From Candidatus Kerfeldbacteria bacterium (GTDB lineage: Bacteria; Patescibacteriota; Patescibacteriia; SBBC01): a DNA stretch of 64,000 nucleotides. Position 1 is the stretch's first letter. Each line of letters starts with the position of its first letter. The notes under the pieces were generated by a model. The model did no database searches. It worked only from the letters and a program-made list of their open reading frames with translations, and had not been told where the DNA came from. Made by a program: the position numbers and the translations under genes. Location: NCBI GenBank assembly GCA_016207275.1, contig JACQPY010000009.1:27637-91636 (forward strand). Reading direction: 5' to 3'. Of this stretch, positions 1 to 64,000 are shown piece by piece.

Positions 1-111
1 AGATAAATCCCTCGCAAAGGTCAGTATACTACAATCACAGATATTGAGCGCGAAACTCTTTGATTTATTGATTTTTCGATCAATATATTTCAAGTCCGGC
101 TTTCTTCCAAA

Positions 112-1110
112 CTATTGCTGCCAAATCCAATACTCATTCAGCGCGTCTTCTTGTATTTTGTGTGTGTTGCCGTGACTGAGTAAACCGAGGTATGACTGCA
201 ATGTTTCGGCGGTGGAATGTTCTTTGATTCGCCGAATCATCCGATGCTTGGTTGTAGTTCGTAAGGTTCGATGATACGGATAGTGTTGCCAGCCGAGAAA
301 GTCAACGCCGGAAGCTAGTGTTTTGATGTGAATCTTATCCGGATGTAGTAGCAAAGCAAGCTTGTCGTTCAAGAATTGTTCAATCAGGGGGATTTGATCT
401 TTTAGCCATGCGCGGTCGTTAGAAAGGAAAACAAAATCATCAGCGTATCGGATATAGTATTTTGCTTTCAATCGGTGCTTCACAAATTGGTCAAACTCGT
501 TCATATAGATATTTACAAGTAGCTGTGACGTGAGGTTACCAAGTGGCAAGCCTTTCCCTAGCTGAGTATGAAAACTGGCAATGATGTTTTCCAATAACGC
601 TAGAATGTCTTTATCAGGAATGTACTGACGCAGTATCCCATTCAAGATGTTCTGGTCGATGTTAGCAAAAAACTTTCGGATGTCGCATTGCAATACCCAA
701 CATGTACGAGTGTTATTTTTGCCAACGCTTCCTGCCATACTCTTGAAGCGCTGTAGTGCTTTATGTCCTCCTTTGTTTACACGACACGAATAGGAGTCAG
801 CGATAAATGTTCGATCAAAGAATGGGTAAAGTTTCCGGTACACTGCGTGGTGGAGCAATCGGTCTTGAACGCTGGCTTTGTGAATATGCCGTGGCTTGGG
901 ATCGGTTATGTAAAAACTTTCGTATCCACTGTGTCGATAGGTCCGATTGGCAAGATCATCGTGAAGCTGTAAAATACTATCCATCAGATGGAGGCTGAAG
1001 GCTTGGACATCTGTGGCTTGTCGTTTACCTCGAAGAAACTCTTTCCACGCCGTCAGTAGATTCTCAGCCGAGATAATATCGTCGTATTTGAGTGGTAATT
1101 CGGCTTTCAT
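112..1110 (-). CDS. Diversity-generating retroelement (DGR) reverse transcriptase
   Basis: 332-aa ORF with RT motifs: N-terminal LxxAWxxFLRGKR, motif 4 variant LGNLTSQ (DGR-specific I/LGxxxSQ instead of group-II QGxxxSP) and YADDFVF catalytic motif. GC is about 40% against about 60% for the window. Lies next to TR/VR/avd. Confidence 0.9.
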   Translation of the reverse strand: MKAELPLKYDDIISAENLLTAWKEFLRGKRQATDVQAFSLHLMDSILQLHDDLANRTYRHSGYESFYITDPKPRHIHKASVQDRLLHHAVYRKLYPFFDRTFIADSYSCRVNKGGHKALQRFKSMAGSVGKNNTRTCWVLQCDIRKFFANIDQNILNGILRQYIPDKDILALLENIIASFHTQLGKGLPLGNLTSQLLVNIYMNEFDQFVKHRLKAKYYIRYADDFVFLSNDRAWLKDQIPLIEQFLNDKLALLLHPDKIHIKTLASGVDFLGWQHYPYHRTLRTTTKHRMIRRIKEHSTAETLQSYLGLLSHGNTHKIQEDALNEYWIWQQ

Positions 1111-1494
1111 ATGGCTTATAAACCGCCCCCCCAGCTTTGGAGCAACTTACCAATTCTACAGAAAGCATCCGACGCCTACAAAATCTGGCACGGCATGCTC
1201 CAAGAGTTTCCCCGTCTTGATCGGTTTACGGTCGGCGCTAAGGTCGATAGTTTGTTCGGGGAAGTATTAGAGTATATTCTGCTGGCTGGGTATTCGCAGA
1301 AGCCGCATAAATTACCACTCGTACAGCGTGCTACAACCAAACTGGATGCTGTGAAGTTCTTTTTGAATATCGCTTGGGAAATCAAGTCACTTGATAACAA
1401 AAAATATATTCGTTTATCCACGCCTCTGACCGAAATTGGAAAAATGCTGGGTGGCTGGCGCAAACAGCTTCAAAACGAAACTCCCTCGGAATAA
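1111..1494 (+). CDS. avd: Avd (accessory variability determinant), DGR four-helix-bundle accessory protein
   Basis: 127 aa. Segments ILLAGYS, VKFFLNIAWEI and LTEIGKMLGGW parallel Bordetella phage Avd (FIVAGKS, LRFWLRFLAGI, IAEVGRILGSW). Start codon abuts the RT start codon on the opposite strand. Confidence 0.75.
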   Translation: MAYKPPPQLWSNLPILQKASDAYKIWHGMLQEFPRLDRFTVGAKVDSLFGEVLEYILLAGYSQKPHKLPLVQRATTKLDAVKFFLNIAWEIKSLDNKKYIRLSTPLTEIGKMLGGWRKQLQNETPSE

Positions 1495-1535
1495 ACCGAG
1501 GGAGCCTGCCTGCCGCTAGGCAGGCGTGAGAAGAA

Positions 1536-1662
1536 TTGCAGACGGCCACGAAGCGGCAGTTCCGATTCCACTGATTGTCAGTCCAGTTCCAGTTCAGCTT
1601 CACGCCGTTCTCATTGCCGTTGACGTACGCGCGGTTCAGGTTACCTTTGCGCTGCACGGCGG
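1536..1662 (-). repeat. DGR template repeat (TR), 127 nt
   Basis: Matches 2035-2161 over 127 nt with 21 mismatches. Twenty are at positions where this copy has T on the + strand, i.e. A on the minus (sense) strand. Translated it is Asn/AAC-rich (VQRKGNLNRAYVNGNENGVKLNWNWTDNQWNRNCRFVAVC), not a real gene. Confidence 0.85.
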
Positions 1663-1928
1663 CCGCCAGATTGTACAGCTTATCGTCCGTATCACTGCCC
1701 ATTGAATACTCTCCGGGCTGTATTTTATTCGGGAGCCTTTACTCCGCTGATAGACTGCACCAAGTATCCTCTTCTTTCGAGGGCGCGAGGGACGCGCTGT
1801 CTACAGCCGTAGCCATAAACATTCCGGTCATCTCAGCGTACTAGATTTCAACCGCCCACAGCCTTGACCGTGAGCCGTATCGTTTACTATCCGAATGTAG
1901 TATAGAAAAGTTTTGGAAAATAATGAAG

Positions 1929-1975
1929 GCCCTGCTCATCCCCTTCGCCGAAGCGTTAGAGATGAGACAGGGCCC
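1929..1975 (-). other. Inverted-repeat hairpin downstream of VR/target stop
   Basis: GGCCCTGCTCATC...GATGAGACAGGGCC (13-bp arms) lies about 60 nt 3' of the VR end, the position where DGRs carry a hairpin/cruciform that enhances homing. Confidence 0.5.
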
Positions 1976-2030
1976 GTGGCTGCAAGGATCAAAGGGAATA
2001 CAGAGTTCCCAGTGCCCGAGAGCCGAAGCG

Positions 2031-2666
2031 CTACTTGCAGACGGCCACGAAGCGGCAGTACCGACCCCACTGAAAGTCAGTCCAGTCCCAGTACAGCTTC
2101 ACGCCGACCTCATCGCCGAAGACGTACGCGCGGTCCAGGCCCCCTCCGCGCTGCACGGCGGGTCCGATGAGACCGATGACCGGATGCTCCCGAATCTGCT
2201 CGGAGGTATGCCGACGAATGACGGTCTCGGACTCGGCCCGATCCGGCTGGCGGCAGTTGAGCTGCGCCATCCTGTCGAGCACTTCCTGATCGAGCGGATC
2301 GTGGTCGAACTCCAACAGGCGGAACCTGACCGGCTTCGTCCCCTTCTCCGTGATCGGATAGTCCTTGACCTTCACGTCGCCGACGTAGGCGTAGCGGTCG
2401 CGGTCGATGGTGCTCCATTGAGGATCGTCGTAGTTGACGGTCATCTCGAAGGCATCGCCGACCAGTCCCGGAACACCGAACACGCCTTCGATGATCTGCT
2501 GAAGCGCGCGGGCAGTGGTATCCGGATCGAGCGGGCTACCCGATTCCTGTTCGAGCTGACGCTTGATTTCCGCCATTCGCCGGTCGATCACATCCTTCTG
2601 CTCGCTGGTGACAACGAACTTCGTCGCCATTCCAAGCCTCCTGTCATAGAATACGTTTACCGCCAC
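2031..2666 (-). CDS. DGR target protein with variable C-terminal CLec-like segment
   Basis: 211-aa ORF. Its last roughly 42 aa (AVQRGGGLDRAYVFGDEVGVKLYWDWTDFQWGRYCRFVAVCK) are encoded by the VR and parallel the TR translation. No signal peptide. The start may be the internal Met at MATKFVV. Confidence 0.75.
   Translation of the reverse strand: MAVNVFYDRRLGMATKFVVTSEQKDVIDRRMAEIKRQLEQESGSPLDPDTTARALQQIIEGVFGVPGLVGDAFEMTVNYDDPQWSTIDRDRYAYVGDVKVKDYPITEKGTKPVRFRLLEFDHDPLDQEVLDRMAQLNCRQPDRAESETVIRRHTSEQIREHPVIGLIGPAVQRGGGLDRAYVFGDEVGVKLYWDWTDFQWGRYCRFVAVCK
2035..2161 (-). repeat. DGR variable repeat (VR) at the 3' end of the target gene
   Basis: Cognate of the TR. Differs from it at 20 adenine-derived positions plus one non-A position (TR 1643 a versus VR c on the + strand). 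The 3' 22 nt of the sense strand (CTGCCGCTTCGTGGCCGTCTGC) is A-free and GC-rich, like an IMH element. It ends at the target gene stop codon. Confidence 0.85.
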
Positions 2667-3151
2667 GACGTAAGTGTCGCAACAGCACGCATCCGCACGG
2701 CCGTATCTAGCCGTAGCGCTTAGACCAGGTTATTTCACTGATCTAGGCGCTACGGCCATATGTCTGCAAGGTTATCAACGAACGAAAGAGAATATCATGC
2801 CTACCTCAAAAAGTCAAGGCTTGACCGACTAACCTCGCAGTTACTTCATAATAAACGCAACCTATCACAATCAGACTACGGGTTGCAACTTTACCCTACG
2901 GTGCGTATCACTTAGCTTTTGAGAGGGGCAGCATCGAAGTCAAAAAGAAGATTTTTTCCGACTTAGGTTCGAACTTTATCCTACAGGACGGAAAGCTCAA
3001 TGTTTCCGTGGACATTCTGCTTTTTGCCATCAAGAACCTCTATAAAGGTGTTCAACAGAATCCGACAATGTTAGAACCAACAAAAACTCCCGTGAACAGC
3101 ACACGATCCGCCTCTTTTGAAGACGGATCACGTACTCTGCTCCGGGGGCGA

Positions 3152-3282
3152 CCCCGCACTATGACTCCTCGCTTTGCTCGGAGTCAAATGCGGGGCAAGG
3201 ATTCCCCGCACAACAGCCTTTGTTGCACTACGGCTCAATGCGGGGCGGCGAACCCTCGCCCCGAACCCAACGTGGTTCGGGG
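3152..3282. repeat. Cluster of three GC-rich hairpin repeats (CCCCGCA...TGCGGGG family plus CCCCGAACC/GGTTCGGGG)
   Basis: 3152-3195 and 3204-3245 each have CCCCGCA and TGCGGGG arms around a 30-nt loop related to GACTCCGAGC...GAAG. 3259-3282 is a perfect 9-bp stem. Confidence 0.6.
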
Positions 3283-3345
3283 GACAACCATCGTCTTAAT
3301 CCCGCACCGGAGAGACGATCGAGTGACTGTGCTGAAAAAAGTTGG

Positions 3346-3420
3346 TGGCTCCGCGGGTCGGATTCGAACCGACAACCAACCGGTTAACAGCCGGTTGCTC
3401 TACCATTGAGCTACCGCGGA
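3346..3420 (-). tRNA. tRNA-Asn (GTT)
   Basis: Minus-strand cloverleaf: acceptor TCCGCGG/CCGCGGA, D-arm GCTCAATGGTAGAGC, anticodon loop CTGTTAA, T-arm GTCGGTTCGAATCCGAC, discriminator G and encoded CCA. Confidence 0.85.
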
Positions 3421-3513
3421 ATCACCAACTTTTTTCAATTCATTCTCGGTGCGGGGCTGTTCTACCGCCCACCGCCGGAGGCGGGGTCCCGCCACAGACG
3501 GTGATGAGCCCTG

Positions 3514-3563
3514 CCCCGCATCACGCGACCCTGAGCCTGTCGAAGGGGGGCGTTGGTGCGGGG
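3514..3563. repeat. CCCCGCA...TGCGGGG hairpin repeat with GACCCTGAGCCTGTCGAAGG core
   Basis: Same family as 34632-34675. Encodes TLSLSKG in a spurious ORF. Lies between tRNA-Asn and rpoD. Confidence 0.55.
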
Positions 3564-3595
3564 TACCCCGGAGCTGCCCGCTCGGTGGCTGAACA

Positions 3596-4807
3596 TTAGT
3601 AATCCCGCAGCTTCTTCATGGCCCGGTGGGCCTGGATTTTCTCGAGCGCCTTGGCCTCAATCTGCCTGATCCGCTCCCGTGTGACGCCGAACTCCTGTCC
3701 GACTTCCTCGAGGGTGTGGGCAATACCGTCGTGGAGACCGAAGCGCATTTCCAGAATCTTCTGTTCGCGCGGACTGAGCTCACGAATAATCTCCTGGACC
3801 TGCTCGCGCAGCAGCTGCATGGCCGCCGCCCGATCCGGCGTAGTCGTCTTGACGTCTTCAATAAAGTCGCCCAGAACCGAGTCCTCTTCATCGGAATCGC
3901 CAACGCTGGTTTCCAGCGAGACCGTATCCTGGCTGATCTTGATAATCTGTCGAATCTTCTCCACATCCTCGCCCATTTCCGCGGCGATCTCCTCGGGCAG
4001 CGGTTCGCGGCCGAGGTCCTGGATCAACTGGCGCTCGACCTGCTGAAATTTGTTGATGGTTTCCACCATGTGGACGGGAATGCGGATGGTTCGGCTCTGG
4101 TCAGCGAGGGCGCGCGTAATGGCCTGCCGAATCCACCAGGTGGCGTAGGTCGAAAACTTATAGCCCTTCCGGTAGTCGAACTTCTCGACCGCCCGGAACA
4201 GTCCAATGTTGCCCTCCTGGATCAAATCGAGCAGCGACAGCGATCGGCCGGTAAACTTCTTGGCGATCGAGACGACCAATCGGAGGTTGGCTTCAACCAG
4301 CTTCTTCTGGGCTTCCACCTCGCCCCGGTCCTTGCGCTTGGCCAGCGAGACTTCTTCCTCAGTTTTGAGCAGCGGCACCTTGCCGATCTCCCGCAGGTAC
4401 ATCTGGATCGAATCGTTCGAAATGTCGCCGAGGTCGAAGTGGTGTTCCTCTCGCTTCTTTTTGCCCTTCTCGTCCTTCGGCGCCTCGCTCAATTGCTGCA
4501 GATGGAGATCAAGGACGCTGCCGCCGGTTTCCACAATCTTGACGCCGTCCTGCTCAAACCGATCGAGCAATTGCTCGTAGGTCTCGAGGTACTCCTCGAG
4601 ATCGGGTAGAGCGTAGAGCAGCTCGGTTTCGGTCACGAAACCGCGCGACCGACCCTTACTAATCAGTTCGTTAACCGCTTCTTGCGGCACCGCCGACTTC
4701 GATTTTTGGACGCGCGGCAAATGTGACCGCGCCTTAGCCTTTGACGCGGACTTCGGCTTAGCGGCCGGGACTCTCTTGATCGTCTTTTTGATTGGCTTGC
4801 GAACCAT
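3596..4807 (-). CDS. rpoD: RNA polymerase sigma-70 factor RpoD
   Basis: 403 aa with regions 1.2-4, including [40 protein letters not shown]. Downstream of dnaG as in the macromolecular-synthesis operon. Confidence 0.95.
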
Positions 4808-4818
4808 CGGTGGGGTAC

Positions 4819-6660
4819 TTATGCCTCGAGGGCGTGGAGTTCATCGGTCAACTGGTTGAGCTGTTTCAGCAGGGCGTCGGCGTGAGCGGTGGCGTGCGCC
4901 GCTTCAGCCTGACGGAGCTCATGTTCAAGGCGTCGGAGTTCATTGACGACGCGCTCGCGCCGGAGCAATCGACTGCCATGGCCAATCTCTTGCCGAAGCC
5001 ATGCGAGGCGAGCGGCATCATCGCCAGCCGACGCTTCACTACTCGAAAAATCCTGCTCGGCCAAGAGCATAACCTTTGCCACGCGGTTCGTGAGCAGTGG
5101 CAGCTCTTTCGCAAGGTACTTGCGGAACCCTTCGTGGTCTAGTTGCTGGACCTCACTATAATACAAAAGGGCCTGTCTGTAAAGGGCCTGCAGCTCTGGA
5201 TCGGGCAGCATGGCCGTATCGATCAGCTCAGTCAGGTAGGAAAACAGCTCCGGCCGTGTGAACAAACCGAGGGCCAGGATCCGTTCGGCTACGACCGTGG
5301 CGCGGTCAGCAAGCGTCAGCGGCGACTCGCCAGTCGACGGTGGCGGTGTCGGTCGCTGCCCTGGCCGCCTTCGCCGGAGGGCATCACGGAGCGCCTGCTC
5401 GTCGACACCGAGGCGAGCGCTCAATTCCTTGAGGTAGTGACTCTGTTCCACCGGGTCGGTCAGACGAGCGACCACCGGTAGGAGCTGCTGCGCAATCCGC
5501 TTCTTCCCGTCGACGTCAGTCGGATCAGCCGCGGCAAAGGCGCGGTTAAACGAGTAATCGACGATTCGTTCGGCGGTGGCGATCGCGTTACGCCACCGGT
5601 TCGGGTCACGACGAATCAGCTCGTCCGGATCTTTGGCGTCCGGCAGCGTAATAATGGTCACGCGCAGGTCAGCGGCCAGGGCCTGGTCAATACCGCGACG
5701 GGCCGCTTCACCGCCGGCCAGGTCAGCATCGAAGGCCAGCGCCAGGTTGTTCGTGTAGCGCTTGAGCATCTTAACCTGAGAGTTGGTCAAAGCTGTTCCC
5801 GAGACCGCCACCACATTGGCAACGCCAGCCTGATGCGAGGTCAAACAATCGAGGTAGCCCTCAACCAAAATGGCCAGGTCGGCTTGCTTGATCGCGCGCT
5901 TGGCGCGGTCGAGACCAAAGAGGACTCGGCTCTTACTGTAGACTAGTGTCTCCGGCGTGTTGATGTACTTGGCCGTTGACCCGACGTCGCCCTCGACCGC
6001 TTCCACAATCCGGCCGCCGAAACCGACCACCGTCCCGTTGACGTCCCGAATCGGGAACATTAATCGGCCGCGGAAACGATCATAGGAACCAATTCCTCGC
6101 TCTCGCTTAACCGTCAGTCCGGCCTCGAATGCTTCTTGTTCGGTAAACCCTTTCTTCAGGACGAACGACAGTAACCCATCCCACGTCGTCGGGCTATACC
6201 CCAAGATAAAATTTTCCGCTGTTTCGTCACTGACCCCGCGCTGACGAAGGTAGGTGCGGGCCGTCTCGGCGGACGCAGCATCGGTTAAGACTTTCCGGTA
6301 GAAGGCGGCGGCTAAACGGACAAGGTCGAGCAGTCGCGTCTTGGCGTCGTGCAGCTGCGGATCGATCGGCCGCAGCTCAATGTTGGCTTTCTTAGCTAAG
6401 AGGCGAAGCGCTTCGGGAAAATCAACGTTCTCGATTTCCTGCACGAACGAGAACATATCGCCGCCTTTGCCGCAGCCGAAGCAATGCCAGGCCTGCCGGT
6501 CTTTCGAAACCATCAAGCTTGGTGTCTTCTCGTTATGGAACGGGCAGAGGACCTTGTAGCGATTGGTGCCGGCCGGCTTCAGCTGGACGTACTCACCAAG
6601 CACCTCGGCAATGTCGAGTCGTTCTTTGATTTCATCAACCGGTGAGAAAGAAATTACCAT
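4819..6660 (-). CDS. dnaG: DNA primase DnaG
   Basis: 613 aa. N-terminal CHC2 zinc finger [30 protein letters not shown], then TOPRIM region. Confidence 0.95.
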
Positions 6661-6717
6661 ACAACCCTATGAACAATAATAAACATCACGCACTGGCGAG
6701 ACCTTAAGCTTGCCGAA

Positions 6718-6766
6718 GGGTCGAGTCGCTCTTTGATTTCGTCGACGGGGGATGAGCTGATGGTAG
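6718..6766 (-). pseudogene. Diverged duplicate fragment of the dnaG 5' end
   Basis: About 48 nt resemble dnaG codons 2-16 ([15 protein letters not shown] versus [15 protein letters not shown]) with synonymous changes. No start codon. Confidence 0.4.
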
Positions 6767-6877
6767 GCACACCTAGACGTTAGTGGTTTCTCAAAAATTA
6801 AGCAACGCTGCCGCCGGACAACCAGAGCCGAAAAGTGCCCAGCACGGGCCGGGCACTTTTAACTATCCAAGGCGTTT

Positions 6878-9800
6878 TTACTCGACCGTCGCCGCCGTCA
6901 CTTCCAGCCCGCTGCCAAATCCCCGTCCGCTGACCGTGAACTGCTTGGACAGCGACAGCTTATCCTGCTTGAAAGTCAGGATCGAGACTTTCGTTCCGGT
7001 TGACGGCACCGCGACGATCTCGCGCCGGCCGTCGCCGTTAAGGTCCGAAGCCAGCAGCGTGGCATTCGTGCCCGATGCCTTTTTCAGCGAATACGAACTC
7101 TTGGCGCGCAACTTGCCGTTCTCATAGCGGTAGACTTTGACCCTCGAGCCATTCTTCTGCGCGACCGTTAACTCAGGCTGACCGTCAGCGTCAAGGTCGC
7201 CAATTGACACGGATCCGGCCGTATCGATCGACTGGTTGTTCGTCGCACCGGTACTCAAGACCCGGACCCGCTTCTTGGCTTGCTCGTACGAGGCCAGGGT
7301 CAGCTTCCCGGTCGTGGGATTGACCACGACGAAGTCGGCTTTACTGTCGCCGGTCACGTCACCCAGCCGGAGGGTCACGCCAGCCGAAACTTTGACGTTG
7401 GTCAGACGCTTGAATGACTTGCCGCTAATGGCCGTCAGGGTGGCAGTTTCGCTCCCGCGCAGCAAGACCTCGTTTGTTCGGCTGCCGGTAACATCGGCGA
7501 TGTGAATTTCTTTAACTCCCTTCGGCAAGATCGACGACGAAGCAGTAGCCACGCGAGCGGCCCGCTTCTGCGTCAGATTAGCGGCATAGGCCACCACCTT
7601 ACCGCTAGCGGGGTTGGCGAAGATCAGCTCTTTCGACTCGCCGCCGGTGACGTTACCGACGCCGACCAGCAGCCCGCCGCTTGAACCGGCTGGCCGCGAA
7701 ATAGTCAGCAGCCGCTGAACCTTACCGCGGCTGTACCCGTAGATCAGCGCACTAGCATTAGTCTTGGCGGTGACGATCAGCTCGGCTTTCTTGTCGCCGT
7801 CAATATCGGCCGCGGTAATTGCGATGGGCTGGCCGCCAAAGGGCGTAAATGAACCGAGCGTTTTTCCGTCGAGGTTCATGACTTTAACCGGCAAGGACTG
7901 TCCGCTGACCGGATAAACGGCCAAGGCCTCAGTCCCGCTGCCAGTGACGTCGGCCGCCACCAGCCGGAACGCACCCGTGACCTGACGGGAAACGTACGGC
8001 TTAAACGATTTTGCCCGCGTCCCGTCGCGGTTGTAGATCGAGACAACCAGAACGCCTTTCTGGAGCGCCAGCGCGGCCAGCTGCTTAGTCGTCAATTCGG
8101 TCAGTTCCGGGGTGACGACCGGTGCCTCGTCAGTCCCGCCACCGCCGCCGTCCTGACCGGGCGCGGCCGGAGTTCCCGGCGTCGTCGTTTTTTTCACCAG
8201 CGGCGTACTGGTAAGCACGAACTTGCTGGAGTGGTTCGTCGTTCCGCAAACCTTGTTCTCGGTGGCGTTGACGGTGCTGGTCTTAACGTCGCGGTACGTG
8301 CCGGCGGTTTCATCGAAGTACTGCATCGTCAGATCCGACTCAGCCAAGCCGTCGGCGGTGATCTCCGTCTCGCTGTAGGGGATGCACACGGTCGCGTCAG
8401 CGACGAACGTTTTAATGGTTTGGCCGGCGTTCTGTCCGCTGGTCTGCCGGACATCGAGGTCATAGCCGTACAAGGTGGCGGGAACCGAGGTGGCGGTGTC
8501 CGGCAGTTCAACCGTTGGCTCGATGGTCACGGAGACGGTGACGTTGTCAGCCGTCAGCGTATTAGCCGGGATGGTCAGGCTCGCCCCGGCTTGGTCGGTC
8601 ATTGACAGCTGCGCGTTGGTGGCCGTGGTCACGCTGATTGCTTCAGGTAACGACGCGGCATCCTCTGTCTTTCCATCGCCCAAGACGATTGTCGGCGCGG
8701 CCGTAGTGCTGCCTTTGGCCACCTCCACCGACATCCCTTCGCGATACCCCTTATTAGACGTATCTGTTTCATCGGCCGCCACCACCGTCCAGGTTTCCCC
8801 GCCGGTGACCTTCAACGCGTACGTGCCCTCGGTGGTCTGCGTTTCGACGTAGCCGCCGTCGCTGGTCGAGGCGGCGACGAACGTGCCGGTGGCCTTCGCT
8901 CCCTCGACCGTCACCGTGCCGGATATCGTGGCGTCAGGTTTGACGAACTTGAGCGTCAGCGCCGCGGGCGAATCAGCCGCCACCGTGGCCACTTCCTTTT
9001 CCGGATTGATGTACCCGAGTCCAGGATCGATTGAGGCGGTGACGAAGTACGTTCCGGCCGGAACCTTCAGCGACACCATCCCGTTTTGGTCAGTCGCCTT
9101 GTTGCGGTTGAACCAGGCACCGTACTGGCTGTAGGAGATGGTTTTGGCCGCGCCGAAGGAGGTATCAATGTTAATCAGGGCGTTGGCCAGGGGCTTGCCG
9201 TCCGGGTCAACCGTCTTGACCGTGATCGTCGAGTCGGCCACCTTCAAAAAGATATCTTGCCGCTTGGTCTCGTTCTCCGCCACGGTCACGTCCTTGTCGC
9301 AGGTCCCCTCAAGGTAGTACTGCGAAGCCGTACTGGGATCAACCCAGCATCCAAGCTTCCAAGTTCCGGCGGCCACCTTGAAGCTGTACCCACCGCTGTC
9401 AATTGATGACCACCGGTAGGCGACGTTCTTCTGGGCAAAGACCGAACCGAAGACGTCGGTAATAATGTCGCCGCTGGCATTCCGAAAGTAGCCGGTAATG
9501 GTGGCGTTGCTGGGAACCAGCGTCAGCTTGACGTCGTTCTTGACGTCGCCGGAACTGACGGTGACGGAAACGCAATCCGCGGTGGTGTAGTCGCCGCTGT
9601 AGCCGAGCGAGGCGCAGAGTTCCCAGGTTCCGGCGGGCACACGAATGGTGAACGAACCGCTGTTGATCGAGCCGCCGACTCCGCCGAAGTAGAAGTTCGA
9701 GGTCGTCGAGCTGGTGGTCGTCTTACTGGCCTGGACCCAGCCGTAAACCGACGAGAGTGTCGTATTGTTCTTATCGACTACTACGCCAGAGACAGTCGCG

Positions 9801-11605
9801 TCGGCGATTTCAAAGGTGAAATTTGCTTCGGTACTGCCATTGGCGCTGACCGTCACGCACTTCGGTTCATCGGTCGAAACGTAGCTTGTACTGGTGCTGA
9901 GGATCGAGACTGCGTTCGAGGCGGCCGCGCTCTGGCTGGGGTACGAGTTGACGCACCACTTGCCGGCGGTCACCGCCAGGCTAAACTTACCGTTACTGTC
10001 GGTGTTGCCCCAGCCCCAACCAAATCCTCCTTCCTGCCAGGCATTGACCGACTGGCCGGAAATCCCCTGGCCCTTGGTATTGCGGACGTAGCCGGCGATC
10101 GTTGAGTTGCGCTCGAGCAAGGTGATCGTCATTTCGTACGACTCGTTGTCCTTCAACGTCAGTGGCGACAGCGACGGCGTTCCGTATTGGGTCGAGCTGC
10201 CGTTGACCGATAGGTTGAAGGTGCCGGGCGGCAATTTCATCGAGCAGCTGCCGCTCCCTACCTGACACCAATTTCCCCCGCCACCCTCGGACCAGGCGTT
10301 GACCGAGTAGTAGTCGGACGACGGCACGGCGGTTCCGTTCGGATACTGGACGCGGACGCTCAAGGTGGCCGACAGCTTGGCCACCGAAAAGTCGGCCGTC
10401 GCTGACTCGGCTTCGGCATTTGATTTCGTAAAGCTGACTTTCTTCGGGCTCTTGGCGTAGGTCCAATCTGGCGAACTACCTTGGCTCCAGGTCGGGTAGA
10501 CGCTGAGGAACCACTCGCCGGCCCCGACGGTCAACGTGTATTGTCCGGCTGAGTTAGTGGTGGCCGAAGCAGATCCCCCGCCCATGTACTGCCAGGCGCT
10601 GACGTTCCCGTCGGTCACCGTCGTACCGTCAGACTTGGTCAGCTTGCCGGAAATGGTTTTGAGGGCGGCGCTCAAAGTAATCGGCGTCGTCAGATAGGTC
10701 TGGTGGGTCGTCCCTTTGGTTAGGCTGACTGTAATCGGGTCAGGGCCGACTAGTCCCGCTGGCGTGTACGGCGGCGAGATCTTCAATTTGTACGTCCCGG
10801 TGGCCACCGCGTCCACCTTGAAAACGCCGGTGCTGTCCGTGCTGGCCCACTGGACCGTGATATTGTTGCTGTCGTTGAGATTAACCGATGCATACGGCGC
10901 GGGCGTGCCGTCAGGCAGAACCACCTTGCCCTTCATCGCTGGCTTCTGCAGCTTGACGACGGATGATCCGTTCGTCCCATCAAGGTAGACGTTCGCGCCC
11001 GAGTAGGTAATCGTCTGATTATCTGGTCTCGATTCCTCTGAATCGCTGGAGTAAATCTCCACGGTATAGGTCCCGTTCGAGGACAATGCCTGCTTGAAAA
11101 CGCCGGCGGAATCGGTGTTCGAGTACTTACTGATTGACCAGTCAGACGTCCGGATGGTTACCGAGGTGTTGCTGACTGGCGTTGTGCCGTCGGACTTGGT
11201 CAGCTTACCAAAGACGTTTGGATTGAGTAACGTGACGCTACCGAGACTGGTCGTTTGGTTATCACTCACCACCACGTCGCGGACGTCGGGGTTAAAGTAC
11301 GAAGCGTGGTTGGCCCAGACGTCCAGTTTCAGCGTGCCAGCCGGCACCGAGGTAAACGTAAATGATCCGCTGCAACCAGTCGACGCGTACGAGGAGTACG
11401 ACCAGTTGCTCGTCCGCAGCGTGACCGAAGCGTTACAGACGCCGGTCGTACCGTTTGGCTCAGTGATGGTTCCGGTGACCGTACCAGAATTGTCGGCCCG
11501 GACCAATGAGACCGGTCCAATTGTCCAGACCAATAAAGAAAGGGCGACCAGCGTAGCAAAAAACCTCCGTTGGAGGTCGGAGCTGGACTTTTGTTCGTGC
11601 CACAT
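6878..11605 (-). CDS. Giant secreted/surface protein with repeated Ig-like (Cna-B/carboxypeptidase-regulatory-like) domains and C-terminal FG-GAP/VCBS-like repeats
   Basis: 1575 aa. N-terminal TM/signal segment (FFATLVALSLLVWTIGPVSLVRA). Many repeats of the type GTVTGTITEPNG...VSNASVTLRTS. C-terminal motifs DVTGDSKADFVVVNPTTGKL, GDLDADGQPELTV and DLNGDGRREIVAV. Confidence 0.85.
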   Translation of the reverse strand: MWHEQKSSSDLQRRFFATLVALSLLVWTIGPVSLVRADNSGTVTGTITEPNGTTGVCNASVTLRTSNWSYSSYASTGCSGSFTFTSVPAGTLKLDVWANHASYFNPDVRDVVVSDNQTTSLGSVTLLNPNVFGKLTKSDGTTPVSNTSVTIRTSDWSISKYSNTDSAGVFKQALSSNGTYTVEIYSSDSEESRPDNQTITYSGANVYLDGTNGSSVVKLQKPAMKGKVVLPDGTPAPYASVNLNDSNNITVQWASTDSTGVFKVDAVATGTYKLKISPPYTPAGLVGPDPITVSLTKGTTHQTYLTTPITLSAALKTISGKLTKSDGTTVTDGNVSAWQYMGGGSASATTNSAGQYTLTVGAGEWFLSVYPTWSQGSSPDWTYAKSPKKVSFTKSNAEAESATADFSVAKLSATLSVRVQYPNGTAVPSSDYYSVNAWSEGGGGNWCQVGSGSCSMKLPPGTFNLSVNGSSTQYGTPSLSPLTLKDNESYEMTITLLERNSTIAGYVRNTKGQGISGQSVNAWQEGGFGWGWGNTDSNGKFSLAVTAGKWCVNSYPSQSAAASNAVSILSTSTSYVSTDEPKCVTVSANGSTEANFTFEIADATVSGVVVDKNNTTLSSVYGWVQASKTTTSSTTSNFYFGGVGGSINSGSFTIRVPAGTWELCASLGYSGDYTTADCVSVTVSSGDVKNDVKLTLVPSNATITGYFRNASGDIITDVFGSVFAQKNVAYRWSSIDSGGYSFKVAAGTWKLGCWVDPSTASQYYLEGTCDKDVTVAENETKRQDIFLKVADSTITVKTVDPDGKPLANALINIDTSFGAAKTISYSQYGAWFNRNKATDQNGMVSLKVPAGTYFVTASIDPGLGYINPEKEVATVAADSPAALTLKFVKPDATISGTVTVEGAKATGTFVAASTSDGGYVETQTTEGTYALKVTGGETWTVVAADETDTSNKGYREGMSVEVAKGSTTAAPTIVLGDGKTEDAASLPEAISVTTATNAQLSMTDQAGASLTIPANTLTADNVTVSVTIEPTVELPDTATSVPATLYGYDLDVRQTSGQNAGQTIKTFVADATVCIPYSETEITADGLAESDLTMQYFDETAGTYRDVKTSTVNATENKVCGTTNHSSKFVLTSTPLVKKTTTPGTPAAPGQDGGGGGTDEAPVVTPELTELTTKQLAALALQKGVLVVSIYNRDGTRAKSFKPYVSRQVTGAFRLVAADVTGSGTEALAVYPVSGQSLPVKVMNLDGKTLGSFTPFGGQPIAITAADIDGDKKAELIVTAKTNASALIYGYSRGKVQRLLTISRPAGSSGGLLVGVGNVTGGESKELIFANPASGKVVAYAANLTQKRAARVATASSSILPKGVKEIHIADVTGSRTNEVLLRGSETATLTAISGKSFKRLTNVKVSAGVTLRLGDVTGDSKADFVVVNPTTGKLTLASYEQAKKRVRVLSTGATNNQSIDTAGSVSIGDLDADGQPELTVAQKNGSRVKVYRYENGKLRAKSSYSLKKASGTNATLLASDLNGDGRREIVAVPSTGTKVSILTFKQDKLSLSKQFTVSGRGFGSGLEVTAATVE

Positions 11606-11798
11606 AGGGATGTTGTAGCTAGTTGTTGAGCCTTCCGCTCTGTGTCTTATGACAGAGCACCTAGTATACCAAAAAATGAATTGCTTGTCCAGGGCGCGCC
11701 AACGTCTAATCGGCGAAACTACGCTGCCAACCCCAGCTTCTGCTTGACGATCTTGGTCACGTCGGGGAAATCTTCCGGTCGGTCTTAGGTTTCACTCC

Positions 11799-11964
11799 TT
11801 TTTGCCCAGAGCGGAAGGAGTGGGATTCGCCAGGTCATGCGACCTGGCGTCCGGTCGAACCCGTCCCGTCGGATCATACGATCCGATCGAATGATCGGAT
11901 GATGGGATGACCGGACGAACTCGCGAGACCCTTGCAGTATACTTTTTCTTTTGCCCAGAGCGGA
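11799..11964. repeat. 16-bp direct repeat TTTTGCCCAGAGCGGA (11799-11814 and 11949-11964) bracketing a palindrome-rich segment at the tRNA-Ser 3' end
   Basis: The second copy overlaps the 3' acceptor end of tRNA-Ser. Between the copies are nested hairpins CCAGGTC-ATGC-GACCTGG and GTCCGGTC...GACCGGAC with inner GGATC-ATAC-GATCC. Confidence 0.5.
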
Positions 11965-12047
11965 GGCGAGAGGATTCGAACCTCTGATACCTTTTCAGGT
12001 ATACGTCCTTTCCAGGGACGCCTATTCAACCACTCTAGCACGCCTCC
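11961..12047 (-). tRNA. tRNA-Ser (GGA)
   Basis: Type II tRNA: acceptor GGAGGCG/CGCCTCC, anticodon loop CTGGAAA, long variable arm TACCTGAAAAGGTA, T-arm AGAGGTTCGAATCCTCT. No encoded CCA. Confidence 0.85.
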
Positions 12048-12145
12048 GCTCTGGGCAGATGCATGATCAACCACCCCGCCATCGCATCCCAAAGCGCCCA
12101 GATTTTACATCCTCATGGTGACTCAGGCAAGCGACGAAACACATT

Positions 12146-12610
12146 TCAGCGTGGTCCCTGTTCTGCTCCCAGCCTGGCCAATTCCAGCGCGGCGGCGACC
12201 GCCTCTCCGCCGACGTGGATCCGAGCTTGGGCTTGTTCCAAGGTATTGACCGTCAGAACTCCGAAACCGATGGGAATGTGGTGATCGAGCATGACTCGCA
12301 AGACTCCCTCTTGCACCATCTTGCAGACGTAGTCGAAGTGCGCCGTGGCACCACGAATGACGCACCCCAGCGCCACTAAGCAGTCGTATCGCTTCAGCCG
12401 CGCGAGGTGCTGGAGGGCGTACGGAATCTCGACTGAGCCGGCCACGGAAACGACCGTGACGTTTTTCTCTTTGACGCGGTATCGTCTCAGTGCTTGGCTG
12501 GCATCGGCGAGGAGCCGGCTGGTGATCTCGTGGTTGAACCGGGAAACCACCACCCCCACGCTCGCGCGAGGGGCAACGATGTCAATGGCTGACCGGCGCC
12601 GTCGTTGCAT
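12146..12610 (-). CDS. ribH: 6,7-dimethyl-8-ribityllumazine synthase
   Basis: 154 aa with VVSRFNHEITSRLL...VAGSVEIPYA...GCVIRGATAHFDYV. Confidence 0.9.
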   Translation of the reverse strand: MQRRRRSAIDIVAPRASVGVVVSRFNHEITSRLLADASQALRRYRVKEKNVTVVSVAGSVEIPYALQHLARLKRYDCLVALGCVIRGATAHFDYVCKMVQEGVLRVMLDHHIPIGFGVLTVNTLEQAQARIHVGGEAVAAALELARLGAEQGPR

Positions 12611-12613
12611 GGT

Positions 12614-13306
12614 TTAGGTTGAACGGTGCTCAAAGAAACGCTGGAGGTACTTTGCCACCAGGTCAAATTCAAGATTCACGCCGTCGCCGATGCGTTTTTC
12701 ATTTAGGTTGGTGTGCTGCCAGGTATACGGAATGACGTGGGTGGTGAAGCTCCACGGCCTCACGGCCGTGGTTTCTCTCGATACGTGGTTCTGTGGAGCG
12801 GAACCCCGCATCCGTCCCGCCGCAGGCGGGACTGGTGCGTGGGTAAAAAAGTTTTTGTTCACGTCCACCACGGTCAAGCTGATCCCCTCAACCGTAACCG
12901 GCGTTTTGGCGGCCACTAGGTTCAACAACTTTTTGGCTTTGACGGTAATAGTAAGGACGTGAGAATTTCCTGCCCGAGCGACAGAAGCAATCGTGCCCAC
13001 GGTGTCCACTAATCCATGCACAAAATTACCGCTGATTTGATCGCCCAGCGCCAACGGCTGTTCAAGATTGACAACACTGCCGGCGATCAGCGTTGACAGA
13101 TTCGTGCGCTTCAATGTTTCCGGCATGTACTGAAACTGCAAATCCGGTCGGGTTCCGATGACCGTCGAACACACCCCGTTGACCGCAATGCTCTGACCAA
13201 CCTTCACCCTCCAGCCCTTCGGCGTGGCGACGATCAAACGCAGGCCTTGCCGGTCTCGGCGGATCCGCTTGACCCTGCCGGTAGCAGAAATAATTCCACT
13301 AAACAT
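12614..13306 (-). CDS. ribE: Riboflavin synthase alpha subunit, with an in-frame hairpin-repeat insertion
   Basis: 230 aa. MFSGIISATGRV...AVNGVCSTV and a second lumazine-binding repeat. An insert of roughly 30 aa (THAPVPPAAGRMRGSAPQNHVSRETTAVRPWS) is encoded around the hairpin GTCCCGCC-GCAG-GCGGGAC (12813-12831). Confidence 0.85.
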   Translation of the reverse strand: MFSGIISATGRVKRIRRDRQGLRLIVATPKGWRVKVGQSIAVNGVCSTVIGTRPDLQFQYMPETLKRTNLSTLIAGSVVNLEQPLALGDQISGNFVHGLVDTVGTIASVARAGNSHVLTITVKAKKLLNLVAAKTPVTVEGISLTVVDVNKNFFTHAPVPPAAGRMRGSAPQNHVSRETTAVRPWSFTTHVIPYTWQHTNLNEKRIGDGVNLEFDLVAKYLQRFFEHRST

Positions 13307-13458
13307 GCGGTTTACCGGCGCTTACGCTCCGCTTCGAGAATCACCAGGGTCGTTCTCAACATCCCGACTATGAACAGAATAATTACCTTTTTCTGGCGAA
13401 GGATTTTCCGAACACTCCTTCGGCTCTGCTTCTAAAATCTTTCCGAAAAACGAGTGGA

Positions 13459-13734
13459 CTAACTTCGCTTCCTTCGAAACACGCCTTCCGCCAAGTACTC
13501 TTTCATCAACGACTGATACGGAATATGCAACTCATTCGCCCGTTCCTTAATCCGAATCAATAGATACGAAGGAACGCGCAGCGAGATAGCGTGCGACGTC
13601 GGTTTGAGATCCGGAAAATGTACTGATTCGGCCTTTGACCAATCAACGTAGCGCGTCGAATCGTGGCGTTGCCAAAATCGCCGTTCGTCTGCTTCGCTCT
13701 TAAACTTAGGCAACTTTTTTAAACTTCTTTTCAT
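13459..13734 (-). CDS. brnA: BrnA-like antitoxin (type II toxin-antitoxin)
   Basis: 91 aa. ERRFWQRHDSTRYVDWSKAESV, then a C-terminal ribbon-helix-helix-like region. Overlaps the toxin gene by 29 nt. Confidence 0.75.
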   Translation of the reverse strand: MKRSLKKLPKFKSEADERRFWQRHDSTRYVDWSKAESVHFPDLKPTSHAISLRVPSYLLIRIKERANELHIPYQSLMKEYLAEGVFRRKRS

Positions 13735-14014
13735 AGATGCCCCTTTCCCGCTTATTCGCTGGTCTTGATGAAATTACTCTGATCATGTTGTTCCTGATAG
13801 TAAATACCGTGAATAATACCTTGCCTCTTTTCGACTGCCCTAACATGCGCCACCGCGACTCACGACGGCTGTGTTTCTTGTCGTAGCTGACAAGATTATC
13901 ATTGAAAAACGCTTCTTCCGTTTCGGCTGGACTGACACCGTGTTTTCGTGCACTTTTTCCCTTATTCCATTCATCCCAGATGAATCCCTTCACACCTTCT
14001 AAAATGGCCGCCAT
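13706..14014 (-). CDS. brnT: BrnT-like toxin (RelE/ParE-fold ribonuclease, DUF497)
   Basis: 102 aa. FIWDEWNKGKSARKHGVSPAETEEAF...VFTIRNNMIRVISSRPANKRERGIY. Toxin gene upstream of antitoxin, as in BrnTA. Local GC is low. Confidence 0.75.
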   Translation of the reverse strand: MAAILEGVKGFIWDEWNKGKSARKHGVSPAETEEAFFNDNLVSYDKKHSRRESRWRMLGQSKRGKVLFTVFTIRNNMIRVISSRPANKRERGIYEKKFKKVA

Positions 14015-14020
14015 GTTTCT

Positions 14021-14045
14021 ATTGTATATACTATTCTATACAATG
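14021..14045 (-). promoter_or_regulatory. Palindromic operator/-10 region upstream of brnT
   Basis: TTGTATA-N7-TATACAA inverted repeat 7-30 nt upstream of the brnT start. Contains TATA-rich -10-like hexamers. Confidence 0.45.
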
Positions 14046-14070
14046 TCAATAGGCACCGCAGAGAATGCCT

Positions 14071-14101
14071 CTAAAAGCTATAAGCTAACAGCTACAAGCT
14101 A
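14071..14101. repeat. Copy of the AAAAGCTA(T)AAGCTAACAGCTACAAGCT repeat family
   Basis: Same motif as 44836-44861 and 46325-46354. Confidence 0.55.
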
Positions 14102-14139
14102 TTTCTCTTTTTCCGCCTCCAAAATCGCCAGTGTCGTCT

Positions 14140-15510
14140 TCAAGCGCGCGAGCGCGCAATTGAATGAGTTAACCGTTGAAGCGCCGGGCTCACCCTCATC
14201 CCGTACCGAGCTTTTGTGGAGATGTTGAAAAGTTGCGGCGAGAACTTATTAGCTTCCCGGCGATACCGTCCACCGATTTCCTGCAATGACGGAAACTTAT
14301 ACACCAGCTTTCCGTTTCTGATAATCGGAACGAGAAGTTTCTTTCCGGCGTGTGGCTCATCCTCAAGACCTAAAGCATCATGGTAGTACTTTTTTCCGCG
14401 CAAAATACGATAGATTTGTTTTCGTCCAGGATACGACGCCTTGCCTGTCGAGGTCTTCATCACCGGCATCATCTTTCCCTGACGCTCGATTTCCGACATC
14501 TTGTAAACCATTTCCAAGGTCGGTGCATCAGTCGGCACGAGCAACTCGGTCACGCCGGCATAAAAATCAATTGGCGCTTTGCGCCGCTCAAGGTCCTGAA
14601 CCTTCCACTCGTCTAAGTTTCCCATCGCGAATATTTTGGCGTACGGAAGGTTAGCTTCATCCAGCATCTTCCTGGCTTGGACGCTTAATGAGTGTAAATC
14701 GCCACTGTCTAACTGTACTCCAACTGCACGCTTTCCTTCCAGCTCAAGCTCTTTGGCGGCGGTAATGAACTTCTTGATGCCCTGGACCGTGTCATAGGTA
14801 TCTACGAGTACATACCCTTTGCCGCCCAGACCTCGTAAGTACGCGCGGATGGCATCCAACTCTTCGTCGAACGCCATGATCAAGTAGTGGAACGTGCCCG
14901 TATAAAAAGGGCTGCTCTCGTGCTTGTAGTGGTAGGTGGCGAGTGTGTTAGTGATGCCGAAAATCTCATTGATTCTGGCTGACCGCATTGCTGCATCAAG
15001 GCCGTAGGTCCGGTTGAACCCGATCCCGACCTGTTTTCCGTTCGCGGCGCGAACAAATCGCGAAATTTTTGAAGCCAAAATCGTCTGTACGTAAATTTCA
15101 TTCGTCACCAGCATCTCGATGAGCTGCGCCTCAACCAACGGTGCCGTAATCCTCACGATCGGCTCCTGGGCAAAGAAAATAGTTCCTTCCCGCATCGCCC
15201 ACAGATCGCCGGTAAATCGATAACTCTTAAAGTACTTAAGAATATTCGGTGGGAAGTGGAGTGTTTTTCGTAACCAGCGCAATCTCGCTGAATCAATCCG
15301 CAGATTCAGCAGGTGTTCGGCCACATGTTCAAGTCCGGCAAACACTAAAAAATTCCTGGTCTTCGGCAGTTCGCGCACAAACAAATCAAAGGTGGTTTTT
15401 TTATCGGCTAGACCTTCATCAAAAAACACCGAAGCCAGCGCAAATCGCGAACTGCTGGTGAACAACGACAGGTCTTCGGATCGGAGGAAATCATTAATCA
15501 TTCGTAACAA
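14140..15510 (-). CDS. pncB: Nicotinate phosphoribosyltransferase
   Basis: 456 aa, NAPRTase family. LVDTYDT motif and overall length fit. Confidence 0.85.
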   Translation of the reverse strand: MLRMINDFLRSEDLSLFTSSSRFALASVFFDEGLADKKTTFDLFVRELPKTRNFLVFAGLEHVAEHLLNLRIDSARLRWLRKTLHFPPNILKYFKSYRFTGDLWAMREGTIFFAQEPIVRITAPLVEAQLIEMLVTNEIYVQTILASKISRFVRAANGKQVGIGFNRTYGLDAAMRSARINEIFGITNTLATYHYKHESSPFYTGTFHYLIMAFDEELDAIRAYLRGLGGKGYVLVDTYDTVQGIKKFITAAKELELEGKRAVGVQLDSGDLHSLSVQARKMLDEANLPYAKIFAMGNLDEWKVQDLERRKAPIDFYAGVTELLVPTDAPTLEMVYKMSEIERQGKMMPVMKTSTGKASYPGRKQIYRILRGKKYYHDALGLEDEPHAGKKLLVPIIRNGKLVYKFPSLQEIGGRYRREANKFSPQLFNISTKARYGMRVSPALQRLTHSIARSRA

Positions 15511-15518
15511 CCGAAAGT

Positions 15519-17930
15519 TTATCTCTCTTTTTCAGCTTCAAGAATCACGAGCGTCGTCTTCAGCACCGTGTCCGGATTGAGCGAAATCGAGTCAATCCCC
15601 TGCTTGACCAAAAACTTGGCCAGCTCAGGAAAATCCGATGGACCTTGGCCGCAGATGCCGATCTTACGCTTGGCTTTCTTGGCTTTGGCAATGGCCGTCT
15701 GCAACATCCACTTGACTGCCTCGTTGTTCTCGTTCCCCACGCTGCTAACGAGCTGCGAATCGCGGTCAAGCGCCAAGGTGAATTGCGTCAAATCGTTCGA
15801 GCCGATGGAAAAACCGTCGAAAACTTTGGCAAACTCCTCGGCCAGCACCACGTTGGCTGGCAATTCGCACATCACGTAGACTTCAAGCCCGTCTTTGTGC
15901 TGCCGCAATCCATGCCTGGCCATGAGCGAAATAACTTTTTTTCCCTCTTCCACTGTCCGGCACATCGGCACCATCACCTTAATGTTCGTCAGGCCGAACT
16001 TCTCTCGCACCCGTTTCAGCGCCTTGACTTCAAGCGCAAAGGCCGGCTCGAACTCCGGGTCGTAATATCGCGCTGCCCCGCGCCAGCCGAGCATCGGGTT
16101 CTCTTCGTGCGGCTCGAATTCCTTGCCGCCGATGAGGTTGGCGTATTCGTTGGTTTTGAAATCCGACAAACGCACGATCACGTCCTTCGGATGAAAAGCC
16201 GCGGCAATCATGCCGATTCCCTGCGACAATTTGTCCACAAAAAATTCTTTCTTATCTCGGTAACCAACGGTCAACTCGTCAATCTGCTTGACCGCCCGCC
16301 GGTCCTTGAGCTTCGGGTATTTGATCAGCGCCAGCGGATGAATTTTTATCCAGGCCGCGGCAATGAATTCCTCGCGCAACAGTCCGATTCCGTCATTGGG
16401 AATGAACGAGTCAGTGAAAGCGCGGTCGGGCGCGGCCACAATCATCATTACCTTGGTGGTCGGCCGCTTGAGTTTCTTTAAATCAACGGCTTTGACCGTG
16501 AACGGCAGAATTCCGGCATAGACCTTTCCTTTTTCACCCTCAGCCGCCGAAACGGTCACACCTTGGCCGGTCCTTATAACCCTGGTGGCGTTATTCGTGC
16601 CGACTACCGCCGGAATTCCCAGCTCGCGCGAGACAATGGCCGCGTGCGACGTCCGGCCGCCGCGGTTGGTCACAATGGCCGATGCAATTTTCATGATCGG
16701 CTCCCAGTCCGGATCAGTGATGTCGGTCACCAGTACCTCACCCGGCTTGAACTTGCCGATCTGCTTCACGTTAAAAATCACCCGCGCTTTGCCAGAACCG
16801 ATTTTGGCACCGATGGCCATGCCGGTCGTCAATTCCCTGCCGCGTTTCCTGAGTTCGTACGTTTCCAGTTTGGACACGTCCTTGCGCGACACCACGGTCT
16901 CTGGCCTGGCCTGCACGATGTAAAGCTGTTTCGTCAACCCGTCCTTGGCCCATTCCATGTCCATCGGTTTACCGTAATGCTTTTCAATCAGCACGCCCCA
17001 GCTAGCCAGCTCCAGCGCTTCCTTGTCCGTCAGGCAGAACCGCGTTCGCTCCGATTCAGTCGTCGGCACGTTCTTGGTCGGCTGGCGATTTGCATTCGCC
17101 GCATTCGCATGAATTCGTAGATTCGCATATACCATCTTGATGTTCTTGTCGCCGAGCTGCCTTTTGATGATCGGCTTGAATCCTTTTTGGAGCGTCGGTT
17201 TGAACACAATGAACTCGTCCGGCGTAACCTTGCCCTGCACAATGTTCTCGCCTAACCCCCACGAGCCATTGATCAAGATCACGTTCCGGAAACCAGAGTC
17301 AGTATCGAGCGTGAACATCACGCCGGAGCTGGCTTTATCCGAGCGCACCATTTTCTGCACGCCGACCGACAATGAAATCTTGAAATGATCGAAGCCCTTG
17401 TCCTGCCGGTAGCTGATAGCGCGGTTCGTGAAGAGCGAAGCAAAACCCTTCTTGGTTGCCTCAATCACGGCCTCGGCGCCGCGGATGTTGAGGTAGGTTT
17501 CTTGCTGACCGGCGAACGAGGCGTCGGGCAAATCCTCGGCTGTGGCGGATGAACGAACGGCCACGTCGCAGTGCTTACCGTATTCGCGTTCGAGTTTTGC
17601 ATAAGCCGTCCTGATGGCCCGTTTGAGATCGGTCGGCAGCTCAACGCGAAGAATCGCCTCGCGCACGCGGCGGCCGCGGTCCGAGAGATTCTCCATGTCA
17701 TGCGTATTGAGGCCTTTGAGAATCTTTCGAATCTCTTTCTTCAGCCCAGTCTTGATAATGAAGAACTGGTAGGCGGCGGAAGTGATAGCAAAGCCGTTCG
17801 GAATACGAATGCCCTTTTTCGTCAGGTGTCGGTACATTTCGCCCAGGGATGCGTTTTTCCCTCCGACCAGACCAACGTCGCTTTTCCCGAGGTCCTTAAA
17901 CCACAACACCAACTGTTTCTTTCTACTCAT
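15519..17930 (-). CDS. ppsA: Phosphoenolpyruvate synthase (pyruvate, water dikinase)
   Basis: 803 aa. PEP-utilizing mobile domain GGRTSHAAIVSRELGIPAVVG and a C-terminal PEP-binding TIM barrel. Confidence 0.85.
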   Translation of the reverse strand: MSRKKQLVLWFKDLGKSDVGLVGGKNASLGEMYRHLTKKGIRIPNGFAITSAAYQFFIIKTGLKKEIRKILKGLNTHDMENLSDRGRRVREAILRVELPTDLKRAIRTAYAKLEREYGKHCDVAVRSSATAEDLPDASFAGQQETYLNIRGAEAVIEATKKGFASLFTNRAISYRQDKGFDHFKISLSVGVQKMVRSDKASSGVMFTLDTDSGFRNVILINGSWGLGENIVQGKVTPDEFIVFKPTLQKGFKPIIKRQLGDKNIKMVYANLRIHANAANANRQPTKNVPTTESERTRFCLTDKEALELASWGVLIEKHYGKPMDMEWAKDGLTKQLYIVQARPETVVSRKDVSKLETYELRKRGRELTTGMAIGAKIGSGKARVIFNVKQIGKFKPGEVLVTDITDPDWEPIMKIASAIVTNRGGRTSHAAIVSRELGIPAVVGTNNATRVIRTGQGVTVSAAEGEKGKVYAGILPFTVKAVDLKKLKRPTTKVMMIVAAPDRAFTDSFIPNDGIGLLREEFIAAAWIKIHPLALIKYPKLKDRRAVKQIDELTVGYRDKKEFFVDKLSQGIGMIAAAFHPKDVIVRLSDFKTNEYANLIGGKEFEPHEENPMLGWRGAARYYDPEFEPAFALEVKALKRVREKFGLTNIKVMVPMCRTVEEGKKVISLMARHGLRQHKDGLEVYVMCELPANVVLAEEFAKVFDGFSIGSNDLTQFTLALDRDSQLVSSVGNENNEAVKWMLQTAIAKAKKAKRKIGICGQGPSDFPELAKFLVKQGIDSISLNPDTVLKTTLVILEAEKER

Positions 17931-17985
17931 TGTCTGTCTCCTTTACGTACAGTCAAACGTCACAAATCAAATGTCAAAAGTTTCT

Positions 17986-18519
17986 TCACTTCCCCTTCCC
18001 TTTCTCACTCGGCCGATGTTCCTTGGCCAGCACTAAAAAGGCGCTGGTGCTCATCAGCACGCCGACCAGCACGGACAAGAACGAGGTGGCAACGATTTGA
18101 AAAAAGGCGGCGAGGTTGTGAAACCACAAAAATTGAAACAGCGAGGTGGCCGCCCCGACAATCAGGCCGGCGGTCAGGCCCAGGCCGGCCGCATTCCCGA
18201 CCGTGCCGCCGTAGACCCGCGCCGTCGCCACCCCCAGAAAAATCGTCAGCACAATCAAGAAAAACCAGGTCAGCGCCAGGTCCCAACGAGCGGTAGTAAC
18301 AATGATGTTGAGCACAATTGTCACCACCGCCGGCCACTTGACCACTTGGGCGTAGCGGACAATCGACCAGCCGCCGACATAGACCTCGGGCTGCGTGGGT
18401 ACTGATTCGGGTTGCTGCATGGGACGTTGGTAGTATACCGTCGTCGCACGACGTTGACAACGCACCGAGCAACATGGTAGCGTCTGCCCGACCGCAAACA
18501 CCAACATTGTCCGACCCAC
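17986..18519 (-). CDS. Hypothetical integral membrane protein
   Basis: 177 aa with 4-5 predicted TM helices. The alternative overlapping frame is Arg-rich and looks spurious. Confidence 0.55.
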   Translation of the reverse strand: MGRTMLVFAVGQTLPCCSVRCQRRATTVYYQRPMQQPESVPTQPEVYVGGWSIVRYAQVVKWPAVVTIVLNIIVTTARWDLALTWFFLIVLTIFLGVATARVYGGTVGNAAGLGLTAGLIVGAATSLFQFLWFHNLAAFFQIVATSFLSVLVGVLMSTSAFLVLAKEHRPSEKGKGK

Positions 18520-18525
18520 GGAGGG

Positions 18526-18912
18526 ATGCTCGTGAACATCTTAGTTGTTATCAATGATGAAGCAGTCGCTGAACTGTACCGACAGAAGCTCGGCGTCGCG
18601 CGCGAACACCAGCTAACGCTCTGCTCGTCGCGCCAAGAAGCACTGGCTCACGCCCGCCGTCAAGCCTTCGATGCCGTCATCGTCCACGGCGACGCCGCTG
18701 ACGCCAAGGGACCGATGGTCATCGTCGCCCTCAAGCAACAGGACGACGCACAGCTGACCATCGGTTTCTGTCCCAATAGCCTGGCGAGGCGTCGCGACTG
18801 GGAGCTGGCTGGCGCCAACGTTGTCCTCGGACCGGAGTTCGACCTGCTCGACCTCCTCAAGGCGCTCGGTGTCCAGTTCCTAGCTCGGCCGCTGTCCCAC
18901 GAGCGGAGATAA
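18526..18912 (+). CDS. Receiver-like (CheY-fold) domain protein, degenerate
   Basis: 128 aa with beta-alpha pattern (ILVVINDE...DAVIVHGD...). The canonical Asp pocket is not obvious. Confidence 0.45.
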   Translation: MLVNILVVINDEAVAELYRQKLGVAREHQLTLCSSRQEALAHARRQAFDAVIVHGDAADAKGPMVIVALKQQDDAQLTIGFCPNSLARRRDWELAGANVVLGPEFDLLDLLKALGVQFLARPLSHERR

Positions 18913-18923
18913 GGAGGCATGCT

Positions 18924-19217
18924 GTGTCGAATTTTCCCAAGCGGATCTTACTGGTAACAGCCGACCTTCCGTTCGTCGCGGAGTTCGCGCGAACCCTGCA
19001 CGATTACTCCTCAGGCGGCAGTCGCTCAGACTTTAACGTGAGTTGGCTCGAGAACGGCGAGCAGGCCCAGACGCAACTCGGTCTGATCAAGCCGCACGTC
19101 GTCGTGGTGACCGCTGAGCTGAAAGGTTCAGTGCCGGGTCAACGTTTCGTCGGCAACATCGAACCAGAACATCGCCAGGCTGATGGCCGTGGTCGGGGTC
19201 TATGGCCTGGTGCCTGA
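18924..19217 (+). CDS. Receiver-like domain protein, possibly frameshifted C-terminus (continues in another frame to 19340)
   Basis: RILLVTADLPFV...KPHVVVVTAEL. A second ORF in another frame (19183-19340) would supply the C-terminal part. Confidence 0.4.
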   Translation: MSNFPKRILLVTADLPFVAEFARTLHDYSSGGSRSDFNVSWLENGEQAQTQLGLIKPHVVVVTAELKGSVPGQRFVGNIEPEHRQADGRGRGLWPGA

Positions 19218-19415
19218 CGACCAGAACATCTGGGACGGCGCCGCGCTGGACGGGCGGCTGCCGGGAGGAAGTTCTTCCGATTTTCCGGCGCTCGTCAACA
19301 CCATCCTGTCCCTCGGCATTTCGATGAGTGCCCGCGAGTAACCTGTTCGTCGGGACCAAACCTACCCCAGGTCCAGTTCATCGGACCTGGGGTGCATCAT
19401 ATTTATTAAAGCCCT

Positions 19416-19445
19416 CTCCTCCCCGCGAAAGCGGGGACCGAGGAG
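19416..19445 (-). terminator. CCCCGC-GAAA-GCGGGG hairpin repeat downstream of groEL (terminator-like)
   Basis: CTCCTCCCCGCGAAAGCGGGGACCGAGGAG lies 30 nt after the groEL stop on the minus strand, followed by CTTTAATAAAT. The same 30-mer occurs inside uvrC. Confidence 0.5.
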
Positions 19446-19475
19446 GGGGCGCTTACGGAGTGAGCGGGGGGGAGA

Positions 19476-21451
<1,976 letters not shown>

Positions 21452-21469
21452 TAGGTTTAAAGGTGATTT

Positions 21470-21496
21470 TTAGCACTCGATAAGGACGAGTGCTAA
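21470..21496 (-). promoter_or_regulatory. CIRCE operator (HrcA binding site)
   Basis: Perfect TTAGCACTC-N9-GAGTGCTAA upstream of groES. Confidence 0.85.
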
Positions 21497-21504
21497 CTAT
21501 CCAC

Positions 21505-21532
21505 ATTCTAGCAACCGGCCAAAACCTGTCAA
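21505..21532 (-). promoter_or_regulatory. Sigma-70 promoter of the groESL operon
   Basis: On the minus strand, TTGACA (-35) and TAGAAT (-10) separated by 16 nt, just upstream of CIRCE. Confidence 0.6.
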
Positions 21533-21544
21533 GAGCGCCGGCGC

Positions 21545-22294
21545 TCAGGGCGCGGCCTTGCCGTTGACTTCGAGGTAGGTCAGCTCCAGGAGGTACGACG
21601 GCGCATTCCTCTCGCCGCTCGCCGGTGCTGTAGCAGCTACCCGCTGGTCGTCGAACGCCCCGGCGACCAGGTAGCCTTCCAGGCGCAGGTGGTTGCCTGG
21701 TCGTAACCGCTGCAGACGCTGCTGCACCGCGTCGTTGGTGGCCAAGACGCGCACGGCCCCGGCCGCAGTCGCGAAGACCGACGGATCAATTAAAGCATCG
21801 GCTGACGTCACGCGCGTCCCGCCGCTGACTGACGCGACGGTTAACGACTTCAAGCGGACGCTGGCGGCTGGTCCCCAAGCCACCACGACTGTCCGCGGGG
21901 CAAACGGTCCGAGGGGACCGGTCGTGGCGTGGCGACCAAGGGCCAGGGCATCAACGCTCCACAGTGCTTCCCGCGAAAAAAGCGCGGAAACGCCGCCGAC
22001 GTTCATTGACACTGACCCGGCGCCGAGAACCGCTGCCTGCTCGGGGTGATCGCTGACCACAAACTGCTGCTGCCATGGCAACATTCCAAACCAGTCACGG
22101 TACCAGGCGTAACCGACGCCGCCGAGGACAACGATGATCGTCAGTAGGCGAAGTGCGTTTCGCCGCCGGGCAATGCTTCGGATATCGTGGCCGGGTAAGG
22201 CCACTTCGCCGTGCAACAGAAAGCCGCACTGAAAACAACGATAACCAGTGGCTTCCGGCGTGTGATTTTCCGTGCCGCAGCGAGGGCACCTCAT
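21545..22294 (-). CDS. Hypothetical membrane protein with N-terminal zinc ribbon
   Basis: 249 aa. CPRCGTEN...CFQCG, then one TM helix and an extracytoplasmic domain. Confidence 0.55.
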   Translation of the reverse strand: MRCPRCGTENHTPEATGYRCFQCGFLLHGEVALPGHDIRSIARRRNALRLLTIIVVLGGVGYAWYRDWFGMLPWQQQFVVSDHPEQAAVLGAGSVSMNVGGVSALFSREALWSVDALALGRHATTGPLGPFAPRTVVVAWGPAASVRLKSLTVASVSGGTRVTSADALIDPSVFATAAGAVRVLATNDAVQQRLQRLRPGNHLRLEGYLVAGAFDDQRVAATAPASGERNAPSYLLELTYLEVNGKAAP

Positions 22295-22370
22295 CCCGTT
22301 AGAGAGCTAGCTGGTAAAGTATTCATCGGGTATTTCATTGGCAATGAATGAATAGCGGTCTCTCTAACGG
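22294..22370. mobile_element. MITE-like element A1 with terminal inverted repeats CCCGTTAGAGAG / CTCTCTAACGGG
   Basis: 77 bp: 12-14 bp perfect terminal inverted repeats around an AT-rich 51-nt core. Confidence 0.55.
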
Positions 22371-22375
22371 GATCA

Positions 22376-22451
22376 TCCCGTTAGAAAGTTAGCTTGATGA
22401 CTTTCACGCATACGAAAACCTATTCATGTTCAGCAGAAGACTTTCTAACGG
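22376..22451. mobile_element. MITE-like element A2 (tandem to A1), inverted repeats CCCGTTAGAAAG / CTTTCTAACGGG
   Basis: Same inverted repeats (one mismatch) but an unrelated AT-rich core. Separated from A1 by ATCAT. Together the two exactly fill the intergenic gap. Confidence 0.55.
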
Positions 22452-22453
22452 GA

Positions 22454-23431
22454 TCATGGTCGAATTTCAGCCAACCGCTGGTAGAAAGCCTGACGATAAG
22501 CCGCCCGTCGGTCGCGTTCATGAAACTTCAGCACCTCGTCGGTTACCACCACCTCGGTCGTACCGGCTGACCGGCGGCTCTCTTGTTTACCGCTCATCAC
22601 CAAAAGCTGCAAACGCTTAGCCAACCACTCGGTCAGTGCGCCGAGCGGCGTTGACAGTAGCGATTCCGGCACGGCGCGGACAAGCGGCGTGATCAGTCCA
22701 TTACCGAAGCGTGGGCTCGGCGTACCGATCAGGCCGTGCGGCAGACGATCGACCACCCAACGGTTGGCTCGTTTGAACGCTTCCCAGCGGCCGCCGCGAT
22801 CGAACAGTGGCACCACTTGAGCAGTCCAGTAGGTCAGGTACACGTCGTCGTCATCGCCGGCCAGCCGCAGCGAGTCAAGGTCGAGCGCGGCCTCACTGAC
22901 GTAGAAGCTCAAGCAGATGCGATCGGTTACGCGCAAACCGTGCCGACGGATTCCCAACAAACTGACGACCAGCGTCACCAGTAACCTCGTCAACCATAAC
23001 CGATTGCGGCCAGCGACAATGAACAAATCAATGTCGCTCTCCGGGCGGGCGTTGTCTAAGGCCAAGGTGTTTACCACCCCAATGAATTGGACGAACGGGA
23101 CCAATCGCAAGAACCGGGCCGCCAGCTCGGCGCGTCGCCACTTGCGTTCGTTAGCCGCATGTCGTTCCAGGCGCGTCGCCACAATCCTTGAGCGTCCGCG
23201 CCGGGTAATGAACTCGCCAGCTCGATCAACCACCGCCGCGCGCTCGAGCGCCTGGACTGCCCGCTCCACGTCAGCTGGCGTCGCCCTCGTGATTGACTCC
23301 CAGTCCCTCGAATCAGCCAGGTATAACCAGCGCCACAACTCTTCCACCCGGAGCGGGTAGTCAAAGACGTCGTGGTAGGCGAGGGCCGCAATAACCGCTT
23401 GTTCCAGTGGACTCAGTAAACGACTGGGCAT
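22454..23431 (-). CDS. Hypothetical protein with nucleotidyltransferase-fold core
   Basis: 325 aa. GVVNTLALDNARPESDIDLFIV resembles the minimal NTase G[SG]x9-13DxD motif. Confidence 0.5.
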   Translation of the reverse strand: MPSRLLSPLEQAVIAALAYHDVFDYPLRVEELWRWLYLADSRDWESITRATPADVERAVQALERAAVVDRAGEFITRRGRSRIVATRLERHAANERKWRRAELAARFLRLVPFVQFIGVVNTLALDNARPESDIDLFIVAGRNRLWLTRLLVTLVVSLLGIRRHGLRVTDRICLSFYVSEAALDLDSLRLAGDDDDVYLTYWTAQVVPLFDRGGRWEAFKRANRWVVDRLPHGLIGTPSPRFGNGLITPLVRAVPESLLSTPLGALTEWLAKRLQLLVMSGKQESRRSAGTTEVVVTDEVLKFHERDRRAAYRQAFYQRLAEIRP

Positions 23432-23474
23432 ACCTAATGGGCAGTGTACTCCAGGCGCGGCTGATCCTCCAGGC

Positions 23475-26400
23475 CTAGCGCACGGCTACCCGTTTCTTGG
23501 CGTTGCTCTTTTTGGTCAGGACTCTGACTGACGGCGGCACAACCGATTTGAGGTACTGACCAGTATACGAGCTGCCGACTCGAGCCACCGCCGTTGGCGT
23601 TCCGGTGGCCACGATATCCCCTCCTTTATCCCCGCCTTCCGGTCCGAGATCAATAATCCAGTCGGCGCACTTAATCACCTCGAGGTTGTGCTCAATGACC
23701 AGCACCGTATTTCCTTTGTCGACCAGCTGGTTGACGACGCCCAGCAGCCGCTTGACATCGTCAAAGTGCAGGCCGGTCGTCGGTTCATCGAGGATGTACA
23801 ACGTCCGACCAGTCGCCCGGCGCGACAACTCGGCGGCCAGCTTGACCCGTTGCGCTTCGCCGCCCGACAGGGTGGTCGCCGGTTGTCCGAGGTGGATGTA
23901 GCCCAGGCCAACGTCGAACAGGGTTTTCAGCTTCTGGTGAATGGCCGGAATGTGTTCGAAAAACTTCATCGCTTCTTCAACGGTCATGTCGAGGGCGTCG
24001 GCAATGCTCTTGCCTTTGTAGAGAATCTCCAGCGCCTGTGAATTATACCGCTGACCTTTGCACTCTTCGCACTCAACGTAGACGTCGGGGAGGAAGTGCA
24101 TTTCAATTCGGACTACGCCGTCGCCTTCGCAGGCTTCACAGCGGCCGCCTTTGACGTTAAACGAGAAGCGACCCGGTCCGTAGCCGCGGATGCGCGCTTC
24201 CGGTACCTGGGTGAACAGGTCACGAATGTAGGTGAAGACGCCAGTGTAGGTGGCTGGATTCGACCGCGGCGTTCGGCCGATCGGCGACTGATCAATGTCA
24301 ATGACCTTGTCGAGGTGCTGCAGCCCGACAATTTCCTTATGCTTAGCGGGCAGGTCCTTCGCCCCGTAGAAATGGGCGTTGAGCGCCTTAGCCAGGATTT
24401 CGGTCATCAAGGTTGACTTGCCAGAACCAGAGACGCCGGTAATGCAGACAAACTTGCCCAAGGGGAAAGCAACGTCGATGTTTTTGAGGTTGAAGGCGGA
24501 CGCGCCTTTGATGGTTAGGACCTTGCCGTTCCCCGGCCGGTACGATTTCGGCGGGTCAATCCGCAACTTGCCGGTCAGGTATCTGCCGGTCAGCGAATCC
24601 GCGTTCGCCATGATTGCTTTAGGGCCACCTTGGGCGACGACCTCGCCGCCGTGTTCGCCGGCACCGGGACCGATGTCAACAACTTCGTCGGCTTCGAGGA
24701 TGGTGTTTTCGTCATGCTCAACGACGATCACCGTGTTGCCCAGGTCGCGGAGCCGCTTGAGCGTGGCGATCAGCTTGTCGTTGTCCCGCTGGTGCAGGCC
24801 GATCGACGGTTCATCCAAGATATACAGGACGCCAACCAAGGACGAACCGATCTGTGTCGCCAGCCGAATGCGCTGGGCTTCGCCGCCGGCCAGCGTCGAA
24901 GCACTGCGGTCGAGGGTCAGATAGTCGAGTCCGACGTTGTGCAGGAACTGCAGGCGGCTGCGGATCTCCTTCAAAATTTGATGGCTGATTTTCTGATCAC
25001 GTTCCGACAACCGGACGCTCGGGTCTTTTGCCTTGGGGTTGCCGAGGTGGTCAAAGAACTCCATCGCCTGCTCGATGGTCAAAGCCGCGACCTCGGCAAT
25101 GTTCTGACCGCCGACGGTGACCGACAACGCTTCGGGCTTCAAGCGCTTACCGACACAGCGCTGGCAAGGGAAAACGCGCATGTACCGTTCGATTTCGGCC
25201 CGCATGTATTCCGACTCGGTCTCGCGGTAGCGCCGCATCAGGTTGGGAATCACCCCTTCGTAGGTCGTGTAGAACTCGCGGACTTTGCCCAGGCCGGACG
25301 AGTTGTTGACGTCGTACATGGCCTCACCCGTACCGTAGAACACCGTTTCGAGCGCCTTCTTCGGCAGCTTCTCGACCGGTTCGTCCAACGAGAATTTATG
25401 CTGGCGGGCGACAGCTTCGAGCACCCGGTAGTACCAGGTCTGACTCGAACTGGTCCGCGACCACGGGCGGATCGCGCCTTCGGCAATGGTCAGTCGCTTG
25501 TTCGGAATGACCAGATCTGAATCAACTTCCAGCCGCGTACCCAGGCCGGTACACTCAGGGCAAGCGCCGTGCGGTGAGTTGAAAGAAAAGGTCCGCGGTT
25601 CCAGGTCAGGTAGGTTCGTGCCGTCGTACGAGCAGGCAAAGTGCTCGCTGAACATCAACTGGTCGCCCGCCGGTACCAGTTCCGTGCCTTGCGACTTGAG
25701 CTTTTGAATGAAGACCAAGCCCTCGCCAAGCTTGAGGGCCGATTCAACTGAATCATAAAGTCTCGTTTTTTCCGAGTCCTGTTCTTTCTCCTCGGCGTCT
25801 TCGCCAATGGTCAAGCGGTCGACCACAACTTCAATTCTATGCTTCTTCTGTTTGTCGACTTTCAGGTCCTCGGCTTCGTCCACCGAGTAGATTACGTTGT
25901 CAAAACGAACGCGGACGTAGCCGGCCTTTCTCACTTCGGCGATTAAATTTTTGTGCTCGCCCTTCTGGTCGCGAACGACCGGCGCTAAAATCACGATCTT
26001 GGTGCCCGTCGGCAGCCGTCGAATGTTTTCGACAATCTGCTCGACCGTCTGCTTCGACACCACCCGGCCGCACTTCGGACAGTGGGGAATGCCGATTCGG
26101 GCGAACAGCAAGCGCAGATAATCGTAAATCTCCGTGACCGTGCCGACGGTTGAGCGCGGGTTGTGGGTGGTTGACTTCTGGTCAATTGAGATGGCTGGGC
26201 TGAGTCCCTCTATTTGGTCGACGTCCGGCTTGTCCATCAACCCCAAGAACTGCCGGGCGTAGGCGGACAGCGATTCGACGTAGCGACGTTGACCCTCGGC
26301 GTAGATGGTATCGAACGCCAAAGACGACTTGCCCGAACCGGACAAGCCCGTAAAAACGATGAGTTTATTTCGCGGCAGCTCCAGGCTGATGTTCTTCAGG

Positions 26401-26501
26401 TTGTGCACGCGGGCGCCGCGGATGACGATTTTGTCCGGCGAGTTTTGCTTTGTCAAAGCCATAAAAAGCGTGAAGCTGAAGCAGTATACACCCCTTGTCA
26501 A
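23475..26501 (-). CDS. uvrA: Excinuclease ABC subunit A
   Basis: 1008 aa. Two ABC ATPase modules ([24 protein letters not shown]) and zinc fingers. Confidence 0.95.
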
Positions 26502-26642
26502 GAAGGGTCAAGATACGCCTCCCATCTTCGAGGGGAGGGGAGGAAGTCCCGACGCGCTTCGCGGTCGGGACGACGGAGAGGGGTTATACTATCCCCCTGG
26601 ATCCAGCGCCTTTCACAAAAGGTGCTGGAGACGGGAGGGGGT

Positions 26643-26722
26643 CAACCCCGTTAGAGAGCCGCTTGAAAACACAATACTAAGGATTAAACACACGCTCAAT
26701 ACAAAGGACTCTCTAACGGGGT
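26643..26722. mobile_element. MITE-like element B with inverted repeats (TTGA)CCCCGTTAGAGAG / CTCTCTAACGGGG(TCAA)
   Basis: Same terminal inverted repeats as A1/A2, different AT-rich 54-nt core. Sits in a palindrome-rich region upstream of uvrA. Confidence 0.55.
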
Positions 26723-26848
26723 CAAGCCCTATAGCATGAACCCCCGAACGCATAACGCCCGGGGGTCTGAAAAGGATTCAATTGATAACGATCGCTGACC
26801 ACCACCTTACGTTTAATCACCTCCTGATGAACCTGATGTTCACCTCCT

Positions 26849-26971
26849 TCACGGATCACTCGGTTCATGATCGTCCGGCCCGAACACCAGCTCGAGCAGA
26901 AAAACCCCGACTATCGCCAGGATTTCCCAGGATGTGCGCCACAGACCAAAACGACGCCTGGCAAAGCTCAT
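26849..26971 (-). CDS. Tiny hypothetical membrane protein (40 aa)
   Basis: MSFARRRFGLWRTSWEILAIVGVFLLELVFGPDDHEPSDP with GAGGTGG about 9 nt upstream. Below the ORF-track size cutoff. Confidence 0.4.
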   Translation of the reverse strand: MSFARRRFGLWRTSWEILAIVGVFLLELVFGPDDHEPSDP

Positions 26972-27021
26972 TACCACGGCCCACCTCTCTTTCTCTTTCT
27001 CTTGATCCTCCCCTACCAGTA

Positions 27022-27168
27022 CTATTCAAGGTCGATCGTTTTCACGAATTCCTTGGTTCGGTGCGGATGCAGCAGGAACGAAACCGCCAGCAACATCGCC
27101 AGAAAGATAACGTAGGCGTACCCCCGGAGAATATCTCCAACCTTCGTCTGGTCGTGATGGGTCGTCAT
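27022..27168 (-). CDS. Tiny hypothetical membrane protein (48 aa)
   Basis: MTTHHDQTKVGDILRGYAYVIFLAMLLAVSFLLHPHRTKEFVKTIDLE with strong RBS GAAGGAGATGAGCG upstream. Not in the ORF track because it is under 60 aa. Confidence 0.5.
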   Translation of the reverse strand: MTTHHDQTKVGDILRGYAYVIFLAMLLAVSFLLHPHRTKEFVKTIDLE

Positions 27169-27186
27169 CGCTCATCTCCTTCAGAC

Positions 27187-27420
27187 CTACAACGCCGGCT
27201 GTTCGTCGGAGATAGAAACGGACACCTCTTCTGTACAGCGGTCGCAGCCGTAAACCGCCGCCTCCTGTCCCCTAACTATCCGGTTGCCCCGGTACTTCAA
27301 CCTTCCGCGGCACGTTTCATCCGGGCACGGATCGAGCAGCGACCGAAAGAATCGTCGAATCCCCCAGCCAACGAGGATAACGGCAACGACCAGAATGGTT
27401 AAACCAATTTTCCACCACAC
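27187..27420 (-). CDS. Small membrane protein with CPDETC...CDRC cysteine pairs (77 aa)
   Basis: N-terminal TM helix then a 4-Cys zinc-ribbon-like tail. GTG start with GAGG upstream. Confidence 0.5.
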   Translation of the reverse strand: MWWKIGLTILVVAVILVGWGIRRFFRSLLDPCPDETCRGRLKYRGNRIVRGQEAAVYGCDRCTEEVSVSISDEQPAL

Positions 27421-27444
27421 GACTAACCTCTTTGTTGTTGGTGT

Positions 27445-27627
27445 TCAGGATGGCTGTCCCGAACACTGATCCACATCGCGATCGCCGATGCGCCACCAGG
27501 TGAACAGTAGTGCCCCGAAGGGTAGGCCGATGAATAGAACAGAAGCGATCCGCTGGACAACGGCGAGCGCGCCGATGACCGCAAGAACGACGACGATGGC
27601 TACTGTGCCAATCACGTATCCAATCAT
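27445..27627 (-). CDS. Tiny hypothetical membrane protein (60 aa from internal ATG)
   Basis: MIGYVIGTVAIVVVLAVIGALAVV... with two TM helices. GGGAGGTG RBS 11 nt before the ATG at 27627. The longer ORF start at 27678 is less likely. Confidence 0.5.
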   Translation of the reverse strand: MIGYVIGTVAIVVVLAVIGALAVVQRIASVLFIGLPFGALLFTWWRIGDRDVDQCSGQPS

Positions 27628-27846
27628 TTTCAAAGGGCACCTCCCTGTCGAGCACTTCATCCACGACGCCTGCTTCACCGTTTCGACGCTTGCGGTATAC
27701 TCTTGTTATTACTGTTCGTCAAGCACTGACGCGGGCTGCAACATATTCCCCTCCTAGCGTAGGCGGGGACGTCACGAAGTGACGGGGCAGGCACGAAAAC
27801 CAACACCAACAAAATCTACCGTTTTCCTCCGTGCTATACTTTTGCC

Positions 27847-29688
27847 GTGCCAACGACAGCAAAATTCCGTTCCGCCCTGACCAAGCTACCCCGCCAACCC
27901 GGCGTCTACTTATTTAAAGATGACACTGACGCCGTCCTCTACGTTGGCAAGGCGAAATCTCTCAAACCACGCGTCCGCAGTTACTTTCAGCGCTCGGCCT
28001 CACTCGATCCAGCCAAACGGGTCATGGTCAATCGCGTGGCCGACCTTGAATACATCATCGTTGACTCCGAAATCGAAGCGCTGCTGCTTGAGTCCACGCT
28101 GATCAAGAAGTACCGTCCGCCGTACAACGTCATCTTTACCGACGACAAATACTACCAGTACATCCGCCTGACGCTCAAAGACGACTTCCCGCGGGTCGAT
28201 ACTGTTCGTCGGATCACTAAAGACGGCAGTCGCTACTTCGGCCCGTTTACCTCCAATTACGCCCTCAAGCAAACGCTCAAGTTGCTCAAACGAATTTTCC
28301 CGTTTCGCAGCTGCACTGAACCAGCCGACCGTCTTTGTTTTGACGCTCGACTGGGCCGCTGCCTGGGCCATGACTTCGGGCCGAACAGCCGCCAGCGGTA
28401 TGCCGACGTCATCCGCGGACTGATTCGGTTTCTGGAAGGCGACGTAACCAGCACGCTCCGCGACCTCAAGCAGGAAATGCAGGAGGCGGCGGCCAAGCGC
28501 GAATTCGAGCTGGCCGCCCGGTTGCGCGACCGAGTCTACGCCATTCAAAAAGTTGTCGCCGAGCAGAAGGTCGTTTCCACCAAGCTGGAAAACGAAGACT
28601 ACCTCGGCCTGGCCCGGGTGGCTGATCTAACCACGGTGGTCGTTTTTCAAGTTCGGCTGGGCAAGCTGCTCAACCGGTCGACCGTCATGCTCCAGCACAC
28701 CGAAGGAACGTCCGACACCGACGTGCTGGCCTCGTTCATCAGTCAGTACTACGCCCAGTCGACCGACCACCCGCGCACCGTCGTCACCCGTTTACTGCCA
28801 ACTGACAGCACCACGCTTGGCCGCGCCCTGCAGCTCCGGATTGAAGCGCCCAACCGCGGTCGGCGGCGCAAGTTAGTGCGGCTGGCCGAGTCAAACGCCA
28901 AAGACTACCTCGAACGCAAACAGCGCGAGTGGTTGTCCAAAGAAGCCCGCGCCAAGCTCGGCTTGGCAGAGCTGCAACACGCTCTCCTGCTAACCGAGCC
29001 GCCTGATCGCATCGAATGCTACGACATCTCCAATGTCCAGGGTACGAACGCCGTCGGCTCGCTGGTGGTGTTCGAACGCGGGTTGCCGAAGAAATCGGAC
29101 TACAAGAAGTTTCGCATCAAGACCGTGGCCGGCGCTAACGACTACGCCATGCTGCAGGAGGTCCTAAAACGACGGTTTGAAGGCCATTCCCCTCCTCCCC
29201 GCGAAAGCGGGGACCGAGGAAGGGACACGGCGAAGCCGAGGGGAGGAGTCGCAAAGCGACAGGAGGGGTGGGAGAATCCCGACCTCATCATCATCGACGG
29301 CGGCAAGGGCCAGCTCAACGCATCATTGGTCATCCTGAGGAATCTCAGGATCTCAATTCCCACCATCGGCTTAGCCAAACGCGAAGAAGAAATCTTCCGG
29401 CCGGGACAAAAAGACTCAATCAAGTTATCGAAGGATTCCGAAGGCTTGTTCCTGGTTCAGCGCATCCGCGACGAAGCGCACCGTTTTGCCATCGGCTACT
29501 ACCGGAAGCGGCACGGCACCGCCACCACCACATCGCTGCTTGACGAAGTGCCGGGCATCGGACCGACGACGAAGCGTCTCCTCCTCCAGCGCTTCGGAAG
29601 CATTGAGCACATCCGAGCTGCGGAGGACGCAGTGCTCGAAGAGCTCATCGGAAAGAAAAGGACGGAACTCCTTCGTCAGTACCTCTAG
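27847..29688 (+). CDS. uvrC: Excinuclease ABC subunit C, with an in-frame repeat insertion
   Basis: 613 aa. GIY-YIG region (GVYLFKDDTDAVLYVGKAKSLKPRVRSYF), UvrBC domain, RNase H-like and HhH. An insert HSPPPRESGDRGRDTAKPRGGVAKRQEGWEN separates RRFEG from PDLIIIDGGKGQ. Confidence 0.95.
   Translation: MPTTAKFRSALTKLPRQPGVYLFKDDTDAVLYVGKAKSLKPRVRSYFQRSASLDPAKRVMVNRVADLEYIIVDSEIEALLLESTLIKKYRPPYNVIFTDDKYYQYIRLTLKDDFPRVDTVRRITKDGSRYFGPFTSNYALKQTLKLLKRIFPFRSCTEPADRLCFDARLGRCLGHDFGPNSRQRYADVIRGLIRFLEGDVTSTLRDLKQEMQEAAAKREFELAARLRDRVYAIQKVVAEQKVVSTKLENEDYLGLARVADLTTVVVFQVRLGKLLNRSTVMLQHTEGTSDTDVLASFISQYYAQSTDHPRTVVTRLLPTDSTTLGRALQLRIEAPNRGRRRKLVRLAESNAKDYLERKQREWLSKEARAKLGLAELQHALLLTEPPDRIECYDISNVQGTNAVGSLVVFERGLPKKSDYKKFRIKTVAGANDYAMLQEVLKRRFEGHSPPPRESGDRGRDTAKPRGGVAKRQEGWENPDLIIIDGGKGQLNASLVILRNLRISIPTIGLAKREEEIFRPGQKDSIKLSKDSEGLFLVQRIRDEAHRFAIGYYRKRHGTATTTSLLDEVPGIGPTTKRLLLQRFGSIEHIRAAEDAVLEELIGKKRTELLRQYL
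29185..29280 (+). repeat. In-frame GC-rich hairpin-repeat insertion inside uvrC
   Basis: Contains the 30-mer CCTCCTCCCCGCGAAAGCGGGGACCGAGGA, identical to the groEL-downstream copy at 19416-19445, plus a second hairpin GTCGC-AAA-GCGAC. Confidence 0.7.
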
Positions 29689-29744
29689 AACAAACGCGCG
29701 GTCTCCCGCGCGTTGTGCTTGAACTCACGATGAGATTGTCGTAC

Positions 29745-30380
29745 TCACTTCAGGAGTTTGAAGCTCTTGACGAATGCCGTAAAGTTCTTCGCGAAGGGAT
29801 TCTTCGACATCGTACTACCCGTGTACACCCAAAGTTCCTGGACCATGTAGGCGGTGGTTTTATTTTTGGTCATAATCACGACGTTGACCACGATCTTCGC
29901 CCCCTGTTGCTCGGCGGTGGCGGAAACCTTGGTGGCCGTGAATCCCGACTTCTTGTACGATTTCGAACTCAACGAGGAGGGACTGAGCGTGCCCCTCAAT
30001 TCCTCAAGCACGGCGTTGATGAACCCGGTCCAGTCCTTATCCTCAAGCGCATTCTCTTCATCGCCGGTCAGGGGATCAGCTTTCGTCCCCAGTCTAGCCA
30101 CCCGCAGCTGGTACGCCGCTCCCTTCTTAAGATATTCACCGGCCTTCTTCTTAGTCGGCGAGAGCTCAATGTAGCAACCGCTCGACCCGCAGCTCGCCTT
30201 ACTTTTTACTAAGGTGTTCGGGTAGGAAAAGGAAAACTGCTTGTTGGAAAACGTTTTGGTTGTGGTGGCTGCTAAAACCGGCGCGCTCCAGTAGGCGATA
30301 AAGAGCGCCATCACCGCGATAACGGCAACGGTTCGTTTAAGATAGTGCATATATAGTTTGATTATAATGATAATACCCAC
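29745..30380 (-). CDS. Hypothetical secreted protein
   Basis: 211 aa. N-terminal signal/TM (RTVAVIAVMALFIAYWSAPVLAATT). No recognizable domain. Confidence 0.55.
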   Translation of the reverse strand: MGIIIIIKLYMHYLKRTVAVIAVMALFIAYWSAPVLAATTTKTFSNKQFSFSYPNTLVKSKASCGSSGCYIELSPTKKKAGEYLKKGAAYQLRVARLGTKADPLTGDEENALEDKDWTGFINAVLEELRGTLSPSSLSSKSYKKSGFTATKVSATAEQQGAKIVVNVVIMTKNKTTAYMVQELWVYTGSTMSKNPFAKNFTAFVKSFKLLK

Positions 30381-30546
30381 TTTCAGTATACAGGAACACG
30401 GACAAAGCGCACATCAAGAGAATCGTCAAAAAAGATACGTCTAAAAGCAAATAGCCCTGGGTCACTCGCCGAGACGTGTAGTCTCAGAGAATGCCCAGGG
30501 CCGATGTCAGGCGAGGTGCAGAGGCGGGATTACCGCCGGTCGGGCA

Positions 30547-31017
30547 TCACCCGCTAATGATTTTGGCGTCGGAGTCGGCGCCGGTACTGATGTTGCCAGG
30601 GGACATGCCCCCGGCGTTCATCCTCCACGTCGCGTTCTGGTCCGTCGTCCGGCTCCAGATGAGGTCCGCGAGCTCGTTCGTGCTGATGCTCGGGGCGCCG
30701 CCGCAGATAGCGATCATCGCGTTCAGGTACGTCGTCGGGACGTCGAACGAGAAGATGATCTCGCAGACCTTGCTGTCGGGAGCCACGACCTCCGACGTGG
30801 GCACGGCATTCGGCAGGTTGGCCAGGTAAGCGACGTTGGTCGCGGTGGACGAGGGATGATTGGCCTGCGTCAACGTCGGCATGGTGGCGATGGTAACGAT
30901 CGCCATCACGAAGACGCTGAGCAGAATGAACGGAGCACCTCTGATTCGGTTCACGATGAACCTCCTCGAGAAGGTGATGCGTGTGTGCCACGACTGGCTT
31001 CCGTGTTCACCCCACAC
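30547..31017 (-). CDS. Hypothetical secreted protein
   Basis: 156 aa. Hydrophobic N-terminal segment APFILLSVFVMAIVTIATMPTL. Start uncertain. Confidence 0.45.
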   Translation of the reverse strand: MWGEHGSQSWHTRITFSRRFIVNRIRGAPFILLSVFVMAIVTIATMPTLTQANHPSSTATNVAYLANLPNAVPTSEVVAPDSKVCEIIFSFDVPTTYLNAMIAICGGAPSISTNELADLIWSRTTDQNATWRMNAGGMSPGNISTGADSDAKIISG

Positions 31018-31449
31018 ACGCTGAAGGTGAACTAGTTAAAAAAGCACTCCTGACGAGAGTTGTCAAGGGTAGTACCATGGATCCATGACCAAGCCTCGTC
31101 CATCAACTAAGACCGAGCGCCGGGAAGTTCGAAAACGTCCAAAAATGAAAGTGACCGGTGCGAGCGTTAAGCTACTCCAACGTATTATCATCTCAAGGAG
31201 TCGTGGGAGCGTGCGCCGGTCATCCTGACCCCGGTCCCCGACTTGATCGAGGAGACCCGGGGGAAGGATCTACAAGCACACCGATTGTATAATCTTTGAG
31301 GCACGTCTCCTTCTCGAGTCGTTTCCGGCGCCTCGGTCAAGCGGCTGCGTCAGATTATCGGCGCCAAAGGCAAGCATCCGTATTGACGGGTAGCCGCTTT
31401 CGTGGTAGGGTCCAATGGGCCTAGCTAGGCCTTTTATCTTCAACAGTCG

Positions 31450-31674
31450 ATGAAACAAATCTTCGATATCATTCAAATTGTGCTGGCCGTCATCCTTGTC
31501 GGTGCCATCTTATTGCAGAACAAAAGCGCTGGCCTGGGCGGCATCTTCGGCGGTGGCGAGGGCAACGTCTACAGCACCCGGCGCGGCGCCGAAAAAGTCC
31601 TGTTCATCGCCACCATCGTCCTGGCCGTATTGTTCTTCGCCAGCGCCCTAGCCTCGGTCATCGTGCGAGGGTAA
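31450..31674 (+). CDS. secG: Preprotein translocase subunit SecG
   Basis: 74 aa, two TM helices flanking LLQNKSAGLGGIFGGGEG (SecG Gly-rich loop). Confidence 0.8.
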   Translation: MKQIFDIIQIVLAVILVGAILLQNKSAGLGGIFGGGEGNVYSTRRGAEKVLFIATIVLAVLFFASALASVIVRG

Positions 31675-31688
31675 CGCCACGTCGCTCG

Positions 31689-33491
31689 GTGACCAACCCT
31701 CTGACCGCATTAATCCGCTGGGTTCGCTCCCGCCGCGCCGCTGGTGCGGCGAGTGTTGGTGACGATCCGCTGGCGCACCGTGAACGAGCCCTGGTCCATA
31801 CCTTGGCCAAGTCGCGCCTGCCCAGCCTGCGGCAGCTGCGCTACCTGTCCAAAGTACTGGCCCCAACTGAGCTATTTCTGGTCCGGGCGCTCAGCGGCTT
31901 CGTCGTCGTCGCCCTCATTTTTCTCGGCGCCCGCGCCTACGCCCGGAACGTCGTCCACCTACCACGGTCAGGCGGCGAAGTCGTCGAGGGGCTGGTCGGC
32001 ACGCCGCAGTACCTCAACCCGATCCTGCTCGGCACAAACGACGTCGATCGCGACCTGACTCGCCTGCTCTTCGCCGGCCTACTGAAACGCAACGAGCGAC
32101 AGGAGATTGTGCCCGACTTGGCGTCGTCAATCGACATCAGCGAAGACAAAAAAGTCTACACGGTTACGCTCCGCAACAACCTGCGCTGGTCAGACGGCGA
32201 GCCGCTCAACGTCGAGGACGCGCTGCTGACCTTCAGCCTGATCCAGGACCAGCTCTATAAAAGTCCGCTCCGCAGCCAATTCCGCAACGTCAAAATTGAA
32301 CGCCTTGACGACCAGACCATTCGTTTCACGCTCAACCAGGCCTCGGCCGCCTTCCTAGCCAGCCTGACCGTCGGCCTTATCCCGACCCACATTTGGGGGG
32401 ATGTGCCGCCAACCAGCTTCGCCCTGGTCGAGTATAACGTCAAGCCGGTCGGCGCCGGTCCCTTCACCTTTGAATCACTCAAGCGCGACGCCAGCACCGG
32501 CGCGATCAAAGAGTACCACTTGGCCCGTAACGACGGGTACCACGGCCAGCGACCCTACCTTGATCGTCTGTCGCTAAAAATTTTCCCCGAGTTGCTGTCC
32601 GCGGTTGATGCCCTCCAATCAAAACGAGTCGAGAGCCTCAGTGTGGTGCCGGCCGACGCCCGGATCACACTCAAGCAGGCCCAAGCCCGCGACCTCCAAC
32701 TTCCGCGCTACACCGCCGTCTTCTTCAATGGCCGCCGAAACCTCCTCAAACCGATTGAGGTTCGCCGAGCGCTGGCCCAAAGCATCCCGCGTGCCCAGAT
32801 CGTGATTGACATCCTCCACGGTGCCGCCACGGTCGTCGATGGGCCATTTGCCAGCGATCTACCTGGCCACGCCGGTAAACTCCAGCCAGACTACGATCCG
32901 GCCGCCGCCAACGCCGCGCTTGAGGCCGCCGGCTGGATCAAACCCGAGGGTTCCGCCGTCCGCAAAAAAGGGAACGACGAGCTGGCACTGACGCTGACCA
33001 TTGTCGACCAACCCGAGGACCGCGCCATCGCTGAACTCATCAAGCAGCAGTGGGAAGGGATCGGCGTCAAAGTCGAACTCCGACCGGTTGATGCCACGCT
33101 CATTGCTAAAGAGGTCATTAAACCGCGCAACTACGACGCCTTCCTCTACGGCGAAATCATGCCCGGCGACGGCGACCTCTACCCGTTCTGGCACTCGTCA
33201 CAGGATCGCGATCCCGGCCTTAACCTGACGACCTTTTTCAACAAAGATGCGGACAAGCTGTTGGAAGAGTTACGAACCACCACTGACCCGGCGGTGGTGT
33301 CTGAAAAGCGGATTGCTTTCCAGCGCCTCCTGGCTGAGCAGCTCCATGCTATTTTCCTCTACTCGCCGTACTACACCTACGGTTTGGCCAAGCGCGTCCA
33401 GGGCTTCGACGTCCGTTACGTGACTACGCCGGCCGACCGCTTCGCCAACATTGAACGCTGGTACGTTAAAACCAAAATAGCGCTCAAGTAG
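31689..33491 (+). CDS. ABC transporter substrate-binding protein (family 5, peptide/nickel type), membrane-anchored
   Basis: 600 aa with N-terminal TM anchor and SBP_bac_5-like body. Confidence 0.8.
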   Translation: MTNPLTALIRWVRSRRAAGAASVGDDPLAHRERALVHTLAKSRLPSLRQLRYLSKVLAPTELFLVRALSGFVVVALIFLGARAYARNVVHLPRSGGEVVEGLVGTPQYLNPILLGTNDVDRDLTRLLFAGLLKRNERQEIVPDLASSIDISEDKKVYTVTLRNNLRWSDGEPLNVEDALLTFSLIQDQLYKSPLRSQFRNVKIERLDDQTIRFTLNQASAAFLASLTVGLIPTHIWGDVPPTSFALVEYNVKPVGAGPFTFESLKRDASTGAIKEYHLARNDGYHGQRPYLDRLSLKIFPELLSAVDALQSKRVESLSVVPADARITLKQAQARDLQLPRYTAVFFNGRRNLLKPIEVRRALAQSIPRAQIVIDILHGAATVVDGPFASDLPGHAGKLQPDYDPAAANAALEAAGWIKPEGSAVRKKGNDELALTLTIVDQPEDRAIAELIKQQWEGIGVKVELRPVDATLIAKEVIKPRNYDAFLYGEIMPGDGDLYPFWHSSQDRDPGLNLTTFFNKDADKLLEELRTTTDPAVVSEKRIAFQRLLAEQLHAIFLYSPYYTYGLAKRVQGFDVRYVTTPADRFANIERWYVKTKIALK

Positions 33492-33569
33492 CAACGACTG
33501 ACATTTGACTTTTGACGTGTGACTAATGAATGTTAAGTTTGAGTAGTCAGAAGTCAAATTTTTTCACAA

Positions 33570-33775
33570 GGGCGAGTGGTGAAATCCCGTACTATCCGCC
33601 TGCGGCGGAAGTACGGGACGGGCTGGCAGATTTACCCCGTACCAGAGGTGGGCGAGTGGCGGAACGGTAGACCCCGCACAACTCCTCACTTCGCTCGGAG
33701 TCTGCGGGGCAGGCGCACTTGGGAGAAAATGGTGGGCATGTGGCGGAACTGGCATACGCGTCCCGCCTAAGTGGT
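33570..33775 (+). repeat. Array of degenerate tRNA-Leu 5'-half-like segments and a CCCCGCA hairpin upstream of tRNA-Leu
   Basis: AGTGGCGGAACGGTAGAC (33655-) and ATGTGGCGGAACTGGCATACGCG (33738-) resemble the D-arm of the downstream tRNA (TGGTGGAACTGGCAGACACG). A CCCCGCA...TGCGGGG hairpin is at 33672-33709. Confidence 0.4.
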
Positions 33776-33862
33776 GCCGCGGTGGTGGAACTGGCAGACA
33801 CGCATGGTTCAGGGCCATGTTCCCGAAAGGGAGTGGGAGTTCAACTCTCCCCCGCGGCACCA
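33776..33862 (+). tRNA. tRNA-Leu (CAG)
   Basis: Type II: acceptor GCCGCGG/CCGCGGC, anticodon loop TTCAGGG, long variable arm, T-arm GGGAGTTCAACTCTCCC, discriminator A and encoded CCA. Confidence 0.85.
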
Positions 33863-34016
33863 CTTGTGCGGGATGACTGCAAGACCGTGAGGGTTTCCCG
33901 CCACCTTGATTCAAAAACTCAAATGATGGCGGGATCCCGTCCCCGCGTACGCGGGGAATGGCGGGACAACTCCCTCCTCGCCCACCAACCCCTCAAATAA
34001 TGCGACGGATTAAGAC

Positions 34017-34522
34017 ATGGACAACGTAATTTGGGTGGATGAAAACGATAAGGAGCTTGGGACCATCCTAGCCAGCAAGCCCATCGCGACGGTCTGCTTC
34101 ATAGAATTGCCGTCGTCTACCTGACTAAGGACAACGGTCAGATTTTAATCCAACAGCGAATGAGCGGACGGCTTGACCACTCATCAGCCGGACACGTCGA
34201 TCCAGGAGAAACCTACCGGCAGGCAGCTATCAGGGAATTACAAGAAGAGCTGGGCATCACCGGCGAATTAACTGAACTCGGCAAGACTATTTCAGATGAA
34301 ATCGAACCAGAAGCGAAACGCCAGCAAATTCGACATCTGTTCACCGTTTTCGAGTGTCGCGGCAATCCGGGTACGCTGGCAAAGGGCGAAGTGAAAAATG
34401 TTTGGTGGGCCGATCCGAAAAAAACGTATGAGGAAATGAAACGCGATCCTCATAACCAGAAATATTGTGGAGGATTTAAGGCCACATTGCGAATGTATTT
34501 GGAAAAGAAAAATCTGAAATAA
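34017..34522 (+). pseudogene. NUDIX hydrolase with apparent frameshift near 34080
   Basis: N-terminus MDNVIWVDENDKELGTILAS is in one frame. The Nudix body (AHRDGLLHRIAVVYLTKDNG...GHVDPGETYRQAAIRELQEELGI, Nudix box) is in another frame, which has no start codon before 34160. Confidence 0.55.
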
Positions 34523-34631
34523 TCTCGTGTTAGCCTTGACAAATCCACAAAACTGATATATCCTACTACCTCGTACCAAATACCAACTACTAAATACCAT
34601 ATACCATCTCCCCATCGCGCCCAGAGGCTCG

Positions 34632-34675
34632 CCCCGCACTCGATCCTGAGCCTGTCGAAGGAGAGTAGTGCGGGG
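34632..34675. repeat. CCCCGCACT...AGTGCGGGG hairpin repeat with GATCCTGAGCCTGTCGAAGG core
   Basis: Same family as 3514-3563. Confidence 0.55.
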
Positions 34676-34883
34676 ATAACACCGACATCTGCCTTTGCGC
34701 ACGACTTGTCCCGAGCTTAGCGAGGGATCTAGTGCCCAACGACTGCTGGTCCGGCCGAAATGGCCCATCCATCAGAACACAGCTCAATAATTCCATTCAG
34801 AACACCGTTTCTGTGTTGCGGTTAATCAAGAATCCTCTGACGTTTCTCTCTAACCTGAATTACGTCGCTGCGGAAGCGGCGAC

Positions 34884-34968
34884 GATCACCCTTCGAGAGC
34901 CTCAGGGTGACCCTGAGCAAGTCGAACGGGTCAGGGTGTCCGAAGGACGGGTCCCTAGCGGAGCCGCG
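34884..34968. repeat. 85-bp GC-rich palindromic repeat (CACCCTTCGAGAGCCTCAGGGTGACCCTGAGCAAGTCGAACGGGTCAGGGTG...)
   Basis: About 85% identical to 47497-47585. Contains the perfect palindrome CTCAGGGTGACCCTGAG. Intergenic between nudix and rnj. Confidence 0.6.
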
Positions 34969-35034
34969 ACCAGCGACACCGTGCAGGGAAAGGGGGAGCA
35001 TCGGAGGGGGAAACCGTAGGTTTCCCACCCGAAT

Positions 35035-36798
35035 ATGTCAAAAAGACCAAAACCGCGCATGCGCCGGCCCGACGGCCCGCGCTACACGCGAAAACCAAAA
35101 CCGCTGCCGAAAGAAGGCGAGCGGACGCCCAGCGGCACGCATAATGTCCTCCGCCTAATCCCCCTGGGGGGGAATGAAGAAACCGGCGGACGCAACTGCT
35201 ACCTGATCCAGTACGGCCAGGACATCCTCGTCATTGACTTGGGCCTGCAATTTCCGGAAGACGACATGCCCGGCGTCGACTACATCATTCCGGACACGCG
35301 GTACTTGCGCGGCAAAGAAAAATCGATCCGCGGCGTGATTGTCACCCACGGCCACTACGACCACATCGGCGGCGTCCCCCACCTCGTTCCGCAGCTCGGC
35401 AACCCGATGATCTACGCCAGCAACCTGACCGGCGCCATGCTGCAGAAGAAAATGGAGGACGTCCACCCGGGCAAGAAGCTGCGCTTGCAGGCCGTCAAAA
35501 GCCGCGACCGGATCAAGCTCGGCCTGTTCTGGGTCGAGTTCTTTGCCCTGTCACACAACATTCCCGGCAGTCTCGGCGTGGTCATCCAAACCCCGGCCGG
35601 CATGGTCGTCCATACCGGCGACTTCAAGCTCGACACCCGCGCTCACGTTTCCAACCGCACCGACCTCGAATACATCAAGCGTCTTGGACAACGCAACGTC
35701 TTATGTCTGATGTGCGACTCGACCAACTCACCCGTGCCTGGTCACCAAATGTCCGAGTCAGACATTGAGGGCAACATCCAGGGGATGTTTACGCAGACCA
35801 AAGGCCGCATTCTGTTCGCCACCTTCTCGTCGCTGCTATCCCGCATCCAGCAGATTCTGACCCTGGCTGAAAAGTTCAACCGCAAGGTATTGGTCGAGGG
35901 CTTTTCGATGCGAACCAACATTGAAATCGGCCAGCAACTCGGCTACATCCGCGTCAAGTCGAACACCATCGTCAGCTGGGAACAAGCCAAGCATCTGCCG
36001 CCGAACCGCTATATCATCATGTGCACCGGCGCCCAGGGCGAGGACAACGCCGTGCTGATGCGGATCGCCAACCGCGAGCACAAGTACCTTCGCGTCGAAA
36101 AAGGCGACTTGATTGTCTTCTCGTCTTCGATCGTGCCGGGCAACGAGCGTTCGGTCGAACGGCTGAAGGACGGCTTGTACCGCGAAGGCGCCGACATCAT
36201 CGACTACAAAATGCTGGACATCCACGCCGGCGGTCACGCCAACGCTGGCGACATTATTGATTTCATCCGCATGGTTCGACCGAAGTACGTCATGCCGATC
36301 GAAGGCAGCTACTCGCACCTCATCGAGAACAAGAAAAACGCGATCAAAGCCGGCGTGCCGGAGCAACGCGTGCTGCTGGCCGACAACGGGCAGGTTGTCG
36401 AGTTCCACCATGGTCAGGGCTACGTTACAAGCCACCGCATCCCGATTGAGTACGTCTTCGTCGACGGCCTCGGCGTCGGCGACATCAACCACATCGTGCT
36501 GCGCGACCGCAAGCAGCTGGCTGAAGAAGGCATGGTCATCGTCGTCGCCCAGGTCACCCGCAGCGGCAAGGTCCAGCGCGTGGACGTAATTTCCCGCGGC
36601 TTCACCTTTATCCAAAACCAAGGGCGGCTCTTAAGCGAAGTGGTCCGCGAAGCCAAGCGCGCACTCCAAGACCGCGAACCGCGAACCGCCCCTGACCCGA
36701 AAGACCTGCGCGAAAAAATCCACCGCCACCTCGAAAAATTCCTGTTCCAGCGCACCCACCGGCTGCCGATGGTTTTACCCGTCATCGTTGAAGTATAA
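35035..36798 (+). CDS. rnj: Ribonuclease J
   Basis: 587 aa. Metallo-beta-lactamase motif HGHYDHIGG, beta-CASP and C-terminal domain. Basic N-terminal extension. Confidence 0.9.
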   Translation: MSKRPKPRMRRPDGPRYTRKPKPLPKEGERTPSGTHNVLRLIPLGGNEETGGRNCYLIQYGQDILVIDLGLQFPEDDMPGVDYIIPDTRYLRGKEKSIRGVIVTHGHYDHIGGVPHLVPQLGNPMIYASNLTGAMLQKKMEDVHPGKKLRLQAVKSRDRIKLGLFWVEFFALSHNIPGSLGVVIQTPAGMVVHTGDFKLDTRAHVSNRTDLEYIKRLGQRNVLCLMCDSTNSPVPGHQMSESDIEGNIQGMFTQTKGRILFATFSSLLSRIQQILTLAEKFNRKVLVEGFSMRTNIEIGQQLGYIRVKSNTIVSWEQAKHLPPNRYIIMCTGAQGEDNAVLMRIANREHKYLRVEKGDLIVFSSSIVPGNERSVERLKDGLYREGADIIDYKMLDIHAGGHANAGDIIDFIRMVRPKYVMPIEGSYSHLIENKKNAIKAGVPEQRVLLADNGQVVEFHHGQGYVTSHRIPIEYVFVDGLGVGDINHIVLRDRKQLAEEGMVIVVAQVTRSGKVQRVDVISRGFTFIQNQGRLLSEVVREAKRALQDREPRTAPDPKDLREKIHRHLEKFLFQRTHRLPMVLPVIVEV

Positions 36799-36849
36799 AA
36801 TCGTCCCGAGCAAAGTCGAGGGATCTCCTTGTTTCCTATCCTCACCCGA

Positions 36850-36878
36850 CCTCTCCTTGCAAAGGAGAGGGGTTTGTT
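36850..36878 (+). terminator. Intrinsic terminator-like hairpin after rnj
   Basis: CCTCTCCT-TGCAA-AGGAGAGG followed by GGTTTGTT. Confidence 0.5.
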
Positions 36879-36948
36879 AGCACCATTCCTCTCCTCGCCC
36901 CGTCGTGAGGAAAGGGTGGGTGAGGAGTGTTTGTGCTAAGATATCAGC

Positions 36949-37914
36949 ATGGAAGAACGTATCCTGTCCGGCATCCGCCCGTCCTCGCGCCTGCATATCG
37001 GCAACTACCTCGGCGCGATCAAGCAGTGGATTGAGCTCCAGCACCGCGCCCGCTGCTTTTTCATGATCGCCGACCTGCACGCTATTACCACGCCGTACGA
37101 GCCAGCGGAACTGCAACAGGCTATCCGCGACGTCGCCCTCGACTACCTGGCGGCCGGGCTTGACCATCATAAAGTAACACTCTTCGTCCAATCACACGTG
37201 CCTGAGCACGTTGAATTGGCCTGGCTGTTTTCTACGCTCGTGCCGGTTGGCGAACTCCACCGGATGACCCAGTTCAAAGAGAAAAGCACGAAGGCTTCGC
37301 TCGCGAACCTCGGCCTACTCGCCTACCCCGTACTCATGGCCGCAGACATTTTGATTTACCAAGCTCACGAAGTACCGGTTGGTGAAGACCAAACGCAGCA
37401 CGTTGAATTAGCACGCGTGATCGCCCGCAAGTTCAATGCTAAATACGGCCAGGTTTTTCCTGAGCCGAAAACAATCTTATCTGGCGGCAAACGCATCATG
37501 TCATTGTCCGACCCAAGTAAGAAAATGTCGAAGACCGATGGCGGCGGCATCCAGCTCGATGATTCCCCTGAGGTCATCAAGAAAAAAGTCATGAAAGCCG
37601 TCACCGCCACCAAAGGTGGGGAAGGCAACGCTGGCGTCATGAACCTATTCACCTTACTCAAAGAATTCAGCGATCCAACGACCTACCGGCAGTTCCTGAA
37701 CGCCGAAGAAACCGGCACCATCAAGTACGCCGAGCTCAAAGCGCAGCTGGCCGACGACATTGCTCGACACTTTGCCGCCTTCCGAGAAAAACGCAAAGCG
37801 TTGGCCGGCAACCACCGCTACCTCGAGGAAATTTTGAGTGCCGGCGCTGAGGAAGCCCGGGCCACGGCCAAAAAAACGCTCGACCAGGCAAAGCAGCTGA
37901 TGGGATTGGCATGA
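36949..37914 (+). CDS. trpS: Tryptophanyl-tRNA synthetase
   Basis: 321 aa with HIGN (HIGH) and KMSKT (KMSKS) class I motifs. Confidence 0.95.
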   Translation: MEERILSGIRPSSRLHIGNYLGAIKQWIELQHRARCFFMIADLHAITTPYEPAELQQAIRDVALDYLAAGLDHHKVTLFVQSHVPEHVELAWLFSTLVPVGELHRMTQFKEKSTKASLANLGLLAYPVLMAADILIYQAHEVPVGEDQTQHVELARVIARKFNAKYGQVFPEPKTILSGGKRIMSLSDPSKKMSKTDGGGIQLDDSPEVIKKKVMKAVTATKGGEGNAGVMNLFTLLKEFSDPTTYRQFLNAEETGTIKYAELKAQLADDIARHFAAFREKRKALAGNHRYLEEILSAGAEEARATAKKTLDQAKQLMGLA

Positions 37915-38588
37915 GAAAATCTATCCCGCTCATCCTCGCGCTCGTCATCCTCATGACTGTCACCCTGAGGCTCTCGAAGGGTGACGTTGCTTTCGCCGCC
38001 GCAAAATCGTTTGACATCGTCGCCACTTCATCCTCTTTTTCGCCATCATCCATTACCGTCGATCCAGGGGATGTCGTTACCCTCAACTTTTCCGTCCCGT
38101 CCACTGACAGTTACTGCTGCGGCCTCGACGTCCGCTCGTCAGCTTTCAGCACCGTCACCATTGCCAAGGGTGGCAGCGGCAACGCCACCTTCACTGCGTC
38201 GTCATCGTTCACTTTTTCCTCGTACTGGCCGGCCAGCTCAATCCACAAAGCTGATGGCACCGTCACGGTTCAAACTGCCGCCGTCCAACCACCAACCAAT
38301 ACGAATACGACTATCGTCAAGCCGACCATCAGCAAGGTCCAACCAGGAAAGTTCAAACAAAAAACCGAAGGCTCGTTTTCCATCATCATTACCGGCACCG
38401 AGTTCAAAACTGGAGCCGCAGTCAAAGTCGGTAAAGTCAAAGCCTCGAAAGTATCGCGCCTGTCCAGCACGAAACTCAAGGCCATCATTCCGCGAAAAAA
38501 CCTGGCCGCGGGCAAGTACGACGTTACCGTCACGAACAAAGACGGCGGGAAAACCACCAAGAAACGCGCCGTAACTATTGTGAAGTAG
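37911..38588 (+). CDS. Hypothetical secreted protein with C-terminal IPT/TIG-like Ig domain. A repeat element sits in-frame after the signal peptide
   Basis: Signal peptide MRKSIPLILALVILM. Next comes TVTLRLSKGDVA, encoded by the palindromic repeat GTCACCCTGAGGCTCTCGAAGGGTGAC (37959-37985). Confidence 0.6.
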   Translation: MRKSIPLILALVILMTVTLRLSKGDVAFAAAKSFDIVATSSSFSPSSITVDPGDVVTLNFSVPSTDSYCCGLDVRSSAFSTVTIAKGGSGNATFTASSSFTFSSYWPASSIHKADGTVTVQTAAVQPPTNTNTTIVKPTISKVQPGKFKQKTEGSFSIIITGTEFKTGAAVKVGKVKASKVSRLSSTKLKAIIPRKNLAAGKYDVTVTNKDGGKTTKKRAVTIVK

Positions 38589-38622
38589 CTGCGCCCCGCA
38601 CGGCCGCCTCGCCTTTTCCATT

Positions 38623-38690
38623 GTCACCCTGAGGACACTCAGGGTCTCTGTTGATCAGGCGCAGGGATCCTGAAACGAGTTCAGGATGAC
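38623..38690 (+). terminator. Two tandem hairpins after the secreted-protein gene (CACCCTGAG family, then ATCCTGAA/TTCAGGAT)
   Basis: ACCCTGAG-GACA-CTCAGGGT and ATCCTGAA-ACGAG-TTCAGGAT lie 35-100 nt past the stop. Confidence 0.4.
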
Positions 38691-38751
38691 ATGGCGGGAA
38701 CGAATAGCGACCGTGCGGGGCGCTTGACACAGCCGTTAGACTCAATTAAAG

Positions 38752-39129
38752 TTGCGCCAGTTCTGGAGGAACCAGAACGTTCGTTCACAACCCGCCTCGG
38801 ACGGAAAATCCGGTCGAATGACCGGAAAACGGCCGGCCTTGGCACTTCCGCCAGTAGGACATGTGGGCCTACTGGAAAGGAGGAACAAAACATGGTTCTT
38901 TCTTGCCATCGTGGCCGTCTGGTGGATCTTCTTGCTTACCAAAGTGCTACCGATGGTGAGCGGAGTAAACACCGCGGCTGGGGCGCTGGGCTGGGTGCTA
39001 GCCGTAATGGTTTGTGGCCTGATCGCCGTAGTTTCAACCGTTGTCACTCTCCACGTCCTCTGGCTGCCGGGCTACATCCGCTGCTACCTAATCGGCTGGC
39101 CAATGACCATGGAGGTCGTTGACGGTTGA
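38752..39129 (+). CDS. Hypothetical membrane protein
   Basis: C-terminal 70 aa form 2-3 TM helices (FFLAIVAVWWIFLL..., LGWVLAVMVCGLIAVV). Start uncertain. Confidence 0.4.
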   Translation: MRQFWRNQNVRSQPASDGKSGRMTGKRPALALPPVGHVGLLERRNKTWFFLAIVAVWWIFLLTKVLPMVSGVNTAAGALGWVLAVMVCGLIAVVSTVVTLHVLWLPGYIRCYLIGWPMTMEVVDG

Positions 39130-39171
39130 CTCCACCGTCACCTCGGTCACGAATCCAAGACCGGACGAGCC

Positions 39172-39675
39172 TTGTTTACCAGACACTACGGCCCGTGGCG
39201 AAAGATCGTAGCCTACGGCTACGCTGACTGGCCCCTGGTTCGTGAATCCCGCGGTTACATTACCCTTGGGCGGGAAAAGCGGTGGTTGCTGACCGTTGAT
39301 CGGGACACGGCCGCCGTACTCGTCTGTGAACTCCACTCGCTCGATTATCTGCCCGCTCTGGCGCTCCGCGGCGAGCGAGTCCAAGAGCTCCTGCAACGGC
39401 TCGGGACGAGACTGGCTGAGCAGCACCTGGCCGTGGCCGAAGACAAAGCTGGACTCGGCTTCACGCCGCGCGGCCAAGCGATGCGCCAGTGGCTGCGCGA
39501 ACTGACCGGTTGGGCTCATCAGGAGGCAGAGAACCTCAGTACGCCGTTCAGCAACGCGACCGGCAATCCACTTTCGCCCGCGGTCAACTTCATCAACGAA
39601 CAGGAGGAAAAGATCGAGGCCCGCCGTCGGAAGAAGCACCAGCCAGACGCACGCCCCGAGGCGGTTACGTCATAA
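39172..39675 (+). CDS. Hypothetical protein
   Basis: 167-aa ORF with normal composition. No domain recognized. Confidence 0.4.
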   Translation: MFTRHYGPWRKIVAYGYADWPLVRESRGYITLGREKRWLLTVDRDTAAVLVCELHSLDYLPALALRGERVQELLQRLGTRLAEQHLAVAEDKAGLGFTPRGQAMRQWLRELTGWAHQEAENLSTPFSNATGNPLSPAVNFINEQEEKIEARRRKKHQPDARPEAVTS

Positions 39676-39755
39676 CTCCCGGAGCAATCCGGAACAGCTC
39701 GTCAACACCCCGAGGCAGGTTCGCAGCATCACCGCGGACCTGCCTCAGTCTTTTA

Positions 39756-40529
39756 TTACGCCTTACGTGCTGACACCGTCTCGCCGAGCAACCTCGTTGC
39801 CACTCGACTGAAAGCGACTGGATCGCCTGAGCACAAATAGGTAACGCTGCCTGCCTGCCCTTGAACGGGCAGTTTTTGGTTAGCCGTCAACACCCGCACC
39901 ACCTGTCGTGCCACGGCCGGTCCCGAATCGAGAACCACTACCATCGGCATCGCTTGTTCGATTTCCGGTCGCAAGAAGGGAAAATGCGTGCAGCCGAGCG
40001 CCACGACGTCAGCGCCAAAGGCCTCGACCTGTTCAGCCACCTGCATTACCGAGCTGCGAATCGTTGAACCGTCGAGTTCACCGCGTTCGACCAACAGCAC
40101 CCACTCAGGCAAGGCTAGCTCCAAAACCTGCAGGTCACGGGCGAACTGCTCTTTAAGGTCAGCATACGTTCGGCTGGTCAGCGTGGCGACGGTGGCCAAG
40201 ACCGCTATTTTGTTCGTCTTCGTCTGCTCGGCCGCGGTTTTCAGCACCGGCACGACCCCGACAATCGGCAGTTTCGGGTAATCCAACCGAAGCTGATTGA
40301 TCGCCACCGAGGTCGCGGCATTACAAGCCACCACCACCAGATCAGAATGATAGCGGAGCAGCGTTTGCACTGCCGCTTCACTCAGCTGCCGGATGTGCTC
40401 GTCTTTGCGCCCACCGTATGGCACATTGGCCGTATCGCCGAGGTACACAAAATCTTCATGTGGCAATAATTTGCGAACTTCTCGCAGGACCGATAGTCCG
40501 CCAACGCCAGAGTCAAAAACACCGATCAT
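39756..40529 (-). CDS. murI: Glutamate racemase
   Basis: 257 aa: MIGVFDSGVGGLSVLREV, VVACNAATS, GCTHFP. Confidence 0.9.
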   Translation of the reverse strand: MIGVFDSGVGGLSVLREVRKLLPHEDFVYLGDTANVPYGGRKDEHIRQLSEAAVQTLLRYHSDLVVVACNAATSVAINQLRLDYPKLPIVGVVPVLKTAAEQTKTNKIAVLATVATLTSRTYADLKEQFARDLQVLELALPEWVLLVERGELDGSTIRSSVMQVAEQVEAFGADVVALGCTHFPFLRPEIEQAMPMVVVLDSGPAVARQVVRVLTANQKLPVQGQAGSVTYLCSGDPVAFSRVATRLLGETVSARKA

Positions 40530-40722
40530 ACAAATCGACTATACCAAATAAAGCAAAAACGACAAAAGAAGGTTCTCGACTCCCCCGAATCAAGTTCTCG
40601 ACGCGGCCGCCGGTGGCGACCTTGCTCGAACGGGAACTATTTTTGTGTTGCTCTTCGAGCGACTCCCGCGGAAGCGGGAGGAGTCGAGAAGCCTCAGTTG
40701 CTAAAGTTTTCAACCCAGGACG

Positions 40723-41946
40723 CTACTGTTCTCTTTCCCTCACATATCCCCACTTTACGAGTAGCAGCGCCCCGAACGACCAGAGCACCAGCAACAGGCG
40801 GAAGATGCCGAGCAAGAACGCCAGCAGCGGCACGCGAACGCCGAGGTATGGCAAGCCGAAATCGAGCAGCAGCGACACGACGATGACGCCAAGCAAAGTC
40901 GGCCAGACCGGCGCTAGCTTCGAACCGACAGTTGGACGCATTCGGTCGAGCACCCAGCGACCGACGGTGTACCCCAGAAAGACTTGCGCTGCGTACAGAC
41001 TCAAAACGTACAACGCCATCAAGATCAATGCTAACGGTACGCCGATGACCGTGAAGAGTAGGAGCATGAGGGCAAAAGGAACGGCCAGGAAAACTAGCAC
41101 TCCCCAGCCGACTGCTCGACCGCTCCGCTGCAGCATGACATCGGCCACGTTCCGAACGGTTCGAGGTAGGAGCAAAGCCACCAGCGTCGCCACCACCAGT
41201 AAGGAGAACAAGTTCCAGAGGCCGACTAAGGTAAAGAACTGTCGCGCCAACTTGTTGACTTGTTCGGATTCCGGCACCCCGGGGTAGCGGGTGGTTGTAC
41301 CGCTAACCTTGGCGGCCGGATCAATTTTGGCCTCGACCGCCGCCCAGTACGTTAGATTTCCACCAATCGCGGCGTTGGGGCCGAGCGTTACACAAGGCTC
41401 AGTCCGACAGTCATCGCCGGTTCGAATTCGCGTCTCGCCATCAATTCGTCCGTTCAGCAACACCGATCCGCCCCAGCTATCGAGCGACTGGCCGATGTGG
41501 CCGGCCGCCACCAACGTCCCGCCAGCGGTCATGGTTTCGCCGGCAATGTCGGCGGCCGGCCCGATGGTCAACGTGCCGCCGAGCAGCATTACGTTTCGAC
41601 CCACTTTTGCGTCGAGGTCGACCGTGCCGCCGGCGACGCGGATGCTACCCTTGACCTCACCGGTCACCTTGACGGTCCCACCGCCGATCAGCAGATCGCC
41701 GCCCACCGGCCCGCTGACGGTTACCGTACCGCCGCCGACCAGGATGTCGTCGCTAAACGATCCGGCTAGGTCGATCGTGCCGCCGCCAGCCGCGTAGACT
41801 TCCTTGACGACCTCGTCGTGGCCAACAAACACGGTTCGACCAGACGTCACCGTCATCGCCTGAACTGAAGCGGGTAACCACCAAACAATCACCATGACCA
41901 GGGCGATACTGAGGATCATTCGCCGTCTGGACTGATCTTCTCTCAT
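40723..41946 (-). CDS. Membrane protein with bactofilin-like (beta-helical GG/T repeat) domain and C-terminal multi-TM region
   Basis: 407 aa. Repeats of the type LVGGGTVTVSGPVGGDLLIGGGTVKVTGEVKGSIRVAGGTVDLDAKV, then 5-6 TM helices. Confidence 0.6.
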   Translation of the reverse strand: MREDQSRRRMILSIALVMVIVWWLPASVQAMTVTSGRTVFVGHDEVVKEVYAAGGGTIDLAGSFSDDILVGGGTVTVSGPVGGDLLIGGGTVKVTGEVKGSIRVAGGTVDLDAKVGRNVMLLGGTLTIGPAADIAGETMTAGGTLVAAGHIGQSLDSWGGSVLLNGRIDGETRIRTGDDCRTEPCVTLGPNAAIGGNLTYWAAVEAKIDPAAKVSGTTTRYPGVPESEQVNKLARQFFTLVGLWNLFSLLVVATLVALLLPRTVRNVADVMLQRSGRAVGWGVLVFLAVPFALMLLLFTVIGVPLALILMALYVLSLYAAQVFLGYTVGRWVLDRMRPTVGSKLAPVWPTLLGVIVVSLLLDFGLPYLGVRVPLLAFLLGIFRLLLVLWSFGALLLVKWGYVREREQ

Positions 41947-42099
41947 AGCTGTTCTAACTATACCACGGCTCGGCTCGATGGAAAAACCCTTACCCGGTTA
42001 GAAGTCGTCCCGATGGAACAGGCTTTTATCGACACGCCGATATATCGTTAACCCACCAATACGCTTTTTTCTTCCAATGACTTGTAACGGGGTTTACAG

Positions 42100-42960
42100 A
42101 TGCGGTCACATTCAGTAGGCTGCAAGTACAGAAAAGCCATGGCCGGAATTTTTCTACATACATTTCAGCCGCCGCCAGTGTTGGCTCGGGTCGGTCCGTT
42201 CACCATCCACTGGTACGGTTTGTTCCTGTCGCTCGGCGCCCTGGCCGGCTACGTCGTCTGGCTGCGGCTCGGCCGCGCCTACCGACTCAAGAGCGTTCAG
42301 CTCGAGACGTTGTTCTTTCTGACCGTGCTGGCCGGCTTTGTCGGCGCCCGTCTGTACCACGTCCTCAATGAGTGGCCCTACTACGCCGCGCGGCCGACGG
42401 AAATCCTCGCCATCTGGAATGGCGGCCTGGCCATCCACGGCGCGCTGCTGGCCGGTCTGGCGGTCTTTATGGTCTACGCCCGACGAGCGAAGCTGTCCTT
42501 TCCACTACTGGCTGATATCGTCGTTCCTGCCGTCGCCCTGGGGCAAGCGATTGGCCGGTGGGGTAACTACTTCAACCAGGAGCTGTTCGGCCGACCAACC
42601 GCGCTGCCGTGGGGCATTCCGATTGAGATCGTTAAGCGACCGCCGGAACTCGTGACCAGTGAATTTTTTCATCCCACCTTTCTCTACGAATCGATTGGCT
42701 CGCTGCTGGTTTTCGTCATTCTTATTTTCCTGCACCGACGACGGCTGGCTGGACCGGAACCACGAGGCCGCGTCAGCTATGGCATAATCGCGCTGATTTA
42801 CTTCATTGCTGAATCGTTGGTTCGGACGGTCACAGAACTGCTGCGCGTTGATCAGGTGCCGCTCGTCGCCGGCGTCCGGCTGCCATTGCTGGTCAGTATC
42901 CTGATCGCCCTACTTGCCGCCGTCATCCTGGTCCGTCGAATGAAGGGGGTACGAGCATGA
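42100..42960 (+). CDS. lgt: Prolipoprotein diacylglyceryl transferase
   Basis: 286 aa: YGLFLSLG, GARLYHVL, GRWGNYFNQELFGRPT, HPTFLYES. Confidence 0.9.
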   Translation: MRSHSVGCKYRKAMAGIFLHTFQPPPVLARVGPFTIHWYGLFLSLGALAGYVVWLRLGRAYRLKSVQLETLFFLTVLAGFVGARLYHVLNEWPYYAARPTEILAIWNGGLAIHGALLAGLAVFMVYARRAKLSFPLLADIVVPAVALGQAIGRWGNYFNQELFGRPTALPWGIPIEIVKRPPELVTSEFFHPTFLYESIGSLLVFVILIFLHRRRLAGPEPRGRVSYGIIALIYFIAESLVRTVTELLRVDQVPLVAGVRLPLLVSILIALLAAVILVRRMKGVRA

Positions 42961-43208
42961 AACTTATTACCGCGCTCTTGATTGCCTTGTCCCTGACCGT
43001 GACCGCCCCTCGATCAATCGTTGCCCACGAAACTGCCTCGCCGCACGAGGAAATTACCGCCGTTAACGCGCCGCCCGCCAACACCAACTCAACGACGGCT
43101 GAACGAATTGCGAAGCTTCGCGCGCCCGCCGCTCTTAAGCCACTCCTCTTAGTGCCGCTGGCGCTGATCTTGTACTTCGTTTACGAACGCTTAGCCCAAC
43201 GATCGTAA
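42957..43208 (+). CDS. Small hypothetical secreted/membrane protein
   Basis: 83 aa. N-terminal signal-like helix, C-terminal TM. Overlaps the lgt stop by 4 nt. Confidence 0.4.
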
Positions 43209-43209
43209 C

Positions 43210-44460
43210 ATGCCAACCCTCAATCAGTCCGATCCCGAACTGGCCGCCGGGCTGCAGCGCGAACTCGAACGGCAGCGGTCCGGCTTGGAAATGATCGCTT
43301 CGGAAAACTTTGTCTCGCCAGCCGTGCTCGCCGCCCTCGGCAGCGTGGCCACCAACAAGTACTCCGAAGGGTACCCCGGCAACCGCTACTACGGCGGCAA
43401 CCAATTTATTGATCAAGTGGAAAGCCTCGCCGTCAGCCGCGCCCAGCAACTATTCGGGGCGGAACACGTCAACGTCCAGCCGCTGTCCGGCGCGCCGGCC
43501 AACATTGCGGTCTACTCGGCCCTGCTGCAACCCGGCGACACGGTTTTAGGCATGGACTTGGGCCACGGCGGGCACTTGACGCACGGTCATCCGGTCACCT
43601 GGATGGCCAAGCTGTTCAACTTCGTCCGCTACAAGACCGATCCGGCCACCGGACTCATTGACTACGATCAGGTTCGAGAACTAGCCAAGGCCCATCAACC
43701 AAAACTGATTCTCGTTGGCTACTCCGCCTACTCTCGCGAGATCGACTACGATAAGTTCAAAACGATTGCCGACGAAGTTGGCGCGCTGACCATGGCTGAT
43801 GTTGCCCATATCGCCGGATTGATTGCCGCCAAATTGATGAACAACCCCGTCCCGCTGTTTGACGTGGTCACGACCACCACCCATAAAACGCTCCGCGGGC
43901 CGCGGGGCGGGATGATTCTCTGCCGCGAGCAGCACGCCAAAGCCATTGACAAGGCCGTCTTCCCGGGATTCCAGGGCGGTCCGCACGAAAACAACATCGC
44001 TGCAAAAGCGGTGGCCTTCAAGGAAGCCTTAGAACCGTCCTTCAAGGAGTACGCCCAGCAAATCATGAAAAACGCCAAAGCGCTCGAACACGCTTTTCGA
44101 GCGGGCGGCCTGACCATCTGCTTCCAGCAAACGGACAACCATCTGCTCCTGCTCGATGTGACCTCAGTTGGCTTGTCCGGCAAACAGGCGCAAGACCTTC
44201 TCGACTCGGTCGGCATCACCGTCAATAAAAACATGATTCCCGACGATCAACGAAAACCAATGGACCCATCGGGTATCCGGATCGGCACGCCCGCACTAAC
44301 CACCAGAGGATTTACCGAAGCTGACATGACCCGGATCGGCGAAATGATTGTCAAGGTGCTGCGCTCGCCGAACGACGAGTCAGTCCAACAGCAAGCCCGC
44401 CAGCTGGTTCGAGAACTGACTGCTGCCCATCCGCTGTATCCAGGCTTAGCTTATCGCTGA
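43210..44460 (+). CDS. glyA: Serine hydroxymethyltransferase
   Basis: 416 aa: [24 protein letters not shown] (PLP lysine region). Confidence 0.95.
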
Positions 44461-44478
44461 TAGCTTGTAGCTTTTAGA
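44455..44478. repeat. Left inverted repeat flanking the four-helix-bundle gene
   Basis: CGCTGATAGCTTGTAGCTTTTAGA is the reverse complement of the right arm at 44836-44861. It starts at the glyA stop codon. Confidence 0.6.
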
Positions 44479-44484
44479 GGAAAG

Positions 44485-44847
44485 ATGTACGTAGAATCGT
44501 TCAAACAGCTCACTGTTTGGCAACGAGCCATTGAGGTTATTAAAGAAATTTATCAAGTCACCGCTCGTCTACCCGTAGCCGAACAATACGGATTGATTGG
44601 ACAGATGCGACGTGCGGCGGTTTCTATTCCAGCCAACATCGCCGAAGGTAAAAAGCGTAAAACCAAACGAGACTTCCGCTCGTTCTTGCGAACGGCTGAT
44701 GGTTCGGCTGCTGAGCTCGAAACGCTGATCATTGTTGCTGGTCAAGTTTACCCGACCATCGACTTTTCTCGATGTTCTTCGCCCCTGACTGAGGTTCAAA
44801 AAATGCTAACAGCTATGATACAAAAACTTGAAGCTTCTAAAAGCTAA
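44485..44847 (+). CDS. Four-helix-bundle protein (23S rRNA intervening-sequence / Avd-like family)
   Basis: 120 aa: LTVWQRAIEV...IPANIAEGKKRKTKRDFRSFLRTADGSAAELETL, hallmark of the PF05635-type family. Confidence 0.8.
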   Translation: MYVESFKQLTVWQRAIEVIKEIYQVTARLPVAEQYGLIGQMRRAAVSIPANIAEGKKRKTKRDFRSFLRTADGSAAELETLIIVAGQVYPTIDFSRCSSPLTEVQKMLTAMIQKLEASKS

Positions 44848-44861
44848 CAGCTACAAGCTAT
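44836..44861. repeat. Right inverted repeat flanking the four-helix-bundle gene (TCTAAAAGCTAACAGCTACAAGCTAT)
   Basis: Inverted copy of 44455-44478 and member of the family also at 14071 and 46325. It ends 8 nt before the folD start. Confidence 0.6.
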
Positions 44862-44869
44862 AAACTCTC

Positions 44870-45709
44870 ATGGCACAGCTTATTGACGGACGCTCACTGG
44901 CCGCCGCTATTCGGCGCGCGTTGCCGCTACGGATTGCCAAGCTCCCCCGCCGACCGGGTCTCAGTGTAATGCTCGTCGGCCACGATCCAGCTTCCGAGCT
45001 GTACGTCAAGCTCAAAGGCAAAGCGGCCCAGACCGCTGGCATTCGCTTTACCCTCGAACGGTTCAGTCAAAGCGTTAACCAACACGAGCTCCTCGGTCGC
45101 CTTCAAGCGTGGAACACAGATCCGGAGGTTGACGCCATGCTGATCCAGCTGCCGCTGCCACGGCACCTACGCGAACAGCCGATCATCGAACAGCTGGTGC
45201 CGGAAAAAGACGTTGACGGCTTTCATCCAATCAACACGGCCCGTTTTCTGTCCGGCCAGCGTAGCGATCCGCCGGGTCTGGTTGAGGGTATTCTGCGACT
45301 GATCGCCGCCACTGGCGTTCCGCTCGGCGCACTGACCGCCACCATTGTCGCCCGCTCCAGTGTCTTTACCGACTGCCTTGAGCACGCTCTCCGATTGCAC
45401 GGCGCTTTTCCCCGAACGGTTCCGCCCAACGACACGCATCGAACAGCGACGCTCGAAGCTGATGTGGTGGTGATTGCGGCCGGTCGGCCAAAGTTACTTG
45501 TTGGCGACGATCTTAAGCCAGGGGCAATCGTCATTGATGTCGGTATCAACGCGTTGCCTGATGGTTCGATTGTTGGCGATGTCGACCGCCAATCAGTCGA
45601 GCGGGTCGCCAGTTGGTTAACGCCGGTCCCGGGTGGCGTTGGGCCGATGACCATTGCCATGCTCTTGGAAAACGTCGTCCGCATTGCCGAACGAAACGAA
45701 GTACTATGA
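44870..45709 (+). CDS. folD: Bifunctional methylenetetrahydrofolate dehydrogenase/cyclohydrolase
   Basis: 279 aa: MAQLIDGRSLAA...VMLVGHDPASELYVKLKGKA... Confidence 0.9.
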   Translation: MAQLIDGRSLAAAIRRALPLRIAKLPRRPGLSVMLVGHDPASELYVKLKGKAAQTAGIRFTLERFSQSVNQHELLGRLQAWNTDPEVDAMLIQLPLPRHLREQPIIEQLVPEKDVDGFHPINTARFLSGQRSDPPGLVEGILRLIAATGVPLGALTATIVARSSVFTDCLEHALRLHGAFPRTVPPNDTHRTATLEADVVVIAAGRPKLLVGDDLKPGAIVIDVGINALPDGSIVGDVDRQSVERVASWLTPVPGGVGPMTIAMLLENVVRIAERNEVL

Positions 45710-46248
45710 GCCGAGTCGAGCGCTCGCCACTTCGTTACTTTAAGTTCTGCCCACGATGCGGCAGACAGCTTCGGATTTCGAAAGTTGACGGACATCCGCA
45801 TTTGAAATGCGATCAAGGAGACTTCGTATTTTTCCAGAACCCCCACAGCGCCGTCAGCGGGCTAATCTTTGATCGTCGCGGTCGTGTCATGCTGGTCAAA
45901 CGTAAATACAATCCCAAAAAAGGATTCTGGGATACCCCGGGCGGCTTTGTGGGATGGGGCGAAAATCCCAAACAAGCCGTTATTCGCGAACTGCGTGAAG
46001 AGTTGAAGGTCCATTTTCAACCGCAGGATTTGTCCGGTATTTTTCACGACTGGTATGACATGTTCAACCTGCGATACTCCGTTTACAACATTTACTACAC
46101 CGGAACGATCAGCGGTCGACCGAGACCGGCCTCTGACGTGGCTGCCATCCGATGGTTCCCCCTCAACCGGCTACCCCAAAAAATTAGCTTCTCACATATA
46201 CGTCGAGCGCTCCGACACTACCGAACTACGCACCAGAAAAAATCATGA
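45706..46248 (+). CDS. NUDIX hydrolase with N-terminal zinc ribbon (NudC-like)
   Basis: CPRCG...KCDQGDF then the Nudix box GGFVGWGENPKQAVIRELREELKV. Start taken at the internal ATG (MSRVERS) overlapping the folD stop (ATGA). The upstream ORF extension overlaps folD. Confidence 0.7.
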   Translation: MSRVERSPLRYFKFCPRCGRQLRISKVDGHPHLKCDQGDFVFFQNPHSAVSGLIFDRRGRVMLVKRKYNPKKGFWDTPGGFVGWGENPKQAVIRELREELKVHFQPQDLSGIFHDWYDMFNLRYSVYNIYYTGTISGRPRPASDVAAIRWFPLNRLPQKISFSHIRRALRHYRTTHQKKS

Positions 46249-46277
46249 GCCTCCACATCGGAATCGTCGGCCTTTAT

Positions 46278-46354
46278 GAGCTTTGAGCTTTTGGCTTATA
46301 GCTGTTAGACGCCTCGTCACGATCCTAAAAGCTAACAGCTATAAGCTACAAGCT
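46278..46354. repeat. Stand-alone hairpin built from two inverted copies of the AAAAGCTAACAGCTATAAGC repeat
   Basis: Perfect 15-bp stem GCTTATAGCTGTTAG / CTAACAGCTATAAGC with a 22-nt loop, intergenic between nudix and ychF. Confidence 0.6.
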
Positions 46355-46362
46355 GAACCTCT

Positions 46363-47445
46363 ATGTCATTACAGATAGGAATTGTCGGTCTTCCCAACGT
46401 CGGCAAGTCAACGCTCTTTCAGGCGCTCACCAAAAAGAAAGTTGACACCTCGAACTATCCCTTCGCGACCATTGACCCCAACGTCGGCGTGGTGGCTGTT
46501 CCTGACGAACGGCTTGCCCAGCTGGCTCGGGTGGCCAAGTCCAAAGAAATTATTCCGACCACCATCGAGTTCGTCGACATTGCCGGATTGGTCAAAAACG
46601 CGCACCAGGGCGAGGGCCTCGGCAACCAGTTTCTTCAAAACATTCGTGAGACCGACGCCATTGTCGAGGTCGTCCGCGCCTTTACCGATCCCAACGTCAT
46701 CCACGTGGCCGGCAAAGTTGAGCCAAAAGAAGACGTTGAAACAATCAACCTCGAACTGATCTTTGCTGACCTGGCAATTGTCAGCAAGCGGCACGAAAAC
46801 GTCTTGCGCCAGCTCAAATCAGGCACCAACCGTCAGGTTGAACAACAGCTCGGCGCGCTGACCAAATTCAAAGAAGCGCTTGAAGCGGGCCGGCCAGCGC
46901 GTTCGGTCGAACTGACCGATGATGAACGCGGGCACATCAAGGATATGAACCTGCTGACCGCCAAGCCGATCCTTTACGTCCTGAACGTCGGAGAAGGCTC
47001 CCCTCCGCCCTTGGGGGGAGGGGTCGGGGGAGGTGGGCTGGACGGCCCCGTCGTTCCCCTCTCAGTCAAAATTGAGTCTGAACTGGCTGAGCTTTCCGCC
47101 GAAGACGCCGCCACGTTCATGCGCGACCTCGGCCTGAGAGAATCGGGGCTGGATCAGTTGATTAAAGCTGCCTACCAAACGCTCAACTTGATCACGTTCT
47201 TTACCGCCGGCCCCAAAGAAACCCGTGCTTGGACGGTCAAGCGCGGCACCAAAGCGCCGCAGGCTGCCGGCGTCATCCACACCGACTTTGAAGAGGGTTT
47301 CATCCGCGCCGAAATTATAAACTGGAAAGAGTTTGTTGATGCTGGCGGCGACGTCAGGGCTAAAGAGCTCGGAAAGGTGAGAATTGAGGGAAAAGAGTAT
47401 ATTATTCAAGACGGAGATGTTGTTCACTTTCACTTCCAAACCTAA
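46363..47445 (+). CDS. ychF: Ribosome-binding ATPase YchF, with an in-frame hairpin insertion
   Basis: 360 aa. [12 protein letters not shown]1 motif and TGS C-terminal domain. Insert [22 protein letters not shown] is encoded around the palindrome CTCCCCTCC-GCCCTTGG-GGGGAGGGG (46998-47025). Confidence 0.9.
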
Positions 47446-47496
47446 CATCGAACCCTATAGGGTTCGATTTAAACAGACTGTCGTGGCGCAGCGGCG

Positions 47497-47585
47497 AGGA
47501 TCACCCTTCGACAGGCTCAGGGTGACCCTGAACGAAGTCGAATGGGTCAGGGTGTCCAAAGGACGGGCCCCTAGCTGAGCCGCAA
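47497..47585. repeat. 85-bp GC-rich palindromic repeat, second copy
   Basis: About 85% identical to 34884-34968. Lies downstream of ychF. Confidence 0.6.
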
Positions 47586-47699
47586 GCCATGACACCGTAT
47601 ACGGAAAGAGAGGCGTCGGAAGAGGAAAATCCCCGACTAGATCGGGGATAGGGTTTCCTCTCCGAGAAATGTCATTTTCACTTTCAATAGTTTGCAATC

Positions 47700-48070
47700 C
47701 TCGTCAAATTATGATATCATGAAACTGGAGGCAAGCACTTTTAAGCCTCGGAACCGCACTAAAGCAGTTACCCCTGAGGTTAAGGAGGCCCACCATGTCT
47801 CCGCGACTCACCTTTCCCATAACTGGCGAACGCTCCATCGTCTCCACTCGCCCGTAGGGGGTGATCCGTAGACTTCGGCACAGGATTGCCGTTTCGGGCG
47901 GCCATCCCCAGGCCTGTTCACTGCCGCGCTGCGGCTCGATGCTCACCGAAGCGGGCCTGGTCATCCAGACTCCCGCTTCAATCACGGGCAAGTCTGACCA
48001 CTTGCGCGTTTTTAGCACTCGTGCTAGGATACGGCCGCAGCTCGAATGGGCTGCTTTCAAAAGCTTTTTC
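47700..48070 (+). other. Long GC-rich structured leader upstream of rpsF with an SD-preceded 20-codon ORF. Possible ncRNA or regulatory leader
   Basis: TAAGGAGG 7 nt before the ATG at 47795 (MSPRLTFPITGERSIVSTRP). Multiple hairpins. No RNase P, tmRNA or SRP signature motifs recognized. Confidence 0.3.
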
Positions 48071-48688
48071 ATGGAACAACCAGCGCCCAATGGCCTGCGC
48101 CCCGAACCCGGGGCCGGGTCCGCGCCGATCCCCTCCCCGATCAAGTCGGGGAAAATCGGGGAAGCGGCGCCAGACACGACCGACCGGCCAGGCACGTACG
48201 AGCTAATGGCTATCTTCCCCGCGACTTTGTCGGAGGAAGAAGTTGCGGCTGCCCAAACTAAAGTTAAAGCCGCCCTGACCGAGCGCGGGGCGGTGATTGA
48301 AACTGACCAGGATTTTGGCAAGCGCAAGCTGGCCTACGCGATCAAGCACGTCCGCCAGGGCGTCTACCACCTCTACACCTTCCGCGCTCCCAAGCTCAGT
48401 CTTCAGACACTTGAAAGCGAGCTGCAGCTGATGCCGGAAGTGCTGCGGCACTTAATCATGGTTCGAACCGTCCGAACCCAGGCCCAGCTTGAGGCTAAGG
48501 CCGCCCTGCGCGAACGCATCCAAGCCAAGCGCATGGCCGCCGAAGAGCGGGCCGTAGCCGAACGCACTAAAGAAGCCATCGCCGCGCCGACTGACCGCCC
48601 GGCGCCAGCACCAACACGAGAAGTTTCGAAAGAAGAGCTCGAACAAAAACTTGAGGAGATCCTCAAAGACGAAACTCTCGGCGAGTAG
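48071..48688 (+). CDS. rpsF: 30S ribosomal protein S6 (start uncertain; Pro/Gly-rich N-terminal extension if ATG 48071 is used)
   Basis: Core TYELMAIFPATLSEEEV...GKRKLAYAIKHVRQGVYHL aligns with S6 from its first beta-strand, so the start must be upstream of 48194. The only in-frame ATG is 48071. Acidic/Ala-rich C-terminal tail. Confidence 0.65.
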   Translation: MEQPAPNGLRPEPGAGSAPIPSPIKSGKIGEAAPDTTDRPGTYELMAIFPATLSEEEVAAAQTKVKAALTERGAVIETDQDFGKRKLAYAIKHVRQGVYHLYTFRAPKLSLQTLESELQLMPEVLRHLIMVRTVRTQAQLEAKAALRERIQAKRMAAEERAVAERTKEAIAAPTDRPAPAPTREVSKEELEQKLEEILKDETLGE

Positions 48689-48773
48689 CCAGGCGATCAC
48701 CGCGCGGATTTTAGTCCGCCCCCAGTCCGCACACCAACCCCTAACCACTGACCCCTAACCACTTCCCCTTCCC

Positions 48774-49211
48774 ATGGCCATGAACCTCAACAAAGCGCTG
48801 ATCATCGGCAACCTAACTCGCGACCCGGAAGGCCGGACCACCACCGGCGGTCAGAACGTCGTCTCGTTCGGCGTCGCCACGACCCGACGCTGGAAAGATC
48901 GCCAGAGCGGTGAGCCGAAAGAGCAAACCGAATTCCACAACGTCGTCGCCTGGGGCCGGCTAGCCGAGATCGTGCAGCAATACCTGAAAAAGGGCAGCAA
49001 AGTCTACATCGAAGGTCGGATCCAAACTCGTTCCTGGGAGGACCAAACTGGGGCCAAGCGAAATCGGACGGAGATTATCGCTGAGAACTTAATCATGCTC
49101 GACCGCGCCGGCACTGGCCCACGGGCCACAGAACAAGCGCCAGCCGAGTCGCCAGCCACCGCTAAACCGGCTGCCGAAGAGGAAATCAATGTTGAAGACA
49201 TCCCGTTCTAA
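48774..49211 (+). CDS. ssb: Single-stranded DNA-binding protein
   Basis: 145 aa with OB fold and acidic tail ending EEEINVEDIPF. Confidence 0.9.
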   Translation: MAMNLNKALIIGNLTRDPEGRTTTGGQNVVSFGVATTRRWKDRQSGEPKEQTEFHNVVAWGRLAEIVQQYLKKGSKVYIEGRIQTRSWEDQTGAKRNRTEIIAENLIMLDRAGTGPRATEQAPAESPATAKPAAEEEINVEDIPF

Positions 49212-49425
49212 CGTCGTTCATGTTCCCAGGGTTTGCCACTTCTGCGTCAACGCCATCGACGACATCGACTACAAGGACATTCGGACGATCCAGCGCTTTA
49301 TGACTTCCTACGCGAAGATTGCTTCGCGACGCCGCACGGGCACGTGCACCAAGCACCAGCGTAAGTTGGCTGAGGCGATCAAGCGGGCGCGCTTCTTGGC
49401 GCTCGTCCCCTTCACCCTCCGGTAG
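49189..49425 (+). CDS. rpsR: 30S ribosomal protein S18
   Basis: 78 aa: CHFCVNAIDDIDYKDIRTIQRFMTSYAKIASRRRTG. rpsF-ssb-rpsR gene order. Confidence 0.9.
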   Translation: MLKTSRSNVVHVPRVCHFCVNAIDDIDYKDIRTIQRFMTSYAKIASRRRTGTCTKHQRKLAEAIKRARFLALVPFTLR

Positions 49426-49452
49426 ATCTCTCGACCGCACCGCCAAACCTCT

Positions 49453-50013
49453 ATGCTCGGAATGAACGACCTCCGCGCTGGCGTCGTTTTCAAGATGAAC
49501 GACGAGCCCTATCTCATCGTGTGGTCGAATTTTTTGCGCATGGCCCAACGCAAACCGGTACGCCAAGCAAAAATTAAGAACTTAATTACCGGTAAGATCC
49601 TCGAGCTTAGTTTTAAGCTTGACGATAAGTTTGAAGAGGCCGACGTCCAGCGGGTTAAGGCCAGCTACCTCTACGCTGACGATGCGGCCGCCACGTTCAT
49701 GGATTCATCGACCTTCGATCAGGTGTCAATTGAACGCGAGAACGTCAAGAATGTTCTGCCGTTCTTGGTCGAAGGCGCCGAGGTCACGCTGCTGCTCTTC
49801 GAGGGAAAACCAATCGGCGTCGAACTGCCGAAGAAAGTCGAGCTGAAAGTGACTGAAACCATGGACGCCACCCGCGGCGACACGGCCCAGGGCTCAGTCA
49901 TGAAAGACGCCACGCTTGAAACCGGCGGCACCATCAAAGTCCCGATGTTCATCAAGACCGGCGACTCGATCCGAGTCAACACCGAGTCGGGCGAGTACGT
50001 CGAACGAGTTTAG
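49453..50013 (+). CDS. efp: Elongation factor P
   Basis: 186 aa with three EF-P OB domains and a KPVRQAKIKN loop. Confidence 0.9.
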   Translation: MLGMNDLRAGVVFKMNDEPYLIVWSNFLRMAQRKPVRQAKIKNLITGKILELSFKLDDKFEEADVQRVKASYLYADDAAATFMDSSTFDQVSIERENVKNVLPFLVEGAEVTLLLFEGKPIGVELPKKVELKVTETMDATRGDTAQGSVMKDATLETGGTIKVPMFIKTGDSIRVNTESGEYVERV

Positions 50014-50022
50014 AACGAGTGA

Positions 50023-50092
50023 GACCCTGAGCGCTGTCGAAGGATGGAACGCGCCTAAGGCGCGTTCCATCCCGAGTCCGGCGAGGGATCTC
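50023..50092 (+). terminator. Repeat-derived hairpin after efp (GACCCTGAGCGCTGTCGAAGG plus perfect 13-bp stem GGATGGAACGCGCC-TAA-GGCGCGTTCCATCC plus CCCGAG...GCGAGGGATCT)
   Basis: Strong stem-loop 10-80 nt after the efp stop, made from the same repeat families as elsewhere. Confidence 0.5.
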
Positions 50093-50103
50093 TAACAAAG
50101 TCC

Positions 50104-50946
50104 ATGGCCACTTACATCCTTCCCGTCATCTTCCTGGCGGCTGGGCTGCTGGCTGTTCTGTACTACCGCTCGGTTCCGCCAACGAGTCAGCTGCGCCATC
50201 GGTTGCCGAACCGCGTCAGCGCAGCGGCGTTAGTTTTAACCGCGGCCATTGGTTTTGGCATGTGGCTGATTATTCGTTTCGCCGCCACGCCGTTCCTAAA
50301 AGCAGCTGGCGTGACCACGCTGCTGTTCTACCTCCTGACCTTTGAATCAGTGCTGCTGCTCGCCTTTCGCTGGTTCCGCTCCAACCTTCTCAGCGTCATC
50401 GTTTCCCTCATCATCGTCGTTGTCCCGTTCACCATTCAGTACCGCTCACCCAGCTTCGAGCTTTCCAACGCCCTGATCGTCGCCGCCACCCTCGGGGCCA
50501 CCACGCTGCTGATCCGGCTCAACCTCCTGCGGACGCGGATCATCGTACTGGCTTTTGTGCTGCTGACGCTCAATGATATTCTCAACGTCACCTACATCCT
50601 GCCGCGACTGCCGCTGGCGCCGTACCCGCAAACGCCGCTGCCGCTGCTGATCTTCCCGACAGTCAACGTCGCCGGTCGCGTGGTCGGCAGCGGCGACTTC
50701 ATGTTCTTGGCCTTAGCCACGTTGGTCATCCTGCGCGACCTGGGCACCGGCGCGGCAGTCATCCACGCCGTCCTTCAGTCAGTGGCTCTGCTCGTGACGC
50801 TGGCCGCGACCGCTGGCAGCAACCAGCTTATCCCCTACCTGACGGTCATGACGCCGATTTTTCTGCTGGTCTACTTGGTCGCCCGGATCAACCAGTCAAC
50901 AACAATGCAAAGTCCACCCAAAATCGCGTCTGGCCAGACTCGCTAA
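50104..50946 (+). CDS. Hypothetical polytopic membrane protein
   Basis: 280 aa with 8 or more predicted TM helices. Confidence 0.55.
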   Translation: MATYILPVIFLAAGLLAVLYYRSVPPTSQLRHRLPNRVSAAALVLTAAIGFGMWLIIRFAATPFLKAAGVTTLLFYLLTFESVLLLAFRWFRSNLLSVIVSLIIVVVPFTIQYRSPSFELSNALIVAATLGATTLLIRLNLLRTRIIVLAFVLLTLNDILNVTYILPRLPLAPYPQTPLPLLIFPTVNVAGRVVGSGDFMFLALATLVILRDLGTGAAVIHAVLQSVALLVTLAATAGSNQLIPYLTVMTPIFLLVYLVARINQSTTMQSPPKIASGQTR

Positions 50947-50955
50947 TGCCGGGCT

Positions 50956-51990
50956 TTACGCCCCGCTCTCCTCAGCCCGCTTCGTTTTGACGGCCTCGAT
51001 AATCTTGGTCCGAATTTCTTCGAACGTCTTGGGATTTTGCTTGAGGTACTGTCGCACGTTCTCGCGGCCGACCCCAAACTTCGTTTCTCCAAACGAAACT
51101 GTATTCCCTGACTTAGTCAACACGCCCCACTGCAAACCGGCGTCGATCGCGTCGCCTTCTTTTGAGATTCCCTCGTTGTAGAGGATGTCAAACTCGGTCG
51201 TCCGGAACGGCGCGGCCACCTTGTTTTTGACTACCTTGGCGATGACGCGATTACCAATGACCCTTTCTCCCTGTTTGAGTTGACCGATCCGTCGGACCTC
51301 GATCCGGACCGACGAGTAGAACTTCAAAGCTGTCCCGCCGGTGGTCGTCTCCGGATTGCCGAAGAAGACGCCGATCTTCATCCGCGTTTGGTTGATGAAA
51401 ATCACGATCGTCTTCGTCTTCGAGACCACCGCCGTCAGCTTGCGCAACGCCTGACTCATCAGTCGCGCCTGCAGGCCCATCTGCGGCGCGCCCATTTCGC
51501 CTTCGATTTCCGCTTTTGGCGTCAGCGCGGCCACCGAGTCGACCACCACCACATCGACCGCGTTCGAGCGAACGAGCGTTTCCAGAATTTCCAACGCCTG
51601 CTCGCCGGTGTCTGGTTGGCTAATCAACAGCTCGTCGACGTTAATGCCGATCTTCTTGGCGTATTCCGGATCAAGGGCGTGCTCGGCGTCAATGAAGGCA
51701 GCCACGCCGCCCGCTTTTTGCACTTCGGCCACAATATGCTGGGCCAAGGTCGTCTTGCCGGACGCTTCCGGTCCGAAAATTTCGACCACTCGTCCGCGCG
51801 GCACCCCGAACACGCCCAGGGCAATATCCAACGACGTGCAGCCCGTGGTAATCGCTTCAACCTGCATCGCTTTGGCTTCACCGAACTTCATGATCGAACC
51901 GGCGCCGAAGCGTTCCTGGATTTGCTCGATAGCTAATCGCGCGGCGTTCTGCCGTGCGTTCGCCGGAGGGGTTGATCGTTCTTTGGCCAT
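50956..51990 (-). CDS. recA: Recombinase RecA
   Basis: 344 aa. Walker [13 protein letters not shown]1/L2 loops. Confidence 0.95.
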
Positions 51991-52015
51991 ACGTTCTCCT
52001 GTTACGCCACCATAG

Positions 52016-52693
52016 TTAGTCAGCTGATTGAACGAGAATTTGTCGGACCACCGTCGTCGCGCGGCCGCGCTTTCGTTGCGCTCGAATAATCACGGTATTG
52101 AGACCAGCCTGCAAGTCGAGTACGTCATGGAACCGGCCGTCACGGTCAACGACAATCGGGCTGCCGTTAGCGGTCACGATGGTCTCCGGTTCAGTCGTGC
52201 CAACGAGCTCAACGGTTCGCTCGGTTGTGGTCAGTTGGTCGGGCGGCGAGTGGATGTTCAGCGACGGCGGGGCGTTGAGGTTACGAATTTCTAAACCCAA
52301 GTATACCAGAACACCAACCGCCAGCAAGACCACGCCCGCCCGGCGTAGCCGCTGCGGGGTGAGCAGTTCGCGTGGCCGTCCGCCGGCCCCCAGTACCGCC
52401 GCGGCGGTCGGCCGCAACTTAGCCGCGACGGCGTACTCGCGTTCGAGTAGCCGGAGCGCACTATCCTCGCGAATTTCTAAAGCCTGGGCGTAGGCCCGAA
52501 CAAAACTGCGGGCGTAGACGGCCCCGGGTAGATCACCGTAACGACCTTCCTCGATCGCGCGCAGGTGTTTGACGTTGATGCCGGTCTGCTGGGCCACGGC
52601 CTCGAGCGTCAGCTGGGCATCCTGACGGACCTGCCGCAACCGTTCACCCAGCAGGTGCGCCGTGCCGACCGCTCGCGTTCGAAACGGCGTCAT
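52016..52693 (-). CDS. RodZ-like protein (HTH, TM, DUF4115)
   Basis: N-terminal XRE-type HTH ([34 protein letters not shown]), one TM helix ([15 protein letters not shown]) and a C-terminal beta domain. Confidence 0.65.
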
Positions 52694-55044
52694 CGCCCCA
52701 ACCGTTCATCGTCCGATGATTCGTCTGACCCGAGATCCGGTTCAACCGCTTGTCCATTGACACCGTCACCATCATCTGGTTCATCGATCCCGACGTAACC
52801 GGCGCGGCTAATCAGAATTTCGCGCGGCTTGGCGCCCTCTCCCGGCCCGATGATGCCGCGCTCTTCGAGCAAGTCAAGCAACCGGGCCGCCCGAGCGTAG
52901 CCGACGCGCAACCGACGTTGCAAAAACGAAGCCGAGGCCTTGCCCGAGCGCAAGATTAAGTCCTTGGCCTCGCCGAGCAACTCGTCCTCCCCCAGCTCTT
53001 CCAGGCCGACGCGGCTGGCTTCGACCATCGGTTTTTCAGTCACCGATGGGACGTAATCAGGCGTAGCCTGATCTTTCAAAAATTGGGTGACGCGCTGGAT
53101 TTCGTTGTCTGACACGTAGGCCGCCTGCAGACGTTTCGGCTTTGACAGTTCGCTCGAAACGAATAGCATGTCACCTTTGCCGAGCAGCTTCTCCGCCCCC
53201 GACATGTCGAGGATGGTCCGCGAGTCAACCGCCGAGGCCACGTTGAAAGCAATTCGGGACGTGATGTTGGCTTTAATCAACCCGGTAATGACGTTGACGC
53301 TCGGCCGCTGGGTGGCCACGACTAAGTGGATGCCGACGGCCCTGGCCATTTGCGCTAGACGGATGATCGCGCCCTCGACTTCCTGGGCCGCCACGCTCAT
53401 CAAATCTGCCAGTTCGTCGATAATGACCACAATGTACGGCATGCCGTCGTCAACTTCGCGGTGGTAGCCCTGAATGTTGCGCTGGCCGCTGCTCGACAAA
53501 ACTTGAAACCGGCGGTCCATTTCGCCGACAATCCAACGCAGGGCGTTAACGGTTTTCGTCGTTTCGGTAATGACCGGGGTGAGCAGGTGCGGGACGTCAT
53601 TGTACACCGTGAACTCGACCCGCTTCGGGTCGACCATAATCAGTTTCAAATCGTCTGGCGAGTTGACGTAGAGTAGGGAAATGATCAAGGAGTTAAGCAT
53701 CACCGATTTGCCCGAGCCGGTGGCGCCGGCGATCAGCAGGTGCGGCATCGGGTCGAGGTTAGCCACCCACGGCAGGCCGGCCACGTCCTTACCCAGGGTA
53801 AAAGTCAGATTGGACTTGCGCTTCTTGAACGGCTCGGACTCGATGATGTCGCGCAAGTTAACGATCGCCACCGACTCATTTGGCACTTCGATGCCGACCA
53901 ACGACATCCCCGGGATTGGCGCCTCAATCCGGATCGGGTGGGCGGCTAACGCCAACGCCAGATCGTTGTGCAGGGCCGTAATCTGGCTGAGCTTCACGCC
54001 GTCGGCCGGCTTGAGGGTGAACTGGGTTACGGTCGGACCGACGTTGACCGCGCCCATCTCGACTGAAATGCCGAAGTTTTCGAGTGTTTTACGGATATGC
54101 TCTTTCTTGTCTTCGATTTGGCTCAAGCTAGCCTTCGATGGCGTGCGGTCGAGTAGATCAGGGGGGATCTCAATCTTCCGGTGCTTCCGTGGCGGTGGCT
54201 CGAACAACTTGGTTTGCGTTCCCTCAGCCACTGCCGGTGAGGCGGCTGCCACCGGTCGTTGATCAAACGTTGTCGGAGTATCAAGCGATTCGGCTTTAGT
54301 CGACTCCGCTTCCTCCTCTTCAGCGTCGAGTGACTGCTGGCGCTCAGTCAAGCGGTACCGGAGTCGGTACCACCACGAACGCAATGTGCCGTACCACGAA
54401 CCAACCACATTCCCGCGCGCGGCCAGCGCCGTCAACGTCGTATTGAACGTTACGAGCAATGCAATAATAAGGACCGCGATCAACACCACGGTGGCGGCCA
54501 GTGAACCGACCACCGCGCGTAATGGATAGCTCAAGAGCAGTCCGACATAGCCGCCACCCTCACCCGCGGCAATCGCATCGACCGCCTCGGCCAGCGGCAC
54601 CGTCAGGTGCAGGAGCGCCGTACCGCTGAGAACTAACAGGCTCAGGCCGACGTAGAAAGACGAGCGGAGCGGGTAGCGGTCAGGAAAAAGCAGGAGGTAG
54701 CCAACGGCAATGAATCCGACCGGCACTAAGAACCGGAACCCGCCGAGCAGCAACGTCAGGCCCTGGTTGATTTGCGCGCCGAGCGGGCCAGCCAGGTTAA
54801 ACAAGCTCAGCGCGCAGATCGCGGCCACGGTAAATAGAACTACCACGGTGATGCCGTGGCGCGTCTCGGGGTTGAGCGGTTCGGGTCGCTTTGCGCTTTC
54901 GCCGTCAGATCGCTTCCGGCTCGCCGAGGTCGCCCGTCGTTCGTTTCTCGATTCCTGCATACCGGACTTCGACATTGTACCACGTTTTCGTTCCGGCGTA
55001 CAGGCGATCGTTGAGCGATTTACGTAAACGCAGTACACTAACAA
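52690..55044 (-). CDS. ftsK: DNA translocase FtsK/SpoIIIE
   Basis: 784 aa. N-terminal 4 TM helices, linker, motor domain with Walker A (GATGSGKS), C-terminal gamma domain. Confidence 0.9.
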   Translation of the reverse strand: MLVYCVYVNRSTIACTPERKRGTMSKSGMQESRNERRATSASRKRSDGESAKRPEPLNPETRHGITVVVLFTVAAICALSLFNLAGPLGAQINQGLTLLLGGFRFLVPVGFIAVGYLLLFPDRYPLRSSFYVGLSLLVLSGTALLHLTVPLAEAVDAIAAGEGGGYVGLLLSYPLRAVVGSLAATVVLIAVLIIALLVTFNTTLTALAARGNVVGSWYGTLRSWWYRLRYRLTERQQSLDAEEEEAESTKAESLDTPTTFDQRPVAAASPAVAEGTQTKLFEPPPRKHRKIEIPPDLLDRTPSKASLSQIEDKKEHIRKTLENFGISVEMGAVNVGPTVTQFTLKPADGVKLSQITALHNDLALALAAHPIRIEAPIPGMSLVGIEVPNESVAIVNLRDIIESEPFKKRKSNLTFTLGKDVAGLPWVANLDPMPHLLIAGATGSGKSVMLNSLIISLLYVNSPDDLKLIMVDPKRVEFTVYNDVPHLLTPVITETTKTVNALRWIVGEMDRRFQVLSSSGQRNIQGYHREVDDGMPYIVVIIDELADLMSVAAQEVEGAIIRLAQMARAVGIHLVVATQRPSVNVITGLIKANITSRIAFNVASAVDSRTILDMSGAEKLLGKGDMLFVSSELSKPKRLQAAYVSDNEIQRVTQFLKDQATPDYVPSVTEKPMVEASRVGLEELGEDELLGEAKDLILRSGKASASFLQRRLRVGYARAARLLDLLEERGIIGPGEGAKPREILISRAGYVGIDEPDDGDGVNGQAVEPDLGSDESSDDERLGR

Positions 55045-55050
55045 CGAACC

Positions 55051-57768
55051 GTGAGCAAGATGAGATACTTTATTTCCAAGTGGCCGCGGCGAATAACGCT
55101 TGGCCTCGTCGTCGCCTGCGGGGTTGCCGTTCTAGCGGCTACCAACCATCGCGCATCAATCGCCCAGGATGCGGTTACGCTCGACTACGGCGCGATCGCC
55201 CGTCAAACTTTTACCCAGCTTCTGCAGCAAGCGGAGTCGTTAGTCGACTCAAGTGCTGGTCCGGCCGAACCAACCAACCACTTGAACATTTCGGCCGCCA
55301 GCACCAACAGTTCCTCCTCGCCGCTCCAGCCATTTCCCCACCCGGCGATGTATGGTGGCGCCAGCAGTTCGGGCTGGCCGTTCGTCGGCACCGTGGACAA
55401 TCCTTTGTCACCGAGCAACGCGCCGCTCAATACCGCCGTCATCAATGCCTACGCCAAATTCCCCCAGGTCATTCTGCCGCCAACGCCACTATCCGATGGA
55501 CGTTTAGACATCATTCCAGCGTTCCGGGCAAGTAACCCGGCAATCAAAGTCTTTGGCTACACCGTTGGCCATGTCACCTGGTGCCCGCAGTACAACGGCC
55601 TCAATAACTACCCGGTCGGTTACTACTACCGCGACTACTGGCTCGCCGTTTCTAATGGGGATCCGAGCTGCACCCCCTCGGGAAACCGTTTTCTGTGGAA
55701 CCAGGCCAGTGCCCTGTGGGGACCGGCGAACGTGAATTTGGCATTCCGTGAACAGCAGCCGGACGGCACGTACCGCTACACCTTGGCTGAGGCGCTGGCG
55801 GAAACAATGTACGAACACGCTAAGCCGTCCCGAGGATTTGATGGTATTTTCGTTGACATTTTCTGTCCGGGTGTGCTGTGGGCGGAAACACCGACTGAAC
55901 TGATTGATTACGCCCGGGCTGGCTACGGCACCGACAACAGCGATTCCGCCAACCGGACCGCCTTCGATGCCGGTTGGAAAGCTGGCCACCGGCGCCTAGC
56001 TGAGCGCTTACGCGAACTAGCGGTGGCTGACGGTCATTCTGATTTACCGATCGCCGCCAACTGCGGCCAAGGACCAGCTGAGCTGCAACCAATCCTCAAC
56101 GGCTGGATGCGCGAGAACTATCCCTACCAGAACGGCGGCAGTTTTTACACCAACATGCTGACCTACCCCTGGGGCTACCTCCACCAAGAACGCGGCTTCC
56201 GATCACCGCAGTACAACTACATTTTCACTGGTTCCGAGCCGACGAGTGAACCATACTCCGCCTACAACCAACAGAAAATGCGCTTCGGACTCGGCAGCGC
56301 CAGTCTGGGCAATGGCTACCACGCTTTTGAAGATGTTTCGGCCGCCCCGGTAAATGGCCATTACTACGACTGGTGGTACGACGAATACGGCGTTGACCTG
56401 GCCACCGGGCAGGCCGGCAACGGGTTGCGGTACGCCGGCTGGCTCGGTCAGCCCCAGGGCGAAGCTTATCAAATGGTCTATCCCGACTTTACGGCCAAAC
56501 CTGACCGGCTGACGACTAACCAAAACTTTGAAATGAGCGGCGCATCCCCCACCGATATTCCGGGTTGGGTCGGCGCAGTCTACAGTCCGGCCGTCGGGAG
56601 CGTCACCCGAGACACGACCACCGCGGCTGAAGGCAACGCTTCGGTGCATCTTCGCGTCGATGTGCCGCACAACGTCTACGACTACATGGTCAAGATCGCC
56701 TCAAGCCAGACGTTTGCCGTAACCGCCTACCAGCAGTACAGCGTCACCTTCTGGGCAAAGGCTTCAGCCTCACGCTACGTGGAAATACAGTTTGCCAGCG
56801 CAAACGCTGCGCAAAGCCTGCCAGTCACCACTGAATGGCGGCGATATCAAGCCGTCCTGAAACCAACCAGCTCCGGCTCAACCTCAGTTCAGTTCAACGT
56901 CGGCACGATTGCCGGCGACGTCTGGGTAGACAACGTGCACGTCCAATCCGGCGTGTCGAGCGTTTGGCGTCGTGACTTTGACAATGGTATTGTCCTCCTT
57001 AACCCCAGTGATTCAGTCCAGACCGTGCCGCTGGAAAAAGCCTTCCAAAAAATCAAAGGCACGGTCAATCCCACGCTTAACGACGGCTCAGTTGTCAGTT
57101 CAGTCACCCTAACACCGAACGTCTCGCAGGGCATTGGCGACGGCATTTTCTTGCTCAAGGTCGACCGCGCCCCGCCAGCGGCAATTACCGACCTGCGAGT
57201 CAGTGGCGGCTCGATCTCGTTTACCTCCGGTCGACACCGGACTACGATTCTCCCCTTCGGCCCCCGCTACCGCGGGGGTTTGTTCGCTAAGCGAATCTCG
57301 TTTCGCTCGCCGAAGCGAACCGTCTACTTAGTTGCACCGACCGCGGGTAGTAACCGCGACGAAGTCAAGCTGTACGATAACCGTGGCCGCCCGCTGGCAA
57401 CGGTCACACCTTTCGGTCAATCGTCCCGCCGCGGTCTGACGGCCGACGTCATCGCTCAGCCAAAAAACCAACGAGTCTACCTGGCAGTCGCCGGCCGCCA
57501 GCGTCAGCCGACCATTCAGCTGTACGAGGTGACGCCACAGAAGCTGATCCACTTCAGCTCACTGGGAATTGCCTCATTAGTCCCGCGCAACATCACACTA
57601 CGGTTCATGCGGCTATTCCGAAACGAGGACATGTTAGTCGCGGCTATTCCCCAGCAGCCGCCGGCAATCAGCGTCTACCGCTTGAATGCTCGTCAACGTC
57701 CAGCCCGCGATCGATCGTACAATACGGCCAAGCTCAGGTACGACGGGCGCCGAATTACGTGGCGATAG
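55051..57768 (+). CDS. Large secreted protein with glycoside-hydrolase-like TIM-barrel region and CBM4/9-type carbohydrate-binding module
   Basis: 905 aa. Signal anchor RITLGLVVACGVAVLAA. Central region resembles GH-like 'glycosyl hydrolase-like' families. CBM region ...TTEWRRYQAVLKPTSSGSTSVQFNVGTIAGDVWVDNVHVQ. Confidence 0.65.
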   Translation: MSKMRYFISKWPRRITLGLVVACGVAVLAATNHRASIAQDAVTLDYGAIARQTFTQLLQQAESLVDSSAGPAEPTNHLNISAASTNSSSSPLQPFPHPAMYGGASSSGWPFVGTVDNPLSPSNAPLNTAVINAYAKFPQVILPPTPLSDGRLDIIPAFRASNPAIKVFGYTVGHVTWCPQYNGLNNYPVGYYYRDYWLAVSNGDPSCTPSGNRFLWNQASALWGPANVNLAFREQQPDGTYRYTLAEALAETMYEHAKPSRGFDGIFVDIFCPGVLWAETPTELIDYARAGYGTDNSDSANRTAFDAGWKAGHRRLAERLRELAVADGHSDLPIAANCGQGPAELQPILNGWMRENYPYQNGGSFYTNMLTYPWGYLHQERGFRSPQYNYIFTGSEPTSEPYSAYNQQKMRFGLGSASLGNGYHAFEDVSAAPVNGHYYDWWYDEYGVDLATGQAGNGLRYAGWLGQPQGEAYQMVYPDFTAKPDRLTTNQNFEMSGASPTDIPGWVGAVYSPAVGSVTRDTTTAAEGNASVHLRVDVPHNVYDYMVKIASSQTFAVTAYQQYSVTFWAKASASRYVEIQFASANAAQSLPVTTEWRRYQAVLKPTSSGSTSVQFNVGTIAGDVWVDNVHVQSGVSSVWRRDFDNGIVLLNPSDSVQTVPLEKAFQKIKGTVNPTLNDGSVVSSVTLTPNVSQGIGDGIFLLKVDRAPPAAITDLRVSGGSISFTSGRHRTTILPFGPRYRGGLFAKRISFRSPKRTVYLVAPTAGSNRDEVKLYDNRGRPLATVTPFGQSSRRGLTADVIAQPKNQRVYLAVAGRQRQPTIQLYEVTPQKLIHFSSLGIASLVPRNITLRFMRLFRNEDMLVAAIPQQPPAISVYRLNARQRPARDRSYNTAKLRYDGRRITWR

Positions 57769-57846
57769 GGTCGATACACCGTCGTCGCTTGTGGTATACT
57801 GTACCTAGATCGGTGTTGATAAGTGCAAACGCAACCGTGAAAGGGG

Positions 57847-58236
57847 GTGAGCAGCGTGACTAAGCAATTTGCAATGATCGTCGGGTGGGTTCTGATCATC
57901 GTCGGTATTCTCAACTTTTTCCTCTCACCCATTAAGCTTTTGCCGGCCCACGGCGTCTTCCACATTGTGGCGGGCTTGCTTGGGGTGGTCCTAACCAAGA
58001 GTCACAAGGGCTACACCATGTGGGTTGGAGTAATTGGCGTTCTATTGGCCGTTATCGGCTTTGCCGGTGTTCAGAACATTCTCGGACTTATTGACCTGCC
58101 GGTCCTGTTCAACTACGTCCACGCCATTCTCGGCGTGGCCGGTCTGCTGGTGTACTTTGGTGCTCGCGGCGAAAAGATGATGCCTGCCGGCGGCGGTACC
58201 ATGCCCCCAGGTGGTGGTATGGGTACGTCCGCGTAA
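57847..58236 (+). CDS. Small membrane protein (DUF4383-like), Gly/Pro/Met-rich tail
   Basis: 129 aa, 4 TM helices. Confidence 0.55.
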   Translation: MSSVTKQFAMIVGWVLIIVGILNFFLSPIKLLPAHGVFHIVAGLLGVVLTKSHKGYTMWVGVIGVLLAVIGFAGVQNILGLIDLPVLFNYVHAILGVAGLLVYFGARGEKMMPAGGGTMPPGGGMGTSA

Positions 58237-58284
58237 CCCCGACCATTTTGAATTGGGGAGACAAAAATCCTCCAGACGGAGGAT

Positions 58285-58313
58285 TTTTGTGTATCATAAT
58301 TTTTTATCGCTTC
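58285..58313. terminator. Bidirectional intrinsic terminator
   Basis: AAAAATCCTCC-AGAC-GGAGGATTTTT between convergent genes. A/T runs on both sides. Confidence 0.65.
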
Positions 58314-58507
58314 GGGGTCTTGATGCGTAGCCGGAGAATGACGAACAGGAGCAGGCCGCCAATGACGAGAATGAGCGGGTAATAGTGAAGGAAAAACAAA
58401 CCCAGTGGACCGGCGCGATCGTCAAAGCGGGTGGGGTGGAAGAACAAGTGGTGTGCCGGTACGGTTTCTACTCCGTGGTGGGCTAAACTGAGTAGTCCCA
58501 TGGCCAT
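58304..58507 (-). CDS. Small hypothetical membrane protein
   Basis: 67 aa, one C-terminal TM helix. Convergent with the upstream gene and shares the terminator. Confidence 0.4.
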   Translation of the reverse strand: MAMGLLSLAHHGVETVPAHHLFFHPTRFDDRAGPLGLFFLHYYPLILVIGGLLLFVILRLRIKTPKR

Positions 58508-58982
58508 ACTAGCAGGGTATCGGACTTGACCTAAAAAATCAATCGCTCCGAATGGCCAAATCGCAGTAAGAAAAAAGCCGGGTGCGCGCTGTTACCATGC
58601 ACCCGGATGCAACTGTCCCTCTCGACCGGTTTGGTTGGGAGAAACACTTCGTTCATCTTCTGTTGTGCTAGAAATGAATTACCAGCTTCGGCGGCGGAGG
58701 CCACATGGCCAAACCAACTATCACGATAGGCCAAGGGGATGACCCGGTAGTCCTCATTAACGATCAACCCTTGCCGACGGTTCGAATAAAAAATCCGGGC
58801 GTGCATCCAGCTCTACATCAGCTGTATGCGCGCCCGGGGCACTGCTTGCTCACAGAGCTTCTGTCGGTCGCGTTACGCGCGCACCGACGGGTACATGGCT
58901 CCCTCAGGAGTCAGGAGGTTGGGGACCTCAATATCGAGGCCTGACCCTCGAGGCGATTGACGGGAACTGCCCGTTCAGGTCG

Positions 58983-59280
58983 TCAGTAGTCACACCAGGC
59001 AATCATGTACGTGCAGACCGCCTCTTCGAGGGTGTACCAGAACGGGATGAGCCACTGCACCTGCCCGTTGATCACCCACTCGGCCTGCGCGTCGGCCGTA
59101 GTGATGGGCGACTGCAGCGCGACGTTCGTCGGCATCGTCGTCGAGACGTCGTTCGAACGCTGCTGCGTGACCTGGGTCGTCGTGTCGGTTTGGTGCATCA
59201 CCGGCGACTGCATCTTGATGGGGATCGCCGCCAGCACCAACGCCGCCAACCCAACCAACAGGAGCTTCTTCATTGCCATC
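58983..59280 (-). CDS. Small hypothetical secreted protein
   Basis: Start taken at MAMKKLLLVGLAALVLAAIP (signal peptide) with AAGGGAGGTG RBS. The longer ORF upstream is Arg-rich and unlikely. Confidence 0.5.
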
Positions 59281-59314
59281 ACCTCCCTTCGTCCTGGAAT
59301 CAGCCGGCCCGCGT

Positions 59315-60075
59315 TTACGAGCCCGCTCGCACCATCGGTGACGTTCTCGGGTTGAGAACGACGTCTTTCCCGAAAATCCTCAGGGTGATGCCGGCGATCT
59401 CCTTCAGCTTGAAGTCGTAGCCGCCGTTCCGAATGAGGATGAGAAAGAGGTTTTCCGCCTGATTCACGTATTCGGGACTGTTCCACTTCGACCGGATCTC
59501 GTCGCCGGTGAAGAGAGAGCGCGCGCTGAGCATCGCCCGCATCTGATTGCAAAACTCCGCCTTCGATCCGGTCGGGTCGCCGAGCGACAGTCGAAGCGAA
59601 CGGATGACAACCGTGGAGACGGACGAGAACCGCCGACCGTCAGTCAGTGTCACCGTCACGCCGTCGTCCGGCTGCATCCGCCAGGCCCGCCGATTGCCCG
59701 AGGTGACGGGTCCGCTGACCGAGATGCTGACAATCATGAACGAGAATTCGGGCAGCGGATGATACTGCTGGTCGCGCGTCGACTTGTTCGTGACCTTCCA
59801 GAAAAACTCCATGCCGGCGCCCGGGTGCAGCCCGTCCCAGGCCTTCGGGTCGCAGTTCATGCAGCTGAACCGGAGTCCGGCTTGGGTCTCTGCCCAGGTC
59901 GCCATCTTGCCGTTCTGGACCGGCCCTTCATCAATCCAGATCCGATACGTCACGACGCCGGACGACGTCGAGTCGACGTAGGTCCCGCTCCACGGTGCTT
60001 CGGCCGCGCCCGCATGCGCCGGCCCCGCGAACGCGAGAAGCGCCAGGACTGCGAACAACGCGCGGATTTTCATCA
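59315..60075 (-). CDS. Hypothetical secreted protein
   Basis: Start at MKIRALFAVLALLAFAGPAHA (signal peptide), overlapping the upstream gene's stop (ATGA). The 371-aa ORF extension is spurious. Confidence 0.55.
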
Positions 60076-60546
60076 GACGACTCCTCCTCGTGCAGGGGCT
60101 TCTCGCCGTTGCGGGTTGAACTGGTGGGTGATCACTGCCGCCCAGATGAAGAACCAGATGAGCTGGATCAGCTGGGCGACCGCCTCGAACGTCGGCGGTG
60201 ACGGGCGGAAACTGAACGGCCGCACGAACTCGCCGGTTGTCACGAGCAGGGTGAGGTCGAGCAGCGAAGCGACGACCATCAGGAAGCACGTCTTGAGGTA
60301 GAGATCGATGTACGCGCTCCACTGCGGCGCATGCCGATTGGTCGGTCCGGCGCAGAGGCGCGCGATACCGGTCCAGACCAGCATGCTGACCGTGAAGAAC
60401 GTGCACATGTGGACGAGCGAATCGAACCACCCGTCCTCAATGATCCCGATGCTCTTGAAGTAGACGCGCTTTACCATCTGGTAAACGCCGAGAACGATGA
60501 GCATCCAGGCGATCCTGCGCCAGTTGCCGGATGGTCTTGAGAACAT
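60073..60546 (-). CDS. Hypothetical membrane protein (4 TM)
   Basis: 157 aa, 4 hydrophobic helices. Translationally coupled to the downstream secreted protein. Confidence 0.55.
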   Translation of the reverse strand: MFSRPSGNWRRIAWMLIVLGVYQMVKRVYFKSIGIIEDGWFDSLVHMCTFFTVSMLVWTGIARLCAGPTNRHAPQWSAYIDLYLKTCFLMVVASLLDLTLLVTTGEFVRPFSFRPSPPTFEAVAQLIQLIWFFIWAAVITHQFNPQRREAPARGGVV

Positions 60547-61059
60547 CTGATGCCTCGCTTTCTTGTTGGCCGTCGTAACGGCAGCGCGCTATTTCACGGA
60601 AAACGCGTTGTCAAAGGGCCGGGGTGCGGTTTCCCGCTTCTCGCAGCCCATATTTTGGTCTATATAGACCCTCCGATAGTGAATGCCCGGTAAGAAATAG
60701 GACCGCTGCCGCAACCTTAATCCCGACGTAAGCGGGTGTCAAGCACAACGAAAGGCAACAGGGATGGCAATGGTGCCATCCCCGGAAAGGACATGCAGTG
60801 CTGGTGTCGGCCGCCTCCGATGGAGGTGCAACTGGAAGTCGAAGCAGTCGAAACTTGTCTCGGGGGACACCCTATCCTTGGTGTTGAGCGTGAGGCTCAG
60901 GGGACCTCCGAACGGAGCGCGGCAGCAGCCTCGCATCTGCCACCAGCGGGTCAGCCAGACCCTCGACGCTCCAACCAGCACTGCAACAATCAACTATGAG
61001 TATACAAACTTATACCAAAACTGACCAGCTTTGATGGTTATGGTCGTTGTCGTTGCGCG

Positions 61060-63984
<2,925 letters not shown>

Positions 63985-64000
63985 GTCCGGCGGAATGACC

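Follow-up and report, generated by a model that had tools for sequence, protein, structure and literature searches.

A PF05635 gene between inverted heptamer arrays at the glyA-folD junction of a Kerfeldbacteria genome, and its likeness to 23S rRNA intervening sequences

Background

The closest described counterparts of the locus reported here are the intervening sequences (IVSs) of 23S rRNA genes that carry an open reading frame. In the IVS of Coxiella burnetii, located in helix 45, three to four tandem GACAGAT heptamers precede an S23p ORF and the element is closed by a terminal stem of 28 bp. Cleavage by RNase III takes place at the first heptamer repeat, and the IVS protein is probably not made in Coxiella (PMC4990558). 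The protein family concerned, PF05635, is very large, and its only characterised relative is Avd, a reverse-transcriptase cofactor. Avd forms a pentameric, basic barrel that binds nucleic acid and the reverse transcriptase (RT).

A second body of work concerns short repeats. The STRR sequences of cyanobacteria are tandem-repeat arrays of heptamers. Heptamer arrays and inverted pairs of them have been reported with the unit GGGAATC in Xanthomonas and GGGGAYT in Nostoc (Rehm et al. 2015, PMC4692102), and TAACTGA heptamers in Beggiatoaceae and cyanobacteria (MacGregor 2015, PMC4679880). All of these arrays consist of 3-5 tandem 7-nt units, often in inverted pairs 20-70 nt apart, lie a few nucleotides from the stops or starts of co-oriented operon genes and contain stops in all three frames. 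Both papers treated them as G-quadruplex-forming or regulatory repeats and drew no tie to PF05635 genes. In Xanthomonas, four GGGAATC units lie over the start codon of the PF05635 gene XCC0516 (PDB 2GSC), 6 nt after bccP, and ORF-less inverted pairs of this unit occur at groES/groEL, atpA/atpG, atpD/atpC and gltB/gltD (supplement of PMC4692102). In a full-text search, outside which most subscription journals lie, no literature was found that links PF05635/S23p genes outside rRNA to heptamer arrays.

Here we describe a PF05635 gene flanked by such arrays in a 64,000-nt stretch (the window) of a contig from Candidatus Kerfeldbacteria, a lineage of the candidate phyla radiation (CPR). The features are listed in Table 1. 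We lean, with rather better than even confidence, towards regarding the unit as an IVS-type, promoterless selfish gene cassette that lives in a protein-coding operon.

Table 1. Positions of the cassette at glyA-folD and of related features in the window
Feature	Position	Strand	Basis
Left (5') arm, inverted heptamer array TTAGCTT ATCGCTG ATAGCTT GTAGCTT TTAGA	44446..44478	+	pairs with right arm in folds
Spacer GGAAAG; with the AGA ending the left arm it reads AGAGGAAAG, Shine-Dalgarno-like, before the ORF start	44479..44484	+	sequence reading
Four-helix-bundle ORF of PF05635/TIGR02436 ('23S rRNA IVS protein' / 'S23p' family), 120 aa	44485..44847	+	profile matches, AlphaFold2, Foldseek
Right (3') arm TCTAA AAGCTAA CAGCTAC AAGCTAT	44836..44862	+	inverted complement of left arm
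Relic of native ychF 5' end (ATGAGCCTCCACATCGGAATCGTCGGCCTT, MSLHIGIVGL)	46246..46275	+	homologous to real ychF start in L138, L140, L141
Gene-less hairpin of two inverted heptamer arrays (left about 46277-46310, loop 46311-46330, right 46331-46357)	46276..46357	+	fold, homologous hairpins
Functional ychF start, 'element type' (ATGTCATTACAGATAGGAATTGTCGGTCTT)	46363..46392	+	GC, comparison with other sites
Solo heptamer array ('left arm' as read on the minus strand)	14070..14102	-	layout as in L134

Results and discussion

The cassette gene and its product

The 120-aa protein matched PF05635 over profile positions 1-105 of 106 (3.1e-31, 108.2 bits, cut-off 33.8) and TIGR02436 (7e-32, 109.8 bits, cut-off 24), in agreement with the original prediction of a PF05635-like gene. 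Its AlphaFold2 monomer model (pLDDT 93) consisted of four helices. When this model was compared with known structures by Foldseek, 2GSC was matched with a TM of 0.85, an rmsd of 1.5 A and 38% identity, while 2RLD (BT_0352) and the Avd structure 4DWL were each matched with a TM of 0.75; the phmmer match to 2GSC was 1.7e-18. As cited in PMC4990558, 2GSC is a pentamer of five chains (Lin 2006). At E <= 0.001 the protein had at least 7,945 relatives, and an exact copy was absent from the contig index searched. No second paralogue was detected in the window with the family HMM, for which the Avd of the DGR described below is too distant.

The cassette protein shares superfamily and fold with DGR Avd (4DWL, 8UB7; TM about 0.75, PF22296 match 1.9e-4), but it scored below the Avd cut-offs (NF033474, 22.8 bits against 80; PF22296, 22.4 bits against 40) and, unlike DGR Avd, it has no RT, TR or VR beside it, its neighbours being glyA and folD. 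The window does hold a DGR (112-2700), 43 kb from the cassette and with its own bAvd; the Avd expected there is a bAvd-like ORF at 1111-1494 (1.8e-12, Pfam) adjoining the RT at 112-1110.

The GC content of the cassette ORF was 46%, against 57-60% around it. This ORF is the only one in the cassette, which encodes no transposase, and a search for a promoter or terminator belonging to the cassette gave nothing above chance. The Shine-Dalgarno-like stretch in front of the ORF is a putative ribosome-binding site.

Inverted heptamer arms and comparison with rRNA intervening sequences

The gene is bracketed by inverted repeats which, as had been proposed, run from the glyA stop to 8 nt before folD. 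The left arm covers the last glyA codons and provides the glyA stop (TGA, 44458-44460); its segment 44460-44478 is the exact reverse complement of TCTAAAAGCTACAAGCTAT and abuts that stop. The right arm, composed of TCTAAAAGCTA, ACAGCTA and CAAGCTAT in succession (44836-44861), contains one 7-nt unit more than the left-arm match. It takes in the ORF's final four codons with their stop, and 8 nt separate its end from the folD ATG (44870). With up to 3 mismatches the 19-mer had 6 matches in the window and none in 100 shuffles. The earlier description of the repeat can be refined: rather than one unique 19-mer, it consists of heptamers (nnAGCTA) in tandem. The arms paired as a terminal stem in both the MFE and the centroid fold. 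The fold of the whole 451 nt did not differ significantly from shuffles (z = -1.4), only the terminal stem being notable. An Rfam scan of the window returned tRNAs only; it gave no rRNA, and the arms matched no known RNA family. A scan of the window ORFs of at least 70 aa returned no RNase III signature motif.

The kinship with IVSs that was suggested originally holds at the level of build. Like the ORF-bearing 23S IVSs of Coxiella and Leptospira (PMC4990558), the cassette has a PF05635/S23p ORF of about 120 aa in a loop of about 400 nt, a stem of about 28 bp formed by terminal inverted repeats, tandem heptamers just upstream of the ORF and a sense orientation in the host transcript; IVSs are regarded as selfish, with an ORF prone to decay. 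The two differ in location, since 23S IVSs sit in an rRNA helix (helix 9, 25 or 45 of the 23S rRNA gene) whereas the cassettes occur between the glyA and folD cistrons or inside the 5' end of ychF, and the window has no rRNA. They differ also in the heptamer, which is nnAGCTA in the cassette and GACAGAT in the Coxiella IVS. Excision by RNase III is known for the Coxiella IVS and would apply to the cassette by analogy. Unlike for 23S IVSs, ORF-less hairpin and solo-arm derivatives are documented for the cassette.

On our favoured reading, the unit would comprise about 410 nt (44461-44869), made up of the 5' heptamers, the Shine-Dalgarno-like spacer, the promoterless PF05635 ORF and the inverted-complement 3' array. 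It would be transcribed by read-through from glyA, and pairing of the two arrays would enclose the ORF by a stem of about 30 bp. This stem may be an RNase III substrate, as in the 23S IVSs of Coxiella and Leptospira, in which case cleavage would free the ORF-bearing loop and leave both host cistrons intact. We propose that such release is what makes insertions tolerable at cistron junctions as well as in rRNA helices. The stops in all three frames of the 5' arm would end whichever gene reads in and, since the arms lie only a few nucleotides from the starts of the ORF and of the downstream gene, we propose that translation can be passed along. The simplest route of spread among related genomes would be homologous recombination in the conserved genes on either side. 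That the Avd-like pentameric protein binds its own heptamer arms is our guess.

Insertion and decay at glyA-folD in related genomes

The original prediction held that a discrete unit had been put into a protein-coding operon, and the glyA-folD junctions of relatives bear this out. Five related Kerfeldbacteria loci had empty junctions: the two genes overlapped in L138 (TAATG), L054 (GTGA), L140 and L141 and were separated by a 9-nt spacer in L136. At the same junction L135 carried an internally deleted cassette that had lost its ORF, and L134 a solo left arm directly after glyA. Neither observation that would have spoken against the original prediction was made: no relative had the gene at this junction without the repeats, and the repeat family was found elsewhere. 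The left arm was 92-94% identical in L134 and L135, while flanking coding DNA reached just 64-87%. In the ORF-deleted copy of L135, the right end matched the right arm at 41 of 42 positions; identity between the window and L135 was 94-98% in the arms and 40% at flanking third positions. The insertion took place in an ancestral Kerfeldbacteria genome, precisely where the glyA stop and the folD start overlapped, and the cassette decays by loss first of the ORF, which leaves a hairpin, and then of one arm, which leaves a solo array.

Given the deleted cassette in L135 and the arm-only L134, the gene-less hairpin and the solo array of the window are most likely decay products as well. The solo array, which had been predicted beside BrnTA, lies 38 nt past the NAPRTase stop (14140) and is followed by the brnT/brnA pair; it is probably the remnant of a lost cassette.

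A target-site duplication at glyA-folD was considered and rejected. The similarity of GGCTTAGCTTAT and GGCACAGCTTAT was within the shuffle range, and in its left part it consists of glyA's own coding sequence (GL[TRS]Y in relatives) rather than of a duplication.

The ychF hairpin and a duplicated gene end

The gene-less hairpin of the same repeat, with a perfect 15-bp core, was located at 46283-46357 between the co-oriented NUDIX and ychF genes (17 consecutive pairs in the MFE, z = -2.5). It is a heptamer inverted pair of the kind known from Xanthomonas, Nostoc, Beggiatoaceae and STRR arrays, but unlike for the published arrays, its origin can be followed back to cassettes with an ORF, which occupy this site in full in L003 and L142; homologous hairpins lie at ychF in L134 and L136. 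The hairpin is most likely an ORF-deleted cassette.

It is preceded by the relic of a native ychF start and followed by the functional one. The ATG of the relic overlaps the NUDIX stop (ATGA), the same as at empty sites; its GC content is host-like (57%), and its direct-repeat score was 26 compared with a shuffle maximum of 19. The GC content of the functional start was 37%, against 57% in the next 300 nt. This order of native 5' end, cassette and second 5' end was found in the window hairpin, L134, L136, L003 and L142. All five right-hand starts have ATG-TCN...GGAAT in common, which is absent from four empty sites and from the left-hand copies, and the left-hand copies resemble the starts at those four empty sites. 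The breakpoint falls at codon 9-10 in two different upstream contexts, and L139 has an element-type start without a cassette. At third positions L003 and L142 agreed to 79% within the cassette ORF and to 55% within the neighbouring ychF; the region upstream of ychF is also conserved between the two. The cassette at the ychF site is younger than the host genes. The element-type start looks like a surrogate 5' end carried in by the cassette, which would show how an element can lodge harmlessly within the coding sequence of a conserved GTPase gene.

These data could also be read as the trace of a small site-specific integrating unit which bears a surrogate target-gene end and recombines between the native and the element-borne copy of about 27-30 bp, much like an integrative element restoring the gene that it interrupted. 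The doubled 5' ends, the AT-rich right-hand copies, the breakpoint shared by two contexts and the younger age of the cassette all fit, and L139 is consistent with excision or loss. The pattern is, however, confined to one site. No direct repeat outside the arms exceeded shuffles in 33 of 35 element ends, the exception being the ychF site (window and L003); a duplicated target-gene segment was absent at glyA-folD and the other loci, 33 in all, and no recombinase was found. The same picture would arise if, after a single old insertion, the whole promoter-cassette-start segment had been replaced laterally through homologous recombination. We consider site-specific integration quite unlikely, even if meant for some copies at least.

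Architecture across the gene family

The same build accompanies the PF05635 family in many phyla as a gene with complementary, cassette-specific heptamer arms, and remnants that have lost the gene likewise recur across phyla. Arm complementarity exceeded all 30 shuffles in about 33 of 45 homologue loci, and arm duplex energy lay below all shuffles in 36 of 43. The heptamer units vary by lineage and even inside one genome, the arms being complementary within each cassette. At one orthologous site, between an ABC ATPase and a permease gene, the arms were of the AGCG type in L015, L017, L019 and L020 and of the CTCTCTA type in L021, each pair complementary. In cyanobacterial plasmids the same build lies inside cas10/cmr3, cas6/cas4 and RNR operons. 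In another Kerfeldbacteria genome (L001) a 75%-identical cassette lies at a different site, upstream of gdh, which speaks for mobility, as do the cassette and arm identities above those of the flanks in L003/L142 and window/L135.

Within the 3.3% of sequence adjoining ORF ends we found 55 of 138 period-7 arrays; for periods 5, 6, 8, 9 and 10 the corresponding figures were 0-6. In many bacteria no class of long SSR is more common than heptamers (Mrazek 2007, as cited in PMC4679880), and heptamer runs could in principle be ordinary SSRs that arose independently by slippage and have no relation to the gene. This is effectively refuted by the period-specific enrichment, by the absence of matches in 100 shuffles, by arrays that are complementary and not merely repeated, and by the presence or absence of the whole unit together in relatives.

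None of the 47 closest homologue loci was located in rRNA (Rfam scans returned tRNAs only). The original prediction that such proteins normally reside inside rRNA IVSs was therefore not upheld: operon-internal placement with heptamer arms is the norm of the family, and the window cassette is a typical member, not an unusual escape. The cassettes are co-oriented with their host operons; the ORF had the direction of the upstream gene in 37 of 39 loci and of the downstream gene in 32 of 38, and the gaps were small. Co-orientation together with the absent promoter signal suggests that the cassette depends on host transcription. Cassette GC was below that of the flanks in 37 of 37 loci, a further sign of mobility, and followed host GC (r = 0.91). 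This correlation and the long residence at some sites, such as the ABC transporter site, show many copies to be old and passed on by vertical descent rather than actively mobile.

Strand asymmetry of arm pairing, as a proxy for selection on RNA, was examined in two ways, both with a neutral outcome. Sense and antisense duplex energies were alike (p = 0.17, antisense slightly stronger), so selection for pairing could act on DNA as well as on RNA, and arm mismatches comprised 37 G.U and 48 A.C (p = 0.28), with no G.U excess. The lack of strand asymmetry would suit a DNA-level mobile element in which the arrays are TIRs or ssDNA hairpins for a trans-acting recombinase or transposase and RNA processing is irrelevant; the PF05635 protein might then be a DNA-binding cofactor, and ORF-less hairpins MITE-like non-autonomous copies. 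Presence/absence polymorphism, the many ORF-less inverted pairs beside few ORFs in Xanthomonas, arms conserved far above the neutral level even without an ORF, and the nucleic-acid-binding pentamers of the Avd family (Foldseek matches 4DWL and 8UB7) point the same way. Like MITEs, REP/BIME, Correia and RUP elements, the cassette derivatives are short ORF-less inverted repeats at gene junctions, co-transcribed with their flanks and derived from a longer ORF-bearing element by internal deletion. Unlike these elements, however, the cassettes show no target-site duplication (33 of 35 ends), their arms are cassette-specific tandem heptamers, and the 'autonomous' partner encodes a four-helix bundle of 120 aa without known catalytic motif instead of a transposase or RAYT. 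No transposase or integrase adjoins the cassettes, a single trans enzyme would not recognise arms that differ among the cassettes of one genome, and co-orientation in 37 of 39 loci is unexpected for a DNA transposon. We therefore regard transposition at the DNA level as unlikely.

The persistence and conservation of arms after ORF loss (L134, L135 and three ychF hairpins) and the occupation of some sites across deeply diverged genomes, such as the ABC site, might instead reflect benefit to the host. The stem would then be an operon-internal element for RNA processing, stabilisation or translational coupling, comparable to REP/BIME, and the PF05635 gene an ordinary regulated host gene; the stops in the 5' arm and the starts abutting the 3' arm fit such coupling. 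Against this, close relatives thrive without any element, their genes simply overlapping, ORFs have repeatedly been pseudogenised or deleted (L001, L135, L025, L027, L031, L032 and L041), the host contexts are unrelated (folate, GTPase, ABC transport, CRISPR, RNR, rRNA) and cassette GC is consistently under host GC. A host-beneficial module is accordingly improbable in our estimation, and the IVS-type selfish cassette remains the reading that we prefer.

Possible extent of the cassette class

A wider interpretation is put forward tentatively, and we doubt it more than we believe it. PF05635 genes with inverted heptamer arrays might form an unrecognised and very widespread class of mobile cassettes, of which 23S rRNA IVSs would be the rRNA-resident minority; the STRR, Xanthomonas GGGAATC and CPR nnAGCTA arrays would be ORF-less, non-autonomous derivatives, the Avd-like pentamer would act in trans on the arms, and some copies, that at ychF among them, would bring a surrogate end for an essential gene with them. 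If so, the surrogate end would let the cassette sit in an essential gene without killing the host. A cassette that parasitises both operons and rRNA would explain the origin of ORF-bearing rRNA intervening sequences. It would likewise give a purpose to a common 'hypothetical' gene between essential, CRISPR-cas and R-M genes, and an origin to the heptameric arrays and hairpins that several genome papers described without explanation. For annotation, a heptamer hairpin at a cistron junction could be taken as a probable decayed cassette.

The build is not uniform throughout the family. A few loci (L048, L050 and L051) were exceptions, with arrays in direct orientation or with non-matching units. 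In the protein tree, examined for co-evolution of clade and heptamer unit, AGCT-type cassettes cluster together and AGCG-type units occur in three separate protein clades.

The cassette gene and its heptamer arms

The window belongs to a contig of Candidatus Kerfeldbacteria (CPR/Patescibacteria). Its ORF between glyA and folD encodes a 120-aa product with 100% identity to an NCBI entry named 'four helix bundle protein', likewise on a Kerfeldbacteria contig. The product matched the whole PF05635 profile (23S_rRNA_IVP, 3.1e-31) and TIGR02436 (7e-32), and the Avd models of diversity-generating retroelements (DGRs) matched weakly, under their cut-offs. The AlphaFold2 model of the protein consists of four helices (pLDDT 93) and superposed on XCC0516 (2GSC, TM 0.85) and also on BT_0352 (2RLD), while the superposition of Avd (4DWL, 8UB7) was more distant. 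Any role assigned to the protein is a putative one.

The repeat described in the original prediction was found exactly where it had been placed, and it resolves into a tandem array of heptamers, nnAGCTA. Except for one extra unit, the left and right arrays are inverted complements. In RNA folding, the MFE structure and the centroid structure each had the two arrays paired as a terminal stem, and the stability of the 451-nt cassette molecule as a whole was not unusual.

Coordinates of the features discussed, in window positions
Feature	Position	Strand	Remarks
DGR reverse transcriptase	112-1110	-	RVT_1, 1.3e-20
bAvd-like ORF	1111-1494	+	1.8e-12
Asn-rich template-like stretch of DGR	within 1382-1702	-	
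DGR target ORF	2031-2666	-	211 aa
brnT/brnA region	13459-14102		
CopG/BrnA antitoxin	13459-13734	-	
BrnT toxin	13706-14014	-	
Solo nnAGCTA array	14070-14102		left arm read on minus strand, 38 nt after NAPRTase stop
glyA	43210-44460		upstream neighbour of cassette
Left array	44446-44478		holds glyA stop codon
Cassette ORF	44485-44847		120 aa, PF05635
Right array	44836-44862		covers last four codons and stop of cassette ORF; ends 8 nt before folD ATG
folD	44870-45709		downstream neighbour; followed by NUDIX gene, then ychF
Native ychF start	46246-46275		MSLHIGIVGL
Gene-less hairpin of nnAGCTA arrays	46283-46357		17 consecutive pairs
Second ychF start	46363-46392		10 residues

Insertion and decay between glyA and folD

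Syntenic Kerfeldbacteria loci (lgt-x-glyA-folD...NUDIX-ychF-rpsF-ssb-rpsR-efp) were retrieved via ychF and folD homologues. The glyA|folD junction was empty with overlapping genes (TAATG, GTGA and similar) in L138, L054, L140 and L141, and empty with 9 nt between the genes in L136. In L135 the left arm was followed by an ATG with about 30 nt, then by the final ~25 nt of the ORF and the right arm, which amounts to an internal deletion, and in L134 the left arm alone was followed directly by the folD ATG. The window holds the full cassette. These empty and eroded states indicate that glyA and folD were ancestrally overlapping and translationally coupled. The cassette entered exactly at the overlap of the glyA stop and the folD start, and it erodes to a hairpin first and to a single arm afterwards. 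The predicted insertion of a discrete cassette, resembling a 23S rRNA intervening sequence (IVS), into an operon was thus borne out, as the junctions of relatives were either empty or occupied by decayed copies.

The gene-less hairpin and the solo array in the window are most likely decay products of such cassettes; the layout of the solo array matches that of the L134 arm. A BrnT/BrnA toxin-antitoxin pair follows the solo array, where it may have taken the place of the ORF and right arm that a former cassette had.

A second site within ychF

The gene-less hairpin lies within what was once coding sequence of ychF. The native start, a host-like relic whose ATG overlaps the NUDIX stop as in the empty loci L138 and L140, precedes the hairpin, and a second start that runs into the functional gene follows it. 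The first 9-10 codons of ychF were duplicated around the hairpin or cassette in the window, L134, L136, L003 and L142. L134 and L136 shared the window-type hairpin, and in L003 and L142, where the upstream context differed, a full cassette with its ORF occupied the same place at codon 9-10. All five right-hand copies had ATG-TCN...GGAAT in common, and the window right-hand copy had 37% GC vs 57% for the left-hand copy and the rest of the gene. Because of this shared type and low GC, the right-hand copy looks element-borne. Left-type starts were found at the empty ychF sites of L135, L138, L140 and L141, and a right-type start without a cassette in L139. The sequences suggest that the right-hand copy is a surrogate 5' end brought by the element, which would keep the essential gene ychF intact. 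This site may reflect either a single old event that recombination has spread, or site-specific integration and excision that took place repeatedly via the 27-30-nt repeat.

The L142 cassette (logan SRR22387846_147441) has an intact 120-aa PF05635 ORF at 3607-3969, 88% identical to the L003 copy. This ORF was uncalled in the source annotation, which left 690 nt ahead of ychF as an 'intergenic' gap.

Architecture across the gene family

Among 47 homologue loci drawn from species-representative genomes, inverted heptamer arrays bracketed nearly every intact homologue, so that the window cassette is typical of an architecture that occurs widely. In about 33 of 45 loci the arms were more complementary than in any shuffle, and the loci that failed had broken or fused ORFs. 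The period was specific: 55 of 138 period-7 arrays lay at ORF ends, within 3.3% of the sequence, compared with 0-6 arrays there for periods 5, 6, 8, 9 and 10. The heptamer unit varied by cassette while the two arms stayed complementary, being nnAGCTA or nnAGCGn in CPR, GTTTGAA in Verrucomicrobiota and Kiritimatiellales (PVC group), GGTGATG in Omnitrophota, GGACCAG in Myxococcota and GGGAGTA in Nostoc. Even within a single genome, the units of two cassettes could differ. At an orthologous ABC ATPase|permease junction, the arms of related cassettes were of AGCG type in four genomes and of CTCTCTA type in a fifth. Both arms have therefore changed in a compensatory manner, and the pairing itself is conserved.

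The same build also occurred within cas10|cmr3, cas6|cas4 and RNR operons on cyanobacterial plasmids, a minority of whose cassettes had direct or mismatched arrays. Family members in L049, L051 and L052 lie at these sites, the RNR-site member being on the opposite strand between both ribonucleotide reductase subunit genes. A statistical association of PF05635 with CRISPR loci is given in a figure legend (PMC10910872), for which the insertion of cassettes into cas operons may be explanation enough. In two further homologue loci (L002 4920-5000 and L006 4935-5000) an extra right-arm array was present between the left arm and the ORF, which itself ended in the usual right arm. An empty hairpin therefore lay directly upstream of the ORF, which suggests tandem or nested insertions or an arm duplication.

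Host operons and the proposed RNA stem

The original prediction took rRNA to be the normal home of these proteins. This was not borne out, since none of the 47 homologue loci lay in an rRNA gene. The ORF ran in the same direction as its upstream gene in 37 of 39 loci and as its downstream gene in 32 of 38, and only a few tens of nucleotides separated it from these neighbours. No promoter stood out in a search within the window. We propose that the cassette would be transcribed by read-through, that the paired arms would form a stem in the RNA, that RNase III would excise the cassette, and that translation would be handed over via the stop codons within the 5' arm and the start codons that adjoin the 3' arm. 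Two tests able to favor an RNA-level stem were both neutral, and a DNA-level role for the hairpins therefore stays a serious rival.

Mobility and age

The closest homologue in the species-representative collection was L001 of another Kerfeldbacteria genome (JAYUIJ010000024, 874-1250), a 75%-identical cassette with the same arm type that reads as pseudogenised; its in-frame TAG at codon 66 reflects either a pseudogene or a sequencing error. Its location upstream of the glutamate dehydrogenase gene gdh is a third insertion site in the Kerfeldbacteria clade.

When the window was compared with L135, the glyA/folD DNA on either side of the cassette was 64-69% identical (third positions ~40%), whereas the left arm was 94% identical and the right end matched at 41/42 positions, despite the loss of the ORF in L135. 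Third-position identity between L003 and L142 was 79% for the cassette ORF vs 55% for ychF, and their upstream non-coding region was conserved too. Identity above that of the flanks implies that the cassettes are younger than the divergence of their hosts, or that their ends are under strong constraint; at ychF, the sequence comparison indicates cassettes younger than the host gene. Target-site duplications were absent from 33 of 35 element ends tested, the exception being the ychF site. Whole-segment replacement by homologous recombination through flanking genes would be the simplest route between related genomes. In each of 37 loci the cassette ORF had a lower GC content than its 3-kb flanks (mean -9 points). 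It nevertheless correlated with host GC (r = 0.91), a pattern expected of accessory DNA that has long been resident.

Contigs labelled 'uncultured Gammaproteobacteria bacterium' (L003, L004, L005, L009, L010, L026, L028 and L033) also carried cassettes resembling those at Patescibacteria loci. The taxonomy given for these MAGs looks unreliable; L003 ychF is ~75% identical to window ychF.

Relation to the Coxiella IVS and to known heptamer repeats

The 23S IVS of Coxiella burnetii is a 428-nt element with an S23p (PF05635) ORF, terminal inverted repeats that make a 28-bp stem, and three to four tandem GACAGAT heptamers just before the ORF; RNase III cleaves it at the first repeat, and its authors regarded it as selfish, with an ORF in decay (PMC4990558). 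The window unit is an object of this kind, placed in another host transcript.

Heptamer arrays and inverted pairs have been reported as unexplained repeats in Xanthomonas and Nostoc (PMC4692102), Beggiatoaceae and cyanobacteria (PMC4679880) and Geobacter (PMC2700814), and the PF05635 family is mentioned in none of these papers. In X. campestris ATCC 33913 a 4-unit GGGAATC array (622956-622983) overlaps the start codon of XCC0516, 6 nt after bccP (XCC0517), and GGGAATC also occurs as ORF-less inverted pairs at groES|groEL, atpA|atpG, atpD|atpC, gltB|gltD and holC|pepA (supplement S2, PMC4692102). XCC0516 is the crystallised family member 2GSC, and its membership of the IVS-protein family is unremarked in that paper. 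The array at XCC0516 and the ORF-less pairs mirror the full cassette and empty hairpin of the window. No link between heptamer arrays and the PF05635 family was found in the full-text literature searched, whose coverage was incomplete, and the architecture is apparently undescribed there. The cassette ties both rRNA intervening sequences and the heptamer repeats of bacteria to a large orphan protein family.

A DGR elsewhere in the window

A complete-looking diversity-generating retroelement occupies 112-2700 of the window. Its template-like stretch matches the C-terminal end of the target ORF (...NGNENGVKLNWNWTDNQWNRNCRFVAVC vs ...FGDEVGVKLYWDWTDFQWGRYCRFVAVC).
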